Origin: Octopus vulgaris
Lineage: Eukaryota
Direction: 5' to 3'
Assembly: GCA_951406725.2 (NCBI GenBank)
Contig: OX597823.1
Coordinates: 40,176,001 to 40,240,000, forward strand
DNA length: 64,000 nt
Under the pieces are notes generated by a model. The model was given only the letters and a program-made list of their open reading frames with translations. It searched no databases and was not told the DNA's origin. This document shows, piece after piece, positions 1-64,000 of the stretch (its first letter is position 1; every line of letters starts with the position of its first letter). Made by a program: the position numbers and the translations under genes.

Positions 1-44
1 CTCTAAGCACAAGACCCGAAATGTTTTTCGGGGGAAGAGATCCA

Positions 45-580
45 ATCGATATGATCGACCCCAGTACGCAATTGGTAATTTATTTATCGACCCCGAAGGG
101 ATGAATGGCAAAGTCGACTTCGGCGGAATTTGAACTCAGAACGTATAGAAAGACGAAATACCTGTTTCTTTATTTACCCACAAGGGGCTAAACATAGAGG
201 GGACAAACAAGGACAGACAAACGGATTAAGTCGATTACATCGACCCCAGTGCGTAATTGGTACTAAATTTATCGACCCCGAAAGGATAAAAGGCAAAGTC
301 AACCTCGGCGGAATTTGAACTCAGAACGTAACGGCAGACGAAATACGTATTTCTTTATTACCCACAAGGGGCTAAACACAGAGGGGACAAACAAGGACAG
401 ACAAACGAATTAAGTCGATTACATCGACCCCAGTGCGTAATTGATACTAAATTTATCGACCCAGAAAGGATGAAAGGCAAAGTCAACCTCGGCGGAATTT
501 GAACTCAGAACGTAACGGCAGACGAAATACGACTACGCATTTCGCCCGGCGTGCTAACGTTTCTGCCAGCTTGCCGCCTT
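45..580 (-). mobile_element. Tandem array (~3 units, ~183-bp period) of a tRNA-derived SINE with a MetaSINE-like central domain
   Basis: Minus strand: head GGCGGCAAGCTGGCAGAAACGTTAGCACGCCGGGCGAAATG, box-B-like GAGTTCAAATTCC, central TTTGCCTTTCATCCTTTCGGGGTCGATAAA-type block, tail ...AGCCCCTTGTGGGTAATAAAGAAA. The body recurs at ~55-160, ~240-347 and ~422-530. Confidence 0.8.
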
Positions 581-930
581 AAAATTAGCAATAATTGAAA
601 TGTCAATGAAGTCGCGTTTAGCCGGCAGGCTGAGCAGCAATTCATTATTAGCGACGGACGTCAGTGACCTTTCAGTCATTGTTTAACTATATCAGTCAGT
701 TTAAATGCCGGGATTTGCTTGATATGAGCTGATGTAGACATCTGCGGCTGAAGAAGCTAACAAGCAGAAATCTGAATCCAGCAATTTCGTCACCAATACT
801 GGGTGACCTTCGTCCGGGGCTAACATTTTTCGGTGTTTTAAACACTATTTGTCTGTAAGAGATACTTTCGCGGGGAAAAACCTGCAGTTTAGAAGGCTCT
901 CAAGCATCTACATACTTTAAATATATAAAT

Positions 931-1322
931 AGGCGCAGAAGTGGCTGTGTGGTAAGTAGCTTGCTAACCAACCACATGGTTCCGTGTTCAGTCCCACTGC
1001 GTGGCATCTTGGGCAAGTGTCTTCTGCTATAGCACCGGGCCGACCAATGCCTTGTGAGTGGATTTGGTAGACGGAAACTGAAAGAAGCCTGTCGTATATA
1101 TGTGTGTGTGTGTATGTGTTTGTCCGCCTAGCATTGCTTGGCAACCGATGCTGGTGTGTTTACGTCCCCGTAACTTAGCGGTTCGGCAAAAGAGACCGAT
1201 AGAATAAGTACTGGGCTTACAAAGAATAAGTCCCGGGGTCGATTTGCTCGACTAAAAGGCGGTGCTCCAGCATGGCCGCAGTCAAATGACTGAAACAAGT
1301 AAAAGAGTAAAAGAGTAAAGAG
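931..1322 (+). mobile_element. Full-length tRNA-derived SINE (CORE-like CTTGGGCAAGTG block), octopus-type
   Basis: Box A-like TGGCTGTGTGG, box B-like GTTCAGTCCC, internal (TA)/(TG) microsatellite, tail of AAAGAGT repeats. Further copies at ~3093, ~25040(-), ~42903 and ~45940. Confidence 0.85.
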
Positions 1323-2061
1323 TATACACAGATCGTTAAATTTGAACTAATACTTTTTTAGTCGCAAGTAATGAATATATATGTGTGTGTGTGTATGTGT
1401 GCGTGCGTGTTCGTGTGGGGTATGTATTCATATGTACATGTATGTATGTATGTATGTATGTATGTATGTATGTATGTATGTATGTATGTATGTATGTATG
1501 TGTCTATATGAGAAATACGGTGTATTACACAAGAGTATATATACATATATATATTTCATATTCAGCTGTGAAGTTGCATAAGCGACTAAATGTTCGAGAA
1601 TTCCATTCATTGCACTGTATCTGGTTTAACTTAACTCACTGCGAAATTTCACAGTGAGGTAGTTTAAATATTTGAATCAGCCTTCAGGTATCACCAGAGA
1701 AGTACTAAATTTATTCTGGTAAAATATTGAATGAGATCTCAAGTGTCTTGTGAAATAACGTTAAAGACATCAGGAATAAATCAAGAACAAAGTGGAATAA
1801 TGGGTAATAAAATCAATAGAACTTTGAAAGAAGATTGTTAAGGTGAATCACTTAATAAAAATATGTTTGGTGACTAATTTGTTTTGACGTCTAAGTTTTG
1901 GTAAACTTGATGAAATATCATTGTTGAGTTTATGGAAAGAGCGAAGTGTGTTAAAAATGGTGTGTATATTGAAATTGAGATATCGTCTGTTGCAGATCTT
2001 TAGGGCCTGAATTTAGTAAGGAAGGTAGCAACTATTGCATATTGTAATACACATTCTTACC

Positions 2062-2098
<37 letters not shown>

Positions 2099-2113
2099 TT
2101 CATTCATTCATTT

Positions 2114-2208
<95 letters not shown>

Positions 2209-2375
2209 ATATCCATATGTCTTATATTATAAAAAAGAAGCGGATTTCCGTCTGTCTGTCCGTCATGACATCTATTAGAGGGAAGGAAAAAAAGGAGGAA
2301 GCAAAATACACGTTAGAACATTTCTAAAAGAAGGGAGGAGGAAAAGTTGTTGGGAGAGAAATACAGTGAATGAGT

Positions 2376-2409
<34 letters not shown>

Positions 2410-2600
2410 CAGACAGACAGAGAAAGAGAGTGAGAGAGAGAAAGAGTGAAAGATAGATAGATAGGAAATTAGGAAGATAGATAAATAAATACACAGACAG
2501 ATAAAGAGGTAGTGTTTTCACAATAGTAACTAACGTTTTGATTTAAAACTTGGAAAATATAAGTGCAAGTCTGTCAAAACAATGCAACATACATCAAGTC

Positions 2601-2670
<70 letters not shown>

Positions 2671-3013
2671 TAAAATATCAGCTTTTTGAGTTGTTTGTGG
2701 ACGTGTGTATTTCTGTGTGTATGTGTGTGTGCGTGCGCTCGTGTGTGAGTGTGCGTATGTGTGTGTGTGTAAAAGATAAATAGGTAGTGTTATCACCTTG
2801 ATAACTAACAAGTTTTGCTTAAAACCGCGTATTAAAAACAAGCCTGTCAACACAATATAGTGTTTAAGAAATGGCTGTACATACATACATACATACATGC
2901 GTATATATAATCCATATATTATTTGTGTGTGTATGCGCGTGTATGTGTGTGTGTTTTGTGCCTTTCAACATGTAGACAATGCTGCATAGACTTTAGAAAA
3001 AGATCTTGTGTGT

Positions 3014-3049
<36 letters not shown>

Positions 3050-3092
3050 TTATATATGTGTGTGTGTATATATGTATATATATGGGAATATA

Positions 3093-3490
3093 TAGGAATG
3101 GCTGCATAGTAAGGAGCTTTCTCGCCAACCACATGGTTCCGAGTTCAGTCCCATTGCGTAGCACCTTGGGCAATTGTCTTCTATTATAGCCTCGGGCCGA
3201 CCAAAGCCTTGTGAGTGGACTTGGTAGACGGAAACTGAAAGAAGCCTGTCACACACACACATATGTGTATATATGTATGAGTGTGTTTGTTATTTGTGTC
3301 TGTGTTTGTCCCCACACCGTCGCTTAACAACTGATGTTGGTTTGTTTACGTCCCTGTCAACTAGCGGTTCGGCAACAGTGACCAATAGAATAAGTACTAT
3401 GCTTACAAAGAATAAGTCCTGGGGTAGATTTGTTCGACTAAAGATGGTGCTCCAGCATGGCTGCAGTGAAATTACCGAAACAAGTAAAAG
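3093..3490 (+). mobile_element. SINE copy, same family as 931-1322
   Basis: CCACATGGTTCCGAGTTCAGTCCC...CCTTGGGCAA...GGAAACTGAAAGAAGCC...GGTGCTCCAGCATGG matches the 931 copy. Confidence 0.85.
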
Positions 3491-4083
3491 AATATATATA
3501 TACATATACATCAGTTGAACACCGAGGTCGATGTAATTAAATTAACTCCTCGTCCGAAATTGCTGGCCTCGTACCGAAATTTGAAATCTATAATTTTTCG
3601 AATTTATGAAGGTTATAAGAAATGAATGTCTTATCAATATAGAAAAGTAAATACAATATTTTATATCCCTAAATATATAACTGGATTGATTCACCATTAT
3701 TTTTTGTTTGAAAACATATCCCATATTTTATGATAGTCCCTTCCAACTTTATGATGACATGTTGTATGATAGATATTTAACTATATATGTCATATACGAT
3801 ATGAGTAGTTATGATTATGATTTACGAATTATGATTAAGAGGAAGTACTATTCTTATTTGTATTTTGTTATGATCCAGTTAATATCTAATTAACAAAAAA
3901 AAAGAACGTTATAATTCATGACAGTATAATTATCCTCCAATATTGCAATGAAAACTAAGCAACATTAAACCTTGAAATAAAAGTATGGAGCTGGGTGTTG
4001 CGTGACAAAAATACCATTTTCGCGCACGCAGACATAATTACAATGAAACTGTCAATTATTTGAGCTGTTAGAGCGTTGCGTGA

Positions 4084-4405
4084 AGGAGCGTGGTTTGGTG
4101 GTTAGGTGTATTCGACTAACGATCGTAAGGTTGTGAGTTAGATATCCGGTAGCCAGTCGTGTCTTTGAGCAAGATACTTTATTTCACGTTGCTCCAAGTC
4201 CACTCAGCTGGTAAAAATGCGTAGTACCTGTATTTCAACAGGCCAGCCTTATCCCAATCGGTGTGTCACGCTGAATTTCCTTAAGAACTACGTTACAGGT
4301 ACGAGTGTTTGTGGAGTGCTCAGCCACATACACGTTAATTTATCGAGCAGGCCGTTCCGTTGATCAGTTTAACTGGAAAACTTGTCGTAACTGACGGAGT
4401 TCCTG
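4084..4405 (+). mobile_element. tRNA-derived SINE (third family)
   Basis: tRNA-like head, then GTGTCTTTGAGCAAGATACTTTATTTCACGTTGCTCC..CCACTCAGCTGG. A related partial copy lies at ~17920-18055. Confidence 0.65.
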
Positions 4406-6124
4406 TTTAAGAGCGTCGTATATATTACTTTACAGTAATCATCCAGACTCTCTACGATTTTAGTCAAAATTCTGCCCAGGCCAACCTCGATTTTCATCAT
4501 TTCATGGTCGACATAAAGGCATAAAGTACCAGTTGTATACTGGAGTCTCAACTCTTTCTATTTCTCTCACCTTTTCTTTCTGTCAGTCAGTCTATTTCTC
4601 TTTTGGAAAAAAAAAAAAAAAACGTTGGTTGTAGTCCGACGTGGAGACAGATGGGTTCCATAAAAGGTCTTAATATATCTAATACACTCTCATATATCAC
4701 TTCTTTGAATTCACCAATGAGTTAAGGACCCAAGACAAAAATCAAGGCAATGACAAATGATTACGTGCGAAACTGAATTTCTGTCAGCGTGCAGCAAGTG
4801 TTATAAACGTTACATCCACCAATCTTCGCCTACAATTACTGGTCAGAGACGTGACAGTATAGTCCTCAGCCATCTCTTCCTCAGGGTCCTATTAGAAGCA
4901 ACCGGTACCAAGCATGACCAACAGAGACTATGAATATTATCCGATCATTTCGTTCTTCGTTTACCCTAGGTCTCCTGTCGGTTGGTTCGGCTTAAAGAAT
5001 CTGTCTTGTGATTCTTTTCTGGGACATTCTAATCACATGTCCGCAATACAGGAGCTGTGACCACTCAACGCAGAGAAGTAGCGGCTCGACCTGGAAAAAC
5101 TCTCTGATCCCAGAGCTTCTCACCTTGTCGAGTGGCATTACTCTAGAAACCATTCGGAGGAACCCCAGTCAGCGACTTTTCTTTGCGATCGTACTCTGTC
5201 GGTCCTTACCCAATATTCAGAAACGTCATATCTATAATGAAAATGCGCTATAATTCTTAACGAATTTTAATTTTCATAACTAACCTTAATGACGATTAAT
5301 AATATTAATTTAAAAATCATAAATAGTGAGACGCATTAATACACAGCTTTCATGTTATTACACATAATATTTAATTCTCATCAAGCAAGTTCAGCTGATG
5401 TGATTCTCCACGGAAATTAAACTTAATTATAATATTTCATAAACATCTTTAATGACTTTTATATGTCAAGACTAATTACTGATCGAGTTCAATTTATTAA
5501 CGAAAACTATTCAAAATTCTCATTAGAGAGTTTAATTAATAGTAATTGGTGTTATTTGACTTCTTATGTGAACACAGAGACACAAATTAGTAGCAATGAG
5601 TTCCGTCGTTCCTGGGTACGTTACCAAAATTTAAATGAATGAAATGTCTGTTTGGAATACAGAACATTGTGACATCGAAATAAATATTTAAAGGCATTCA
5701 CCTCAAGCATGTATAATTTCTGTCATTCCACTGGCTTTAGAAATTGGTATTAAAATATCTTGCACATTTACTTAAAGTATGTTCTGTATCTATTTGATAG
5801 GATATAATATTTGTTTAAATTAATTAAACATTAACTTACAATGTATTTTATAGTTATTAGAGATATGTTGTATCTGTACTTAATGTATGTTCTATATCAA
5901 TTTGAAATACTTTTCTAAAGCTATTAGAGATGTGTCCTATGTTTATTAAAATATATATATATATTCTGTATTTAATTAAAGTAGCCTCTATATTTATAAT
6001 TTTATGCAGGGAAATAATCTCAATCAAAACAAACTAAAAATAAAATAGAAGTACTGCTTATATTGTGTTTAATTCTGTAGATGATGATGATGATGATGAT
6101 GATGATGATAATAATATTAACAAC

Positions 6125-6500
6125 AACAAGAGCATTCAGAGAGTGCAAACCTCCGCCAAGGCAACAACAACGTCTTCTGAACGATTAGTCAGAGATGATT
6201 TTTAAAATGAGAATATCGGAAAAAAACTCGACTGCTCTCACAAACGAGAATACTAAAAACGAACCTGACCGCTCTCTAAAATTAAGTAAAAAAAAAAAAA
6301 AAGGGAAAATAATTCTGAATCCTTGTTCGGTACCATATTGATCTCAAAATCTAATCAGTCACAAGGCCAGTCACAAGGCCAAACATCCCTGAAAGTTTCA
6401 TCCAAATCCATCCAGCGGTTCTTGAGATATCTTGTCCACGGACAAACAAACAAACACGACTGGAAACAATACCTCCGCCTTCGCTAAGGTGGAGGTAATA
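6125..6500 (-). mobile_element. Non-autonomous Helentron-type (HINE/DINE-1-like) element
   Basis: Minus strand: 5' TTACCTCCACCTTAGCGAAGGCGGAGGTA (subterminal repeat plus its inverted copy), (GTTT)n microsatellite, 3' CCTTGGCGGAGGT, then stem-loop GCACTCTCTGAATGC and TCTTGTT; T-rich flanks. Confidence 0.7.
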
Positions 6501-6929
6501 ATAATAATCCAAGCACAAATCCTGAAATTTTGGGGAAATAACTAGTTTCACTGGCATTTAATTCATCGACCCCGAAAGGATGAAAGGCAAAGTCGACCTC
6601 GGTGGCGTATATGCCGAGCTGCTGTATGGGGCGCAAATTGCCAGGATTGGTTAATCTGTTCTATAAGATATAATTCCATAAGCCTGACTCGTTTTCTCCT
6701 GTCTCTTGGTAGCCGTCTACTACAGCTGGCAACAGACTTGGAACATTCCAACACTGCGAGTGAGCCGAGGAGTGGAGAAAATGTTAAGGAAGATTCCATG
6801 ACTGAAAATTTTAAAACTATAATTTCCGATCAACACAAAGTTAAAGAGTTTAGCAAAGATGCTCAACAGAAGGCTGGCTCTTGTCGGTAGCGAAGTGGAA
6901 TACGCGCAACCTATGCGATCCTGGACACG

Positions 6930-7130
6930 TCTGTCCTAGATAACATCCACTTCATCTGATATATTTATAGGAGAGGTCGAGAATAGATCTGGCATTGACA
7001 GGACGCTGATCAATTGGATCAGCCCAAGACATTCGACAGGGTGGACCCTGGCCACCTATCGGATTCTTTCCCGTCTTCAGAGGCCAGATCATCGCAGTGT
7101 ACAATGTCATCTGTTTGCTGGGGCTGAAAG
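6930..7130 (+). pseudogene. Degraded L1/Tx1-type reverse transcriptase fragment
   Basis: Translates to LDNIHFI*YI...TLINWDQPKTFDRVD, resembling the L1/Tx1 RT segment IxDNxHLIR...ALINLDQxKAFDRVDH; contains stops and frameshifts. Confidence 0.6.
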
Positions 7131-7653
7131 GACTTACTCTGAGAATACTTTTATAAGAGCAAAGAAACTAGAAGAAAACATTTCAGATGCCTTGGAGGCA
7201 AGTACTTCTCCGTAAACAGTTTTCAGTTTGAAACATATAACAAAAGCAAAAACTAAGATTCCCCTCAACCACAAAAAATAAAAAAAAATAACAATAAAAC
7301 ACGACGAAAGTATAACACAAACATACATAAAAACAATTTCGTACATTCTAGAAGTTTTACTTCATCAGTTTCTGTGTCTCAACTTGGTCGATGATTCTTT
7401 TCAAGTCTACTATTTTGTATACGGTGCTGTTTCCTTGAAAGTCTTCTATTCAAGATCGAGTTATTTTTAGTTGTTATAAATAATCATCTTTCACTTTGTC
7501 GGCTGCACACTTTTTTAAGGTTTGTATTGTGTTCAAATTTGGAAAGCTAGAGAGAAAAAAAACAAGAATTTTAAACCAAATAATTTCAATGTTTTTACTT
7601 CTATCAAGTGCGACATAAATTTATGTACACTCGTATACATACACACGCACACG

Positions 7654-7738
<85 letters not shown>

Positions 7739-7997
7739 ACGTGTGTGTGTAGTGTGTGTATATATATATTAGGTCATTATGATTGAAGAATATATTTTAT
7801 GTGTAAACTTGCATAAAATATTCATGCTGATCTCTTCAAATATGTATATAACTTATTCTAAATCAATGCACATGATGCTTGGAATAATTGGATGGTACCA
7901 TTGTATCTGGCAGGATATAAAACAGCTTACATGTACTGCAATTAGTGCAGATGGAGAAGTTTATCAATACATTATTGAAATCGATAGTTCATATCGA

Positions 7998-8136
7998 TCA
8001 AGAGACATTCTTTGAGAGTTTTCTTCCCAAACCTAAAGCTGCTTCAATCGATCTAAATTCTGCGATTCCAGCAGGATTTGAAAATATCAACAAATATTGA
8101 TTACAATTTTTAGTTGCTCTGAAGTAAAATTGGAGT
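7998..8136 (-). CDS. Candidate terminal coding exon of an unidentified gene (LQFYFRATKNCNQYLLIFSNPAGIAEFRSIEAALGLGRKLSKNVS*)
   Basis: Acceptor TTCTTTATTCTTCAG precedes 45 open codons ending in TGA, in non-repetitive sequence. No recognisable homology. Confidence 0.25.
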
Positions 8137-8901
8137 CTGAAGAATAAAGAACACAAGAATATGGTGGTGGTGGTGGTGGAGAAGGCGTTCGGGTGGGATG
8201 AGGGTATATGTTAATGATTGTTGTAAAAGTAAATAGTAGCGGAGATGTCGATAGGAAGTGTTATGAAGGTGCTAGTGTGTATTTTGATGATTGTTGTTTA
8301 AATAGGTGATGGTGGGAGCATGTATTAAGATACAAAGAGGTGGGAAGGGGAATGTTTTTGCATTTTTTCTTTTTCGTTGAGTTGTTTTATGTTTATTAAC
8401 AACAAAATGTTGAATCTACGAATAATATTAAGGAAGATGATCAAGGCTATGCCGATGACGATGACGATGATGAAAATCATTTCTTTCAAGGCCATATGTG
8501 TAAGCATAATGGTTACAGTCAATTAAATTGATTCCATTACATGACTAAAAGTTTTCTACCCCCATCCCTTTCACCGCCAGAAGCAAAGTAGACCAAAATC
8601 CAGATTTGAAATGTAAAACGCGAAACTACATACTATAAAACATATAGTACTTTACTGAGTTTATTAACTTGCCCTCATTTTGATGATAATAATGATATCT
8701 TTTGAAACTAATTACTTAACAGAAAGCGTATGAACTCCTGGTCCTTATATTTTAGTTAATCTCCAATGAGATTATTTTAGTTAATCTCCAATGGAAAGGT
8801 TGAGAAGTAAGTAGGAAACTGAAAGAAAATTTAAAAGGTTTACAAACATTATAAATTATGATTCTTTATTTCCCGAGTAGAGTGGGGGATGGGGGCTAAC
8901 A

Positions 8902-9194
<293 letters not shown>

Positions 9195-9529
9195 ATGTCT
9201 ATCTAACAGTCTGACTGTCATTCAATCATTTTCTCTCTCCGTCAATATATTTATTATGCTCGTATGTGTAGTATATGTATGATATGAGCATATGTATATG
9301 CATGTTTTATTCAGTGGACCCTTGTCCAGACATTATGCGATGACCAGAAATGAGCATCACTGTCATACAAGCGATGGGGTTCGTTTCCAGTCTTCAATGG
9401 GGAAAATATGACTTTGCTCGGAAACAGATGACAGTTGGTGCGTTGTCAACAGGAAGAGCCTCCGGCTAAAGAAAATCTGCTTCTACAAATTAAGTCTAAC
9501 TCATGCAAGCACGGAAAGTGGCCATTGAA

Positions 9530-9560
<31 letters not shown>

Positions 9561-9564
9561 CATA

Positions 9565-9699
<135 letters not shown>

Positions 9700-9868
9700 A
9701 TACATATGTATATATATATATGCACACATATATACCGCATTTTAACGTGTATAAGGAACCACTTAATTTTTGGAGCTAAAAATTTGGAATATGCTTTTGT
9801 AAAGGATTATAATACTATCTATATATAAGAAATTACCATAATTTTTTAACCTAATTTTTGACGAAAAG

Positions 9869-9916
<48 letters not shown>

Positions 9917-9983
9917 CCGCGTGTGTACCGTTGGCGATTTTTTCCCTCTGTCTTCCCTTCTCTGGATCTTTCCTTCTCCTATG

Positions 9984-10016
9984 TTTCCGACGAAGAGCTC
10001 CGCTCGAAACGTTAAA
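9984..10016 (+). ncRNA. Minimal type-I hammerhead ribozyme-like motif in a PLE-end fragment (9915-10117) flanked by (TA)n
   Basis: TTT-CCGACGA-A-GAGC(TCC)GCTC-GAAA-CG-TT-AAA: stem I TTT/AAA, stem II GAGC/GCTC, palindromic AACGTT in place of stem III. U4 is replaced by C. Confidence 0.7.
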
Positions 10017-10527
10017 TCCTCCTTCTTTCCTTCTTTCCTGAACGTCCAATAATACTATATTTGTTCCACGTCCTCGCGTTGTTATGTTTTTTTGTGCTTT
10101 CTTGTTTGGATTAACTTTATATATATATATATCTCGTTGCTATTATGTTAAACTGCTGTCTGTCAAAATGTGGTCAAATGCGTTTTTTTTTTTTTTCAAT
10201 ATTTTATTTTTCTTGCAATATCCGTTTCATTTGGTCAGGCTATCGTACCACCAGCTGCTTCAGATGCCAAGATATGAAAATTGTCTAAGTGTAGTACAAC
10301 GGTTTAGTATTTTTCAAAAGAAAATATCATACATGCATGGAATTACGATTTTATGCACCCAACAAAGTATTATTTTTAAGCTGAAACTGTTACTAATGTT
10401 AAAAGAAACGGAATGGTGAAACTATCTTTTCGTTTTCGGAAAAAGCTACGTTTTGGATTTACGACATTTTGCATAATAGCAACAATATATACACATACAT
10501 ACATACATACATACATACATACATACA

Positions 10528-10560
<33 letters not shown>

Positions 10561-10804
10561 GTATATATATAAATATATATATTATATGTGTATGTATATG
10601 TGTGTGCGCACGAACACACACACATATGCATAAATAGGAAATAATGGAAACAAGGCACCAATGTTTGCTGGAAATAGCAGTCGATAACCGTACACAGGAA
10701 GTATAAAGGGAAATATTTCTCTTATATTTCCTATATCTCTCCCTATTCAAAATAAATTCTTGTATTGAACTCTATTATTTCCTTCTATTTAACTCTCTCA
10801 TATC

Positions 10805-10852
10805 GTCTCTGATGATGGGATCTCCTTTATATACCTGAAACAGCTGTAAGAC
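10805..10852 (+). ncRNA. Minimal type-I hammerhead ribozyme-like motif
   Basis: GTCT-CTGATGA-T-GGGATCTCCTTTATATACCT-GAAA-CAGCTG-TA-AGAC: canonical core, stem I GTCT/AGAC, palindrome ACAGCTGT, GUA triplet. Stem II is weak. Confidence 0.7.
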
Positions 10853-12378
10853 TACTTTTCTCGTTATAAATGTCCGACAAATTTCACACTACCTTGGTTT
10901 TCTTGTCTCATTTTATTTAACATATACGCCCTCACACACAACCTGCGTTAGACTCCTCACTCATACTATTATCGATCTGGGAGTCTAACAGCGGTCCTTC
11001 CATAGCACTTACATAGCCTTACCTGCCTTTTGGTTCTTCTGGTTACCAAAACCTCTTAAATTATATATACTTGGTTGGCAATTATATGTTACGATTCCGT
11101 ACTGTTACTTTTTATACCTCGCTCCGAGGTTTAATATAGTTTATTTCTCCTTTTTCGAGATCAGCATATAGTATTTTGCGAGTGGAATGAGTTTTCCTCT
11201 CTAGCTTGTGATTAACACACGCTGAGGACGGGTAACCACCCAGAAACTCAAGTTTGTTTGTATCACGTAAGGTTAGAGATGGGAGCGATGACCTCCCCTC
11301 GCAAATACTAATCGGACACAGAATGTGTGTCGTTAGCCAGCTGGAAGAGATGTCTTCCTGGGGTTATAAAAGTCAGTAGCACTGTCCTGTATAGGACGCC
11401 ACACTTGGCTAGCAATTATCTATATATACATGTTTATATCTATAAAACATATGTATATATATGTACAATATATATGTATGTATGTATATATATACGCACA
11501 CACATATATATATTATCTATATATCTGTATCTATATCTATCTATATCTATCTTTCTATCTATCTATCTATACCACACACACATATATACTTACATACATA
11601 TATATACAAATACAAACGAGTACACATACATACACTCACATACACACGCGCCACTCTTCCTACACACATATATATATACACGAATGTTTGTATATGTACA
11701 TATGCGTATATGTACCCCTTCTTTTCTTATGTCTGGATATTTATTGTGCTACATAAAATCTGAAGAGTAAGCAATCAAGTCGTGATAGAATCATAGAAGT
11801 AAATCGAAGACTGGCGGTCGGCACCATTCCGGACTGTTACACACCCTGTTGTACAAATATGTCGTTAACAGCGGTTGATCGTAAATCACCCTCGAAGAAG
11901 AGATATATTTCGCCAGTTTTGACTTAATTTTCTTTCACCCTCTTTTCTTAGACAATATTATTGTGGTAGCGAGTTGTTTAAGCAATTCTATTTCTCTGCG
12001 AAGTAAACGATTTTTATAGGTTTAGGAAATTAAAAGATTGTTCGTAGATACAACACCAAAAATTGTCTGTATGTAATTTTTACCGTTTATTTTCTAAATA
12101 ACAACACGAATAAACCTGGGTGGATTTTATTGGTTAAATAATGCAATAATAACAATATTTGACGAAAATGATCTTGTCACATGTGATTTTATTGGGCTTC
12201 TGTGTGCGTTTTTGTGTGTTGTACATCTAAAATATGAAATAAGATTTTTTTTCCTGTCAGGTTTAGTTTTCTTGCGACACCTGTTCATTTTCCGTTCAAT
12301 TACCGGATAAAAATAAAGAAAAATACATAATATTCTAATTACTATCTCTACAATAGTTTAATATTACTGTATACATTA

Positions 12379-12592
12379 AGGCGGCAAGTTGGCAGAATCG
12401 TTAGCACGCCGGTCAAAATGCTTAGTGGCATTTCGTCCGTCTCTACGTCCTGAGTCCAAATTCCGCTGAGGTTTACTTTGCCTTTCATACTTTCAGAATC
12501 GATAAAATAAGTAACTGTTGAGCACAGGAATCGATGTAATTGACTTACTCCCTCTCCCCAAATTACTGACCTTGTGCCAAAATTTAAAACCA
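12379..12592 (+). mobile_element. MetaSINE-like SINE copy (others at ~19690-19895+, 24579-24780+, 43600-43810-, 54278-54470+)
   Basis: AGGCGGCAAGTTGGCAGAATCGTTAGCACGCCGG...TTTGCCTTTCAT...TCGATAAAATAAGTA matches the family at 45-580. Confidence 0.8.
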
Positions 12593-14066
12593 AGATTGCT
12601 GTATATGTTATAGTAATTGTTATGCAAAATTGGTGTCACCGATTTTGATGGCATATAAGACACATTCCAAGTAATGTCTCAGAAAATCATCTCAGGTTCT
12701 GTAATTGAAGTTTCTTTAAATATTACTATTTTCCCTGAATATGTGCAGACAAAAACTGGGGTGCATCTAATATGTCCCTGTTTTAATAATGCTAGCCGGA
12801 TAAATTTGGTTGTACTTAAAGACTTTGGAGACTGTGTAGTTTGAAATATCTATAGATTTGTTCAGACACGGGTCTAGTGTCTCTGCTGTAACCAGCATCA
12901 AATCAGTTTTCTTGTAAATACTCCACTGTTAACAGCTAGTGTGTGTGGTGTTTAGTTGGGTTTTACACCAATTTTGTGTTTATGTAAATACTTTACCAAG
13001 CTGTGAATTGCCCGAATTATTCATGTTTCTTCTGTTAGGTATGGAGTGATCTAACTTTAAAATTCAAAACCGTACACTTCACTTCATGAGAGAAAAAAGC
13101 TTTGAATTTTATTTCTGATGGAAAGTGGATAATGAAGCCAAGAATAAGGACTCACAGTTATCAACTTCCCATATCAAATATTCATCAAATATCTTCCAAT
13201 TATGGTCGAGGAATCAAACGAAGTTGGAACATATCACGTGGTATAAGATGATATTTCTGATCCAATATTCCAGGTTAACCATTCGTCCAATGAAGCAAAT
13301 TTAGGTAACAAGAAAATCTGATTGATTTAAAAGGTTGGAATCTAGTGTAACTGTAACTTGGTTATTAAAGTTTATGCTTTATGCAGCTGCCATGATGAAT
13401 TCAAAGAATGGCGCTTCCATGAAAATTGAACTTTTACTTTGTAAAGATGTTAATTCAACCATACGTAGTGTTGGTCATGAACATAATATGGATGACTAGC
13501 GATGGTTGGTAGACTCCTCAAACGTCAACATGAAAGCACTTTTTCATATCTATTCCACATGTTACAAACATACCAAGCAATATAGTAAAAGGAAATTAAT
13601 TTTAGAAAAGTTACTGAATTTGCTGGGATAAAAGATGCACAGGCATATTAGACAACTGTACATATTCAAGAAAACCTGTTTTTAGTGTATTAAAGCACAA
13701 AATTGGCTTACAGGAAGTTCAACGTCGCAGGACCTGGCGTGATTTATTTGAGACACTTTTTTGTAAAATGTATATCTTATGTACCATTAAATACAGTATA
13801 CTAGGTACCGAAAATATTTGACTTAGATCAGAAAAAGAGGTGGAATATCCATGGAGATATTCAATGATGCAATAATTTCTATATCTCTACTGAGATCTGA
13901 AAGTCATTGTATTTTTTGCTACGATCGCAACTAGCTTAAAACGAGTATTATGGTGTCTTATATGATTGAGACGGTAGAGGCAAACTAAATTATTGTTTTA
14001 GAAGACATGGTTAAAATCTACCGCACTTGTTTCCAGATGGATAAGTGTTTTGATCGGTTCACTCGT

Positions 14067-14100
14067 CTTAACATTTCGGATGTTAGTTCTTCATCAGAAG
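14067..14100 (-). ncRNA. Degenerate minimal hammerhead ribozyme-like motif
   Basis: Minus: CTT-CTGATGA-A-GAACTAACATCC-GAAA-TG-TT-AAG. Stem II is imperfect. Lies downstream of a possible decayed GIY-YIG C-terminus at ~14220-14400. Confidence 0.55.
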
Positions 14101-14609
14101 AAATAGAGAATCGTGGAGAGAATTATATAGAGAAAGGAAAAACAAAAATGATAGAAAGAAGAGAAAAAAAAAGATAAGAAGGTTGCGGTAGGTTACGTGA
14201 AGGGCAAAATACAAAAGTAATCATAACGGTAATCCAATGTAAAGTTCTAAGTTGGATTTACGATATCGAATCCAGAGGAATTCTGCGTAACCGTTAATTA
14301 TACGGTGTAAATACAATGAAGGATTGAAAACGACAAACAGGAGAACCAAGGTGGACGCTTGCATCAAAGACGACATTTGAGAATCCAGTTGTTCACTCAA
14401 CTGCACAAATGATTTATGAAATATTAACGTATAAGTAGCTGATTATTCCGAGGAGTTGCGTTCAAATAATGTAATCCTCAAACAGAATGAGCTTGGCACA
14501 TCAGTGTGACTTGGCTGGACATTTGAATCATAGTTACAATCAATCCGATTGGATTCCGTACAGTTTCTGTCGATCTACTTACACTCATAGAGTTTGGGCC
14601 GACTCGAGG

Positions 14610-14702
<93 letters not shown>

Positions 14703-14719
14703 CATCTATCCATCTATCC

Positions 14720-14792
<73 letters not shown>

Positions 14793-14944
14793 AGACATTG
14801 GGCCAAGTTGCTGTATCGTGCGGTAGGATCGAATCCAGGTCCGACCGATTGTGAAGCGAACTTCTTAACCACGCACGCACCCCGCTTCCACAAACAGATA
14901 CCACATATACATAGAAATAGATATTCACATATATATGAATGTTC

Positions 14945-14987
<43 letters not shown>

Positions 14988-15040
14988 GCACACACACACT
15001 CACACACGCTCACACATCTATATCTATCTATATATATATG

Positions 15041-15081
<41 letters not shown>

Positions 15082-15092
15082 ATTTTTATAAA

Positions 15093-15226
15093 TAATTCTT
15101 AAATAAGAATGTTGTTGACAGTGACTTCGAAGCTTCGGCTAGCTAAGCCATCGTTGGACAGCCGACGAAGGCTTAGCTGATCGAAATTTCGAAGTCACTG
15201 TCAACAACATTCATGTTTAGGAATAA
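15093..15226. repeat. Imperfect palindrome made of two head-to-head hammerhead-like units
   Basis: GAATGTTGTTGACAGTGACTTCGAA (15107-15131) is the reverse complement of 15188-15212. The plus unit reads GACAG-CCGACGA-A-GGCTTAGCTGATC-GAAA-TTTCGAAG-TC-ACTGTC. Confidence 0.85.
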
Positions 15227-15611
15227 TAAATTTGCACTCTACAAATGTAAAGAGTACACTATTAGATTAATGTAAAATTGCTTTTATAGCTGAACATAAA
15301 AACAAATAAATATGTATATATACGAGTGTGTGAGTGTGTGTATGTCTGTGTGTGCGCGCACGTGCGTATGTGTTTTAATATTTTGCAGTTTTGTTTAGGG
15401 GTCATCGACCATCAGGCGAAATTCAAGTAAATGGTCACTTTTAATGTATTAAACATGTATGTTAATGCCTTCTACTGCCAGTGATGAGTTCTCTATTAGT
15501 TAATGGTCGTACAATCTGAATAAAATATACTAGTATATGTTGTACAATTCTTGCATTGTGGTCTGCGTATTCATGTATATACTATCATGTCTCTGTAGGT
15601 GTTTATGTTCG

Positions 15612-15643
<32 letters not shown>

Positions 15644-15747
15644 TGTATGTATGTATGTATGTATGTATGTATGTATGTATGTATGTACGTACGTACGTAC
15701 GTACGTACGTATGTATGTATGTATGTATGTATGTATGTATGTATGTA

Positions 15748-15786
<39 letters not shown>

Positions 15787-16145
15787 ATGTCTGTATGTAT
15801 GTACGTATGTATGTATATGTATGTATGTATCTATGCACACACATAGATAATGTTTATCTGTGCATACATATGCATGCGTGTGTGTGTGTGTGTTTGTGTG
15901 TGTGTATTTGTGTTTAGGCATGTTCTAATACATTTATTTGTAATTATACGTGCATATATATACGTCAACACGCTGTAGTAAATTTTGCCACATATCTAAC
16001 AACTTTAGATCATATGACCACGCAAATAAACTCACACACCCCCTCATACACACATACACACACATATCTATATGTGTAACTATGTATGTATATATATATA
16101 TATATATAAATAGATATAATATATATATATATATATGAATGTATG

Positions 16146-16210
<65 letters not shown>

Positions 16211-16285
16211 CATACATTCATATATGAATATTTTTATGTATATACATATATGCAAGTATATATATGTATGTGTATATATATATAC

Positions 16286-16330
<45 letters not shown>

Positions 16331-16391
16331 TATACATTATGTATATATATATGTGTATATATATATATATATATATTTACATATATGCATA

Positions 16392-16470
<79 letters not shown>

Positions 16471-16522
16471 GCACACACACATATGCACATATACACACAC
16501 ACATATATGTAAATAACGTAAC

Positions 16523-16634
16523 TTAAGCCTGCATCCATTGTGGCGAAAGCAGTTTCCCGAGCCAGTAACTCCATAACAAAACCATAATTTCTTAGAGACG
16601 ATGTCAAATATGGCAGATTGCCCTTGTTAATTTC
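16523..16634 (-). CDS. Candidate internal exon ([37 protein letters not shown]), unidentified
   Basis: Acceptor CATCTTGTCTGCAG; only one frame is open; the donor (A|GTTACG) is weak; no recognised homology. Confidence 0.25.
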
Positions 16635-17323
16635 CTGCAGACAAGATGGCGGAATGGAAGAACTTTCGCTTTGTTGAAATGGTATTTCTACGGTCAGTGT
16701 GGTTCTGTTTGCTTTCTGTCACTTGCTTCCTCTCAGAGAATGATCGAGCTAATGACACTGATGGTACACATTGGTAATCTTGGGAAATGTTATGTTTGCA
16801 GTCGGGGTCTTCGCATCGACTATGATTGTGAGTTTTGTTTGTACTTAGTGGTTATTGTTGGAACATTGCAACCATGGTCGTGGTATTGATTAGGATTCCG
16901 ACAAAGGTTAGGATGTTTGCGGTCGGTTGTTGTGATCGTTCTCCTCATATGTCTTTGCTTAGCCGTCACTCGCAAGCGAGTACTTCCTGGTAGCTTGTAA
17001 CACGTTTTCGTCAATTGTTTTAGGTGCCTATATATTCGCGAGAAGTGTGTACACTCTTTGACTCAGCGGCGGGGCATTCAGTATATGACAGTTTAAAAAC
17101 AGAGAAAATTGCACCAGCTGTTGGTCTGCACTTCTTTTCAACTGTGTAGAATGGAACAACTGGAAATGAAATGCATTACTCAAAGACACATCACAATGCC
17201 CAGTCTAGGAATCGAACCTATAATCTTGCGATCACAAAACTAACATCCTAATCACTAGGACATGTACCTTCACATTCATCATATACACGTGTATGTGTCT
17301 GAGTATATGTGTACACACACACA

Positions 17324-17408
<85 letters not shown>

Positions 17409-18059
17409 GCACACGTGCATGTATATATATACACATATTATCTTGGATGGATCTGGAGAAAGAGGTGTCTTCGCATGAGATCGACCAAGTTAACGATCCT
17501 TTTGAGCAGTTGCAAGTGAACAGCTGTAGATAAGAGACGTGGTCTCTTATCACTGTGGTAGTGATAGAAAATGTGTAGAGAGAAGACAGGATGTTTATGG
17601 GCGAATGGAAGGTTATAGTGTGCTGGTGAATGACATCATACCAGTGAGTCGGGTGGCTATTCTTTGGATACCGTCTAAGATGTGTGTATAGGTGGCAGCA
17701 GCACCGCCCCGATGGGAGATCAGTACTCCATTGCGGGTAGCATCTGAGTTCTCTTTGGTTGTTTGGCGATGAAATAATAAATGGCTCTGAAAAGGAAGGA
17801 TCTGTCTTCGTTATGATGATGATGTGATTTTGTCACGAGAGATCCTCAGTGATGGTGAGGTCCAACAGCGTAGTCACCTGGAGGGCTCTAGTTGAGTGCT
17901 ATATATTATGAAGGGCTGTGGGGGCGCGTGGCTTAGTGGTTAGGGCGTTGGACTCATGATCATAAAACTGTGGTTTCGATTCCTGGCCCGGGCGATGCAA
18001 TGTGTTCTTGAGCAAAGTACTTCATGTCACGTTAATTCACTCTACTCAGCTGGCAGTGT

Positions 18060-18440
18060 ATTGCTCTCCTCTTTGTTGCACCGCTGACTCTAAACCCTAT
18101 CAAAGCCTTGCCAACTAAACGCTCCACAGAATCCTTACATCCTTCTTCAATTGACTTGCAGCGTGCTTGCGTGCTTTGCCTTCTTCACTCTTCTACCAGC
18201 TTCTCGTATCTGGCAATCTTTGTCTCATGAGCCTCCCCCTTGTGTTCTTCCCAAGACGCATTCAGTTCCCACATGATCACCTGGGTGAGGTTTGGTATGA
18301 TGTGCTCTGGCAACATAAACCGTTTGGCAATGTTTACTCTCCGGTACCAGACTGGGACAGTAGAAAGTTGGCATAATGGCTGATATTTGAGTTAACTGCA
18401 CCTCTCTCCAGCTTTGAGAAAAGTGGTGACTCCCTTCCTG
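18060..18440 (-). pseudogene. Remnant of an RLE-type non-LTR retrotransposon C-terminus (NeSL/Hero-like)
   Basis: Minus translation ELNASWEEHKGEAHETKIARYEKLVEE*...CKSIEEGCK resembles ELTVPWE..EAHERK..KY..L...P.EVGCRG. Confidence 0.6.
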
Positions 18441-18476
18441 AGGTGATGTTTACTCGATCATATATACACAAATGAG

Positions 18477-18785
18477 GAGGCGCAATGGCCCAGCGGTTAG
18501 GGGAGTGGACTCGTGGTCGTGGGATCGCGGTTTCGATTCCCAGACCGGGCACTGTGAGTGTTTATTGAGCGAAAACACTTAAAGCTCCACGAGGCTCCGG
18601 CAGGGGGTGGTGGCGATCCCTGCTGTACTCTTTCTCCACAACTTTCTCTGACTCTTTCTTCTGTTGGCCTGTTCGCTTAGCCAGCGGGGTGGCGTCATTT
18701 GAAGGCTAAAACAATGCGAAGTACATTGTGACCAGCGATGTGTAGCAACATCTGATAGCTTGGTTGGTCACTGTGATCCCGGTGA
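18477..18785 (+). mobile_element. tRNA-derived SINE (fourth family)
   Basis: GGAGGCGCAATGGCCCAGCGGTTAGG (box A) ... GGTTTCGATTCCCAGACC (box B), then a unique body ending in CTGTGATC-like repeats. Confidence 0.7.
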
Positions 18786-19169
18786 TACACACAAATAATA
18801 AATGAATCAACGATAGATCAGTAATGTCCATTCTTGCATGCAATACCAGACAGGTAAAACAAGATTACTTGAACAGGGAACAAAGCAAATTGTTTATCGG
18901 GAAATATGGAATTTCGATAAAGTAGCAGCCTTGAAGAATGAATCTATTCCTATACGAAGTCTCAACAATTTGTAATTTATGTATTGTGCTCTGTGTTATA
19001 CGTTTCCACACAGCTTCAACACACGTCTACATTGCTGTAATACGTTTTTGTATCGCTAAAATGCGTCACAACAGTTTAAAAAAAAACATTTTACGCTTTG
19101 TTTTACGCAAGTATGCTGGCTCCGAAGGGAAAGGGGTATGCCCACGGCCTCCTCGGCTTTACTTCAGAT

Positions 19170-19510
19170 TGGTGAGATTGCTGTCATTGCACATTGAACC
19201 TGTGGTAACTCTCGTGGGTAAGACATCAACAAAGAAGAAACAAAAGGGTCGGAAATTCTAGGAAGACAGGACCGGCTGTAGAGATTATTGCGGGGCTTCG
19301 TGTGGTATGGGTAAGTGGCGGTTTGCACGTAGCAAGGTTGATGGGAGGTGGAAGAAGAGGAGTAAAGATGAAAGGGATGGAAACGCCTGAGTGGAGTGGC
19401 ATGAGCTCAACCAACTCAGAAAAGCAGAGGCCATCATAGTAGCAGTATAAAGACAGATAGTGGAGACAGCACACCTGTGCTCTAGAACCTGGATCATGTT
19501 TCCGAACAAC
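19170..19510 (-). pseudogene. Degraded CR1/L2-group LINE ORF2 3' end
   Basis: Minus translation LEHRCAVSTICL/YCYYDGLCFSELVELMP resembles L.HRR.V..L.LFYRYY.G.CS.EL..L.P. Confidence 0.5.
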
Positions 19511-19544
19511 ATGAAAGTAAATATAGATATGTATACACATGTAT

Positions 19545-19648
<104 letters not shown>

Positions 19649-20502
19649 ACGTACACACGAACACGGACACACACATACACATTCACGCATTTGACAGAAT
19701 CGAAAGCGCGCCGGACAAAATGCTTCGTGGCATTTCGTCTGCCTTTACGTCCTGAGTTCAAATTCCACTGAGATCAGCTTTGCCTTTCATCCTTTCGGGG
19801 TCGTTGAAATAAGTACCATTTGAGCACTGGAGTCGATGTAATCGGCTTACCCACTTCCCCCAAGACATCAGGCGTTGTACCCATTGTAGAAAGAAGTATT
19901 ATTGTACAGAGAACTGTGTGACTTGATACTAATCAACTTCAATATTTTCAGCGTATTAAAGTTATTGTTATGTTTTAAACACTGAGAATAAAATAGAAAT
20001 TAAGACTATATAAAAAGACAATACAGAACAACAGCTACAGAAATAGGACACAAAGGTATCAAAATATAGAAAGAGAAACAAAATATTAACTATTAGGGGA
20101 GACAACTGTGGAATAACTGGTGCAAAGCGATATTTTAAGACACCTAAAAGTTATTTCCCTTGTTTAATTATTTTTCTGTCCATATTTCTGCTGTGGCGGA
20201 TTGGCAAAAATCGAGAGGCTGTTACAAAAAATTAAACACAAAAGCATTTTCCAAACGTTGGTTTTCAATCCCACCGAGGTCATCTTGTTTTTCTTCCTTT
20301 GAATGTCAATATATTATAGTACCAGTTAAGTACTATCCACTTTTATTCTTTAGGACTCTTTTAATATGTATTAGAGGCGCTAAACAGTGATGTGTACAAA
20401 TATAAACTTGTTCAGTTCTATATTTAAGAGATGAGGAATTATGTACATTATTTACATTATTTACATTTAACGGATATTCGTCCTCATCTTGTTTGTTGTT
20501 AG

Positions 20503-20545
20503 CACAACGTTTCGGCTGATATACCCTCCAGCCTTCATCAGGTGT
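20503..20545 (-). ncRNA. Minimal type-I hammerhead ribozyme (best canonical example in the window)
   Basis: Minus: CAC-CTGATGA-A-GGCTG(GAGGGTATAT)CAGCC-GAAA-CG-TT-GTG. Intact core, 5-bp stem II, stem I CAC/GTG, palindrome AACGTT. Confidence 0.8.
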
Positions 20546-20647
20546 CTTGGGGATATTTCGAATCTGGGTTCTTATTCCTCAGGTATTATTATTATTGATA
20601 TTATTATTATTATTATTATTATTATCATCATCATTATTATTATTATT

Positions 20648-20792
20648 CAGGTCACTGCGTGGAATCGAATTCAGAATCTTGGGGTTAGTAGCCCGCGCTC
20701 TTAACCACTACGCCATATGTCCGTGGGCGTGGCGGTTAAGAGCGCCGGCTACTAACCCCAATATTCCGCGTTAGATTCCAGGCAGCGACCTG
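20648..20792. mobile_element. Head-to-head inverted pair of a short tRNA-derived element with (AAT/AAC)n tails pointing outward
   Basis: Left copy (minus) GGCGTAGTGGTTAAGAGCGCGGGCTACTAACCCCAAGATTCTGAATTCGATTCCACGCAGTGACCTG(AAT)n; right copy (plus) GGCGTGGCGGTTAAGAGCGCCGGCTACTAACCCC...TTCCAGGCAGCGACCTG(AAC)n. Confidence 0.8.
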
Positions 20793-20852
<60 letters not shown>

Positions 20853-20874
20853 AATAATAGTAATAATGATGATG

Positions 20875-20943
<69 letters not shown>

Positions 20944-20959
20944 CCCTGATGCAGTACCA

Positions 20960-21455
20960 AGTGCACGCCAGAAAAGGTCCCAGAAAATGAGAAAACAACA
21001 ATGCTATTGGATATGCTAATACACACAGATAGAGAAATTAAGGCCAATAGGCCAGATATAGTTGTTAGAGATCATGAAGAAAAATATGTTTTCTGATTGA
21101 TGTACCAATACCAACAGACGACAACGTTTCTCTAAAAGAAACGGAGAAACTTTCAAAATACAATGACCTGAAAATAGAGGTAACTCGAATGTGGATAGAA
21201 ACAATTCCTATCATAGTGGGCGCATTAGATATGATAAAAAATATTCAGACAAATACATGACAAAAACACCAAGACTAACAAGTAGATATAACATACAGAA
21301 AATAGCACTACTAGGCACCCGCACACATCCTGTTTAAAACACTTTCAATACAGTAACTATAAGAGCATCATAACAAACTACAGTACGTACCCAAGGCACA
21401 AGAGCTGCGCTCGGTAGTGCAGTGAAAGCACGTTATAAAAATAAGACTACTGAAT
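20960..21455 (+). pseudogene. 3' end of an R4/Dong-clade non-LTR retrotransposon (restriction-like endonuclease)
   Basis: Translates to ENEKTT.L.D..IHTDREIKANRPDIVVRD...LIDV.IPTDDNVSLKETEKLSKYNDLKIEVTRMW..IPIIVGAL; embedded between (AAT)n tracts, the target type known for Dong. Confidence 0.75.
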
Positions 21456-21479
21456 AATAATAATAGTAATAATAATAAG

Positions 21480-22512
21480 AATAACCGGTTGTAGTTGAGG
21501 AGAGGCCAGTGTAAAAGAGGCTTGATAGCAGTAGAAGAATGTGTTCAGATGGAAAAAATGCCTAGTAGAATATTTATCGCGCAGCACAGAAAAACTACTA
21601 AATCATGCGTGTAATTGGAGAGAAAAAAAAATAAAAGAAAACAAGAATGAAATACAAACAGAACGTCAGACAAATTGAAGAAAAACCTCTGCATGGTCAA
21701 TTTTAGAGAGTCACTGAAGATATATGTGGAACAAAATCCTGGGCTTAGTTTTAAAAGGGGCAATTAAAAAAAGAAACAGAGAGCTTAATTGTAGCATCTC
21801 AAGTTCACGCGCTAAAAAGAAACAAATTGAGAAAAACTATATCTGGAGAGAATGTGTCAGAAAAATATAGAATCTGTGGAACTTGGAACGAGGCAGTGGC
21901 ACACATTATGGCAGAATGACCCGGATTGGCATAGGAAGAATATAAGTAATGGAGGCACGTCTAGGTTGTAAAAGTTTTACACTGGAAACACATGGTAACA
22001 ATCATTGAGTTGAAAGAGTACTGGAGACGGAGAAATGTAAGATTTTGTAGGACTTTCCTATCCAAACGGACTGACCGGACATAGCAAATATAGATAAGGA
22101 AAAGCGAAACTAATCGACTCCTCATGCCCGTTTGATTCCAGGATCGAAAAGAAAGGGGACAAAAAAAATAAGATACAATCCCTTAATATTTGAAGGAGTA
22201 TGAAAACTGTCAAGCTCGTGCCTATGATAAATGGTGCGTTGGGAACAGTAAGCAAAGAAGTTTCCAGAAGTGAATTATTCAGACCCCACAAAATTCATCT
22301 CAACGCATGGCTATAATGCTCCCCCACTACTTCTACTCGTGATCAGAGCTCCTACAGAAAGTTTGTCTTTTAGGGACTGTAAGGATTATCAGGCAGGTTC
22401 TAAGCACTTGAAAGACTGGTGAAAACTTGTGAATACCTAAAGTTATAGGTAGCAACTTGTTATCCACATAAATTCTACTAGGAACAAGACCGAACCTCAG
22501 TCAAACCAAAGA
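21480..22512 (+). pseudogene. Second, more degraded R4/Dong-like LINE 3' region (zinc motif plus RLE)
   Basis: KPLHGQF...LKKETESLIVA.Q..AL...RICG...EAVAHIMAE; ends at (AAT)n. Confidence 0.65.
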
Positions 22513-22541
22513 ATAATAATAATAATTATAATAATAATAAT

Positions 22542-22615
<74 letters not shown>

Positions 22616-23496
22616 TGATAATAATAATAATAATAATAAATGCTCTGATGCAGTACCAGGCTCTCATGGCTTTTGATCTTAACTGATTGGAAGTGTTGTT
22701 ATGTACATTGTTTTATCTTGGTATAAAAGATGGGTTACAGCAAATATTCTGCTCAATATCACAGAATTGCTTGTCAGTTGCCTGACTTTAACCAGTTAAG
22801 CATGTCCCTTGGTGGCTGATGATATGTGCATCTCTGATCACGAGTAGAAGTAGTTGGGGAGCATCATAGCCATGCGTTGAGATGAATTTTGTGGGATTTG
22901 AATAATTCACTTCTGGAAATATAGGTGAATTTCGTCCTGTAAGGCTCAGGCAAAAACGCTATGAAAGGAGCTTCAACACATGTCTAGAAGCGGTGATCTG
23001 TCAAAAAGTTTACGCTGTAAAGGTGAACCCATCTCTTAAGGTCATTGCCAAAACGAATAACAAAGCCAAAAACAAAAAAAAAAGAAAAACCAAGCAGTAA
23101 AAAAGTACTATAGACAAATGACGACGACTGCAATGAAGTGATATACGCAAGCTACAATGCAACACTTCTAAAAACACATAGGAATAAACTCATACAATAA
23201 ATATCCAATAAAATGAAGAGCTCCCACAGTCGTTAAAAATAGAGTACCAGTCAAATGCTTGTGTCCATATAATCAACAATTCTACTCCTTCCCATTTCAA
23301 GCGTTCTGACTTCATTAGAAACCACATTCTTTTACTCTGCCATAGAGGCCCGATACTTAACAGAACACAACCCGCACTACACACCCAACACACAATACAA
23401 GCACTAATACAACAGAAACCTCAAACCAAGCCCTGTAACAAAGCATACTGATGCATTACAGTACAAAAGTAAAAAAAAAAAAGATGGTGCACTCAC

Positions 23497-23543
23497 CCCA
23501 GCAGTACCTTCTTTGTTACACTGCCTGAAATACCATCTCGCAG
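23497..23543 (-). other. Candidate 47-nt exon with strong splice signals
   Basis: Minus: TACTAAC-AATTCCTGCAG | exon | GTGAGT. One frame reads ARWYFRQCNKEGTAG and ends in phase 0, compatible with the 16634 candidate. Confidence 0.35.
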
Positions 23544-25820
23544 CTGCAGGAATTGTTAGTATCCCACACTTATATTTGAATGTTGCTATCTTCTGGATTA
23601 TGAGGTGTGGGGTAATTAGAATCGTTGCAGCATCGGAGAATATAACCCGCAATATTTGATCCAATTTTTGAGTGTCTAAGTTCAAATTCTACAACGGACA
23701 ACTTTATCTATTATTCATTTTGAGTCGTTAAAAATAGGGTACTAGTCAAATGCATTTGTGTCCATATAATCAACAAATCTACTCTTTGCCATTTCAGGCG
23801 TTCCGACTTAATTAGAAGCTATATTCGTTTACTCTTATGGTTGCTATTTCAAACACATTGCTTTGGGTTCTTTTTCGATTTCAATTGTTAAATAATGAAT
23901 TTACTTAACTTTTATTCACTTATTTTCTAGTTTACTTAATATATATTACCTTATAACTAACATGTTCTATGGAAATTGATGATTTTCCTTCAAGTTCTGA
24001 ATTTCTACAGTAGTACACTGAGATGGTTTTAGCCCAAATTATTTCCTTGATATCTCCGAGACACAGATTCACTGGTGCTACAAGAGACTACAAACAAGAG
24101 TTTACGTGTTGTGAGGATATCAGTTCATTAGTTTATCAATATTATCTTTTCTTTTCATAAATCTCTGCTATTATCAGCTCCGTTAGTTCTATATTAACTA
24201 CCATCAGATACGCTCTATCTTCTTGCCATAATTATCAGAACAAAACATTTTCTTCGAACTTTTCATTAATATTCATTTTCTCTTGCTTCTATTCCACACG
24301 ATTCCAACACTGTTGTTGGTGTTATTAGTATAGCACAATTGTTGTTGTTGCTGTTATCTAAAACTGGATAGACTCTCATTAAACATATTTATGATCAAAA
24401 GCATTCCAATCGTAACCATTCTGCCTTATTAAAAGGATATAAGACTACGTCGTCCAGTGTATTATTACATACTGCAAAAGGGTGATATTGGAAGGCATTT
24501 GGCTGCTACTTCTACCAGGTTGAGAGGCTAGGCTGAGACTCCCTCAGTGGCTCCTTAGTAATGTTGTTATGACATATAAGGCGGTGAGCTGGCAGAATCG
24601 TGAGCAGGCCGGGCAAAAAGCTTAGCGGCATTTCGACAGAAAGATTTCAAAATCCACCGAGGTCGATTTTGCCTTTCATCCTTTCTGCGTCTATAAAATA
24701 AGTACCAGTAGAATACTGGGGTAGATGTAATCGACTTATCCCTTCTCTCGAAATTGCTGGTCTTGTGCCAAAAATTTCAAATCTATGTTGTTATGACATG
24801 TGATAAAGAGAAAAGCTGGTGGTGCGACCTGTTTTATAAGTCATAGAGGTTATGACTATGACCTTTAGAAACCCTCTGTAATTCTCTTCAAAACAGCTGA
24901 ACTAGAGTTCAAATTGTAAGAGCTCTTTCTACACGGCATTTGGTATCTGTCTTCGACTAACAGTTTGACCTCAGAACACACACTAAACGGCCACGACCGA
25001 CCAACAAACTGAAGTTTTACGACCATAAAGCACCTTTATCGTTTACTTGTTTCATTCATTGAACTGTGGTCATGCCGAGAAACCGCCTTGAAGTGTTGTA
25101 CTATATTAAAAGTTTGGTACTTATTTTATCGGATTCTTTTGGCGAATCGTTAAGTTACAGGAACGTGAACAAGCTAACGCCGATTGACCAGCTCTAGTGG
25201 GAGCGACAGACACATACAAAAAGACACGCGCGCGCACACACACGCACGCACGCACACACACACACACACACATACACACACACACACACACGCACAAGCA
25301 TATACGACGAGCTTTTTTTCAGTTTCCATCTACCAAATCTACTCACAAGACATTGGTCGACCCGGAGCTATAGTAGAAAACATATGCTCAAGGTACCATG
25401 CAGTAGGACTGATCCATGTAGTTGTGAATTGAACATCTTACCACACAGACACATGTCTTTGCATAATGTGTTTTACATTTTGAATTTCTCAGAAGTTACC
25501 TAAAAAAGTCATGAAGTTAAAGTAGATATAGATAGTGACGAAGTCTAATTTTATTTTCTGTAATTAAGTTAATGTTCACTTATATGTGTGATAAATATAA
25601 AAGAATATCCAATTAAAAATAATAAAATTGTAACAAAATGACACCATAGCTCAATGCTTAACATTGGTAAGATCATTTCGTAAACTACGGAAGATACCTC
25701 AGAACATATTTCTGCCGTATTACACCTCTTCAGCTACGAGGAAGTAACGTCGAGATTATTACTAAATAGATGTACAATATGACACAGGAGTGGGCATGAA
25801 GTATGTCTGTATAACTGCAG

Positions 25821-25904
<84 letters not shown>

Positions 25905-25965
25905 GTCTGTCTGTCTATCTATCTATATAGGCGCAGGAGTAGCTGTATGGTAAGAAGCTTGCTTC

Positions 25966-28150
25966 TACTGCGCATGTGCGAATAATTGTGGTGTTCGGCA
26001 CCAAAGAGGTGAGACATGCTCTTGAAGCCGTCTGGAATTGAAAGGTAAGATTCTGTTTTTTTGGGTCTAGTGGGAATTTTTGTTGAGAATTGTTTTTGTA
26101 CAGGCAGGAATTCCTATTGGATTCAGAATTCTGATTCTGCCGACATGGGGCAAATAATTTTTCTCGCTGAATTGTGAGAATTTTTGTTTGGGGGCGTATT
26201 CGTCTTCGGTTTATGTTGAGTGAATATTTTTCTCACTTAATTATGAGAATTATTGCTTGTATTGTGCCTTTTGAAGACCTTTAATAATTGTGAGAACTGC
26301 TGTATGGGGGAGTGTTTTGCCTCCGAAGATTGAACAATTTGTATATCAATTTTTGTGGAAGTTGTGTTCCAGTTGTGGCGTTCCGGGTTCAACCTAGGCC
26401 GGGAGTACCGAATGGCCGGAAGATTTTTTTTTTTTGCTGTGTTCCTGAACTATTGACTTTCTTCTAAACTTTATTTGACTTTCTCCTTTTTGTTTATTGT
26501 GACTTTCTTTTAATTTCTTTTTTCTTCTCGCTTTTAAAGTTTTATTTTGAATATATTCCAGAAAAAAAAGAAAAGAAACATGGCAATGAAAAATGACAAA
26601 ATTTTGGAATGGGAGATTACACCGCCTAAAAAGTGGTTAAAAGACCGTGAAGATAGGACGGTGGTGTTGAGAACCTACTCCAAGGCACTCGACACCATCG
26701 CCCTATTCGAAAAGACGGCAATTGAAAAGGAGTTGGCAGAGTATTTGCCAACAATTAAATTCATTTCCAGGGGTGTCAGATATGCAACGGTGTGGTTGCT
26801 ATTTGACACCCCTGAAGAGGCTCGCAAATTTGCTAGTCAACCCCTGGAGGGTAAGGAAATTTTATTTCTTCCCACGATTCATGGGAAGAGGTTGACGAAA
26901 GCTTGGATCTGCGGGCTGCCACCCGGGATAAAACCCGAGTGGATAGAGGAGACTATCCGCCGGGGTCTGGGTGGCAGCGGGACCAAGCTTCTTAATGTGA
27001 AAATTCTTCCAGCGGCTGTTTGGGTTGGGTCAAAAGCAATTTTGACCCTTTGGACCCAATCAGCGAATCTGGTTTGCCAGATTTTTTGAAAATGGCCGGA
27101 TGCAGGTACCCGTGATACTTGAGGGTCGCCCCCCCCCAGGTGTCATCGGTGCCTGGAGTCCGGCCATATAAAGAAAAACTGTCCCCGGGAACAAAATAAG
27201 ATCCCGGAGCAGTTAGGTGAAACCCCTGTAGAAGAGGGAATGAAGACGGCCGAGGAAGCGGAGGACTCCTCAAACAGAGGCCGAAAGAGGAAGAAGGTGA
27301 GCGACAATGTGTGTTCACCAAAGGATCCTAGGGATGAGGAGGGAAAGGCGAATCTTCCGGCCACGGAGGAGACGCACCCTTCCTCAGTTGAAAAGAAAAA
27401 AAGAGGAAGAGGAAGAGAAACGGGATATTGTCGGCAGTCGGTGACATAGTACCGGAATGTCCCGGAAATACGCCGGTTGGGGTTGTGCCACCGACAGGAG
27501 AAGAAACACCGTTGGCGGGAACTGTGCCGCCAATGAAAGAATTGAATATTCCGCCCCCGGGGAAAGACGATGTATTGCTCTTCTTCCATAGAGGCGGAGA
27601 GATTGAAAAGGTGATGGAAAAGCACCATAAGGGAGCACCTTCAGCCTTCACACAGGACCCCGAATGGCCTCCGCAGATAGCTGTGGAGTCCACGACATTC
27701 GACGTGACGTTTGAGCTGGAGGAGCTCAATGAGGAATATTTGCTTGTTCCCGGGCAACGCTAACACGGAACTCGATGTGGTTTTGGAAGAGGCGTGGAGG
27801 ATGGCAGAGGATGCGGGCACTAGTTATTTTGAGGATGAGTCATAAATTGTGACACTGTGTGACACAAACATTTGATAATAGGCACTTCGCTTTCTTTCTG
27901 AACTCTCCGGCTGTCAACGTGGTCTGCTCTGCTGGCGGCTAGATATTTGACTGGAGGTCCGGAAAGAGGAGGAAGGGAGAAGTGATAATGTATTTTTTAC
28001 GTTTGATAGAACATGTTTAGATACGACTTGAGGGGCCCCGACCTAGAGCTGGCGCATTCCTAAGGGAAGTGTAAGCCAGGTCTGGGAGGAGGAGCTTTGT
28101 GTATTGTATTTATATTATATGTAATTATTGAACTATGTTGTCTTTCTAGC
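25966..28150 (+). mobile_element. ORF1/gag-like element (L1/Tx1-type ORF1 with CCHC knuckle), no ORF2 seen; abuts a truncated SINE head at 25929-25965
   Basis: ORF from ATG at ~26580 (MAMKNDKILEW...LFLPTIHGKRLTKAWICGLPP), frameshifts near 27085-27137, then EGRPPRCHRCLESGHIKKNCP (CX2CX4HX4C at 27141-27182) and a low-complexity acidic tail. Confidence 0.7.
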
Positions 28151-28173
28151 TGGGGGACAAACGCACACACAAA

Positions 28174-28208
<35 letters not shown>

Positions 28209-28835
28209 ACCCACACACGCGCACACACGCTATATACGACGGGTTTCTGTCAACCAAATTTACTCACAGGTCTTAGCTCGAGGTTATAGTAAAAGACATT
28301 TGCCCAAGGTATTACGACTGGTGAGACATACAATGGTTTGTTATAGGTTCCTGAAGTATCAGCGAGCTTCTAGTTTTCTATATTTATAGCAATGGAAAGT
28401 ATAAGGGAGTGTGTAGCTTGGCGCGGCGGAACAAATATTATAAGGAATTTCATCGGAATGCACCAGGTTTTCGATGTCCTAGACGATGATTACGTCCTCA
28501 ACAGAAATAAATCGACAAAAGATTTATATAAACACATTTCTGTCTTTCTACTTGTCTCTCTGGCTGCCTGTGTGTCTCCGTGTCCATATGTATTTATATC
28601 TATATGTATGCGTGTGTATGTTTTTATGTATGATTCAATGTATGTATGCATATATTTATGTATGAACGAATATACGTATGTATGGATATAAATACGCGCG
28701 TGTGTATGTGAGCGTAAGAGTGAGTGTGTTGCGTATATTTGTGTAAGAACATATACGTATATATCTAAGGATGTATATATGTTCATATACATACTTACAT
28801 ATATACATACATATATATGTTTGATATACATACAT

Positions 28836-28883
<48 letters not shown>

Positions 28884-29151
28884 CAGTCTCAGTGTTTGCA
28901 TTTACGTATATTTGCTTGTGTGTATATTTCTAAACTATAATTCTTCGGACTGTCTGTCTCAGGGCCATTCCTTAGAAAATCTATATCTATGAATTATGTG
29001 GTTAAGTTCTACCATTAAGATAGAACATGGCACCAGTGGCGAAGAACTTTCAAAGGAACCAACTTATTGAAGTTTGTTGTCGCTATGTATGTATGTATGT
29101 ATGTATGTAGGTAGGTAGATAGGTATGTACGTACATATGCACGTAAGTTGG

Positions 29152-29185
<34 letters not shown>

Positions 29186-29199
29186 TGTATGTATGTATG

Positions 29200-29230
<31 letters not shown>

Positions 29231-29554
29231 GCACGCATGTACGTACGCATGTATGTATATATGTATGTGTATGTGTGTGTATGTATATATATATGTGTGC
29301 ATGTATGTATATTATGTTTGTATGTACTAATGGATATATATATGTATATGCATAAATATGTATGCATGCATGTATACTTGTATATATATATATATACACA
29401 CGCATATAAGTACATATATAGGTGTATGAATGTTTCTGTATATATATATATGTGTATATATGTATGTATATATGTACATATATATGAATATATATATATA
29501 TATATATTCATATATATGTATGTCTTTGTCTCTGTCTGTCTGTCTGTCTGTCTG

Positions 29555-29626
<72 letters not shown>

Positions 29627-30832
29627 ATATAGGTATGATGTGACAAAGATAGTGAAAGAGAAATTGTTTTATTTGTGTTGAATAGACAAATGCACACATA
29701 ACTCTCCGTACACTTGGAGACAACGAGAGGTCAAATTTGATTTGTTTGTTTTTATCAGATGTAAACAACAGCCGAGATATATCTAAGTTTGAAACCTAAT
29801 TTAGCAAACAAAAACTGAACTATCTGCAAAACAAAAAGAAAATGTTCCGGGTGAGAAATCAGGAAAGAGAGATTGATTGCCACAATTTTAGGTTAAAGGT
29901 TCATTTTGTGTATGGACATCAAGTAGTTGAGCAGACGATAAAGAGAATCTTCAAAGACAGGATATTAAAACGAAGGAATCAACACTAAGAGAGAGAAATA
30001 CATAACGGCTTTCAGGAGAAAAGCAAATGTAAAGAAAATGGTGGCCGGAATATCGTTTGACTGCGCGAAAGATTTGTTGTTGTCGTTATTATGTCGGTTT
30101 TTTTTTTATATTTGTTTGCTTTTAGCGTGTTTCATTTTCTTTACTTCTCGTTTAGTGATATTAGTGTTGTGATCCTTGCTTGATTATTTATGAGTAAAGT
30201 AGGAGATAATAACTTCGCAAATTAGAATAGACGAGAGATTTCTGTTTATGTTGTTGTTGATGTTGTTTTTGATGTTCGTAATGGTAGTGTAGTTATTTGT
30301 CTTCGTACGGTTGTCGTCTTCGTGGCTCTAGTTGTGAAATAACTTCGAGCTCTCATCATTGTTGGTGTTTATTATTATTACTAATAACTATTTTATTCAT
30401 GTCGTCGTCTCGTCTTCTAGGATAAACCACCGCACACCTACACTCTGTCATATTCACACGTACTGTCACTCTCACACATACTCACACACACCTACACACG
30501 CATCATTATGCATATACAACGTCACACACACACACACACCTTCTCATACACACAGACACACACCGTCTCATGCACACACATCGTATCACACAATATTTCA
30601 TATACACACCATCACATTCGCACACATTCATACATACTGTCATTCACATACATACATACTCACACACACACACTCACACACACACTCACACACACACACA
30701 CACTCACACACACACACATACAGACTCGCACACACACACTCACACACCGTCACACATACACACACACGCACACACATACAGACTCGCACACACACACTCA
30801 CACACCGTGCAACACACTCACACACTCACTCA

Positions 30833-30877
<45 letters not shown>

Positions 30878-33134
30878 TCACACACACTTACGCACACACA
30901 CGCACACACACAGAGTGTAATATAACACTTCAAACAATGTCTGAGCATTCAGGAAACGAAGATCTCCTGCCTTTTATATCCACTGGACACAAGCAATACA
31001 CTCCATAACTTTTACGACTATTAGAACTGTCTGTCACCGTCATCAAAACAGTTTAAAACGACTTAAAACGACTTAAAATGACTTAAAATGACTACACTAA
31101 ATTTATTTCATTACCAAACTTTGCTTCCAAACGAATATTTTCCTCAGGACGTTCTAATGTTAAAATTCTATTGTTACTTAACAGTTCTTGCCAAATCCAA
31201 ATGTTTCCGCTAATCTTGACCTGAAGCATTCATAACTACATTGCCATCGATTTCTTTTCCTTTCTATTTGACGACGACGACGACGACGACGACAACAACA
31301 ACCATAACAAGGAGAATTATATTTCTCTTCTGTCGGGGGTTAGCAGTCTAGATGTTAAAATTACAAATGGGTATTTCTCATGTATCCATTCTACTTCTTT
31401 GCTTCTGGCAAGGTACGTAGCGACTCCATTGAGGCAGTTGACGTTGGCTTCTATCTCCTTTTATCCCTTTCGATCAATCTCATAAAACTAAATTCAGTTT
31501 CGTTATCTCAATCCAAATCTTCCTGGTCATTTTAACTATCGCAAACGGTCTCCCTAACCCCTTTTACTTGAGTTCGTGAGGTGAGCATTGCCAATAGCCT
31601 CTTGGCGCTTTTCTAGTCTAGAACAAAGGGATAATAAATTATATTAGTATAACTATTGTATTAAATCGTATAATCTGAGTGATGAACAGCGTTTTGATGG
31701 CGGTATGTTGCACAAGATTTCAATTACAACACCACCACCGCCCACTTTTTTTAAACACTTCAAATTTTATTTTTGCATTAAATTTCATACCTCCTGTCAT
31801 TTAGCAGGAACTATTACGGGTCACATAACGTGTTGCTGTTTAAATATACTTCATATTGTTGTCGTCGGTTGGATAGAGAAATTCTGCTGTCACAAAATGT
31901 AACGTCAAAAATTCTGTTGTGTTTTAAAGTATTTAACAAAAGTCACACAATTTGACGTGCGAGAAAAGAATTTCTTTTGTCTACCCCAGTAACTGAGTGA
32001 TAATTATTTTATCATCCCCGGAAGGATGTATGGTAAAGTCAAATCACAGGAGGAGTTGAACTCAGAACTTAAAATAAACTGCTCTTTGGCTGCTAATTTT
32101 AGCAGATCGAATGACTAATTATATGATCTCTCGTTTGCTAAGATGTTAGAAGTTTTGTTTGGAGGCAGAATAAATCTAGTGTAAGGAAACTGTGAAGCAG
32201 ATAAGGAAATTGGCCGTCTGTTTCATAATAACTATTTTGGAAGAGAATATTAAATTACTGAGTCACAAGACTAGCTAGTAAGGGACAGTGACAATTGTAG
32301 TAGTGGTTGTAAAGGCGACGGGATGAGACTCAAGTCTTTGAGTTAGAGGTTGGAGTGTGCTGGTGACTCCACACAGATCAGTCGGTCGTTTTTCCTTTGG
32401 AAACACTCTGAGATGCTTCTGCATGTGTAGAAGCAGCACCGTCCCAGAAGCGGGAACATTACCGCATGATCTTTGGAGAGGCATGATTTCATAAACTACA
32501 AAAGACAATAGGAATGAATTTTAAGTTTAGCTACCATACTGGTATAGTCAGTTGACGTTTCTTGCACACATTTTGGAGGTTGACAAGAAGCTCCACAAAA
32601 AAAAAACAAAAACAAACAATCATGATAGTTATGCATAAAAATAAAAAAAAACAAAAAAAAAAACAAAACAAAAACAAAAACAAAAGCAATAATGCATTAC
32701 GTGATCCCTCTAATGGTCACAGCCATTATAAGGGAGTTAATAATTTTGTCATAATTACAAGGAAGATTAGAAATTTGAAAATCGAAATAAAGAATTACAA
32801 GGAAAAGTATGCATAAAATTCACATTATTAATTTTATTCTTTACTTTAAATTCTTAAAATTCCTAGTCAGCTACATGAAGACAACATGACAACCTTCCAA
32901 ACTTCGCCAGCGCAATACCAAAGGCCTTGTAAAATTTTTCTTCTGCACCCTTATTTCTGCGTAACTTTCAATTTTGAGTTTCTCACCTTCAATATAATCA
33001 ATCCATCCCACCATCTTGTTCATTATCATCTGCTGTTTCTTTTGCAAACCCATCAGAATTCATCTTGATAGTTTTATCACTTACCTGTATCCACGCATTC
33101 TCTAGACGTGTCTTGTTCAATTCATTGCAGCGAA

Positions 33135-33508
33135 TCTCTCTATATATAAACGGCAGTTTGTCTGTGTGTGTTTCTGTGTGTCTGTTAGCTTGTACCCTCA
33201 CCCTGGCCACGGCTTTCAACCGATTCTGATGAAACTTGACACACACATAGCCCAATGTCATAATTCAAAACTAACGCAGCGAAAATTTTGAAAAGTTTCC
33301 CCAGTTCTGAAAAAAATCGATAAATTCGACATGGGGTCGAGAATTAGAAACACAAACCACAGACTGTCTAGGGGACGCAACTCAACCTTTTTAACCAAAA
33401 AAAAAAAAATTACCATCATTTTTTTCCCATTTTTTGGCTATAACTCTCTAAAAAGGCTTTATAGTTATTTCCCTTACAAACCCGAGCAACGCCGGGCGAT
33501 ACTGCTAG
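33135..33508 (+). mobile_element. Non-autonomous Helitron
   Basis: Starts TC after A; ends with hairpin CCCGAGCAACGCCGGG, then CTAG followed by T (A|T insertion, no TSD); internal (GT)-rich tract. Confidence 0.8.
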
Positions 33509-34143
33509 TTCTTAATAAATTTGGTAATGTGACTAAGTTGTTTTGTTTGTATATCTATCAAATCGTTTCAAAATATATCCCAGAACCCGTTGAGTCGTTC
33601 TTAACTAGCTTTTTTTTTTCCAGTTCTTTGTTAGTTTCCCTGTGAGATGATGCCATTGGTTAAAAAAAAAACACGAAGAACAAAAACAAAAAACGATGTT
33701 CTCAGACTCAGCGCTGTTTGGATTTCAAGCGGCTCAATGAAAAAAAAAATAGGGTTTAATCACCAGTGTGGCCATCACTCCAACAAAAATTGCTGCTTGC
33801 TTTGTTTGCTTGTTTTTTCATTTGTTTCTTCAATTCTTTCTTTCTTTCTATCTTTCTTTTTCATTTTCATTCTTTCCTTCCTCCTTTCTCCCCCTTTTTC
33901 CTTATCCTTCGTCTTTCATCCGTTCGTTCCTTCCGTGCTTTTTTCCTTCGTTTCTTCCGTTCTTCTTTTGTTCGTGTGTTCGTTCGTACATTGCTTCTTT
34001 CCCTCCCTTTTCGTTTCTTTATTTCTTTCCTTTTTGCAATCATTCATTCTTTCATTATCTTCCTTTCTTGCATCATTCTCCATTCCTACCTTTCTGCATT
34101 TCTTTCTTCTTTTCCTTCCTTCTTTCCTTCTTCCCTTTCTTTC

Positions 34144-34189
<46 letters not shown>

Positions 34190-34246
34190 CTCTTTCTTTC
34201 TTTCTTTCTTTCTTTCTTTCCTTCCTTTCTTTCCTTTCTTTCTTTC

Positions 34247-34305
<59 letters not shown>

Positions 34306-35252
34306 TCCTTCCTTTCTTTCTTTCTTTCCTTCTTTCATCCTTCCTTCCTTCCTTCCTTCCTTCCTTCCTTCCTTCCTTTCTTTCTTTCTTTCCTCCCTTC
34401 CTCCCTCTTTCCCCTCTCTCCTTTGTATCTCACCATTTGGTAATGGTAGCTGTAACTGTTTATTTTTTTACTAAAGTGATCTTCATTCAAGTTTAATATC
34501 GGAAAATTATAAGCACACATACAGAACACCACCCCCACACGCACATCAATTTATATATTTACATGCACACATAGATACATACAAACATATATACATACAT
34601 ATATACTTACATGCCCACACACATATAATATATATATACACACATATAATATATATACACACATACAGACACGCACGCATACAATTATATCTGCGTGCGT
34701 TGTATTCGCGTAGTACATATATGTATGTAATTATACACATACACACACAGCGTGCCCCCCCGACACGCATATATACACGTACATATATGTATGTAATGTG
34801 TGTATGTATTTGCGTATATCTATATATATACATAAAAATATAGTTATTCATATGTATATACAAGCATGTGTATGTACATACATATATAAATATGCACACA
34901 CACACATATACATACTTACATGTATATATGTGTGTGTGTTTGTGTGTGAGTGTATAAGTGTGCATGTGTGTGTATATGTATGCGTTTATAAATAAGTCCA
35001 TAAATGTACACACATATACACACACACTTATATCGTCTATGAAATCTGACTTTGTATATACATTATCTTGTTCGAAATTTAGTTTCTCTCTTTCTATATT
35101 TGTATATTAACTTTGTTCTAATTTATTCTTTTCTAACTAAATATCTTTAAGTTGATCTACAGCTAACAAGTCACTGAGTGTAACCCCACTAACATATTAT
35201 TTACTTGTCTGTACACACATACATATATATGTATGTGTGTGTATATATGTGA

Positions 35253-35326
<74 letters not shown>

Positions 35327-35484
35327 GTATATATATATGTATATATATGTATGTATATATACATGTGTATGTATATATATATACGTATGTATATATATAC
35401 ATGTATATATATATTTATATGTATATATGTATATGTATATATATATATATCTATGTAGGCATATATATATATATATATATATAT

Positions 35485-35798
35485 ATACTAAGTAATTAAG
35501 GGTTTAGCAACGAATTGCCTCACCAACACACCGAATTTAGAAATAGCAGTCAAAGAGATATAGCTATTCCTTCTACTAAAAGGGGTATCTCAGTAAAAAC
35601 ACAGCACTTGAAAGGCAAACACAGACAGGTAAGAAAGAAAGAATGAATGAAAGAAAGTCTGTGTTTGCCTTTCAAGTGCTGTGTTTTTACTGAGATCCCC
35701 CTTTTAGTAGAAGGAATAGCTATATCTCTTTGACTGCTATTTCTAAATTCGGTGTGTTGGTGAGGCAATTCGTTGCTAAACCCTTAATTACTTAGTAT
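35485..35798. repeat. Near-perfect inverted repeat, ~142-bp arms with a 30-nt purine-rich loop
   Basis: 35485-35626 is the reverse complement of 35657-35798 apart from small differences around GGGG(T)ATCTC. The unit 35485-35905 is bounded by (TA)n on both sides. Confidence 0.95.
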
Positions 35799-35902
35799 TA
35801 CTTAAATTTTCCTCGAATGGGGCTTTTACATGCCGAAACCTACTTGGTGTAATTGATAATTATTCCAAATTAATTAATTTCACCCTTTATTATTACTGAT
35901 AA

Positions 35903-35987
<85 letters not shown>

Positions 35988-36122
35988 TATATATAAATTT
36001 ATATATAAATATTTTATAATTATTTACATAATTATAACAAGGGATCAGCTTTATGCCTCACCACGCACTGCTAGAAATAGACGTTAACTTTCTATTTACC
36101 ATCTTAAAATCTCCGAGAATTA

Positions 36123-37384
36123 CGAGGGACGTTCAATAAGTAATGCCTCTGACCCACTTGCAGTTGTTTGATCTAGCTGAAATTGTGCATGTGCAATCAT
36201 TTATATCTCTATAGAGTAAGTGGCAAATTACAGCTCTGAATTAATTGTGTTTGAACCGAGTCAAGTGTGAAATGGAGCCTGTTGAGTGTCGAGCAGTGAT
36301 CCGGTTTTTGTATTTGAAAGGACGCACACCACGGGAGACTTTTGATGAAATGAAAGTAACTTATGGTGATGATGCCCCATCATATGACCTTGTAAAACGC
36401 TGGCATCGTGAATTCAAACATGGTCGGAACTCTGTGGAAACAGCCCCCAGATCTGGTCGCCCCCTTCTGCCATTGATGAGGCATCTGTCCGTAAAGTTGA
36501 GGCTGCTATTTTGGAAGATCGACGCATAATTATTCGCCAAATAGCCCATGAGGTCAAGATTAGTACCGGGTCTGTGGAAACTATCATTCATAACCATTTG
36601 CATATGCAAAAGGTGTCTGCCAGATGGATTCCCAGGTTGCTCACGCCTTTCCAGAAGCAAGAACGCGTCGAGTGCTCGAGGGTGAATTTGGAGATGTGCC
36701 AAGAAGATGAGTCAAAATTTTTTAAAAGACTGATTACACAGGATGAAACCTGGGTCCATCACGATGATCCAGAGACCAAAGCCCAGTCAATGCAGTGGAA
36801 GCACCGTGACTCACCTCCTCCAAAGAAGGCAAGGGTGCAGCCCTCCGCTGGCAAGGTCATGCTCACAGTCTTCTGGGACCAGGACGGAGTAGTGATGACA
36901 GATTTCCTGGCAAAGGGTACCACAATTGCAGGAGCCTATCATGCTTCACTTTTGAGGAAATTAAGAGAAGCTATCAAAATCAAGAGGCGGGGCAAGATCA
37001 GCAAAGGCATCCTCCTCCTGCAGGACAACGCTCCGGTCCACAACTCGCTTGTCGCCAGATCAGAAGCACAGGCGTATGGCTATGAACTCCTCCCCCATGC
37101 CCCCTACTTTCCTGACCTTGCACCCTCTGATTTTCACCTCTTCCCAATCATGAAGTTGTTTTTGAAAGGAAAGCGTTTCCCAGATGATGCAGCCTTGATT
37201 TCTGAAGTCACGTTGAGGTTGGAGGACCAAGCTGGGTTCTTCTACAAAAACGGTCTCCAGAGCCGCATCAAACGATGGGAGAAATGCGTAACTCTTGGTG
37301 GTTCCTATGTAGAAAAAGACTAATAACTGTGCCAAGTTTCGTTGCTCTACTGCTATGGGAAGTGGGTCAGGGGCATTACTTATT
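36123..37384 (+). mobile_element. Mariner (Tc1/mariner, DD34D) transposon; 5' TIR intact after TA, 3' TIR truncated
   Basis: 5' TA|CGAGGGACGTTCAATAAGTAATGCCTCTGACCCACTT. 3' AAGTGGGTCAGGGGCATTACTTATT (37360-37384) matches the inner part of the TIR, then SINE-derived sequence begins. Confidence 0.92.
36272..37323 (+). pseudogene. Mariner transposase, ~350 aa if one frameshift (C5 run at 36460-36464) is restored
   Basis: HTH N-terminus MEPVECRAVIRFLYLKG...PRSGRP; WIPRLL motif; QDETW, LQDNAPVH and PYFPDLAPSDFHLF, with 34 residues between the 2nd and 3rd Asp. Confidence 0.93.
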
Positions 37385-37710
37385 TGTTTAAGTCATTTGA
37401 CTGCGCCCATGCTGGAGTATCGCATTTAGTCGAACGAATCGACCCCAGGACTTATTCTTTGTAAGCCTAGTACTTATCCTATCGGTCCTTTTTGATGCAC
37501 TGCTGAGTTACGGGGACGTAAACACACCACCATCGGTATAACGATATTATATAACGTTATTATATTTTTAGGTGTTTAACTTTCTTAAGATTTTATGAAT
37601 TAAAAAAAAACCCAATAGTATCCTTAATTCACACACACACACACACAAATATACACGTATAAACAAAGTAGATATGTGCGTAATATAGCCGACAGTTTAT
37701 TCACCGCCCC

Positions 37711-37766
<56 letters not shown>

Positions 37767-37860
37767 TTACATCCCTATATACCACACACACATATATAAA
37801 GGCATTCCCACCACACTGGTATACTTACATCAGTATCTCTCATTATCCTTTTTCCTTTCG

Positions 37861-37902
<42 letters not shown>

Positions 37903-38639
37903 ATTGACATATATATTGTATTTGTCAAAGCGTGGCCTCTCTAAAATGTATGAATGAAGAACAGAATCAAATACATTCTTATAGTGTAATAATATTGTCG
38001 ACCCCGCGGACTTTGGTAATGTTGCTTTGTTGATGACAGTTTCTTAAGCTCAACTCCAAACTCATTACTTTCCTCTTCTTCATCTCTCAGTTATCATGTG
38101 TGTTTCGTAGTGATCTTGAAGAATTACATTGAGGACACCTTTTTGTAGTTTATCCCTTTAGCATTTAAACCGGTCATATCCAGCCCATTTTATGCTGTTC
38201 AAACCAGTCAGATCCAACCTCTTGTACATACCCTACAATGTCATTCTGAAAATACACAATCAGATTATCAAAATCTAGATTCTATGAGACAATACATGAT
38301 TAGTTTAAGACAATGTGAATAAATAAGTATTATACCAGTGAGAATAACCTGAATATCTAAGAGTTATATGTGATTTTAGACAATGGTAACGGCTGGTATT
38401 TTTTGCTATATGTGTCCCTTGTTTCTTGGGTTTGAGGTTTGCTCTTGCAACTGTCATGTAGTCTGGAGTATTGTGTTCTCTTCCTATCGTTTATTACCCT
38501 TTTTTTAACGGGTTGTCAAGATCCTTCCAGTAGAATATGACAATTTTTATACTAATACCCAAATGTCATATCTATCGTAGCTGATTTTTTCATTCTAAAT
38601 TTTTGCAAATGTTATTGCTTTCTACAACGTATCCTGAGT

Positions 38640-38855
38640 AACTCTGCTAGGAGGGGTCATCTCAATCTTGCGCCCCTCCTTTTTCAACAGGTTCTTTTAC
38701 TTTATTAAATCTTGCATTTCAAACTTTATCTCCTCTTTCGAAGCGCCGGCCGCAGCCGCAAAACTTTTGATGCTTTTCCTCTAATTCATTATCCTTTTTC
38801 CTCTTGACAGCTCCTCCTCTATGTTATCGTAAAATTCCATTGATTCACTCTCTGG
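38640..38855 (-). mobile_element. Fragment homologous to the 5' part of the ORF1-like element at 50.7 kb
   Basis: Reverse complement matches 50724-50940 (AAAAGTTTTGCGGCTGCGGC.GGCGCTTCGAAAGAGGAGATAAAGTTTGAAATGCA); bracketed by a ~95-bp direct repeat (38515-38607 / 38862-38957). Confidence 0.75.
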
Positions 38856-38987
38856 CGATCTCTGTCAAGATCCTTCCAGTAGAATATGACAATTTTTATA
38901 CCAATACCCAAATGTCATATCTATCCTAGCTGATTTTTCCATTCTGAAATTTTGCATGAACTGTCAGGCGAATTTCATATTAATATA

Positions 38988-39213
38988 TTTCTTTATTGCC
39001 CACAAGGGGCTAAACATAGAGGGGACAAACAAGAACAGACAAAGGGATTAAGTCGATTACATCGACCCAGTGCGAAACTGGTACTTTATTTATCGACCCC
39101 GAGAGGATGAAAGGCAAAGTCGACCTCGGCGGAGTTTGAACTCAGAATGTAACGACAGACGAAATACGGCTAAGCATTTCGCCCGGCGCGCTAACGTTTC
39201 TGCCAGCTCGCCA
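38988..39213 (-). mobile_element. Complete monomer of the MetaSINE-like SINE including the long 3' tail
   Basis: Minus: GGCGAGCTGGCAGAAACGTTAGC...TTTAGCCCCTTGTGGGCAATAAAGAAATAT. Confidence 0.85.
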
Positions 39214-40021
39214 ATAGCCTTCCTTAACCATACTGTTTTGTGACAGTATGGTTAACTATGATCACTTTCGTTTTGGCCATGATTTCTACTTTTAGCAATT
39301 CTCTGGCGGGCAGAAAAGACTGGACTAGGGAGAGAAATATTTTATGAAAACCTTTGTTGACTTGTTCTGTTTCTAGGAGTACCACAACAAAGGTACCTGG
39401 GTGGTGTCGCAACTTGGAGTTAGAATGCGAGTATCTGCGGTATTTTACATCCCAAGAGCATTTAATATTCATCATGTAACCAATCTCAAGATCCTCCTCA
39501 GCCAGTTTCTAGAATTGGTACAGATCATAGATCATAATTCGATACAAAAGTCCTCAGGAATATCCTTTAATAATTTAGCGACAGTCTTGAGTCTCATAAT
39601 GAGGTATTTTATAGAAATAATCTACGTGTTATGTTACCAGTTTCATTCTACCATTTGGTTACTGCTGCGATCATCTCTCGGAATAGGCGCTTCTGTACGT
39701 GTATTCAAAGAAGATGACCATTTAAACAATTATCTGAGGAGACAGTATTCATAATACGACTCTGTGAACAGTCTGTCCTCTATGTCGACTTAGCTGACGT
39801 CGATCTCATATCTGTCTGTCTGTCTGTCTGTCTGCCTACCTGTCTGTCTATCTGTCTGTCTGTCTGTCTGTATGTATGTATGTATGTATGTATTTACATA
39901 TGTGAGGTTATGTGTATGTATGGATATGTTAATGTTCGTATGTTTGCATGTGTGCATATGTATGAAAATATGAATGAATATATGTATATGTGTGTACGTG
40001 TTTGTATGTACGAGTATGATG

Positions 40022-40079
<58 letters not shown>

Positions 40080-40649
40080 CGTGCGCCTGTATATATATAT
40101 ATATATATATATGTACATGTAGGTGTACATATGTGTGTGTGTATGTGTGTGTATGTGTGTGTGTGTGTGTGTGTATGTGTGTGTGTGTGTGCGTGTGTAT
40201 GTGCGTATATGTATGTAAAAGCAAGTAAGGTTCAAGACGAAAGATCAGTACAACTGTTAGAACACCCTCTGTTCCTGCTTTTTGTGTTCTGACGGCAAAA
40301 CTTTGACGACAATGGTACCAAACTCTATCGGCCCTGGCATTGTCTTGGACAACACAGGAAGAGCGAAAGAGGAAACTAACATGCATGCGCCAGTGTTTGT
40401 GCTGCAAAAAAGTAAGATTGCCCGGGAAATGAAGCTTAGAGAGAAACTTTCCATGTGTAGAAACCCCTGGGTAGTGCAGACCGAAAGGGACCCCAGTTCC
40501 CCAGGTGTATATAAACATATGTACTTACATACATGCATACATATAAGCATAAATACATACATAAACGTGAATATATACATTTAAGTATATACATACATAA
40601 GTATACATACGCACATACATTATACATAATCACATGCCTACATACATGC

Positions 40650-42745
40650 CCATAACTTTAGAGAGAAGTTGAGAGAAGTTCCTTGGAGAAAACGTAAGTA
40701 AACATTAATGATGCAAAGGTAAAAAAAAATTGAATCACCTGATCCAGAAGTGATAAATTTCTGGAACTCCATAAAATAAAAAAAATATAAAACATTTAGA
40801 ATATGGACTTAAATTCACACCAACTTCAAAAACCTGAAACAACTGATCGTATTAAGCTTTCTGAGGAATTTTATAGAGAATTTCGACTACAGGAATGTTT
40901 CCAAAAGAAGGATTATAAAGAATCATCATCATTTGTGAAAACAAAACAGGATTTAAATCTCCAATGAACAGGAATAAATTCTTCGAGAAATTTATAACGT
41001 GTCTGAAAAGATCAGCGAACCCAATCATTCCAGCAAATCGTATAAAACCAAACATTACAAATGAAAGCAAATGAAAGTATTGAAAAATATACAGAAAAAT
41101 TCCTCTACAGTCATGAAAGAAGCTGACAAAGGATGAGCCATTGTTATAATGCACAAGTTCCATTAGTGAGGAATGGTATTAGAACAATAAAATGATCAAC
41201 ATTAAGAAAAGTTAGAAACCAATGCAGACGAACAAAGAAGAAGCTAAACTAGTAAATTAACGAACAAATTCAAAAATAATTTAACAGAAAAACAGTTGGA
41301 TTGTTTAAATAGTCGAGGCAAAAACAAACAACTTCTATAGAGGACCGAAAATTCATAAATCTGAAGAAATCCTTAGCAGCCTAAAGAACCTCTATCTTAT
41401 GTGAAGATTTCAAAAGTGCCTGAATTTATTATTACGTACAATTGTTGTAGGAACAACATCAAGCACTCAACGATTAAACAATCTACTGATTGAATCCATT
41501 ATGGAAATTGGTTCCAAGTTTCATCAGAGGTGACGGAGAGATTAAAATCATATTCCAAAAAAGAGAAAATATTCAGACGATTCTGGTTACTTCTGAAGTG
41601 GCCAGTCTTTACACAGAGGCTGGCCACTTCAGTAACATTCCGGACAGACAAATATCAATCGAAAATTCAGTCGAGATTCTTAAAGGAAACCATATTAGAA
41701 AGATTAGAGTTGGTGTTAGAAAACAACTTCTTTGTTGTAACAATCAATATTACCTTCAAATACTTTTACAAGACTTGTGGGGATTCTTAGAAGAAAAAAA
41801 TTTCGATTTGGAATTTTTTTTTTATCAGAGTTTCAAAACTCAATTCGAAAGAAAAGTGAAAATGATTTTTCTATGATTCATATTTTGGAAGAGAAATAAG
41901 GAAGATCTTAATAACATTCATTAGACGATCAGATTCACAATGGAAACTTCCGTTTCTGGACATTTGGATAATTAAAGAAAATATGATTATAACAACTGAA
42001 GTCTACAGCAAAGACGGACATACAACAATATTTAAACTTTAAATTTTCTCATCTATCGCATACTAAAAAAAAAATATGCTATTTAACGCGCCCGATTGTT
42101 ATAGGACCAACATCACACATCCAGCTATTAAACAATCTGCTGGACATCATATTGGATCCATTAAAAAATTGGTTTCTAGTTACATCAGCAGTGACATGGA
42201 TATTTTAAACCCTATTCCATATGAGTAAATACAGAGACGATCCTGGTTAGTTTTGAGGTGACCAGCCTCTACGCAAATATTCCGCATGAATTAAGATAAG
42301 AAGTAGTGAAATTCTGGATAGACAAATAGCTATCGATAATTCTGAAGGACTACAACTGATGCTGGAAAACCTTCAAATACTTTTGCAATGCTGGGATTCT
42401 TAGAAGAAAAATTCGTTTTGGAATTATTTATAATCAGAGTTTCAAAACTCAAATTTGAATGAAAAGTGAAAGTGATTCTTCGATGACTCATATTTTGGAA
42501 TACAAATATGGAAGATCTTAATAACTTTCATTAAACGATCAAATTCACAATGGAAGTGAATGAAAGGAACCTTCCGTTTCTTGACATTCTGATAATTTAT
42601 GGAAATATGATTATTAAAGCTAATCTCTACTGCTAAGATAGACACATATGAATATTTAAGCTTTAAATCTTGTCAGTCATTCACTAAAGAAACGGACTAT
42701 TTAATATGGTGAGATGTCTATGTGCAATAATTAACGATTTAACTA

Positions 42746-42832
<87 letters not shown>

Positions 42833-43271
42833 AAGAAAGAACTAAACACTATTCCTCTAGTGATAAAACTATCAGAAAGACTTTATAAATAATGGTATAA
42901 AGGCTTGGCTGTGTGGCTGAGAAGCTCACTTTGCAATCATGTAGATTCGGGTTCACTTGGGCAAGTGTCTTCTACTATAGTCTTGAGCCGACTTAAGCCT
43001 TGTGAGTGGATTTAGTAGACGGAAAACTGAAAGAAGCCTGTCGTCTATATATATGCACATATATTTATGCGTGCGTGTCTGCGTCTATGTTTGTCCCCCA
43101 CCATCGATTGACAACTGATATTTGTGTGTTTATGTCCCCGAAACTTAGTAGTTCGGTAAAGTGACCGATAGAATAAGTAGAAGGCTTACAAAGAATAAGT
43201 CCAACTAAAACTAAAACTATTTAAGGCGGTGCTCCAGCATGGCCACAGTCAAATGACTGAAACGTGTAAAA

Positions 43272-43317
<46 letters not shown>

Positions 43318-44130
43318 GTGTGGGTGTGTGTGTGCATGTCTTTGCGTTTGTGTCACCTGGTCTTTGCGGCACCTGAGCATGGCTGCAGTTCGGTGACTGA
43401 ACCAAGTAAAAGAAAAAAGATAAGAAAAGCCTAACAAATCCCAATACCGCACTAATGAATAAACTTTTACGATGAGGAGGAAATCACAGAAATATTCCAT
43501 TTGTAGTCAACCCCATCCTATAGTGCACAAATCGAAGCATTCCTATTCTATATCAAGCATTAAATCCATGTAAAAGATATTAAAGAACCTATAAATATTG
43601 ATTTCAAATTTTGGTACAAGGCCAGTAATTTCTAAAGAGAAGGTAAGTCGATTACATCGACTTCAGGGCTCAACTGGTACTTGTTTGTCGATTCTAAATG
43701 TGGTGGAAAGCTAAGTCGATCACAGAAGAATTTGAACTCGGAACACAAAGACAGACGCAATGTCGCTAGGCATTTTGCATGGCATGATAATGATTCTGTT
43801 TGCTCGCTACCTTCAAAGAGCCTAACAATTATTAACAGTCAAAGGCAACCGCCAAATCGTAAAATAACAAAGGTAAAATTCATTTACAGCGGAAGAAGTT
43901 ATGCGAGACAAAATTGTGTAAAACCTTCGTTGTGGGACGCGTGATTTTATTGAACAGGGTAAAATCAAAAAGTTCAACAATGGCAAAAGAATTCAAGATT
44001 AAAGAAAATATGAATTACAAAACGAAGCACAGTAAAACCATTGTGATTGACTGCGTTAATTGTCTGCAATATAATGAGAACAAATCGGTGAATCTGGAAT
44101 AAAATTAATGGAACGTGTCAGGGTAAAATT
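40650..44130 (+). pseudogene. Heavily decayed Penelope-like element with a duplicated RT segment, interrupted by SINEs
   Basis: Fragments: ADKG (~41121), NFYRGPKIHKSEE (~41330), ILVTSEVASLYT, LELVLENNFF, PFLDI (~41950); a second pass RPIVIGPTSH..LLDIILDP (~42088), ILVSFEVTSLYANIPHE (~42240), PFLDI (~42575); INSQRQPPN (~43831). Confidence 0.75.
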
Positions 44131-44460
44131 GCCTAATAATTGATTACTAGTCTTTTGCACGTCGTTACTTCTGTACTGAAAGCGACAAAAGAGAGAGAGA
44201 AAGAGAGATGTGTTGTTTAGGAAATTTACCTAGTGACCTATGCGTTAATTCTTCATGCTTTCCTCCCATGCATATTCCATAAAAGCATTACCATGTTAGA
44301 AAAATATTAAGATTTGTTAAAAAACAAACCCGGAAATGAATTTGCATGTGCGTGTATTGTATGCGTGTGCGCATGTGTTTGAGTGCGTGCGTATGTGCAC
44401 GCGTGAGTGCGTGCGTGTCCATATATGAATGTATGACTATATCCGAATTCTTTCACGAGC

Positions 44461-44551
<91 letters not shown>

Positions 44552-44659
44552 GTGTGTCTGTCTATCTGTGTGTGACGAAATCACCTTCACTATGATCCTA
44601 TGAACCGTAAAATTAATACAGAGTTGCTTATTTGTAAAAAAAATATAACATGTGACTTC

Positions 44660-44942
44660 ATTGATCGAGGTTACCGTGGTCTTTTCCGTAGGCTTTTCTT
44701 TCTACGGGTAAACCTCACCTGTCTTCCCCTTTACACTTTATATTGACATTTCTGTTATAACGATCCCTATTGATCGATTTTTCTTTTCTTTTTTTTTCGT
44801 TTATTTTTTCCTTTCCTTCTTCTTTCCCTTTACGATCCCTTTTGATCGAAAACCAAACCCCTTTTTTATTCCCAAAAAGAAAAGCTCTACCTTGTAATTT
44901 GCCCCGTCTGTGTACAGCCCTGTGTGGCTAATAAAGAAACAT
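44660..44942 (+). mobile_element. Probable LINE (L1/Tx1-like) 3' UTR remnant
   Basis: Pyrimidine-rich UTR ending GTCTGTGTACAGCCCTGTGTGGCTAATAAAGAAAC; resembles the MetaSINE-like SINE tail. LINE identity rests on recollection of similar repeats. Confidence 0.45.
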
Positions 44943-45180
44943 ATCTGTGTGTGTGTGTGTGTGTGTGTTTCTGTCAGTCTATATGTATGTACGTACGTAT
45001 GTATGTATGTATGTATGTATACATGTATGTATGTACAGTTATGCTTCAAACCATGCAAATCGGCAGCAGAACTGAAGAGTCACCTGAAAGGTCATGAATA
45101 GAAAGTTAAAAATGTCATTGACAACGAGCAAACCAGAGAGACAGCAATCATTTGTGAAGAAGGAGCAATCACAGTGTATA

Positions 45181-45262
<82 letters not shown>

Positions 45263-45810
45263 TATGTGTGTGTTATGCAGAGACTCATTCGGGTCTGTAT
45301 AAGTTCCGAGTATTTTTGTTCTCCCAGCAATCTCTGTGACAGTATGGTGCTGTAGTCCATTGGTAATCTTCTTGCTTTTGAACAACATCGGTGGTATACC
45401 GAAAGGTATTGTCTATATTTAGATAACTCTAGACTTTCATACAAGAAGAAATAAAGAAAAAAACAGAAAAATCCCACGCATGCTCTTTGGAGAGTAACTT
45501 TTCATATGCAAATCTGTATTCTCACTAAACGTGGGTTTTGAAAGCTTGAGCACAAAAAAATCTCCATCTCTTACATAAGTTCTGTGTCGTTTTTTCAAAA
45601 GTTTTGAAGAAAATATTTAATATCCAAAAGTATATTGTTATAGTTTCGGGAACTTATCTTTCTGTGTGTGTATATATATATATATATATATAGAAAATAG
45701 TAAAAAGTGAAAAAACTACAGAAGGCTTAAATGTTAAAAAATATATATTTGCGTCAATATGTCTGAAGAATATTAAAAAAAATTTTTCTCTTATAATGAC
45801 ATAGTTTTGA

Positions 45811-45847
45811 AGAAAGACCGATTTCGCGTTTAGCTTTTCAAATTTCT
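45811..45847 (-). ncRNA. Hammerhead-like motif with U3-A8 core variant, in a (TA)n-flanked fragment (45693-45861)
   Basis: Minus: AAGAAA-T-TTGAAAA-GC(TAAAC)GC-GAAA-TCGG-TC-TTTCTT. Stem I AAGAAA/TTTCTT with one bulged U, GUC triplet. Confidence 0.55.
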
Positions 45848-45860
45848 TACGACGTTTTGG

Positions 45861-45904
<44 letters not shown>

Positions 45905-46079
45905 ATGATATATATTACACAAACATACACACACGCAGATGCGTTATTTGCTTCCTGATCATAAGGCCTCAGGTTCAGTCCCACTGTGTCATGCCTTCTA
46001 ATATGCCTTCTAATATAGCCCCAGGCCGACCAAAATCTTCTGAATAGATTTGGTAAACGGAAACTGAAAGAAACCTATC

Positions 46080-46120
<41 letters not shown>

Positions 46121-46124
<4 letters not shown>

Positions 46125-47911
46125 GAAATGAAGAAAATGCTGACAAATAATTGAAGTAATTTAAGTAATTTAATTAGGTGAAAGTTCTTTTTACCGGTTG
46201 CGCATTTGTTATGCTTATCAAAATATAAAAGAGAGATTAGAGTCTGTCTCTTATATGTGAAAAAAGAGGCTCCAGAGTTGTTTTGGATTTGCTTGGTTTC
46301 GCGCCTAAAATTTTGATTGGTCATTATGAAGGGGTCACGTGAATGTTTGAATGGAAGTTGGTGTTGGGGTAAGAAAAAAGGCTCCAGAGAAGTTAAAATT
46401 TGGCTAGTGTCACGCCTAAAATTTCTTATTGGCCATAATAAAGAGGTCACGTGAATGTTTAGAATTTTCGAAAATAGTGTTGTTGAAAATTCTTATTGTT
46501 CAGGCTGGTCAGTAGACGTCATGTGGATATTTTAAATAGCTTTTTAGCGCGTAGTTAGGGAGTGTATTTTCCGCTTGACTGGATAAGTAAGTTCGTTTAG
46601 AACAGGGAGAGCTGTATGTATGTATGTGTGTGTGCGCGCGCGCGCGTGTGTGTTTATATGTATGTTGGGGCGCGCGCGCGTGTATATATGTGTGTGTGTG
46701 TGGGTACAATTTTCAATATTTATAGTTCTGCTGGCCTTGTGCCTGTATCGGGAAGCAACGTATTTGTGTGAAGTCACTATTTACAGCCATTTCCAAAAAA
46801 TAGTGTTGGATGTTTTGCACCCGTATTCAATTATGTGTATGTGTGGAACCATATATTTGTGTGTGTCATGGTGTTAATATCTGGGTAAAGGTGTGTGTAG
46901 GGTGTGTGCAGGTGTAAGTGTGTTTGTTGTGGGTTCGTGTTAGGGGCATGTGTTTAGAAGTGGTCTGTATTTATTAATAAGGTGGGATTGCATGGTTATT
47001 CGCTGGGTATGAGTGGCATTGTCTTTAAATTTGTAGAGGGGAAAGATTCTAAAATTGGGATGGAGTTGTGCGGCACAGGTATCAATATGTGCACTAAATT
47101 ATATTTTTCTATATTCCTGTATTTTTATTTGGGATCTGTGGACAGTCATGCGTTGGCGGAGGCTATTTTTTGTTTGGCCTATGTAGTGTTCATTACAGCC
47201 CGAGCAAGTTAAGACATATACTAGGTTTTCTGATGCGCATGTGAAGTTGTGTTTTACTGTGAAACGTTGTCCTTGTTTAAAAAGGAATTCCGGACCTTCT
47301 ATTAGGTTGATGCATATACCACAGTTGGGTCTATTGCATTTGTTTACTGTGGGTTTAGTTGTTGTGGTTGGCAGTACTTTGGCATTTGTTAGGATGGTTT
47401 TCAATGATTTGGGTTGCCTTTTGCTCTTTATGATTTCGTGTGTTAGGAGGATTTGGTTCATTCTATGGTCCTTTTGTAATACAGGAATGTTCTGGAGGAT
47501 GGTGTCAAAAGCTTCATTGTTGAGGGGGTTGTGTGTAGAGATGTATGGTAGAGTATGGGGTTTCGATGTAACAGGTTTAGGGCGTCTAAGTTCCTGCGTG
47601 CTGAGTTTTAGGGCGCGTTGGATCCCATTGTCAATTAGTGACGTGGGGTAATCCCTGCTTGTTAATGTGCCCTTGAGTTCTTGTAGACGTAAGAGACGGG
47701 TGTTTTTATTGGAGACTATAGTGCAAATTCTCTTGGCTAAGTTGTAGGGAATGTTAATTTTAACGTGTCTAGGGTGGCATGAATTGAAAGGGAGGTATTG
47801 CTTGGAGTCTGTGGGCTTGTAGTATATGTCTGTTTCTATTTTTTTGTTGTGAATTTTAATGAGGATGTCGAGGAAGGGAATTTGTTGAGGGCTGTATTCC
47901 AACCCCCCCAC
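46121..47911 (-). mobile_element. Left arm of fold-back Penelope-like element (RT C-terminus, GIY-YIG endonuclease, 3' UTR)
   Basis: ORF 47917-47099: IPFLDILI..TDIYYKPTD..YL.FNSCHP..CNRPNCGIC..FTCASENLVYVLTC..C..HYIGQT..LRQRM..HR. Reverse complement of 48410-50200; 3' end abuts (TA)n. Confidence 0.93.
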
Positions 47912-47928
47912 GTCCAAACTACTACGAA

Positions 47929-49380
47929 ATGAAGGAAGACATTACAGAATTTTGTAGAAAATTGCGACTTAGTGAGGAACTATTCGACCAGCACAATGAG
48001 GATGAGTCACTAGCTAGAAATAAAAGCAACTACACCCCACGAAAAGGTAGAAATAAAATCCTAGACGAATTCTGTGAGCACATTACAAACTTCCCCTACC
48101 AACACTTACACAAACCAAAACCCAAACCAAACCTCAACAAGAAAGAGTGGGAAGAATTAAACAAATTAAAAAATGAAAGATCTATCACCATTAAAGAGGC
48201 CGATAAAGGAAGTGCAGTAGTCTTAATGGAGACAGAATACTATATCAACTTAGCACTCTCCACCTTGGAAAATGGAACATATTACGAAAAGGCTGAACAC
48301 TACAATCAACAGAAAATTATGAGAAACTTAAAAACCCTGATCAACCCCCACAAAGAAGAACTCACTAACAAAGAATTCAACTTCATCACAAATTTCACTA
48401 GTAAAACCAGTGGGGGGGTGGAATACAGCCCTCAACAAATTCCCTTCCTCGACATCCTCATTAAAATTCACAACAAAAAAATAGAAACAGACATATACTA
48501 CAAGCCCACAGACTCCAAGCAATACCTCCCTTTCAATTCATGCCACCCTAGACACGTTAAAATTAACATTCCCTACAACTTAGCCAAGAGAATTTGCACT
48601 ATAGTCTCCAATAAAAACACCCGTCTCTTACGTCTACAAGAACACAAGGGCACATTAACAAGCAGGGATTACCCCACGTCACTAATTGACAATGGGATCC
48701 AACGCGCCCTAAAACTCAGCACGCAGGAACTTAGACGCCCTAAACCTGTTACATCGAAACCCTATACTCTACCATACATCTCTACACACAACCCCCTCAA
48801 CAATGAAGCTTTTGACACCATCCTCCAGAACATTCCTGTATTACAAAAGGACCATAGAATGAACCAAATCCTCCTAACACACGAAATCATAAAGAGCAAA
48901 AGGCAACCCAAATCATTGAAAACCATCCTAACAAATGCCAAAGTACTGCCAACCACAACAACTAAACCCACAGTAAACAAATGCAATAGACCCAACTGTG
49001 GTATATGCATCAACCTAATAGAAGGTCCGGAATTCCTTTTTAAACAAGGACAACGTTTCACAGTAAAACACAACTTCACATGCGCATCAGAAAACCTAGT
49101 ATATGTCTTAACTTGCTCGGGCTGTAATGAACACTACATAGGCCAAACAAAAAATAGCCTCCGCCAACGCATGACTGTCCACAGATCCCAAATAAAAATA
49201 CAGGAATATAGAAAAATATAATTTAGTGCACATATTGATACCTGTGCCGCACAACTCCATCCCAATTTTAGAATCTTTCCCCTCTACAAATTTAAAGACA
49301 ATGCCACTCATACCCAGCGAATAACCATGCAATCCCACCTTATTAATAAATACAGACCACTTCTAAACACATGCCCCTAA
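47929..49380 (+). pseudogene. PLE polyprotein remnant (Neptune-like: Cys-rich linker plus C-terminal GIY-YIG); RT core absent; premature TAA at 49219-49221
   Basis: The pre-RT region (ITIKEADKGSAVV) joins in frame at ~48410 directly to EYS..IPFLDI. The frame continues past the TAA as FSAHIDTC...FRIFPLYKF...RITMQSHLINKYRPLLNTCP* to 49380. Confidence 0.9.
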
Positions 49381-50200
49381 CACGAACCCATAACAAACAC
49401 ACTTACACCTGCACACACCCTACACACACCTTTACCCAGATATTAACACCATGACACACACAAATATATGGTTCCACACATACACATAATTGAATACGGG
49501 TGCAAAACATCCAACACTATTTTTTGGAAATGGCTGTAAATAGTGACTTCACACAAATACGTTGCTTCCCGATACAGGCACAAGGCCAGCAGAACTATAA
49601 ATATTGAAAATTGTACCCACACACACACACATATATACACGCGCGCGCGCCCCAACATACATATAAACACACACGCGCGCGCGCGCGCACACACATACAT
49701 ACATACAGCTCTCCCTGTTCTAAACGAACTTACTTATCCAGTCAAGCGGAAAATACACTCCCTAACTACGCGCTAAAAAGCTATTTAAAATATCCACATG
49801 ACGTCTACTGACCAGCCTGAACAATAAGAATTTTCAACAACACTATTTTCGAAAATTCTAAACATTCACGTGACCTCTTTATTATGGCCAATAAGAAATT
49901 TTAGGCGTGACACTAGCCAAATTTTAACTTCTCTGGAGCCTTTTTTCTTACCCCAACACCAACTTCCATTCAAACATTCACGTGACCCCTTCATAATGAC
50001 CAATCAAAATTTTAGGCGCGAAACCAAGCAAATCCAAAACAACTCTGGAGCCTCTTTTTTTCACATATAAGAGACAGACTCTAATCTCTCTTTTATATTT
50101 TGATAAGCATAACAAATGCGCAACCGGTAAAAAGAACTTTCACCTAATTAAATTACTTAAATTACTTCAATTATTTGTCAGCATTTTCTTCATTTCCTTT
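48410..50200 (+). mobile_element. Right arm of fold-back Penelope-like element
   Basis: Near-identical inverted copy of 46121-47911 (few substitutions seen: QELKG/QEHKG, KPHTL/KPYTL); ends near (TA)n. Confidence 0.93.
50098..50133 (+). ncRNA. Hammerhead-like motif with non-canonical core (U3-A8, GCAA for GAAA) near the PLE 3' end; mirrored at 46188-46223 on the minus strand
   Basis: TT-TTGATAA-GCAT(AACAA)ATGC-GCAA-CCGG-TA-AAAA: stem II GCAT/ATGC, palindrome ACCGGT, GUA triplet, ~70 nt before the element end. Confidence 0.6.
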
Positions 50201-50238
50201 TTTATATATCACCACTCGTGTTCGATATCTCCTTTTTT

Positions 50239-50280
<42 letters not shown>

Positions 50281-50283
<3 letters not shown>

Positions 50284-50525
50284 CGTAACGACAGACGAAA
50301 TACCTATTTCTTTACCACCCACAAGGGGCTAAATACAGAGAAGACAAACAAGGACCGGCAAACGGAATAAATCGATTATATCGACCCAGTGCGTAACTGG
50401 TACTTATTTAATCGATCCCGAAAGGATGAGAGGCAGAGTCGATTTCGGCGGAATTTGAACTCAGAACGTAACGGCAGACGAAAAACCGCTTAGCATTTCG
50501 CACGGCGTGCTAACGTTTCTGCCTG
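50281..50525 (-). mobile_element. MetaSINE-like SINE with tail joined to an internal SINE position
   Basis: GACGAAATAC|CTATTTCTTT junction, as at ~160 and ~347. Confidence 0.8.
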
Positions 50526-50689
50526 CGATAAACACAAGTTAGTTCTAATGTACGTTTCACCATTATGATAACTTTGATGCCTGCATTTAATGTTCCCAGT
50601 GCATTTGGATGCTTAACCAGTATGACTGATCAGGGAACACTTTAATTCATTAATTTACTGAGTACTAATGACATTACTTCTCTGGTTGT

Positions 50690-51830
50690 GAAAGGTTAAG
50701 TCTTTCTAATGTGGATTCGTCAGAGAGTGAATCAATGGAATTCTTCGATAACATAGAGAAGGAGCTGCCAAGAGGAAAAAGGATAATGAATAACAGGAAA
50801 CGTATCAAAAGTTTTGCGGCTGCGGCGGGCGCTTCGAAAGAGGAGATAAAGTTTGAAATGCAGGATTTAATGAAGTAAAAGGACCTGCTAAAAAAGGAGG
50901 GGCACGAGATTGAGATGACCCCCACCTCCTAGTAGAGTTACTCTGAATACGTCGTAGAAAGGAATAAATTCTGAAACGTTTGTAGTCAAAGAGAAAAGGA
51001 TAGATGTGGCAACAAGGGTTCAAATCGAGAAGTGTTTGGGACCCATCTGGTCAGAAATTACGTACCTGGTCAGGGGTAACAAATATGCTCCTGTGAAAGT
51101 GCATTTTCAAATACTCCGTAGCCTCCCTGAAGACGGATAAAGTGATTCTGCTGCCATCATACCTTGGAAGGCGAATTTTTAAGGTAAGGATCGAAAAAAT
51201 CCCACCAGAAAATGGATGTTGCTTGGCTGGCAGCGGCGATAACATTAGGCTTGGAAGAGAGGATAACAATCCTCCAAGCATCAAGAATACCAAAGCAGAA
51301 CTGGCTAAGACAGGGGTTGGAGATGATCATTCAGGCTATCCAGGAGAACATAGAAAGTATTGTGGACACCATTTTGGTGGGTGCAAGAAACTGAGGTTAA
51401 TGGTGGAGGGCAGGAAGCCCCGATGCATCAAGTGTGGCCAGAAAGGCCACATAAAGGCAGAATGCCCTCCGTCTCCCGCAAAAGCACCGGTGGTACCTCC
51501 AGTGGTGAAGGAAACCGCACCTCCACCTCATACGGTGACAGACGCAGAGACGGAGGAGAAATGTGATGAGAAAGAGATAAGGCAACAGAAGAGAACGAAT
51601 GGACCAACGTCTCCAAGAGGAATAGAAGAAAGAGGAGGAATAACCACGCCACGGATACTAGTACCCATCCTACCCTACAGACACCATTCCCAGCAACACC
51701 AGATACTGATCCAGAACCTGCACACACAAATACACTTACAAACACACAGGAGCCTAAAAAAACGGCTTTTGTATTGTTATATGGGGCAAGGAAAACAGCA
51801 CTAGTGAAAAAGGTAGAACTAAAATCAGTC
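50690..51830 (+). mobile_element. Second ORF1/gag-like element with CCHC knuckle, frameshifted, no ORF2 seen
   Basis: ILLPSYLGRRIFKVRIEKIPPE / MDVAWLAAAITLGL...IVDTILVG / LMVEGRKPRCIKCGQKGHIKAECP (51424-51465); same motif order as the 26.6-kb ORF. Confidence 0.7.
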
Positions 51831-52455
51831 AAAAGGGTGAACCTACCGGTCGTGGGTACTTCCTCTTATATGGGTCGAAACGATCGTAGTGAATAATAAT
51901 AAAGTCTCGCGAATTCCATTTACTTTCTCTCTTACATACATACATGTGAAATACGCATACATACATATATACATACACACACACATACATATACACACAC
52001 ATATATGTGCGTATGTGTGTTTGGGAGAAGTAATAGAATTAATAGAATTGAATACATATTAATCAAAATTTAATAGGAGACGCTAAAGAGTGAACACCAC
52101 TTAATATATTCTAAGTATATTGTAATATATATTTTTATTCGTTTTGCATCTAATTCACATTTCATATTACATTATTTTTTATATTCAAACTTACTTTCAT
52201 CTAAACTTCTTGCCATTTACACTTGGTAGTAGTAGTAGTAGTAATAGTGTGTGTGTCTATGTTTGTGTATATATATATATAAACATATACATATACGTAT
52301 ATACACGCATATATGCATATATATATATATATACGTATATATATATACACATATACATAAATATATATATATACATACATACATACACATATACATACAT
52401 ATATATGTATATATGAATATATATATATATATGTATATACATATATATGTATATA

Positions 52456-52487
<32 letters not shown>

Positions 52488-52522
52488 CACACATATATAT
52501 ATATATATATACACACATATAT

Positions 52523-52560
<38 letters not shown>

Positions 52561-52947
52561 GTATATACATACACACACACATATGGGTGAGTGGACAAAT
52601 AAAAAGAAACATTCAAAATATTTGTTTAGAGCTACATGTGTCTAATAGCAAGTTTGAATTTACATTATTTAATTTTTTTTTCGTGAGCGTAGGATGCCTC
52701 CTCCACATGAGATTTTCCGATGGAAAGCGAAGAGAATTTAAAAATGAATTTTGAATGTCTTCTGGGTATTGAGGACTCCATTGGTCAGTCGACTAGTTTT
52801 TGCCATTACAACAACGATAGGTATCGTTAGATTCACTTGTTGCGCAGGGGAGATGTTGCCGTCAGCTTGGCGGCGTTCTGTAGGAATACTAAGATTTAGC
52901 GACACCAATTCTTTACATTGCATAGCACAGGTGATATAAACATTTAC

Positions 52948-53038
<91 letters not shown>

Positions 53039-53136
53039 GTCTATCTATCTATCTATCTATCTACCTACCTACCTGTCTACCTTCCTACCTACCTACCTAC
53101 CTACCTACCTACCTACCTATCTATCTACCTACCTAC

Positions 53137-53174
<38 letters not shown>

Positions 53175-53175
53175 G

Positions 53176-53207
<32 letters not shown>

Positions 53208-53295
53208 CCTACCTACCTACCTACCTACTACCTACCTACCTACCTACCTACCTACCTACCTACCTACCTACCTACCTACCTACCTATCTATCTAC

Positions 53296-53346
<51 letters not shown>

Positions 53347-53403
53347 CCTGTCTATCTATCTGTCTGTTTGTCTGTCTGTCTTTCTATCTGTCTATCTGTC
53401 TGC

Positions 53404-53445
<42 letters not shown>

Positions 53446-55369
53446 GTGTTTGAGTATGTGTCTGCGTGTGTGTATTATATTTTTACTTAGGATTTTGTTA
53501 TTAAATATAAACTTGTATTCATAAATAAATGTCGCAGCTGAGGCAATGAATAACATATACAGCGCAATATGAACATAAACGAGTAGAATCCGATCGTAAT
53601 GTCAAGTTGATAGTCTGAAAACATATTCCTCTATCAAGTAATTTATTATTGTATAAAATAGCTATTTTTTATGAGAAAGAAATCTTATAATTTATTGCAA
53701 AACATATTAAGTGTATATACGACGAAAATAATAGCTAATATATGTAAAAATAAAATGCATATATATTAATATTATTCTGTAAGACAAGTGCATTTTATTT
53801 TAGAAAACAGCGTTCTTTTGTTGAATGTTTTAAAATCTATGATTGTATATTTAAACTAATCTGTTGTTGTTATTTTATATTATTGAAGACAGCTATTTTT
53901 CAACGCGGCGAAGTTCTCTTTAATTTCTTCAACTATCATTTGAAAAGGAAGTTGAGGATTGAAAGGGTTGAAAGAGGCAAAACTAGCAAGCTGAGTATGC
54001 TTTTCTGATGATTTGGATGAGGTAGAGAAATCCGGAACATTTTGTTGGGATTTTCTCTGCATTACCTTTATGTAGACTGCTCCGCTACAGTGGATTCTAT
54101 TTATTTATATACTTATTTACTTATTTTTCTGAATTCTGTTTTTATCTTTTGTTGTAGTATCGTTATTCTTGTTTCTCTTTTGATCGATGCAAAACTTCAC
54201 ATTTTGTGCAATGAATTTCATCTTTTGATGTAGTTCTCAATGCTTTGGCATCAAATATTATTATTATTATTATCATAAAGGCGGCGATCTGGCAGAATCG
54301 TTAGCATGCTGGACGAAATGCTTGGCAGTATTTCGCTAATCATTACGTTCTGAGTTCAAATTCCGTCGAGGTTGACTTTGCCTTTCATCCTTTTGGGAGT
54401 ACTAGGGTCGATGTTATCGACTGTCCCTCTTCCCCCAAATCCAGGCCTTGTGCCTATAGTAGAAAGGATTATTATTATAATCGTTATTATTATTGAGTGA
54501 GAGAGTAGAGCATGCCTTCAAAGTGATACTGGGGTAAAATATATGAAGCCCAGAGTACCCATCGTTACTACCCGTCTGGTAAGGGTACACCAGGCACATG
54601 CAGCACAACCATATGTGCGCGACAAGGTGATCTCATATCAAGATAAATAGCGCATGACCTTGAGGTGGGGGTCCAGTTAGAATTTTCTTCAGGTTGAGTA
54701 GCCCATCCCGCTCAAAAGGTCCCTGAGTATGGATTGTTTAAGGATGTTGAAAGAAACACCCATGATTCGAGAGGTGAATTATTCAAACCCCAAAGAATTC
54801 CTCTCAAAACATGGCTATGCTCTGATGCAATACCAGGCACTGGTTCTTATGGTATCTGATTTTAACTGATTGGAAATGTTTTGTTCTAGTGTAAAAGATA
54901 GGCTACAACAAATATTCTGCTCAACACGATAGATTTGCTTGTCAATATTTTTCAATATGCTATTGTTTCATATGTGTATATATACACACACACGAAATGT
55001 TTACTTTTTTACGTTCCTAATGTATATACTTCAAAAAAGGCTGATTAGCAATTTAAAAAATCTGTACAATCTGTAATAATGATATTTAATAAGTGACTTC
55101 TAAACATTTATTACATATTCGTTTCGCTTACTCGGAATATCGAAATCTATTTTTGCACTTTTTCAAATTGCTTTTCATCCATCGTTAATTCCACAGAAGC
55201 ATGTACCTAAAGCCAAAGATGGCTAGTCCTCAAACCAAACAGTGGATTCTACCTAAAGTATTCAAGGTACAAGCTTTCAAATCACCTTACTTTGAAATTA
55301 TATGGATAATACCGTATTAAATTCTGGCACCTCAACTTAAGTTCCATATTCATCTGAATCTCTCTCTCT

Positions 55370-55437
<68 letters not shown>

Positions 55438-55441
<4 letters not shown>

Positions 55442-57000
55442 AGAGTTTACGAAAAAACACAAAAGACAATGTATTAGTATAACGCTCAGGAATAGAAAAA
55501 GTCTTTTACGTTTCGAGCCTACGCTCTTCTACAGAAAGGGACACAGAAAAAACAAGGACAGAAAAAAATCTATGTAGTGGCTAACGATTTATCATGGCGA
55601 CTAGTGCCGGACAGAAGGGTCAAACACAGGAAAGAAAGTAGGAGAGACAACAAGGTAAAGGTGACCCCCAACACAAAGGTGCGTGTGTGTATAAGAGAGT
55701 ATGTATGTGCGTGTGAAAGAGGGCTGGTGGTCTGGACGTGTGCGTGTATGTATGTGTAGGTGTGAAGATGTGGGGATGGGTGTGTGGGTGGTGTGTTGTG
55801 ATGTGATGTGTAATATTGTATGGTGCAGTGTGGTGTGATGTTGTTGGGAGGTGGGGGAGGCGAGAGTGGGGAAAGCACGAGTGGGGAAAGCACGGTTGGG
55901 TGTGGGTTCGGCTGGGGTTTGGGGTAGAGTTGGGGTTTGTGGGTAGGCAGAGGGTGGGGTATGTGGGGGAGGGGTGTGGGATAGGATGGGGGATGGGAAT
56001 GATAGGGGAGGTGGAGTAGGGATGTGTAGGGGGGGGTTTATGGGGGAGGGGAAGGTGGGTATGTGAGGAGAGAGAGGAGGAGAGAAGAGAGAAGGAGAGT
56101 AAGAGAGAAAAAAGAAAGAGAGGGTGAAAGAGTAGGAGAAAAAAGAGGAGAGAAGAGAGGAGAGAAGAGAGAAAGAGAATAAGAGAGGAGAGAGAAAGAG
56201 AGTAAGAGAGAAGAGAGTAAGAGAGAAGAGAGAAAGAGAGAAGAAAGGAAGAGAGTAAGCGGGAAGAGGGAAGGAGGGGAGAGAAAGAGAGGAGAGATGA
56301 GAGAAAGAGCGTAAGAGAGAAGAGGGAAAGAGAGTAGGGGTGAAGGGAAGTAGCAGTGAAGAGAAGTCGGAGTGAAGAGAAGTAGGAGTCGGGGCAAGAG
56401 AGGAGAGTTGGGTGGGAAGAAGGAGGAGGGAGGAGGGAGAGAGGAGAGAAGGAGAGTGAGGGAGCAGAGAGAAAGAGAGAAAGAGAGTAAAGGAGAAGAG
56501 AGAAAGAGAGTAAAGGAGAAGAGAGAAAGAGAGTAGGGGTGAAAAGATGTAGGAGTGAAGAGAAGTAGGAGTCGGGGAGGAGGTTAGATGAAGAGGGGAG
56601 GAGAGTTGAACCCAAATGGCGTAAAAGAGCGAAGAGAGAAGATTAATCCCTGTTCACGGCGCAAACGGGAGTCCGGATGTCCTCTGTGCAAGGACAATCC
56701 AAACACAGACAGGTGTTGCAAGGAGTGACCGGTGGAGCGGAAATGGCGTGAGACTGAGGTGTCATTGCCGAGGCGGATGTCTCGGAGGTGTTCCGCGAAC
56801 CGGTCAGCCAAGCGGCGTCCCGTTTGTCCGATGTACAGGGAATGGTAGAGAGAGCAGGAGATGCAATAGATGATATTGCTGGAGGTGCAGGTGAAAGAGT
56901 CGATGATGCGATAGGGTCGATGATGGGTGCCGGTGAGGAGGGTGGTGTTGGAGAGGTAAGGGCAAGTCCGGCAGCGTGGGCGGGAGCAGGGGGACGAGCC
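55438..57000 (-). mobile_element. 5'-truncated Penelope-like element: GIY-YIG domain, low-complexity UTR, hammerhead, ending at (TA)n
   Basis: Open frame 57000-56584: CSRPRCRTC..FTCTSSNIIYCISC..LYIGQTGRRLADRFAEH..VSRHF...RLRREQGLIFSL..FN. Confidence 0.88.
55504..55537 (-). ncRNA. Minimal hammerhead-like motif in the 3' region of the PLE above
   Basis: Minus: TTT-CTGTAGA-A-GAGC(GTAG)GCTC-GAAA-CG-TA-AAA. A6 is changed to U; flanks resemble the 9984 motif. Confidence 0.7.
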
Positions 57001-58301
57001 AGAGGTATTGTTTTATCCATGGTAACATAAGCAAAACCGGTTGACTATGTAAATATTTTATCTCATAAAATATATATATATATATTGTGCATTTTACTTC
57101 TTTTTATGTTTCACTCTCTCTCTCTTTCTCTCTCTCTCCCTTTATATATGTATATATATATATATATGTATATATATACATATATATACATATATATATA
57201 TGTATACACACATACACATACGCGCACGCACACACATATGTATACTCGATAAATAGCTAGTTACACAAATGCATATGCATACGTACATACACAAATGTGT
57301 TTGCATGTTATTCCTGTCAGTTCGTCTAGCCAAACACATACTAAATGTTTCATTTCCACCTGTTTAAAGTTGTGAATTTAATTATTCAACTAGATCCACA
57401 ATGGCTGAAACGCCATGAATATGTGTTTAAAATTTGCTGCGATAAATGCATTTTTCGCAGTAATTTTACCATGTACATAACTATGGAAAACATTGCAATT
57501 AAAAACATGTATATCGCTAAAAATTAACCCGATAAAATCGATTACATAACTGGATTGGTAAAATATATAAAATCTAATCACTAATGATTTGATGGTTCCC
57601 ATTAAAACAGAAAAAAAAAAAAAAAAGAAACTGTTTCCCCGCTCTTTGTATACTAGACCAATATTTCATCGGGGGAAAACAGTCCATTTTCCTATTCCGA
57701 TTAAAATCAAAACATATTTTTTTCTCGGGTGGCTCTCAGTTAACAAATATAATTCTAGAATAAATTTGGCAAATCTTTATGAGATTCCAATCACAAAACT
57801 ATAAATAGACTTTCCTCTCCGGAATAATATTGTTATAGATTTGAGAATATTTTGGAAGCGACAACGAAGATATTTTTTATGATGGCCAGTATCCTCTATT
57901 ACTCAGCAAGTTCAGCGAAAATGATATTCATTGAAAACACAATTAAGTTATTTTTTTGTTTGTGTCTGACCTGGCCAGGCCAGGCTAGCAATGGCCAAAA
58001 TCATTAATTTACCTATTCAGACTTGTTGGCGATTAGTAAAAGTGAATTATGCTAAATTACAAACCAGGCAACAAGTCATAATTAGTATTATACGATGTTG
58101 TTTACATTAGGATGACATCGAAAGCTGTTAGGATAGTGTGAGATAGTTAGTATGCCAAGTCAGATTGCATATGTTATCAGTTTAACGAGGGACAGACTAG
58201 CTGCTAGCAGTGAGTTATTTCCTAAATTTTTCATGAATAACTTACTTCTTGATAATGTATAATGTATGAATCGAGATTGCCATCTGCGAAATAATTTTTC
58301 T

Positions 58302-58362
<61 letters not shown>

Positions 58363-58567
58363 GCACACGCACACACGCGCACACGCACACACACACACAC
58401 ATACACACACATTTTTCACTTGGATTTGTGTATATGTATGTATACGTGTATGTTTGTAAGAGATGTGTACGATTGTGCGCTTGTGTGTGGTGCGTCTAAC
58501 TTATTGACTTATAAGTTGTCACTTACGTATTTATATATTTTGGTAGGGGTATGCTCGTGTGTGTTCA

Positions 58568-58616
<49 letters not shown>

Positions 58617-60691
58617 GTACATATACGTGTATGTACGTGAGTGTGAAAATATTTATTATTTTCTTTTTTTAATACCAAAAATATAATTATTTATACTGTA
58701 TATTTCATTAGTTACCATCAAGGTTTTACAGTTACTTATTTACGATTTATTGCGCTATTAAAATCATACAAAAACCATCCAAAATTCTGAACATTACTAA
58801 TGTACTAAGATGATTTCCAATATTTGTTTAATAGTCATGTATGTCTTATTGATATTTGGCGTTGCTTGTCTGCTCTCCTTAATTAAGTTCGCTAATTACA
58901 AGAATAAGCAATTGCACAAAGAGTAGAGTGCCAGACCAAAAAAGAAAAAAAAAAATGAGTAAGTTGCGGCATTTACTTATGATCTTTTACGTCCCTTTAC
59001 ATTCTGAATTAAAATATTGCAAGACGACCATGAAAGAAATAACTAGACTAGTTTACTTGGGAACATCTTCCTCAAAATTGCTCACAGTTACATAGAGCTG
59101 TGTACTGTGGAGTATGGCACCCCAAATCATAAACAATCAGAGAAACTAAAGAGAGGAGGGCTACACGAAAGCCAAGTGTCCTGATTCTGCTATTACCTGC
59201 CTCCCTACCCGCTGTAACTGTGGGTTTTGTGCCAATATTGGCCTAGTAAATCACGCCAGGATCCAAAAGGAGTAAAGCTGCTAATCTAGTCATTTTCAGA
59301 GTTATATATCTGGATAGATTTGTCTTCAATCTCAGATTCGGTAAAACAAAGATTTAAGAGTTAGAATTAATAATTCCGATAGTGGCCTCAATCAAATACG
59401 TTTATGATGCTGTGCATCAAATAGAAAATTTGAATGTATTATGTTTAAACCAGACGTTGGAAAAGTGTTCAATAATTGCCCTGGAGTGGTGTCTATATGG
59501 CTTTGAAAGGGCCCAACAAGTACCTGAAATGATTTTGAACATTAAGGATGTTGAATTAAGCAGCAAACGGAATCTGGAATACCGGTGCAATATCAACTAG
59601 TACTCACAAAACACGAATTTCATATTAAATATTCCAACTACATCAATATGACTGACTTTATATTGTTCTGTATCCATTTTGTTAAGTATTTTCATTAATT
59701 TAAAAAAAATATTTCTTATGAAATAAAAATAAGGTCACAAAAACGAAGGAATCATTGTCTTTAAGCGAATAATTTTTTGTTTTAAAAATACTTTTTATTT
59801 TTATTTTAAAAATTTACATGATAGGAATCGATAAGGTATCAATGATTCCATGAAGAGCTCAATGATACAAGAAGTTTGTCTACTTTGGCTTAGGTTTAAC
59901 CTACGATTAACTGTGACTAAAAATTCTAGCCGTAACCAACCCCCTTTTTTTGTCTACCTTGAACTACATTATCCAACGCATCCGTCTTCCATTTTTACGA
60001 TGGTAGTAGTTCATGGAAGAGAATGATTTGGCTATCATCTCTTGCAGTTTGACCGACAGTGTAGAAGTTTGCTTGTTGGTTCGTATTATCATTGATGTCA
60101 CATGCTGTACGAAATAATTACGTATTACCTGAGAAGAAACACATCTGTTGTATTTTGTTGCTTACCAACTGAACGGAATATTACAGTTTTGGAGTTGCAA
60201 TGTCTTTGCGAGTTTCTGATAAGGGAGTCTGATTTATTGCCTGCCATCTGCTAAAACTTCTGTACGGTTGACAAATGTCAGTGTTATAGGTTTGGTATTT
60301 GTAATATAGAGAGCCGTGTTGGAGCATAGATGATGTCTAGCTCTTTCTATATATAAATGAAAAATGGTGAAAAATATTAGTTGTGTGTTTGTTATCACTA
60401 CGTTCAGCACTATCTCTATGTTATGTAATATAGTGATAGTGCTGAAGTAAGAGGTTGTCAAATAACAAATAAGGGGAGAGCAAGAGAACGAGAGAGAGAG
60501 GGGAAGAGAAAGTGAATGAGTGATCGTAGGAGACATTTGCTTTCGTTCTAGTGTTCTAATATATCGTGATAGATCGAACACAACTCATTTTCAAAAGTAA
60601 GAAATGTTTTAATATTTAATTTCATTTGAACGGATGTACTTCTTCTCTATAATTAATTGAACTGTCATTACTTTTTAAGATTAGAGTATAC

Positions 60692-60749
<58 letters not shown>

Positions 60750-60907
60750 TGTATGTGCGTGTGTATTTACATACATGCATGTACACACACACATATACAT
60801 ACATATATATATGTATATATGTATATACATGTATATATATATATGTATGTATAATTTTGGACAATCAGTAAGTTGCCATAATAGTACTCATCCTTTTATC
60901 GTCACTT

Positions 60908-60986
<79 letters not shown>

Positions 60987-62955
60987 CCCATATATGTTTG
61001 TGTGTGTGTGCGAGGCTGCAATGCTACATAGTAGTGAAGCATGGAATTTAAATGCTTAATCCGGACGTATAATGCAAATGTGAATGAACAACAGAGCTGC
61101 GAGAGAAATCGGATGTTAGAGACATCCGATGTCGTGTATGAGAGAGAAGACTGCACTAATATGGACATTAAATGGCATTAGAAGTTGTATAAAGCAGAGA
61201 GAATTTAAGATCGATAGAAAGTATGGAAGTGGGAGATGTATGGAGACATGAGATGGAATGGTAAATACAGACCTTAACGTGCTGAGTCTCAAGAAGGAAA
61301 TGACCTAAGTTTGAGATATTTGGTGAGATACTGGTGGATGAAATCCAACCCCCGGTGCGTGAGTGGCGAAACAATTGTTGAAACTGAAAAAGCGCTTTTG
61401 ATGGTAGGTAGAACGCATACGCATACATATGTGTATCTCTCTCTCTTTCTCCCCTCTCTGTCTGAAGTCGTACATGTATATAAATACAGAAATGCACTCA
61501 TGCATACGTTTATAACACACGCATTAACACAGCTGAAAGGCCTTCTGTGTATATTCAAAAGTATGTGTCATTTATTATATACTTATATTTTAGTTATTGC
61601 TTGAATCTTTTCATTTTATACACGTTCCCATTCTTCCCATAGCTCCTCCCTTTTACCATCGCCTCGTTCTGTCCTTTATCTTCATTCATTTGCACCCCTG
61701 CAGCATTTCGCTGTTGATGCTACCAAACTGAAAAATATCAATAAGGCGTCGAAATTATGATGATTTTTGATCGGTAACTGATGAAGGGTGAGCATGTTCA
61801 CGTCCTTTTTCTGTTTTCCATAGTTTCCTTTCCGTCTTTCCGTGCAACATTTTTCTGTTTTTAATTAATGTAATGCCACGCATATTCCTTCTCACCACCA
61901 CCCACAGTGGTTCCCAACATAGCGGTTTTTATTCTATGTTGTTAGAACTTTATTCTATTTATTATCTGTTTTCTATTTTTCATCACCATACCTCCCTATT
62001 TTTCCGTTCACCCTTCTCAAGTAACCCTCTATCTATCTTCTTCTTTTCTTAGTTTTTACAATTTCCCTTCACTTTTCCATATCTTCTTATCCATATACCC
62101 TTCTGTCTCTATCTACATTTCTTTCTATTTATCTGCCTCTCCTTCGATTTACATTTTCCCTCTGTCTGATGCGTCAACTCTTAACTGCCTATCCTTTCCT
62201 CTTTCTCTTTCCACACTCTCTCTTTCTTCGTATCTGTTCTTCTCTAGCGGTCTCTTTTTTCCTTTTTCATTTCGTCTATTTTGCTCTTTCTTCTCCTTCT
62301 CCGACCCTTTACTCACACTCTCTCTCCTATTTCTTTCTATTCTTTATTACCCGCTCTTTCTCTCCTCTCCCTTAAAGGTACTATGTGACCATCCAATTTT
62401 TAAACCCCTCATCCTTTTCCAACTTGACCACTCACCCACTTGATTGCTTGGATATTTTTTAGCTCCTGTCACAGAATTTACTTCAGGTCTTTGTATGTAT
62501 ACACATTTTTCTTCCAAAACCGAGAGGACCATGTTCTTTGCTATTAGCGTTATTCGCTCATGTCTTAACCCTGACGTATACAAATACCTGTGTGGTATAC
62601 TGTTTCTATATTTTTTCCCTTACTGTCCTTAACTTTCCATTTTATATATTTTCCCGTTGTCTTTATAACTTGATCTTTTTATCGTTCGGTCTATAGATCT
62701 CATCTTTCTGTACTCATTCTCTCCTTCATGTTCACTCATTTATACCTCAGTTGCGTTTTGTTGTCGATGCCAACAAACTGAAAAATATTATCGATGAACT
62801 ATCAACATTGTGATGATTTGGGTCGATAACAGATAAAGTAAGAACTTGTCCATGTCCATTGTTTGATTTTCTCTGTTTCCTGTATGTTCCTCCGTCGTCT
62901 TTCCATGCAAATATTTTACCATATACATACATACATACATACATACATACATACA

Positions 62956-63013
<58 letters not shown>

Positions 63014-63596
63014 ATATAGATGATAATGGGGCATATAAGCCCTCGACAGAATCCACACCACTTTGTTTATGCAGCCAAGTGTGCCACCGTTACACCAACA
63101 CACCAGCCGGCTTCTTTCTGTCAGATTTGTATATATACATATATGTATACATACTAAGACAACCATATCGACACAACACACACATGCACACACATACACT
63201 CACACACACATACGTACGCACGCACACGTACACACACACGCTCACACATATATTTATCCATAAATGGGCCTCTGAACAAATACTTTACTTTTAAACCTCC
63301 GTTTTCCACTACACATCCGTCCTATTTGTTGCCCTTAAACTTCTCTATCTCCGTTTCTCGTCTACATTCTTTATCTTTGATACTCATTTCTGAAACACCC
63401 GCCACTCCAATTTCACCGCTTCCCCGCTCCAATAACTTTATACTCTAACATATTACTTTATGTCGGCCACGTAGCGAAGGCTAGTACTGGACATGTGCAC
63501 ACTGTACACTGATCACTACCAAAGCAACCACCACTACCATCACCAGTTCTATCACCACTACAACACTCTATTCTTCCTACATGCCTCTTTCATCAT

Positions 63597-63667
<71 letters not shown>

Positions 63668-63668
<1 letters not shown>

Positions 63669-64000
63669 GATGCTTGACCAAAGAGGAAAGTATCTGTCTT
63701 TAGCCCTTTCAAACGGGTCCACCATACTACCTCTTTCGCTACAGCCACTAGACAAATAAAAATTACTGGTCCCTCCCGACCAAAAGAGGGCGGTGGGGCA
63801 ATCTTCAGCTGATAGCCGGATTCAGCTGATAGCCAGATCCGTCCTACACGCGACAGCAGGTGTTCGACATAAACCCACATGTTAGCAATACTCGGGCACT
63901 GGACTAGGGCGTGCAGAACGGTTTCATCGTTCAGGGCTCACTTCGAGCAGGCCCGGCTGATGGCATTTCCGTGCCTGTAAAGTTTATCCCAAACAGGCAG
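63668..64000 (-). pseudogene. L1/Tx1-type ORF2 C-terminal (zf-RVT) fragment, running off the window end
   Basis: LPVWDKLYRHG...DETVLHALVQCPSIANMWVYVE...FICLVAVAKEVVWWTRLKG; has a stop in the Cys motif. Confidence 0.75.

Follow-up and report, generated by a model that had tools for sequence, protein, structure and literature searches.

Hammerhead-like motifs with a U3-A8 core pair in the pseudo-LTRs of two octopus PLE families, one of which has C at position 13

A scan with relaxed three-stem criteria across the 64-kb stretch of Octopus vulgaris DNA that was analysed (hereafter the window) detected three hammerhead-like motifs in total, two of which belong to a PLE family that we designate A and one to a related family, B. 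The features of the locus, in window coordinates, are as follows.

45671..45856, minus strand: family B PLE 3' end, 5'-truncated, 186 bp, in (TA)n, 98% identical to ORF-bearing copies
45810..45848, minus strand: family B hammerhead-like motif, UUGAAAA-GC-uaaac-GC-GAAA-UCGG-UC, U3 at 45841
46112-47911 and 48410-50209: inverted duplication bearing both family A motifs, 1.8 kb, 99.6% identity
46112..47901, minus strand: second family A 3' part, inverted and 5'-truncated (the fold-back arm), ending in (TA)n and without tail extension
46190..46223, minus strand: second family A motif, on the fold-back arm, identical in sequence to that at 50098; U3 46221, C13 46200, A17 46192
47899..48410, plus strand: fragment from further upstream in family A ORF2 (unit positions 1545-2056)
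48419..50249, plus strand: 3' part of a family A PLE (unit positions 2761-4471 and 1-121)
49855..50059, plus strand: two direct repeats of 92 bp, 80% identical, in the family A 3' UTR directly upstream of the motif
50098..50131, plus strand: family A hammerhead-like motif, UUGAUAA-GCAU-aacaa-AUGC-GCAA-CCGG-UA; core U3 50100, A8 50105, G12 50120 and C13 50121; stem I of 2 bp, 50098-50099/50130-50131; stem II, 50107-50110/50116-50119; palindrome ACCGGU, 50123-50128; A17 at 50129, with the predicted cut 3' of it

The 48419..50249 segment contains the RT end, a GIY-YIG endonuclease with a premature stop, the 3' UTR or pseudo-LTR (pLTR) and a 41-bp tail extension; unit positions 2057-2760, most of the RT core, are missing from the window copy. 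In the family B motif GAAA is intact, stem II has 2 bp, stem I has 6 bp and a single unpaired U precedes U3; AUCGGU (45821), a U.G wobble version of the family's ACCGGU, is private to this copy (1/38 rows). The window's own motif copies are probably inert, because the family A motifs are oppositely oriented in a deleted, stop-containing copy and the family B motif is a lone fragment. Single-strand folds of the window motifs were not more stable than shuffles (z of -0.98 and +0.44), and Rfam covariance models gave no hammerhead match at E up to 10 in the segments searched (40000-56000, 50060-50170 and one family B locus).

The order in full-length family A elements is pLTR-ORF1-ORF2-pLTR. Each of the two direct repeats contains the motif, at a spacing of 4.47 kb, and in 13 of 16 family A stretches two same-strand motifs were separated by 4,463-4,813 nt. 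The two ORFs overlap and are intact in several full-length copies. ORF1 (431 aa) has a homologue at family B loci, and ORF2 matches Pfam RVT_1 and GIY-YIG, both above cut-off, with CNRPNCGIC, which has the form of a CX2-5CxxC linker, preceding the GIY-YIG match. The family B motif lies approximately 165 nt downstream of the homologous ORF, in the 3' repeat. In the order of RT, CX4CxxC linker and C-terminal GIY-YIG these elements resemble the Neptune/Nematis-type EN+ PLEs described by Craig et al. (2021, PMC8557442), as they do in having partial pLTR tandems, an inverted 5'-truncated copy, a tail of 30-40 bp at one end and (TA)n targets; unlike those single-ORF elements, families A and B add an upstream ORF that overlaps the RT-EN frame.

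Thirteen non-majority alleles occurred in both pLTRs of a single copy, where the control gave 1.6; they came from 6 of 11 copies, and 9 were private. A further 25 alleles were confined to one pLTR. Of 17 full-length copies, 13 span the upstream predicted cut, 3 begin ~25-45 nt 3' of it and 1 is masked; none has its 5' end exactly at the cut site, although under a circle model this would not be informative. Numerous fold-back junctions fall in the ~50 nt preceding the motif. Contigs assembled from presumed RNA runs cover the repeat, though contigs cannot reveal RNA ends.

Judged by sequence, families A and B, which are related PLEs, each carry a minimal type I hammerhead motif in their pseudo-LTRs. 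The first core strand of each reads Y3-U4-G5-A6-N7-R8-A9, with U3-A8 as the 3-8 pair; helix II (4 bp in family A, 2 bp in family B) closes with G10.1-C11.1; and U16.1-H17 accompanies a palindromic helix III, ACCGGU-A in family A and ACCGGU-C in family B. GAAA is present in 38/38 family B rows. The preliminary description had placed motifs at several sites in the window, and all are real: genome-wide counts far exceed chance, both for the GCAA pattern of family A (2,097 exact matches versus 46 with a reversed control) and for U3-A8/GAAA motifs (13,506 versus 202). Comparison of copies also identified U3-A8 as family consensus and not decay, and searches for CUGANGA would, as had been anticipated, miss the UUGAUAA and UUGAAAA strands. 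Canonical cores are also abundant in the genome; a pattern of the GAAA-SS-UH type gave 25,881 matches (1,427 in the control), and CUGAUGA/CUGACGA prevail among the first 100 of these that were listed, for which reason we no longer regard U3-A8 as the genome's dominant core.

The proteins of families A and B are 48-63% identical, and U3-A8 is common to 5/5 PLE lineages that could be linked to an ORF, so that the two contexts represent a single inherited state and not independent evidence. Separate origins of U3-A8 in the two families were rejected on a quick tree, constructed without a C3-G8 outgroup or reference PLE proteins, in which the sister PLE lineages all have U3-A8. Among 10 hand-picked lineages, stem II formed 29 pairs versus 16.8 in shuffled sets (p 0.0003) and stem I 43 versus 13.4 (0/20,000), which confirms the expectation of covarying stems, and a tandem-repeat lineage has changed U3-A8 to C3-G8. 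Selection on U3-A8 hammerheads is supported by the genome-wide excess of motifs, the covariation in ten lineages and this switch. The earlier argument, that the same double change in two contexts suggested selection, fails as to the independence of the contexts, the family B fragment being a sister PLE 3' end.

A C3.A8 mismatch subfamily exists beside the C3-G8 switch; by hand count, 0/5 C3.A8 loci and 7/18 C3-G8 loci are in tandem arrangement, a difference that is not significant. The genome also contains tandem non-coding repeats of ~360 bp, whose ACCGGU/ACGCGU hammerheads occur with either U3-A8 or C3-G8 and which resemble the metazoan non-LTR retrozymes of Cervera and de la Pena (2020, PMC7229834), whereas the family A and B motifs reside in autonomous, ORF-bearing PLEs and not in short tandem repeats.

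The further suggestion of a new non-canonical ribozyme class must be given up, as U3-A8 PLE hammerheads, including those of the Schistosoma mansoni Cercyon elements, had been reported by Cervera and De la Pena (2014, PMC4209133). The octopus motifs share with those hammerheads the type I topology, a position in both pLTRs, G10.1-C11.1, a palindromic helix III, a predicted dimer and U3-A8 itself, and rows of Fig. S3 of that report that start UUGAUAA and UUGAAAA match the strands of families A and B. The octopus motifs differ in their 6-nt ACCGGU helix III, in having no additional nucleotide after A9, in the unpaired U before U3 of family B1, and in the GCAA of family A, the text rows of Fig. 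S3 all having GAAA (one AGAAA). Natural U3-A8 covariation, active in vitro according to earlier work, is also covered by Perreault et al. (2011, PMC3088659), together with insertions beside position 3 and weak stems II and III; section 8 of that paper names A6C, A6a, U13a and U15.1-A16.1, and C13 is absent from that section. The U3-A8 core swap is therefore already published, and C13 is the unusual part.

The preliminary description had left undecided whether GCAA was family-wide or an inactivating mutation of one copy. It is family-wide: C13 replaces A13 in ~2,050 family A copies, and 99 of the first 100 listed among the 2,097 GCAA matches are family A with C13, which rules out a private decay mutation. 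Among the first 100 non-C13 matches listed, family A accounts for just 6 (5 U13, 1 A13). The A13 copy was considered as an ancestor of the family and rejected, since C13 occupies the inverted partner arm and A13 is thus likely a later change. An alternative register, with the C as an insertion, would require C15.1-G16.1 and was rejected by inspection. Outside family A, GCAA gave 62 matches versus 33 in the control, and there was no second GCAA family among the matches listed for a pattern that excluded U7 families. On the sequences compared, C13 is fixed solely on the family A branch, and because of this departure from GAAA we file family A as a variant hammerhead. In the literature covered, which was incomplete, no natural C13 hammerhead family is described; A13 is listed among the more tolerant core positions, with 10-100-fold loss (PMC4075628, citing its ref. 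9).

The second weak point of family A is stem I. In 13/13 listed family A contexts contiguous stem I is 0-3 bp long; helix I can be drawn as 2 contiguous U-A pairs or as 6 bp with 5 extra nucleotides preceding U3. Folded as a predicted dimer, the window motif pairs ACCGGU between strands and forms stems I and II; U3-U4 can be drawn into stem I. The 2-bp UU/AA stem persists despite indels on both sides, and the active D. virilis PLE also has a 2-bp helix I (PMC4209133). Family A subfamilies are ~97% identical, and one subfamily that carries a 193-nt insertion 2 nt past the cut site has reached at least 3 loci. Family C, the nearest sister, is 69% identical in amino acid sequence, and the family A 3' UTR upstream of the motif no longer aligns to it; all other core bases are kept in family A over a branch length of 0.17 aa changes per site. 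Within family A, informative columns number 0/30 in the motif and 24/308 in the flank, which is not significant (p about 0.09).

Our best explanation, to which we give roughly even chances, is that the family A motif is a weakened dimeric hammerhead, neither a new ribozyme nor a dead one; it is likely weakened because C13 is fixed and stem I is reduced to 2 bp. Both motifs would act only as dimers, two tandem motifs pairing via ACCGGU, with cleavage predicted after GUA in family A or GUC in family B. Such cleavage would release unit-length RNA to be circularised or re-read. Priming at (TA)n, 80-121 nt downstream, would start reverse transcription that continues past one unit. The tandem architecture, the dimer fold, the clade-wide stem covariation, the retained core bases and the shared pLTR variants support this explanation, the last being equally explained by template switching. 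Against it, C13 departs from the consensus of every other family seen, stem I is short and can draw in U3-U4, the insertion subfamily spread and no 5' end lies at the cut. The ribozyme implied at the outset overstated the case: cleavage is a prediction, and stem I of family A is poor.

It is possible, though we doubt it, that the motif is a recently dead relic in which C13 and stem I loss abolished cleavage, and that the element moves without it, its pLTRs being regenerated by template switching. The two defects occur together, the 193-nt insertion subfamily nonetheless spread, no copy begins at the cut site, Naiad PLEs are described as multiplying without canonical hammerheads (PMC8557442), and a family this young would have had little time for more decay. 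With the other core and stem II positions unchanged over the family A branch, however, activity could only have been lost very recently; the motif is also kept in every sister lineage and, a weak point, is invariant over subfamilies with differing flanks.

We regard as unlikely that the U3-A8/C13 core of family A belongs to a functional natural hammerhead, replacement of G8 having freed an otherwise fixed A13. The minimal hammerhead structure contains a sheared G8-A13 pair, which A8 would abolish. Compensation, in which A8 relaxes the constraint on A13 and the U3-A8/C13 dimer cleaves about like its A13 sisters, is quite improbable: C13 is fixed in one of the youngest families, which has several full-length copies with intact ORFs, yet position 13 should then vary in other U3-A8 families and varies in none, and stem I remains weak. 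That the motif is kept for a non-catalytic task, such as RNA dimerisation via ACCGGU or an RT handle near the priming sites, is very improbable, for although erosion on the catalytic side has spared the palindrome and stem II, fold-back junctions often lie just upstream of the motif, and metazoan PLE hammerheads have low in vitro activity and their discoverers left other functions open (PMC4209133), a structural role alone would not preserve U4, G5, A6, A9, G12 and A14, and junction clustering is expected from ordinary 5' truncation and locus choice.

By itself, U3-A8 is ordinary. The C13 family matters as a natural experiment on the role of PLE hammerheads, being young, intact, present in 2,000 copies and altered at an 'invariant' base. 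If its U3-A8/C13 core works, that form would, with the compensatory C3-G8 switch and the C3.A8 subfamily of the same genome, provide a natural variant set for core epistasis and for the need for cleavage in PLE transposition. Should family A cleave, both the core consensus of hammerheads and the descriptors used to search for them would have to be widened; otherwise, a PLE of its clade can spread and regenerate identical pseudo-LTRs without self-cleavage, which would argue against an obligatory cut-and-circularise step.

The preliminary description had placed three hammerhead-like motifs with U3-A8 core pairs in the window, and we confirmed all three, two in the fold-back copy of a Penelope-like element (PLE), family A, and one in a (TA)n-flanked fragment (45671..45856) of a sister PLE, family B:

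50100, + strand: family A motif, in one arm of an inverted duplication
46221, - strand: family A motif, in the opposite arm
45841, - strand: family B motif, from the window scan

Scanning the window for a relaxed three-stem pattern returned just these three sites. No Rfam hammerhead match was found for them, and the predicted folding of the motif monomers was not more stable than that of shuffles. The arms of the duplication (1.8 kb) are 99.6% identical; the window copy of family A lacks unit positions 2057-2760, and in each arm its endonuclease frame is cut short by a premature stop. Its motifs are oppositely oriented, so that a tandem dimer in cis would be impossible.

The assembly that holds the window is that of an animal, 2.8 Gb in size and rich in microsatellites. 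Elsewhere in the window, a canonical minimal hammerhead, CUGAUGA...GAAACGUU, lies at 20541 (-) and belongs to a very abundant family; an altered copy of another hammerhead family lies at 55534 (-). Genome-wide matches of the GAAA-SS-UH type also include, in many rows, an abundant minimal-hammerhead family that appears to have CUGUUGA (U at position 6) in place of CUGAUGA, with context taken from one locus (L361). At 51097-51804 (+), a 235-codon frame in which Pfam detects a CCHC zinc knuckle is probably a gag-like ORF1 fragment from a different retroelement. Dispersed-repeat copies at 50280-50523, 54-575 and 38986-39212 are 86-92% identical, and one directly adjoins the (TA)n of the window PLE.

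Fragment B is a PLE end too. A DNA search gave 1,504 candidates, 40 of them scored, and family B reads U3, A8 and GAAA in 38 of 38 motif rows (30 loci, some overlapping), among which AUCGGU replaces the helix III palindrome ACCGGU in the window copy only. Longer family B copies have an RT-thumb/GIY-YIG ORF 48-63% identical to that of family A. A quick protein tree (26 rows, without a C3-G8 outgroup) joined family A to the related lineage C (69% at the amino-acid level, support 98) and then to B, E and H (36-57%), and all five carry U3-A8. The family A and B contexts thus represent one inherited state, and the earlier argument from two separate contexts loses its independence. U3-A8 in PLE hammerheads is, in addition, already known: about 1,300 matches to such minimal hammerheads are given for S. 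mansoni PLEs in Cervera and De la Pena 2014 (PMC4209133), whose Fig. S3 text includes UUGAUAA and UUGAAAA rows, as in families A and B, but has GAAA throughout where family A has GCAA; natural U3-A8 hammerheads also appear in Perreault 2011 (PMC3088659, section 8). The family B motif belongs to this known kind. Subfamily B1 lacks the A that follows GUC in its sisters, leaving an unpaired U before U3 (locus L032 vs L117), and family E (L216) has a similar offset.

That selection acts on U3-A8 motifs, as had been proposed from the 2 contexts, is nevertheless well supported. With ACSSGU as helix III, U3-A8/GAAA motifs numbered 13,506 against 202 in the control, and their C3-G8 counterparts 292 against 306. 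Across ten lineages, chosen by eye from match lists, pairing far exceeded that seen when 3' strands were shuffled between lineages, both in stem II (29 vs 16.8, p 0.0003) and in stem I (43 vs 13.4; 0 of 20,000); the stems covary across these lineages. U3-A8 motifs are outnumbered by canonical minimal hammerheads (GAAA-SS-UH type; 25,881 vs control 1,427), one of which is the motif at 20541 (-).

The suggestion that GCAA (C13) may be family-wide is borne out for family A, which rules out an inactivating mutation private to the window copy. A search with 49960-50200 listed 41 full-length matches at 99-100% identity (40 of 945 candidates scored). The exact pattern YTGANRA-N6-18-GCAACCGGTH gave 2,097 matches against 46 for the reversed control, and 99 of the first 100 listed were family A; among the first 100 of 490 non-C13 matches with the same first strand, family A contributed 6 (5 U13, 1 A13). 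Outside U7 families, GCAA gave 62 matches against 33 in the control, as scattered single copies with no second GCAA family found there. C13 maps on the protein tree to the family A branch, one single B copy excepted. The stretch also occurs in contigs of four runs, each with the label of a different other organism, with no alternative letters listed in 50100-50129, a comparison that shows presence only.

We give about an even chance to the reading that the family A motif is a weakened putative ribozyme. Apart from C13 its core is intact, as are its 4-bp stem II and its palindrome, although the 3' UTR upstream of it is no longer alignable to family C; the predicted dimer adopts hammerhead helices. 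Among 21 copies, informative columns numbered 0/30 in the motif and 24/308 in the flank (about p 0.09, one insertion taken out for alignment). Changes at A13 reduce activity 10-100-fold, milder than most core changes (PMC4075628, from its ref. 9), and D. virilis PLEs also show a 2-bp helix I. A dead motif is the less probable reading. Several observations speak against an active motif: stem I has 0-3 contiguous pairs in 13/13 contexts listed, U3-U4 can be sequestered in a predicted fold, and a subfamily that has spread to at least 3 loci (L070, L340/L355, L343) carries a 193-nt AT-rich insertion 2 nt past the predicted cleavage site. This insertion occurs in all 3 motifs of one full-length copy, and the subfamily is also visible in a run labelled organism B. 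Full compensation of C13, an idea that rests on the G8.A13 pair of the minimal hammerhead structure, is improbable, and a non-catalytic role is more doubtful still.

The family A unit (4,471 nt) encodes a 431-aa ORF1 overlapping a 784-codon RT-GIY-YIG frame; ORF1 is without a Pfam match and has homologues (44-55%) in family B loci (L042, L043). In a full-length copy (L344:3936-7636), the RT-GIY-YIG frame is shifted -1 relative to ORF1, with its first ATG 69 codons in, and the overlap contains U-UUU-UUA in the ORF1 frame, which we take to be of slippery-site form; no hairpin was predicted downstream of it. The CX4CxxC linker resembles that described for Neptune/Nematis PLEs (PMC8557442). Partial tandems characterise the full-length copies, with two same-strand motifs 4,463-4,813 nt apart in 13/16 fetched stretches. 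Insertions terminate in (TA)n, 80 or 121 nt past the predicted cleavage site, and the length of the upstream repeat varies between a few bases and about 1.65 kb. We counted 13 non-majority alleles that occur in the two repeats of the same copy, against 1.6 in mismatched pairs; 9 of these were private, they were seen in 6/11 copies, and 25 alleles were confined to one repeat. Such sharing shows that a single template sequence was copied for longer than one unit, consistent with either a circle or a template switch. Of the 17 copies with the upstream tail, none begins exactly at the upstream predicted cleavage site: 13 extend across it, 3 begin 3' of it and 1 is masked. In many family A fold-backs (L062, L063, L079, L089, L164, L165), the inversion junction falls upstream of the motif and no more than about 50 nt away from it.

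A tandem, non-coding, retrozyme-like lineage with units of about 360 bp (402 matches; loci L125-L138, L186-L213, L243-L263, L294-L313) has switched from U3-A8 to C3-G8, which also speaks for selection on the motif; the clade includes a small C3.A8 subfamily as well. The first 100 matches, counted by hand, comprised 52 U3-A8, 42 C3-G8, 6 C3.A8 and 0 U3.G8. After masking of positions 3 and 8, we built a tree from 34 units, with no motif type represented by more than 3; every C3 unit was nested within U3-A8 lineages (support 100/99), and C3-G8 monophyly received 74/56. C3.A8 is either a surviving intermediate or a back-change.

Dimer cleavage by PLE hammerheads is described in a review (PMC6765202). 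Literature searches listed no hammerhead account for the animal group of O. vulgaris and no natural C13 hammerhead, though the alignments of Lunse et al. 2017 may contain C13 variants. In the aggregate, the preliminary description stands as to the motifs, GCAA is family-wide in family A, and the 2 contexts reduce to one inherited, previously published U3-A8 state. As judged from sequence, family A is a putative hammerhead variant with fixed C13 and a short stem I, new relative to the known PLE hammerheads.
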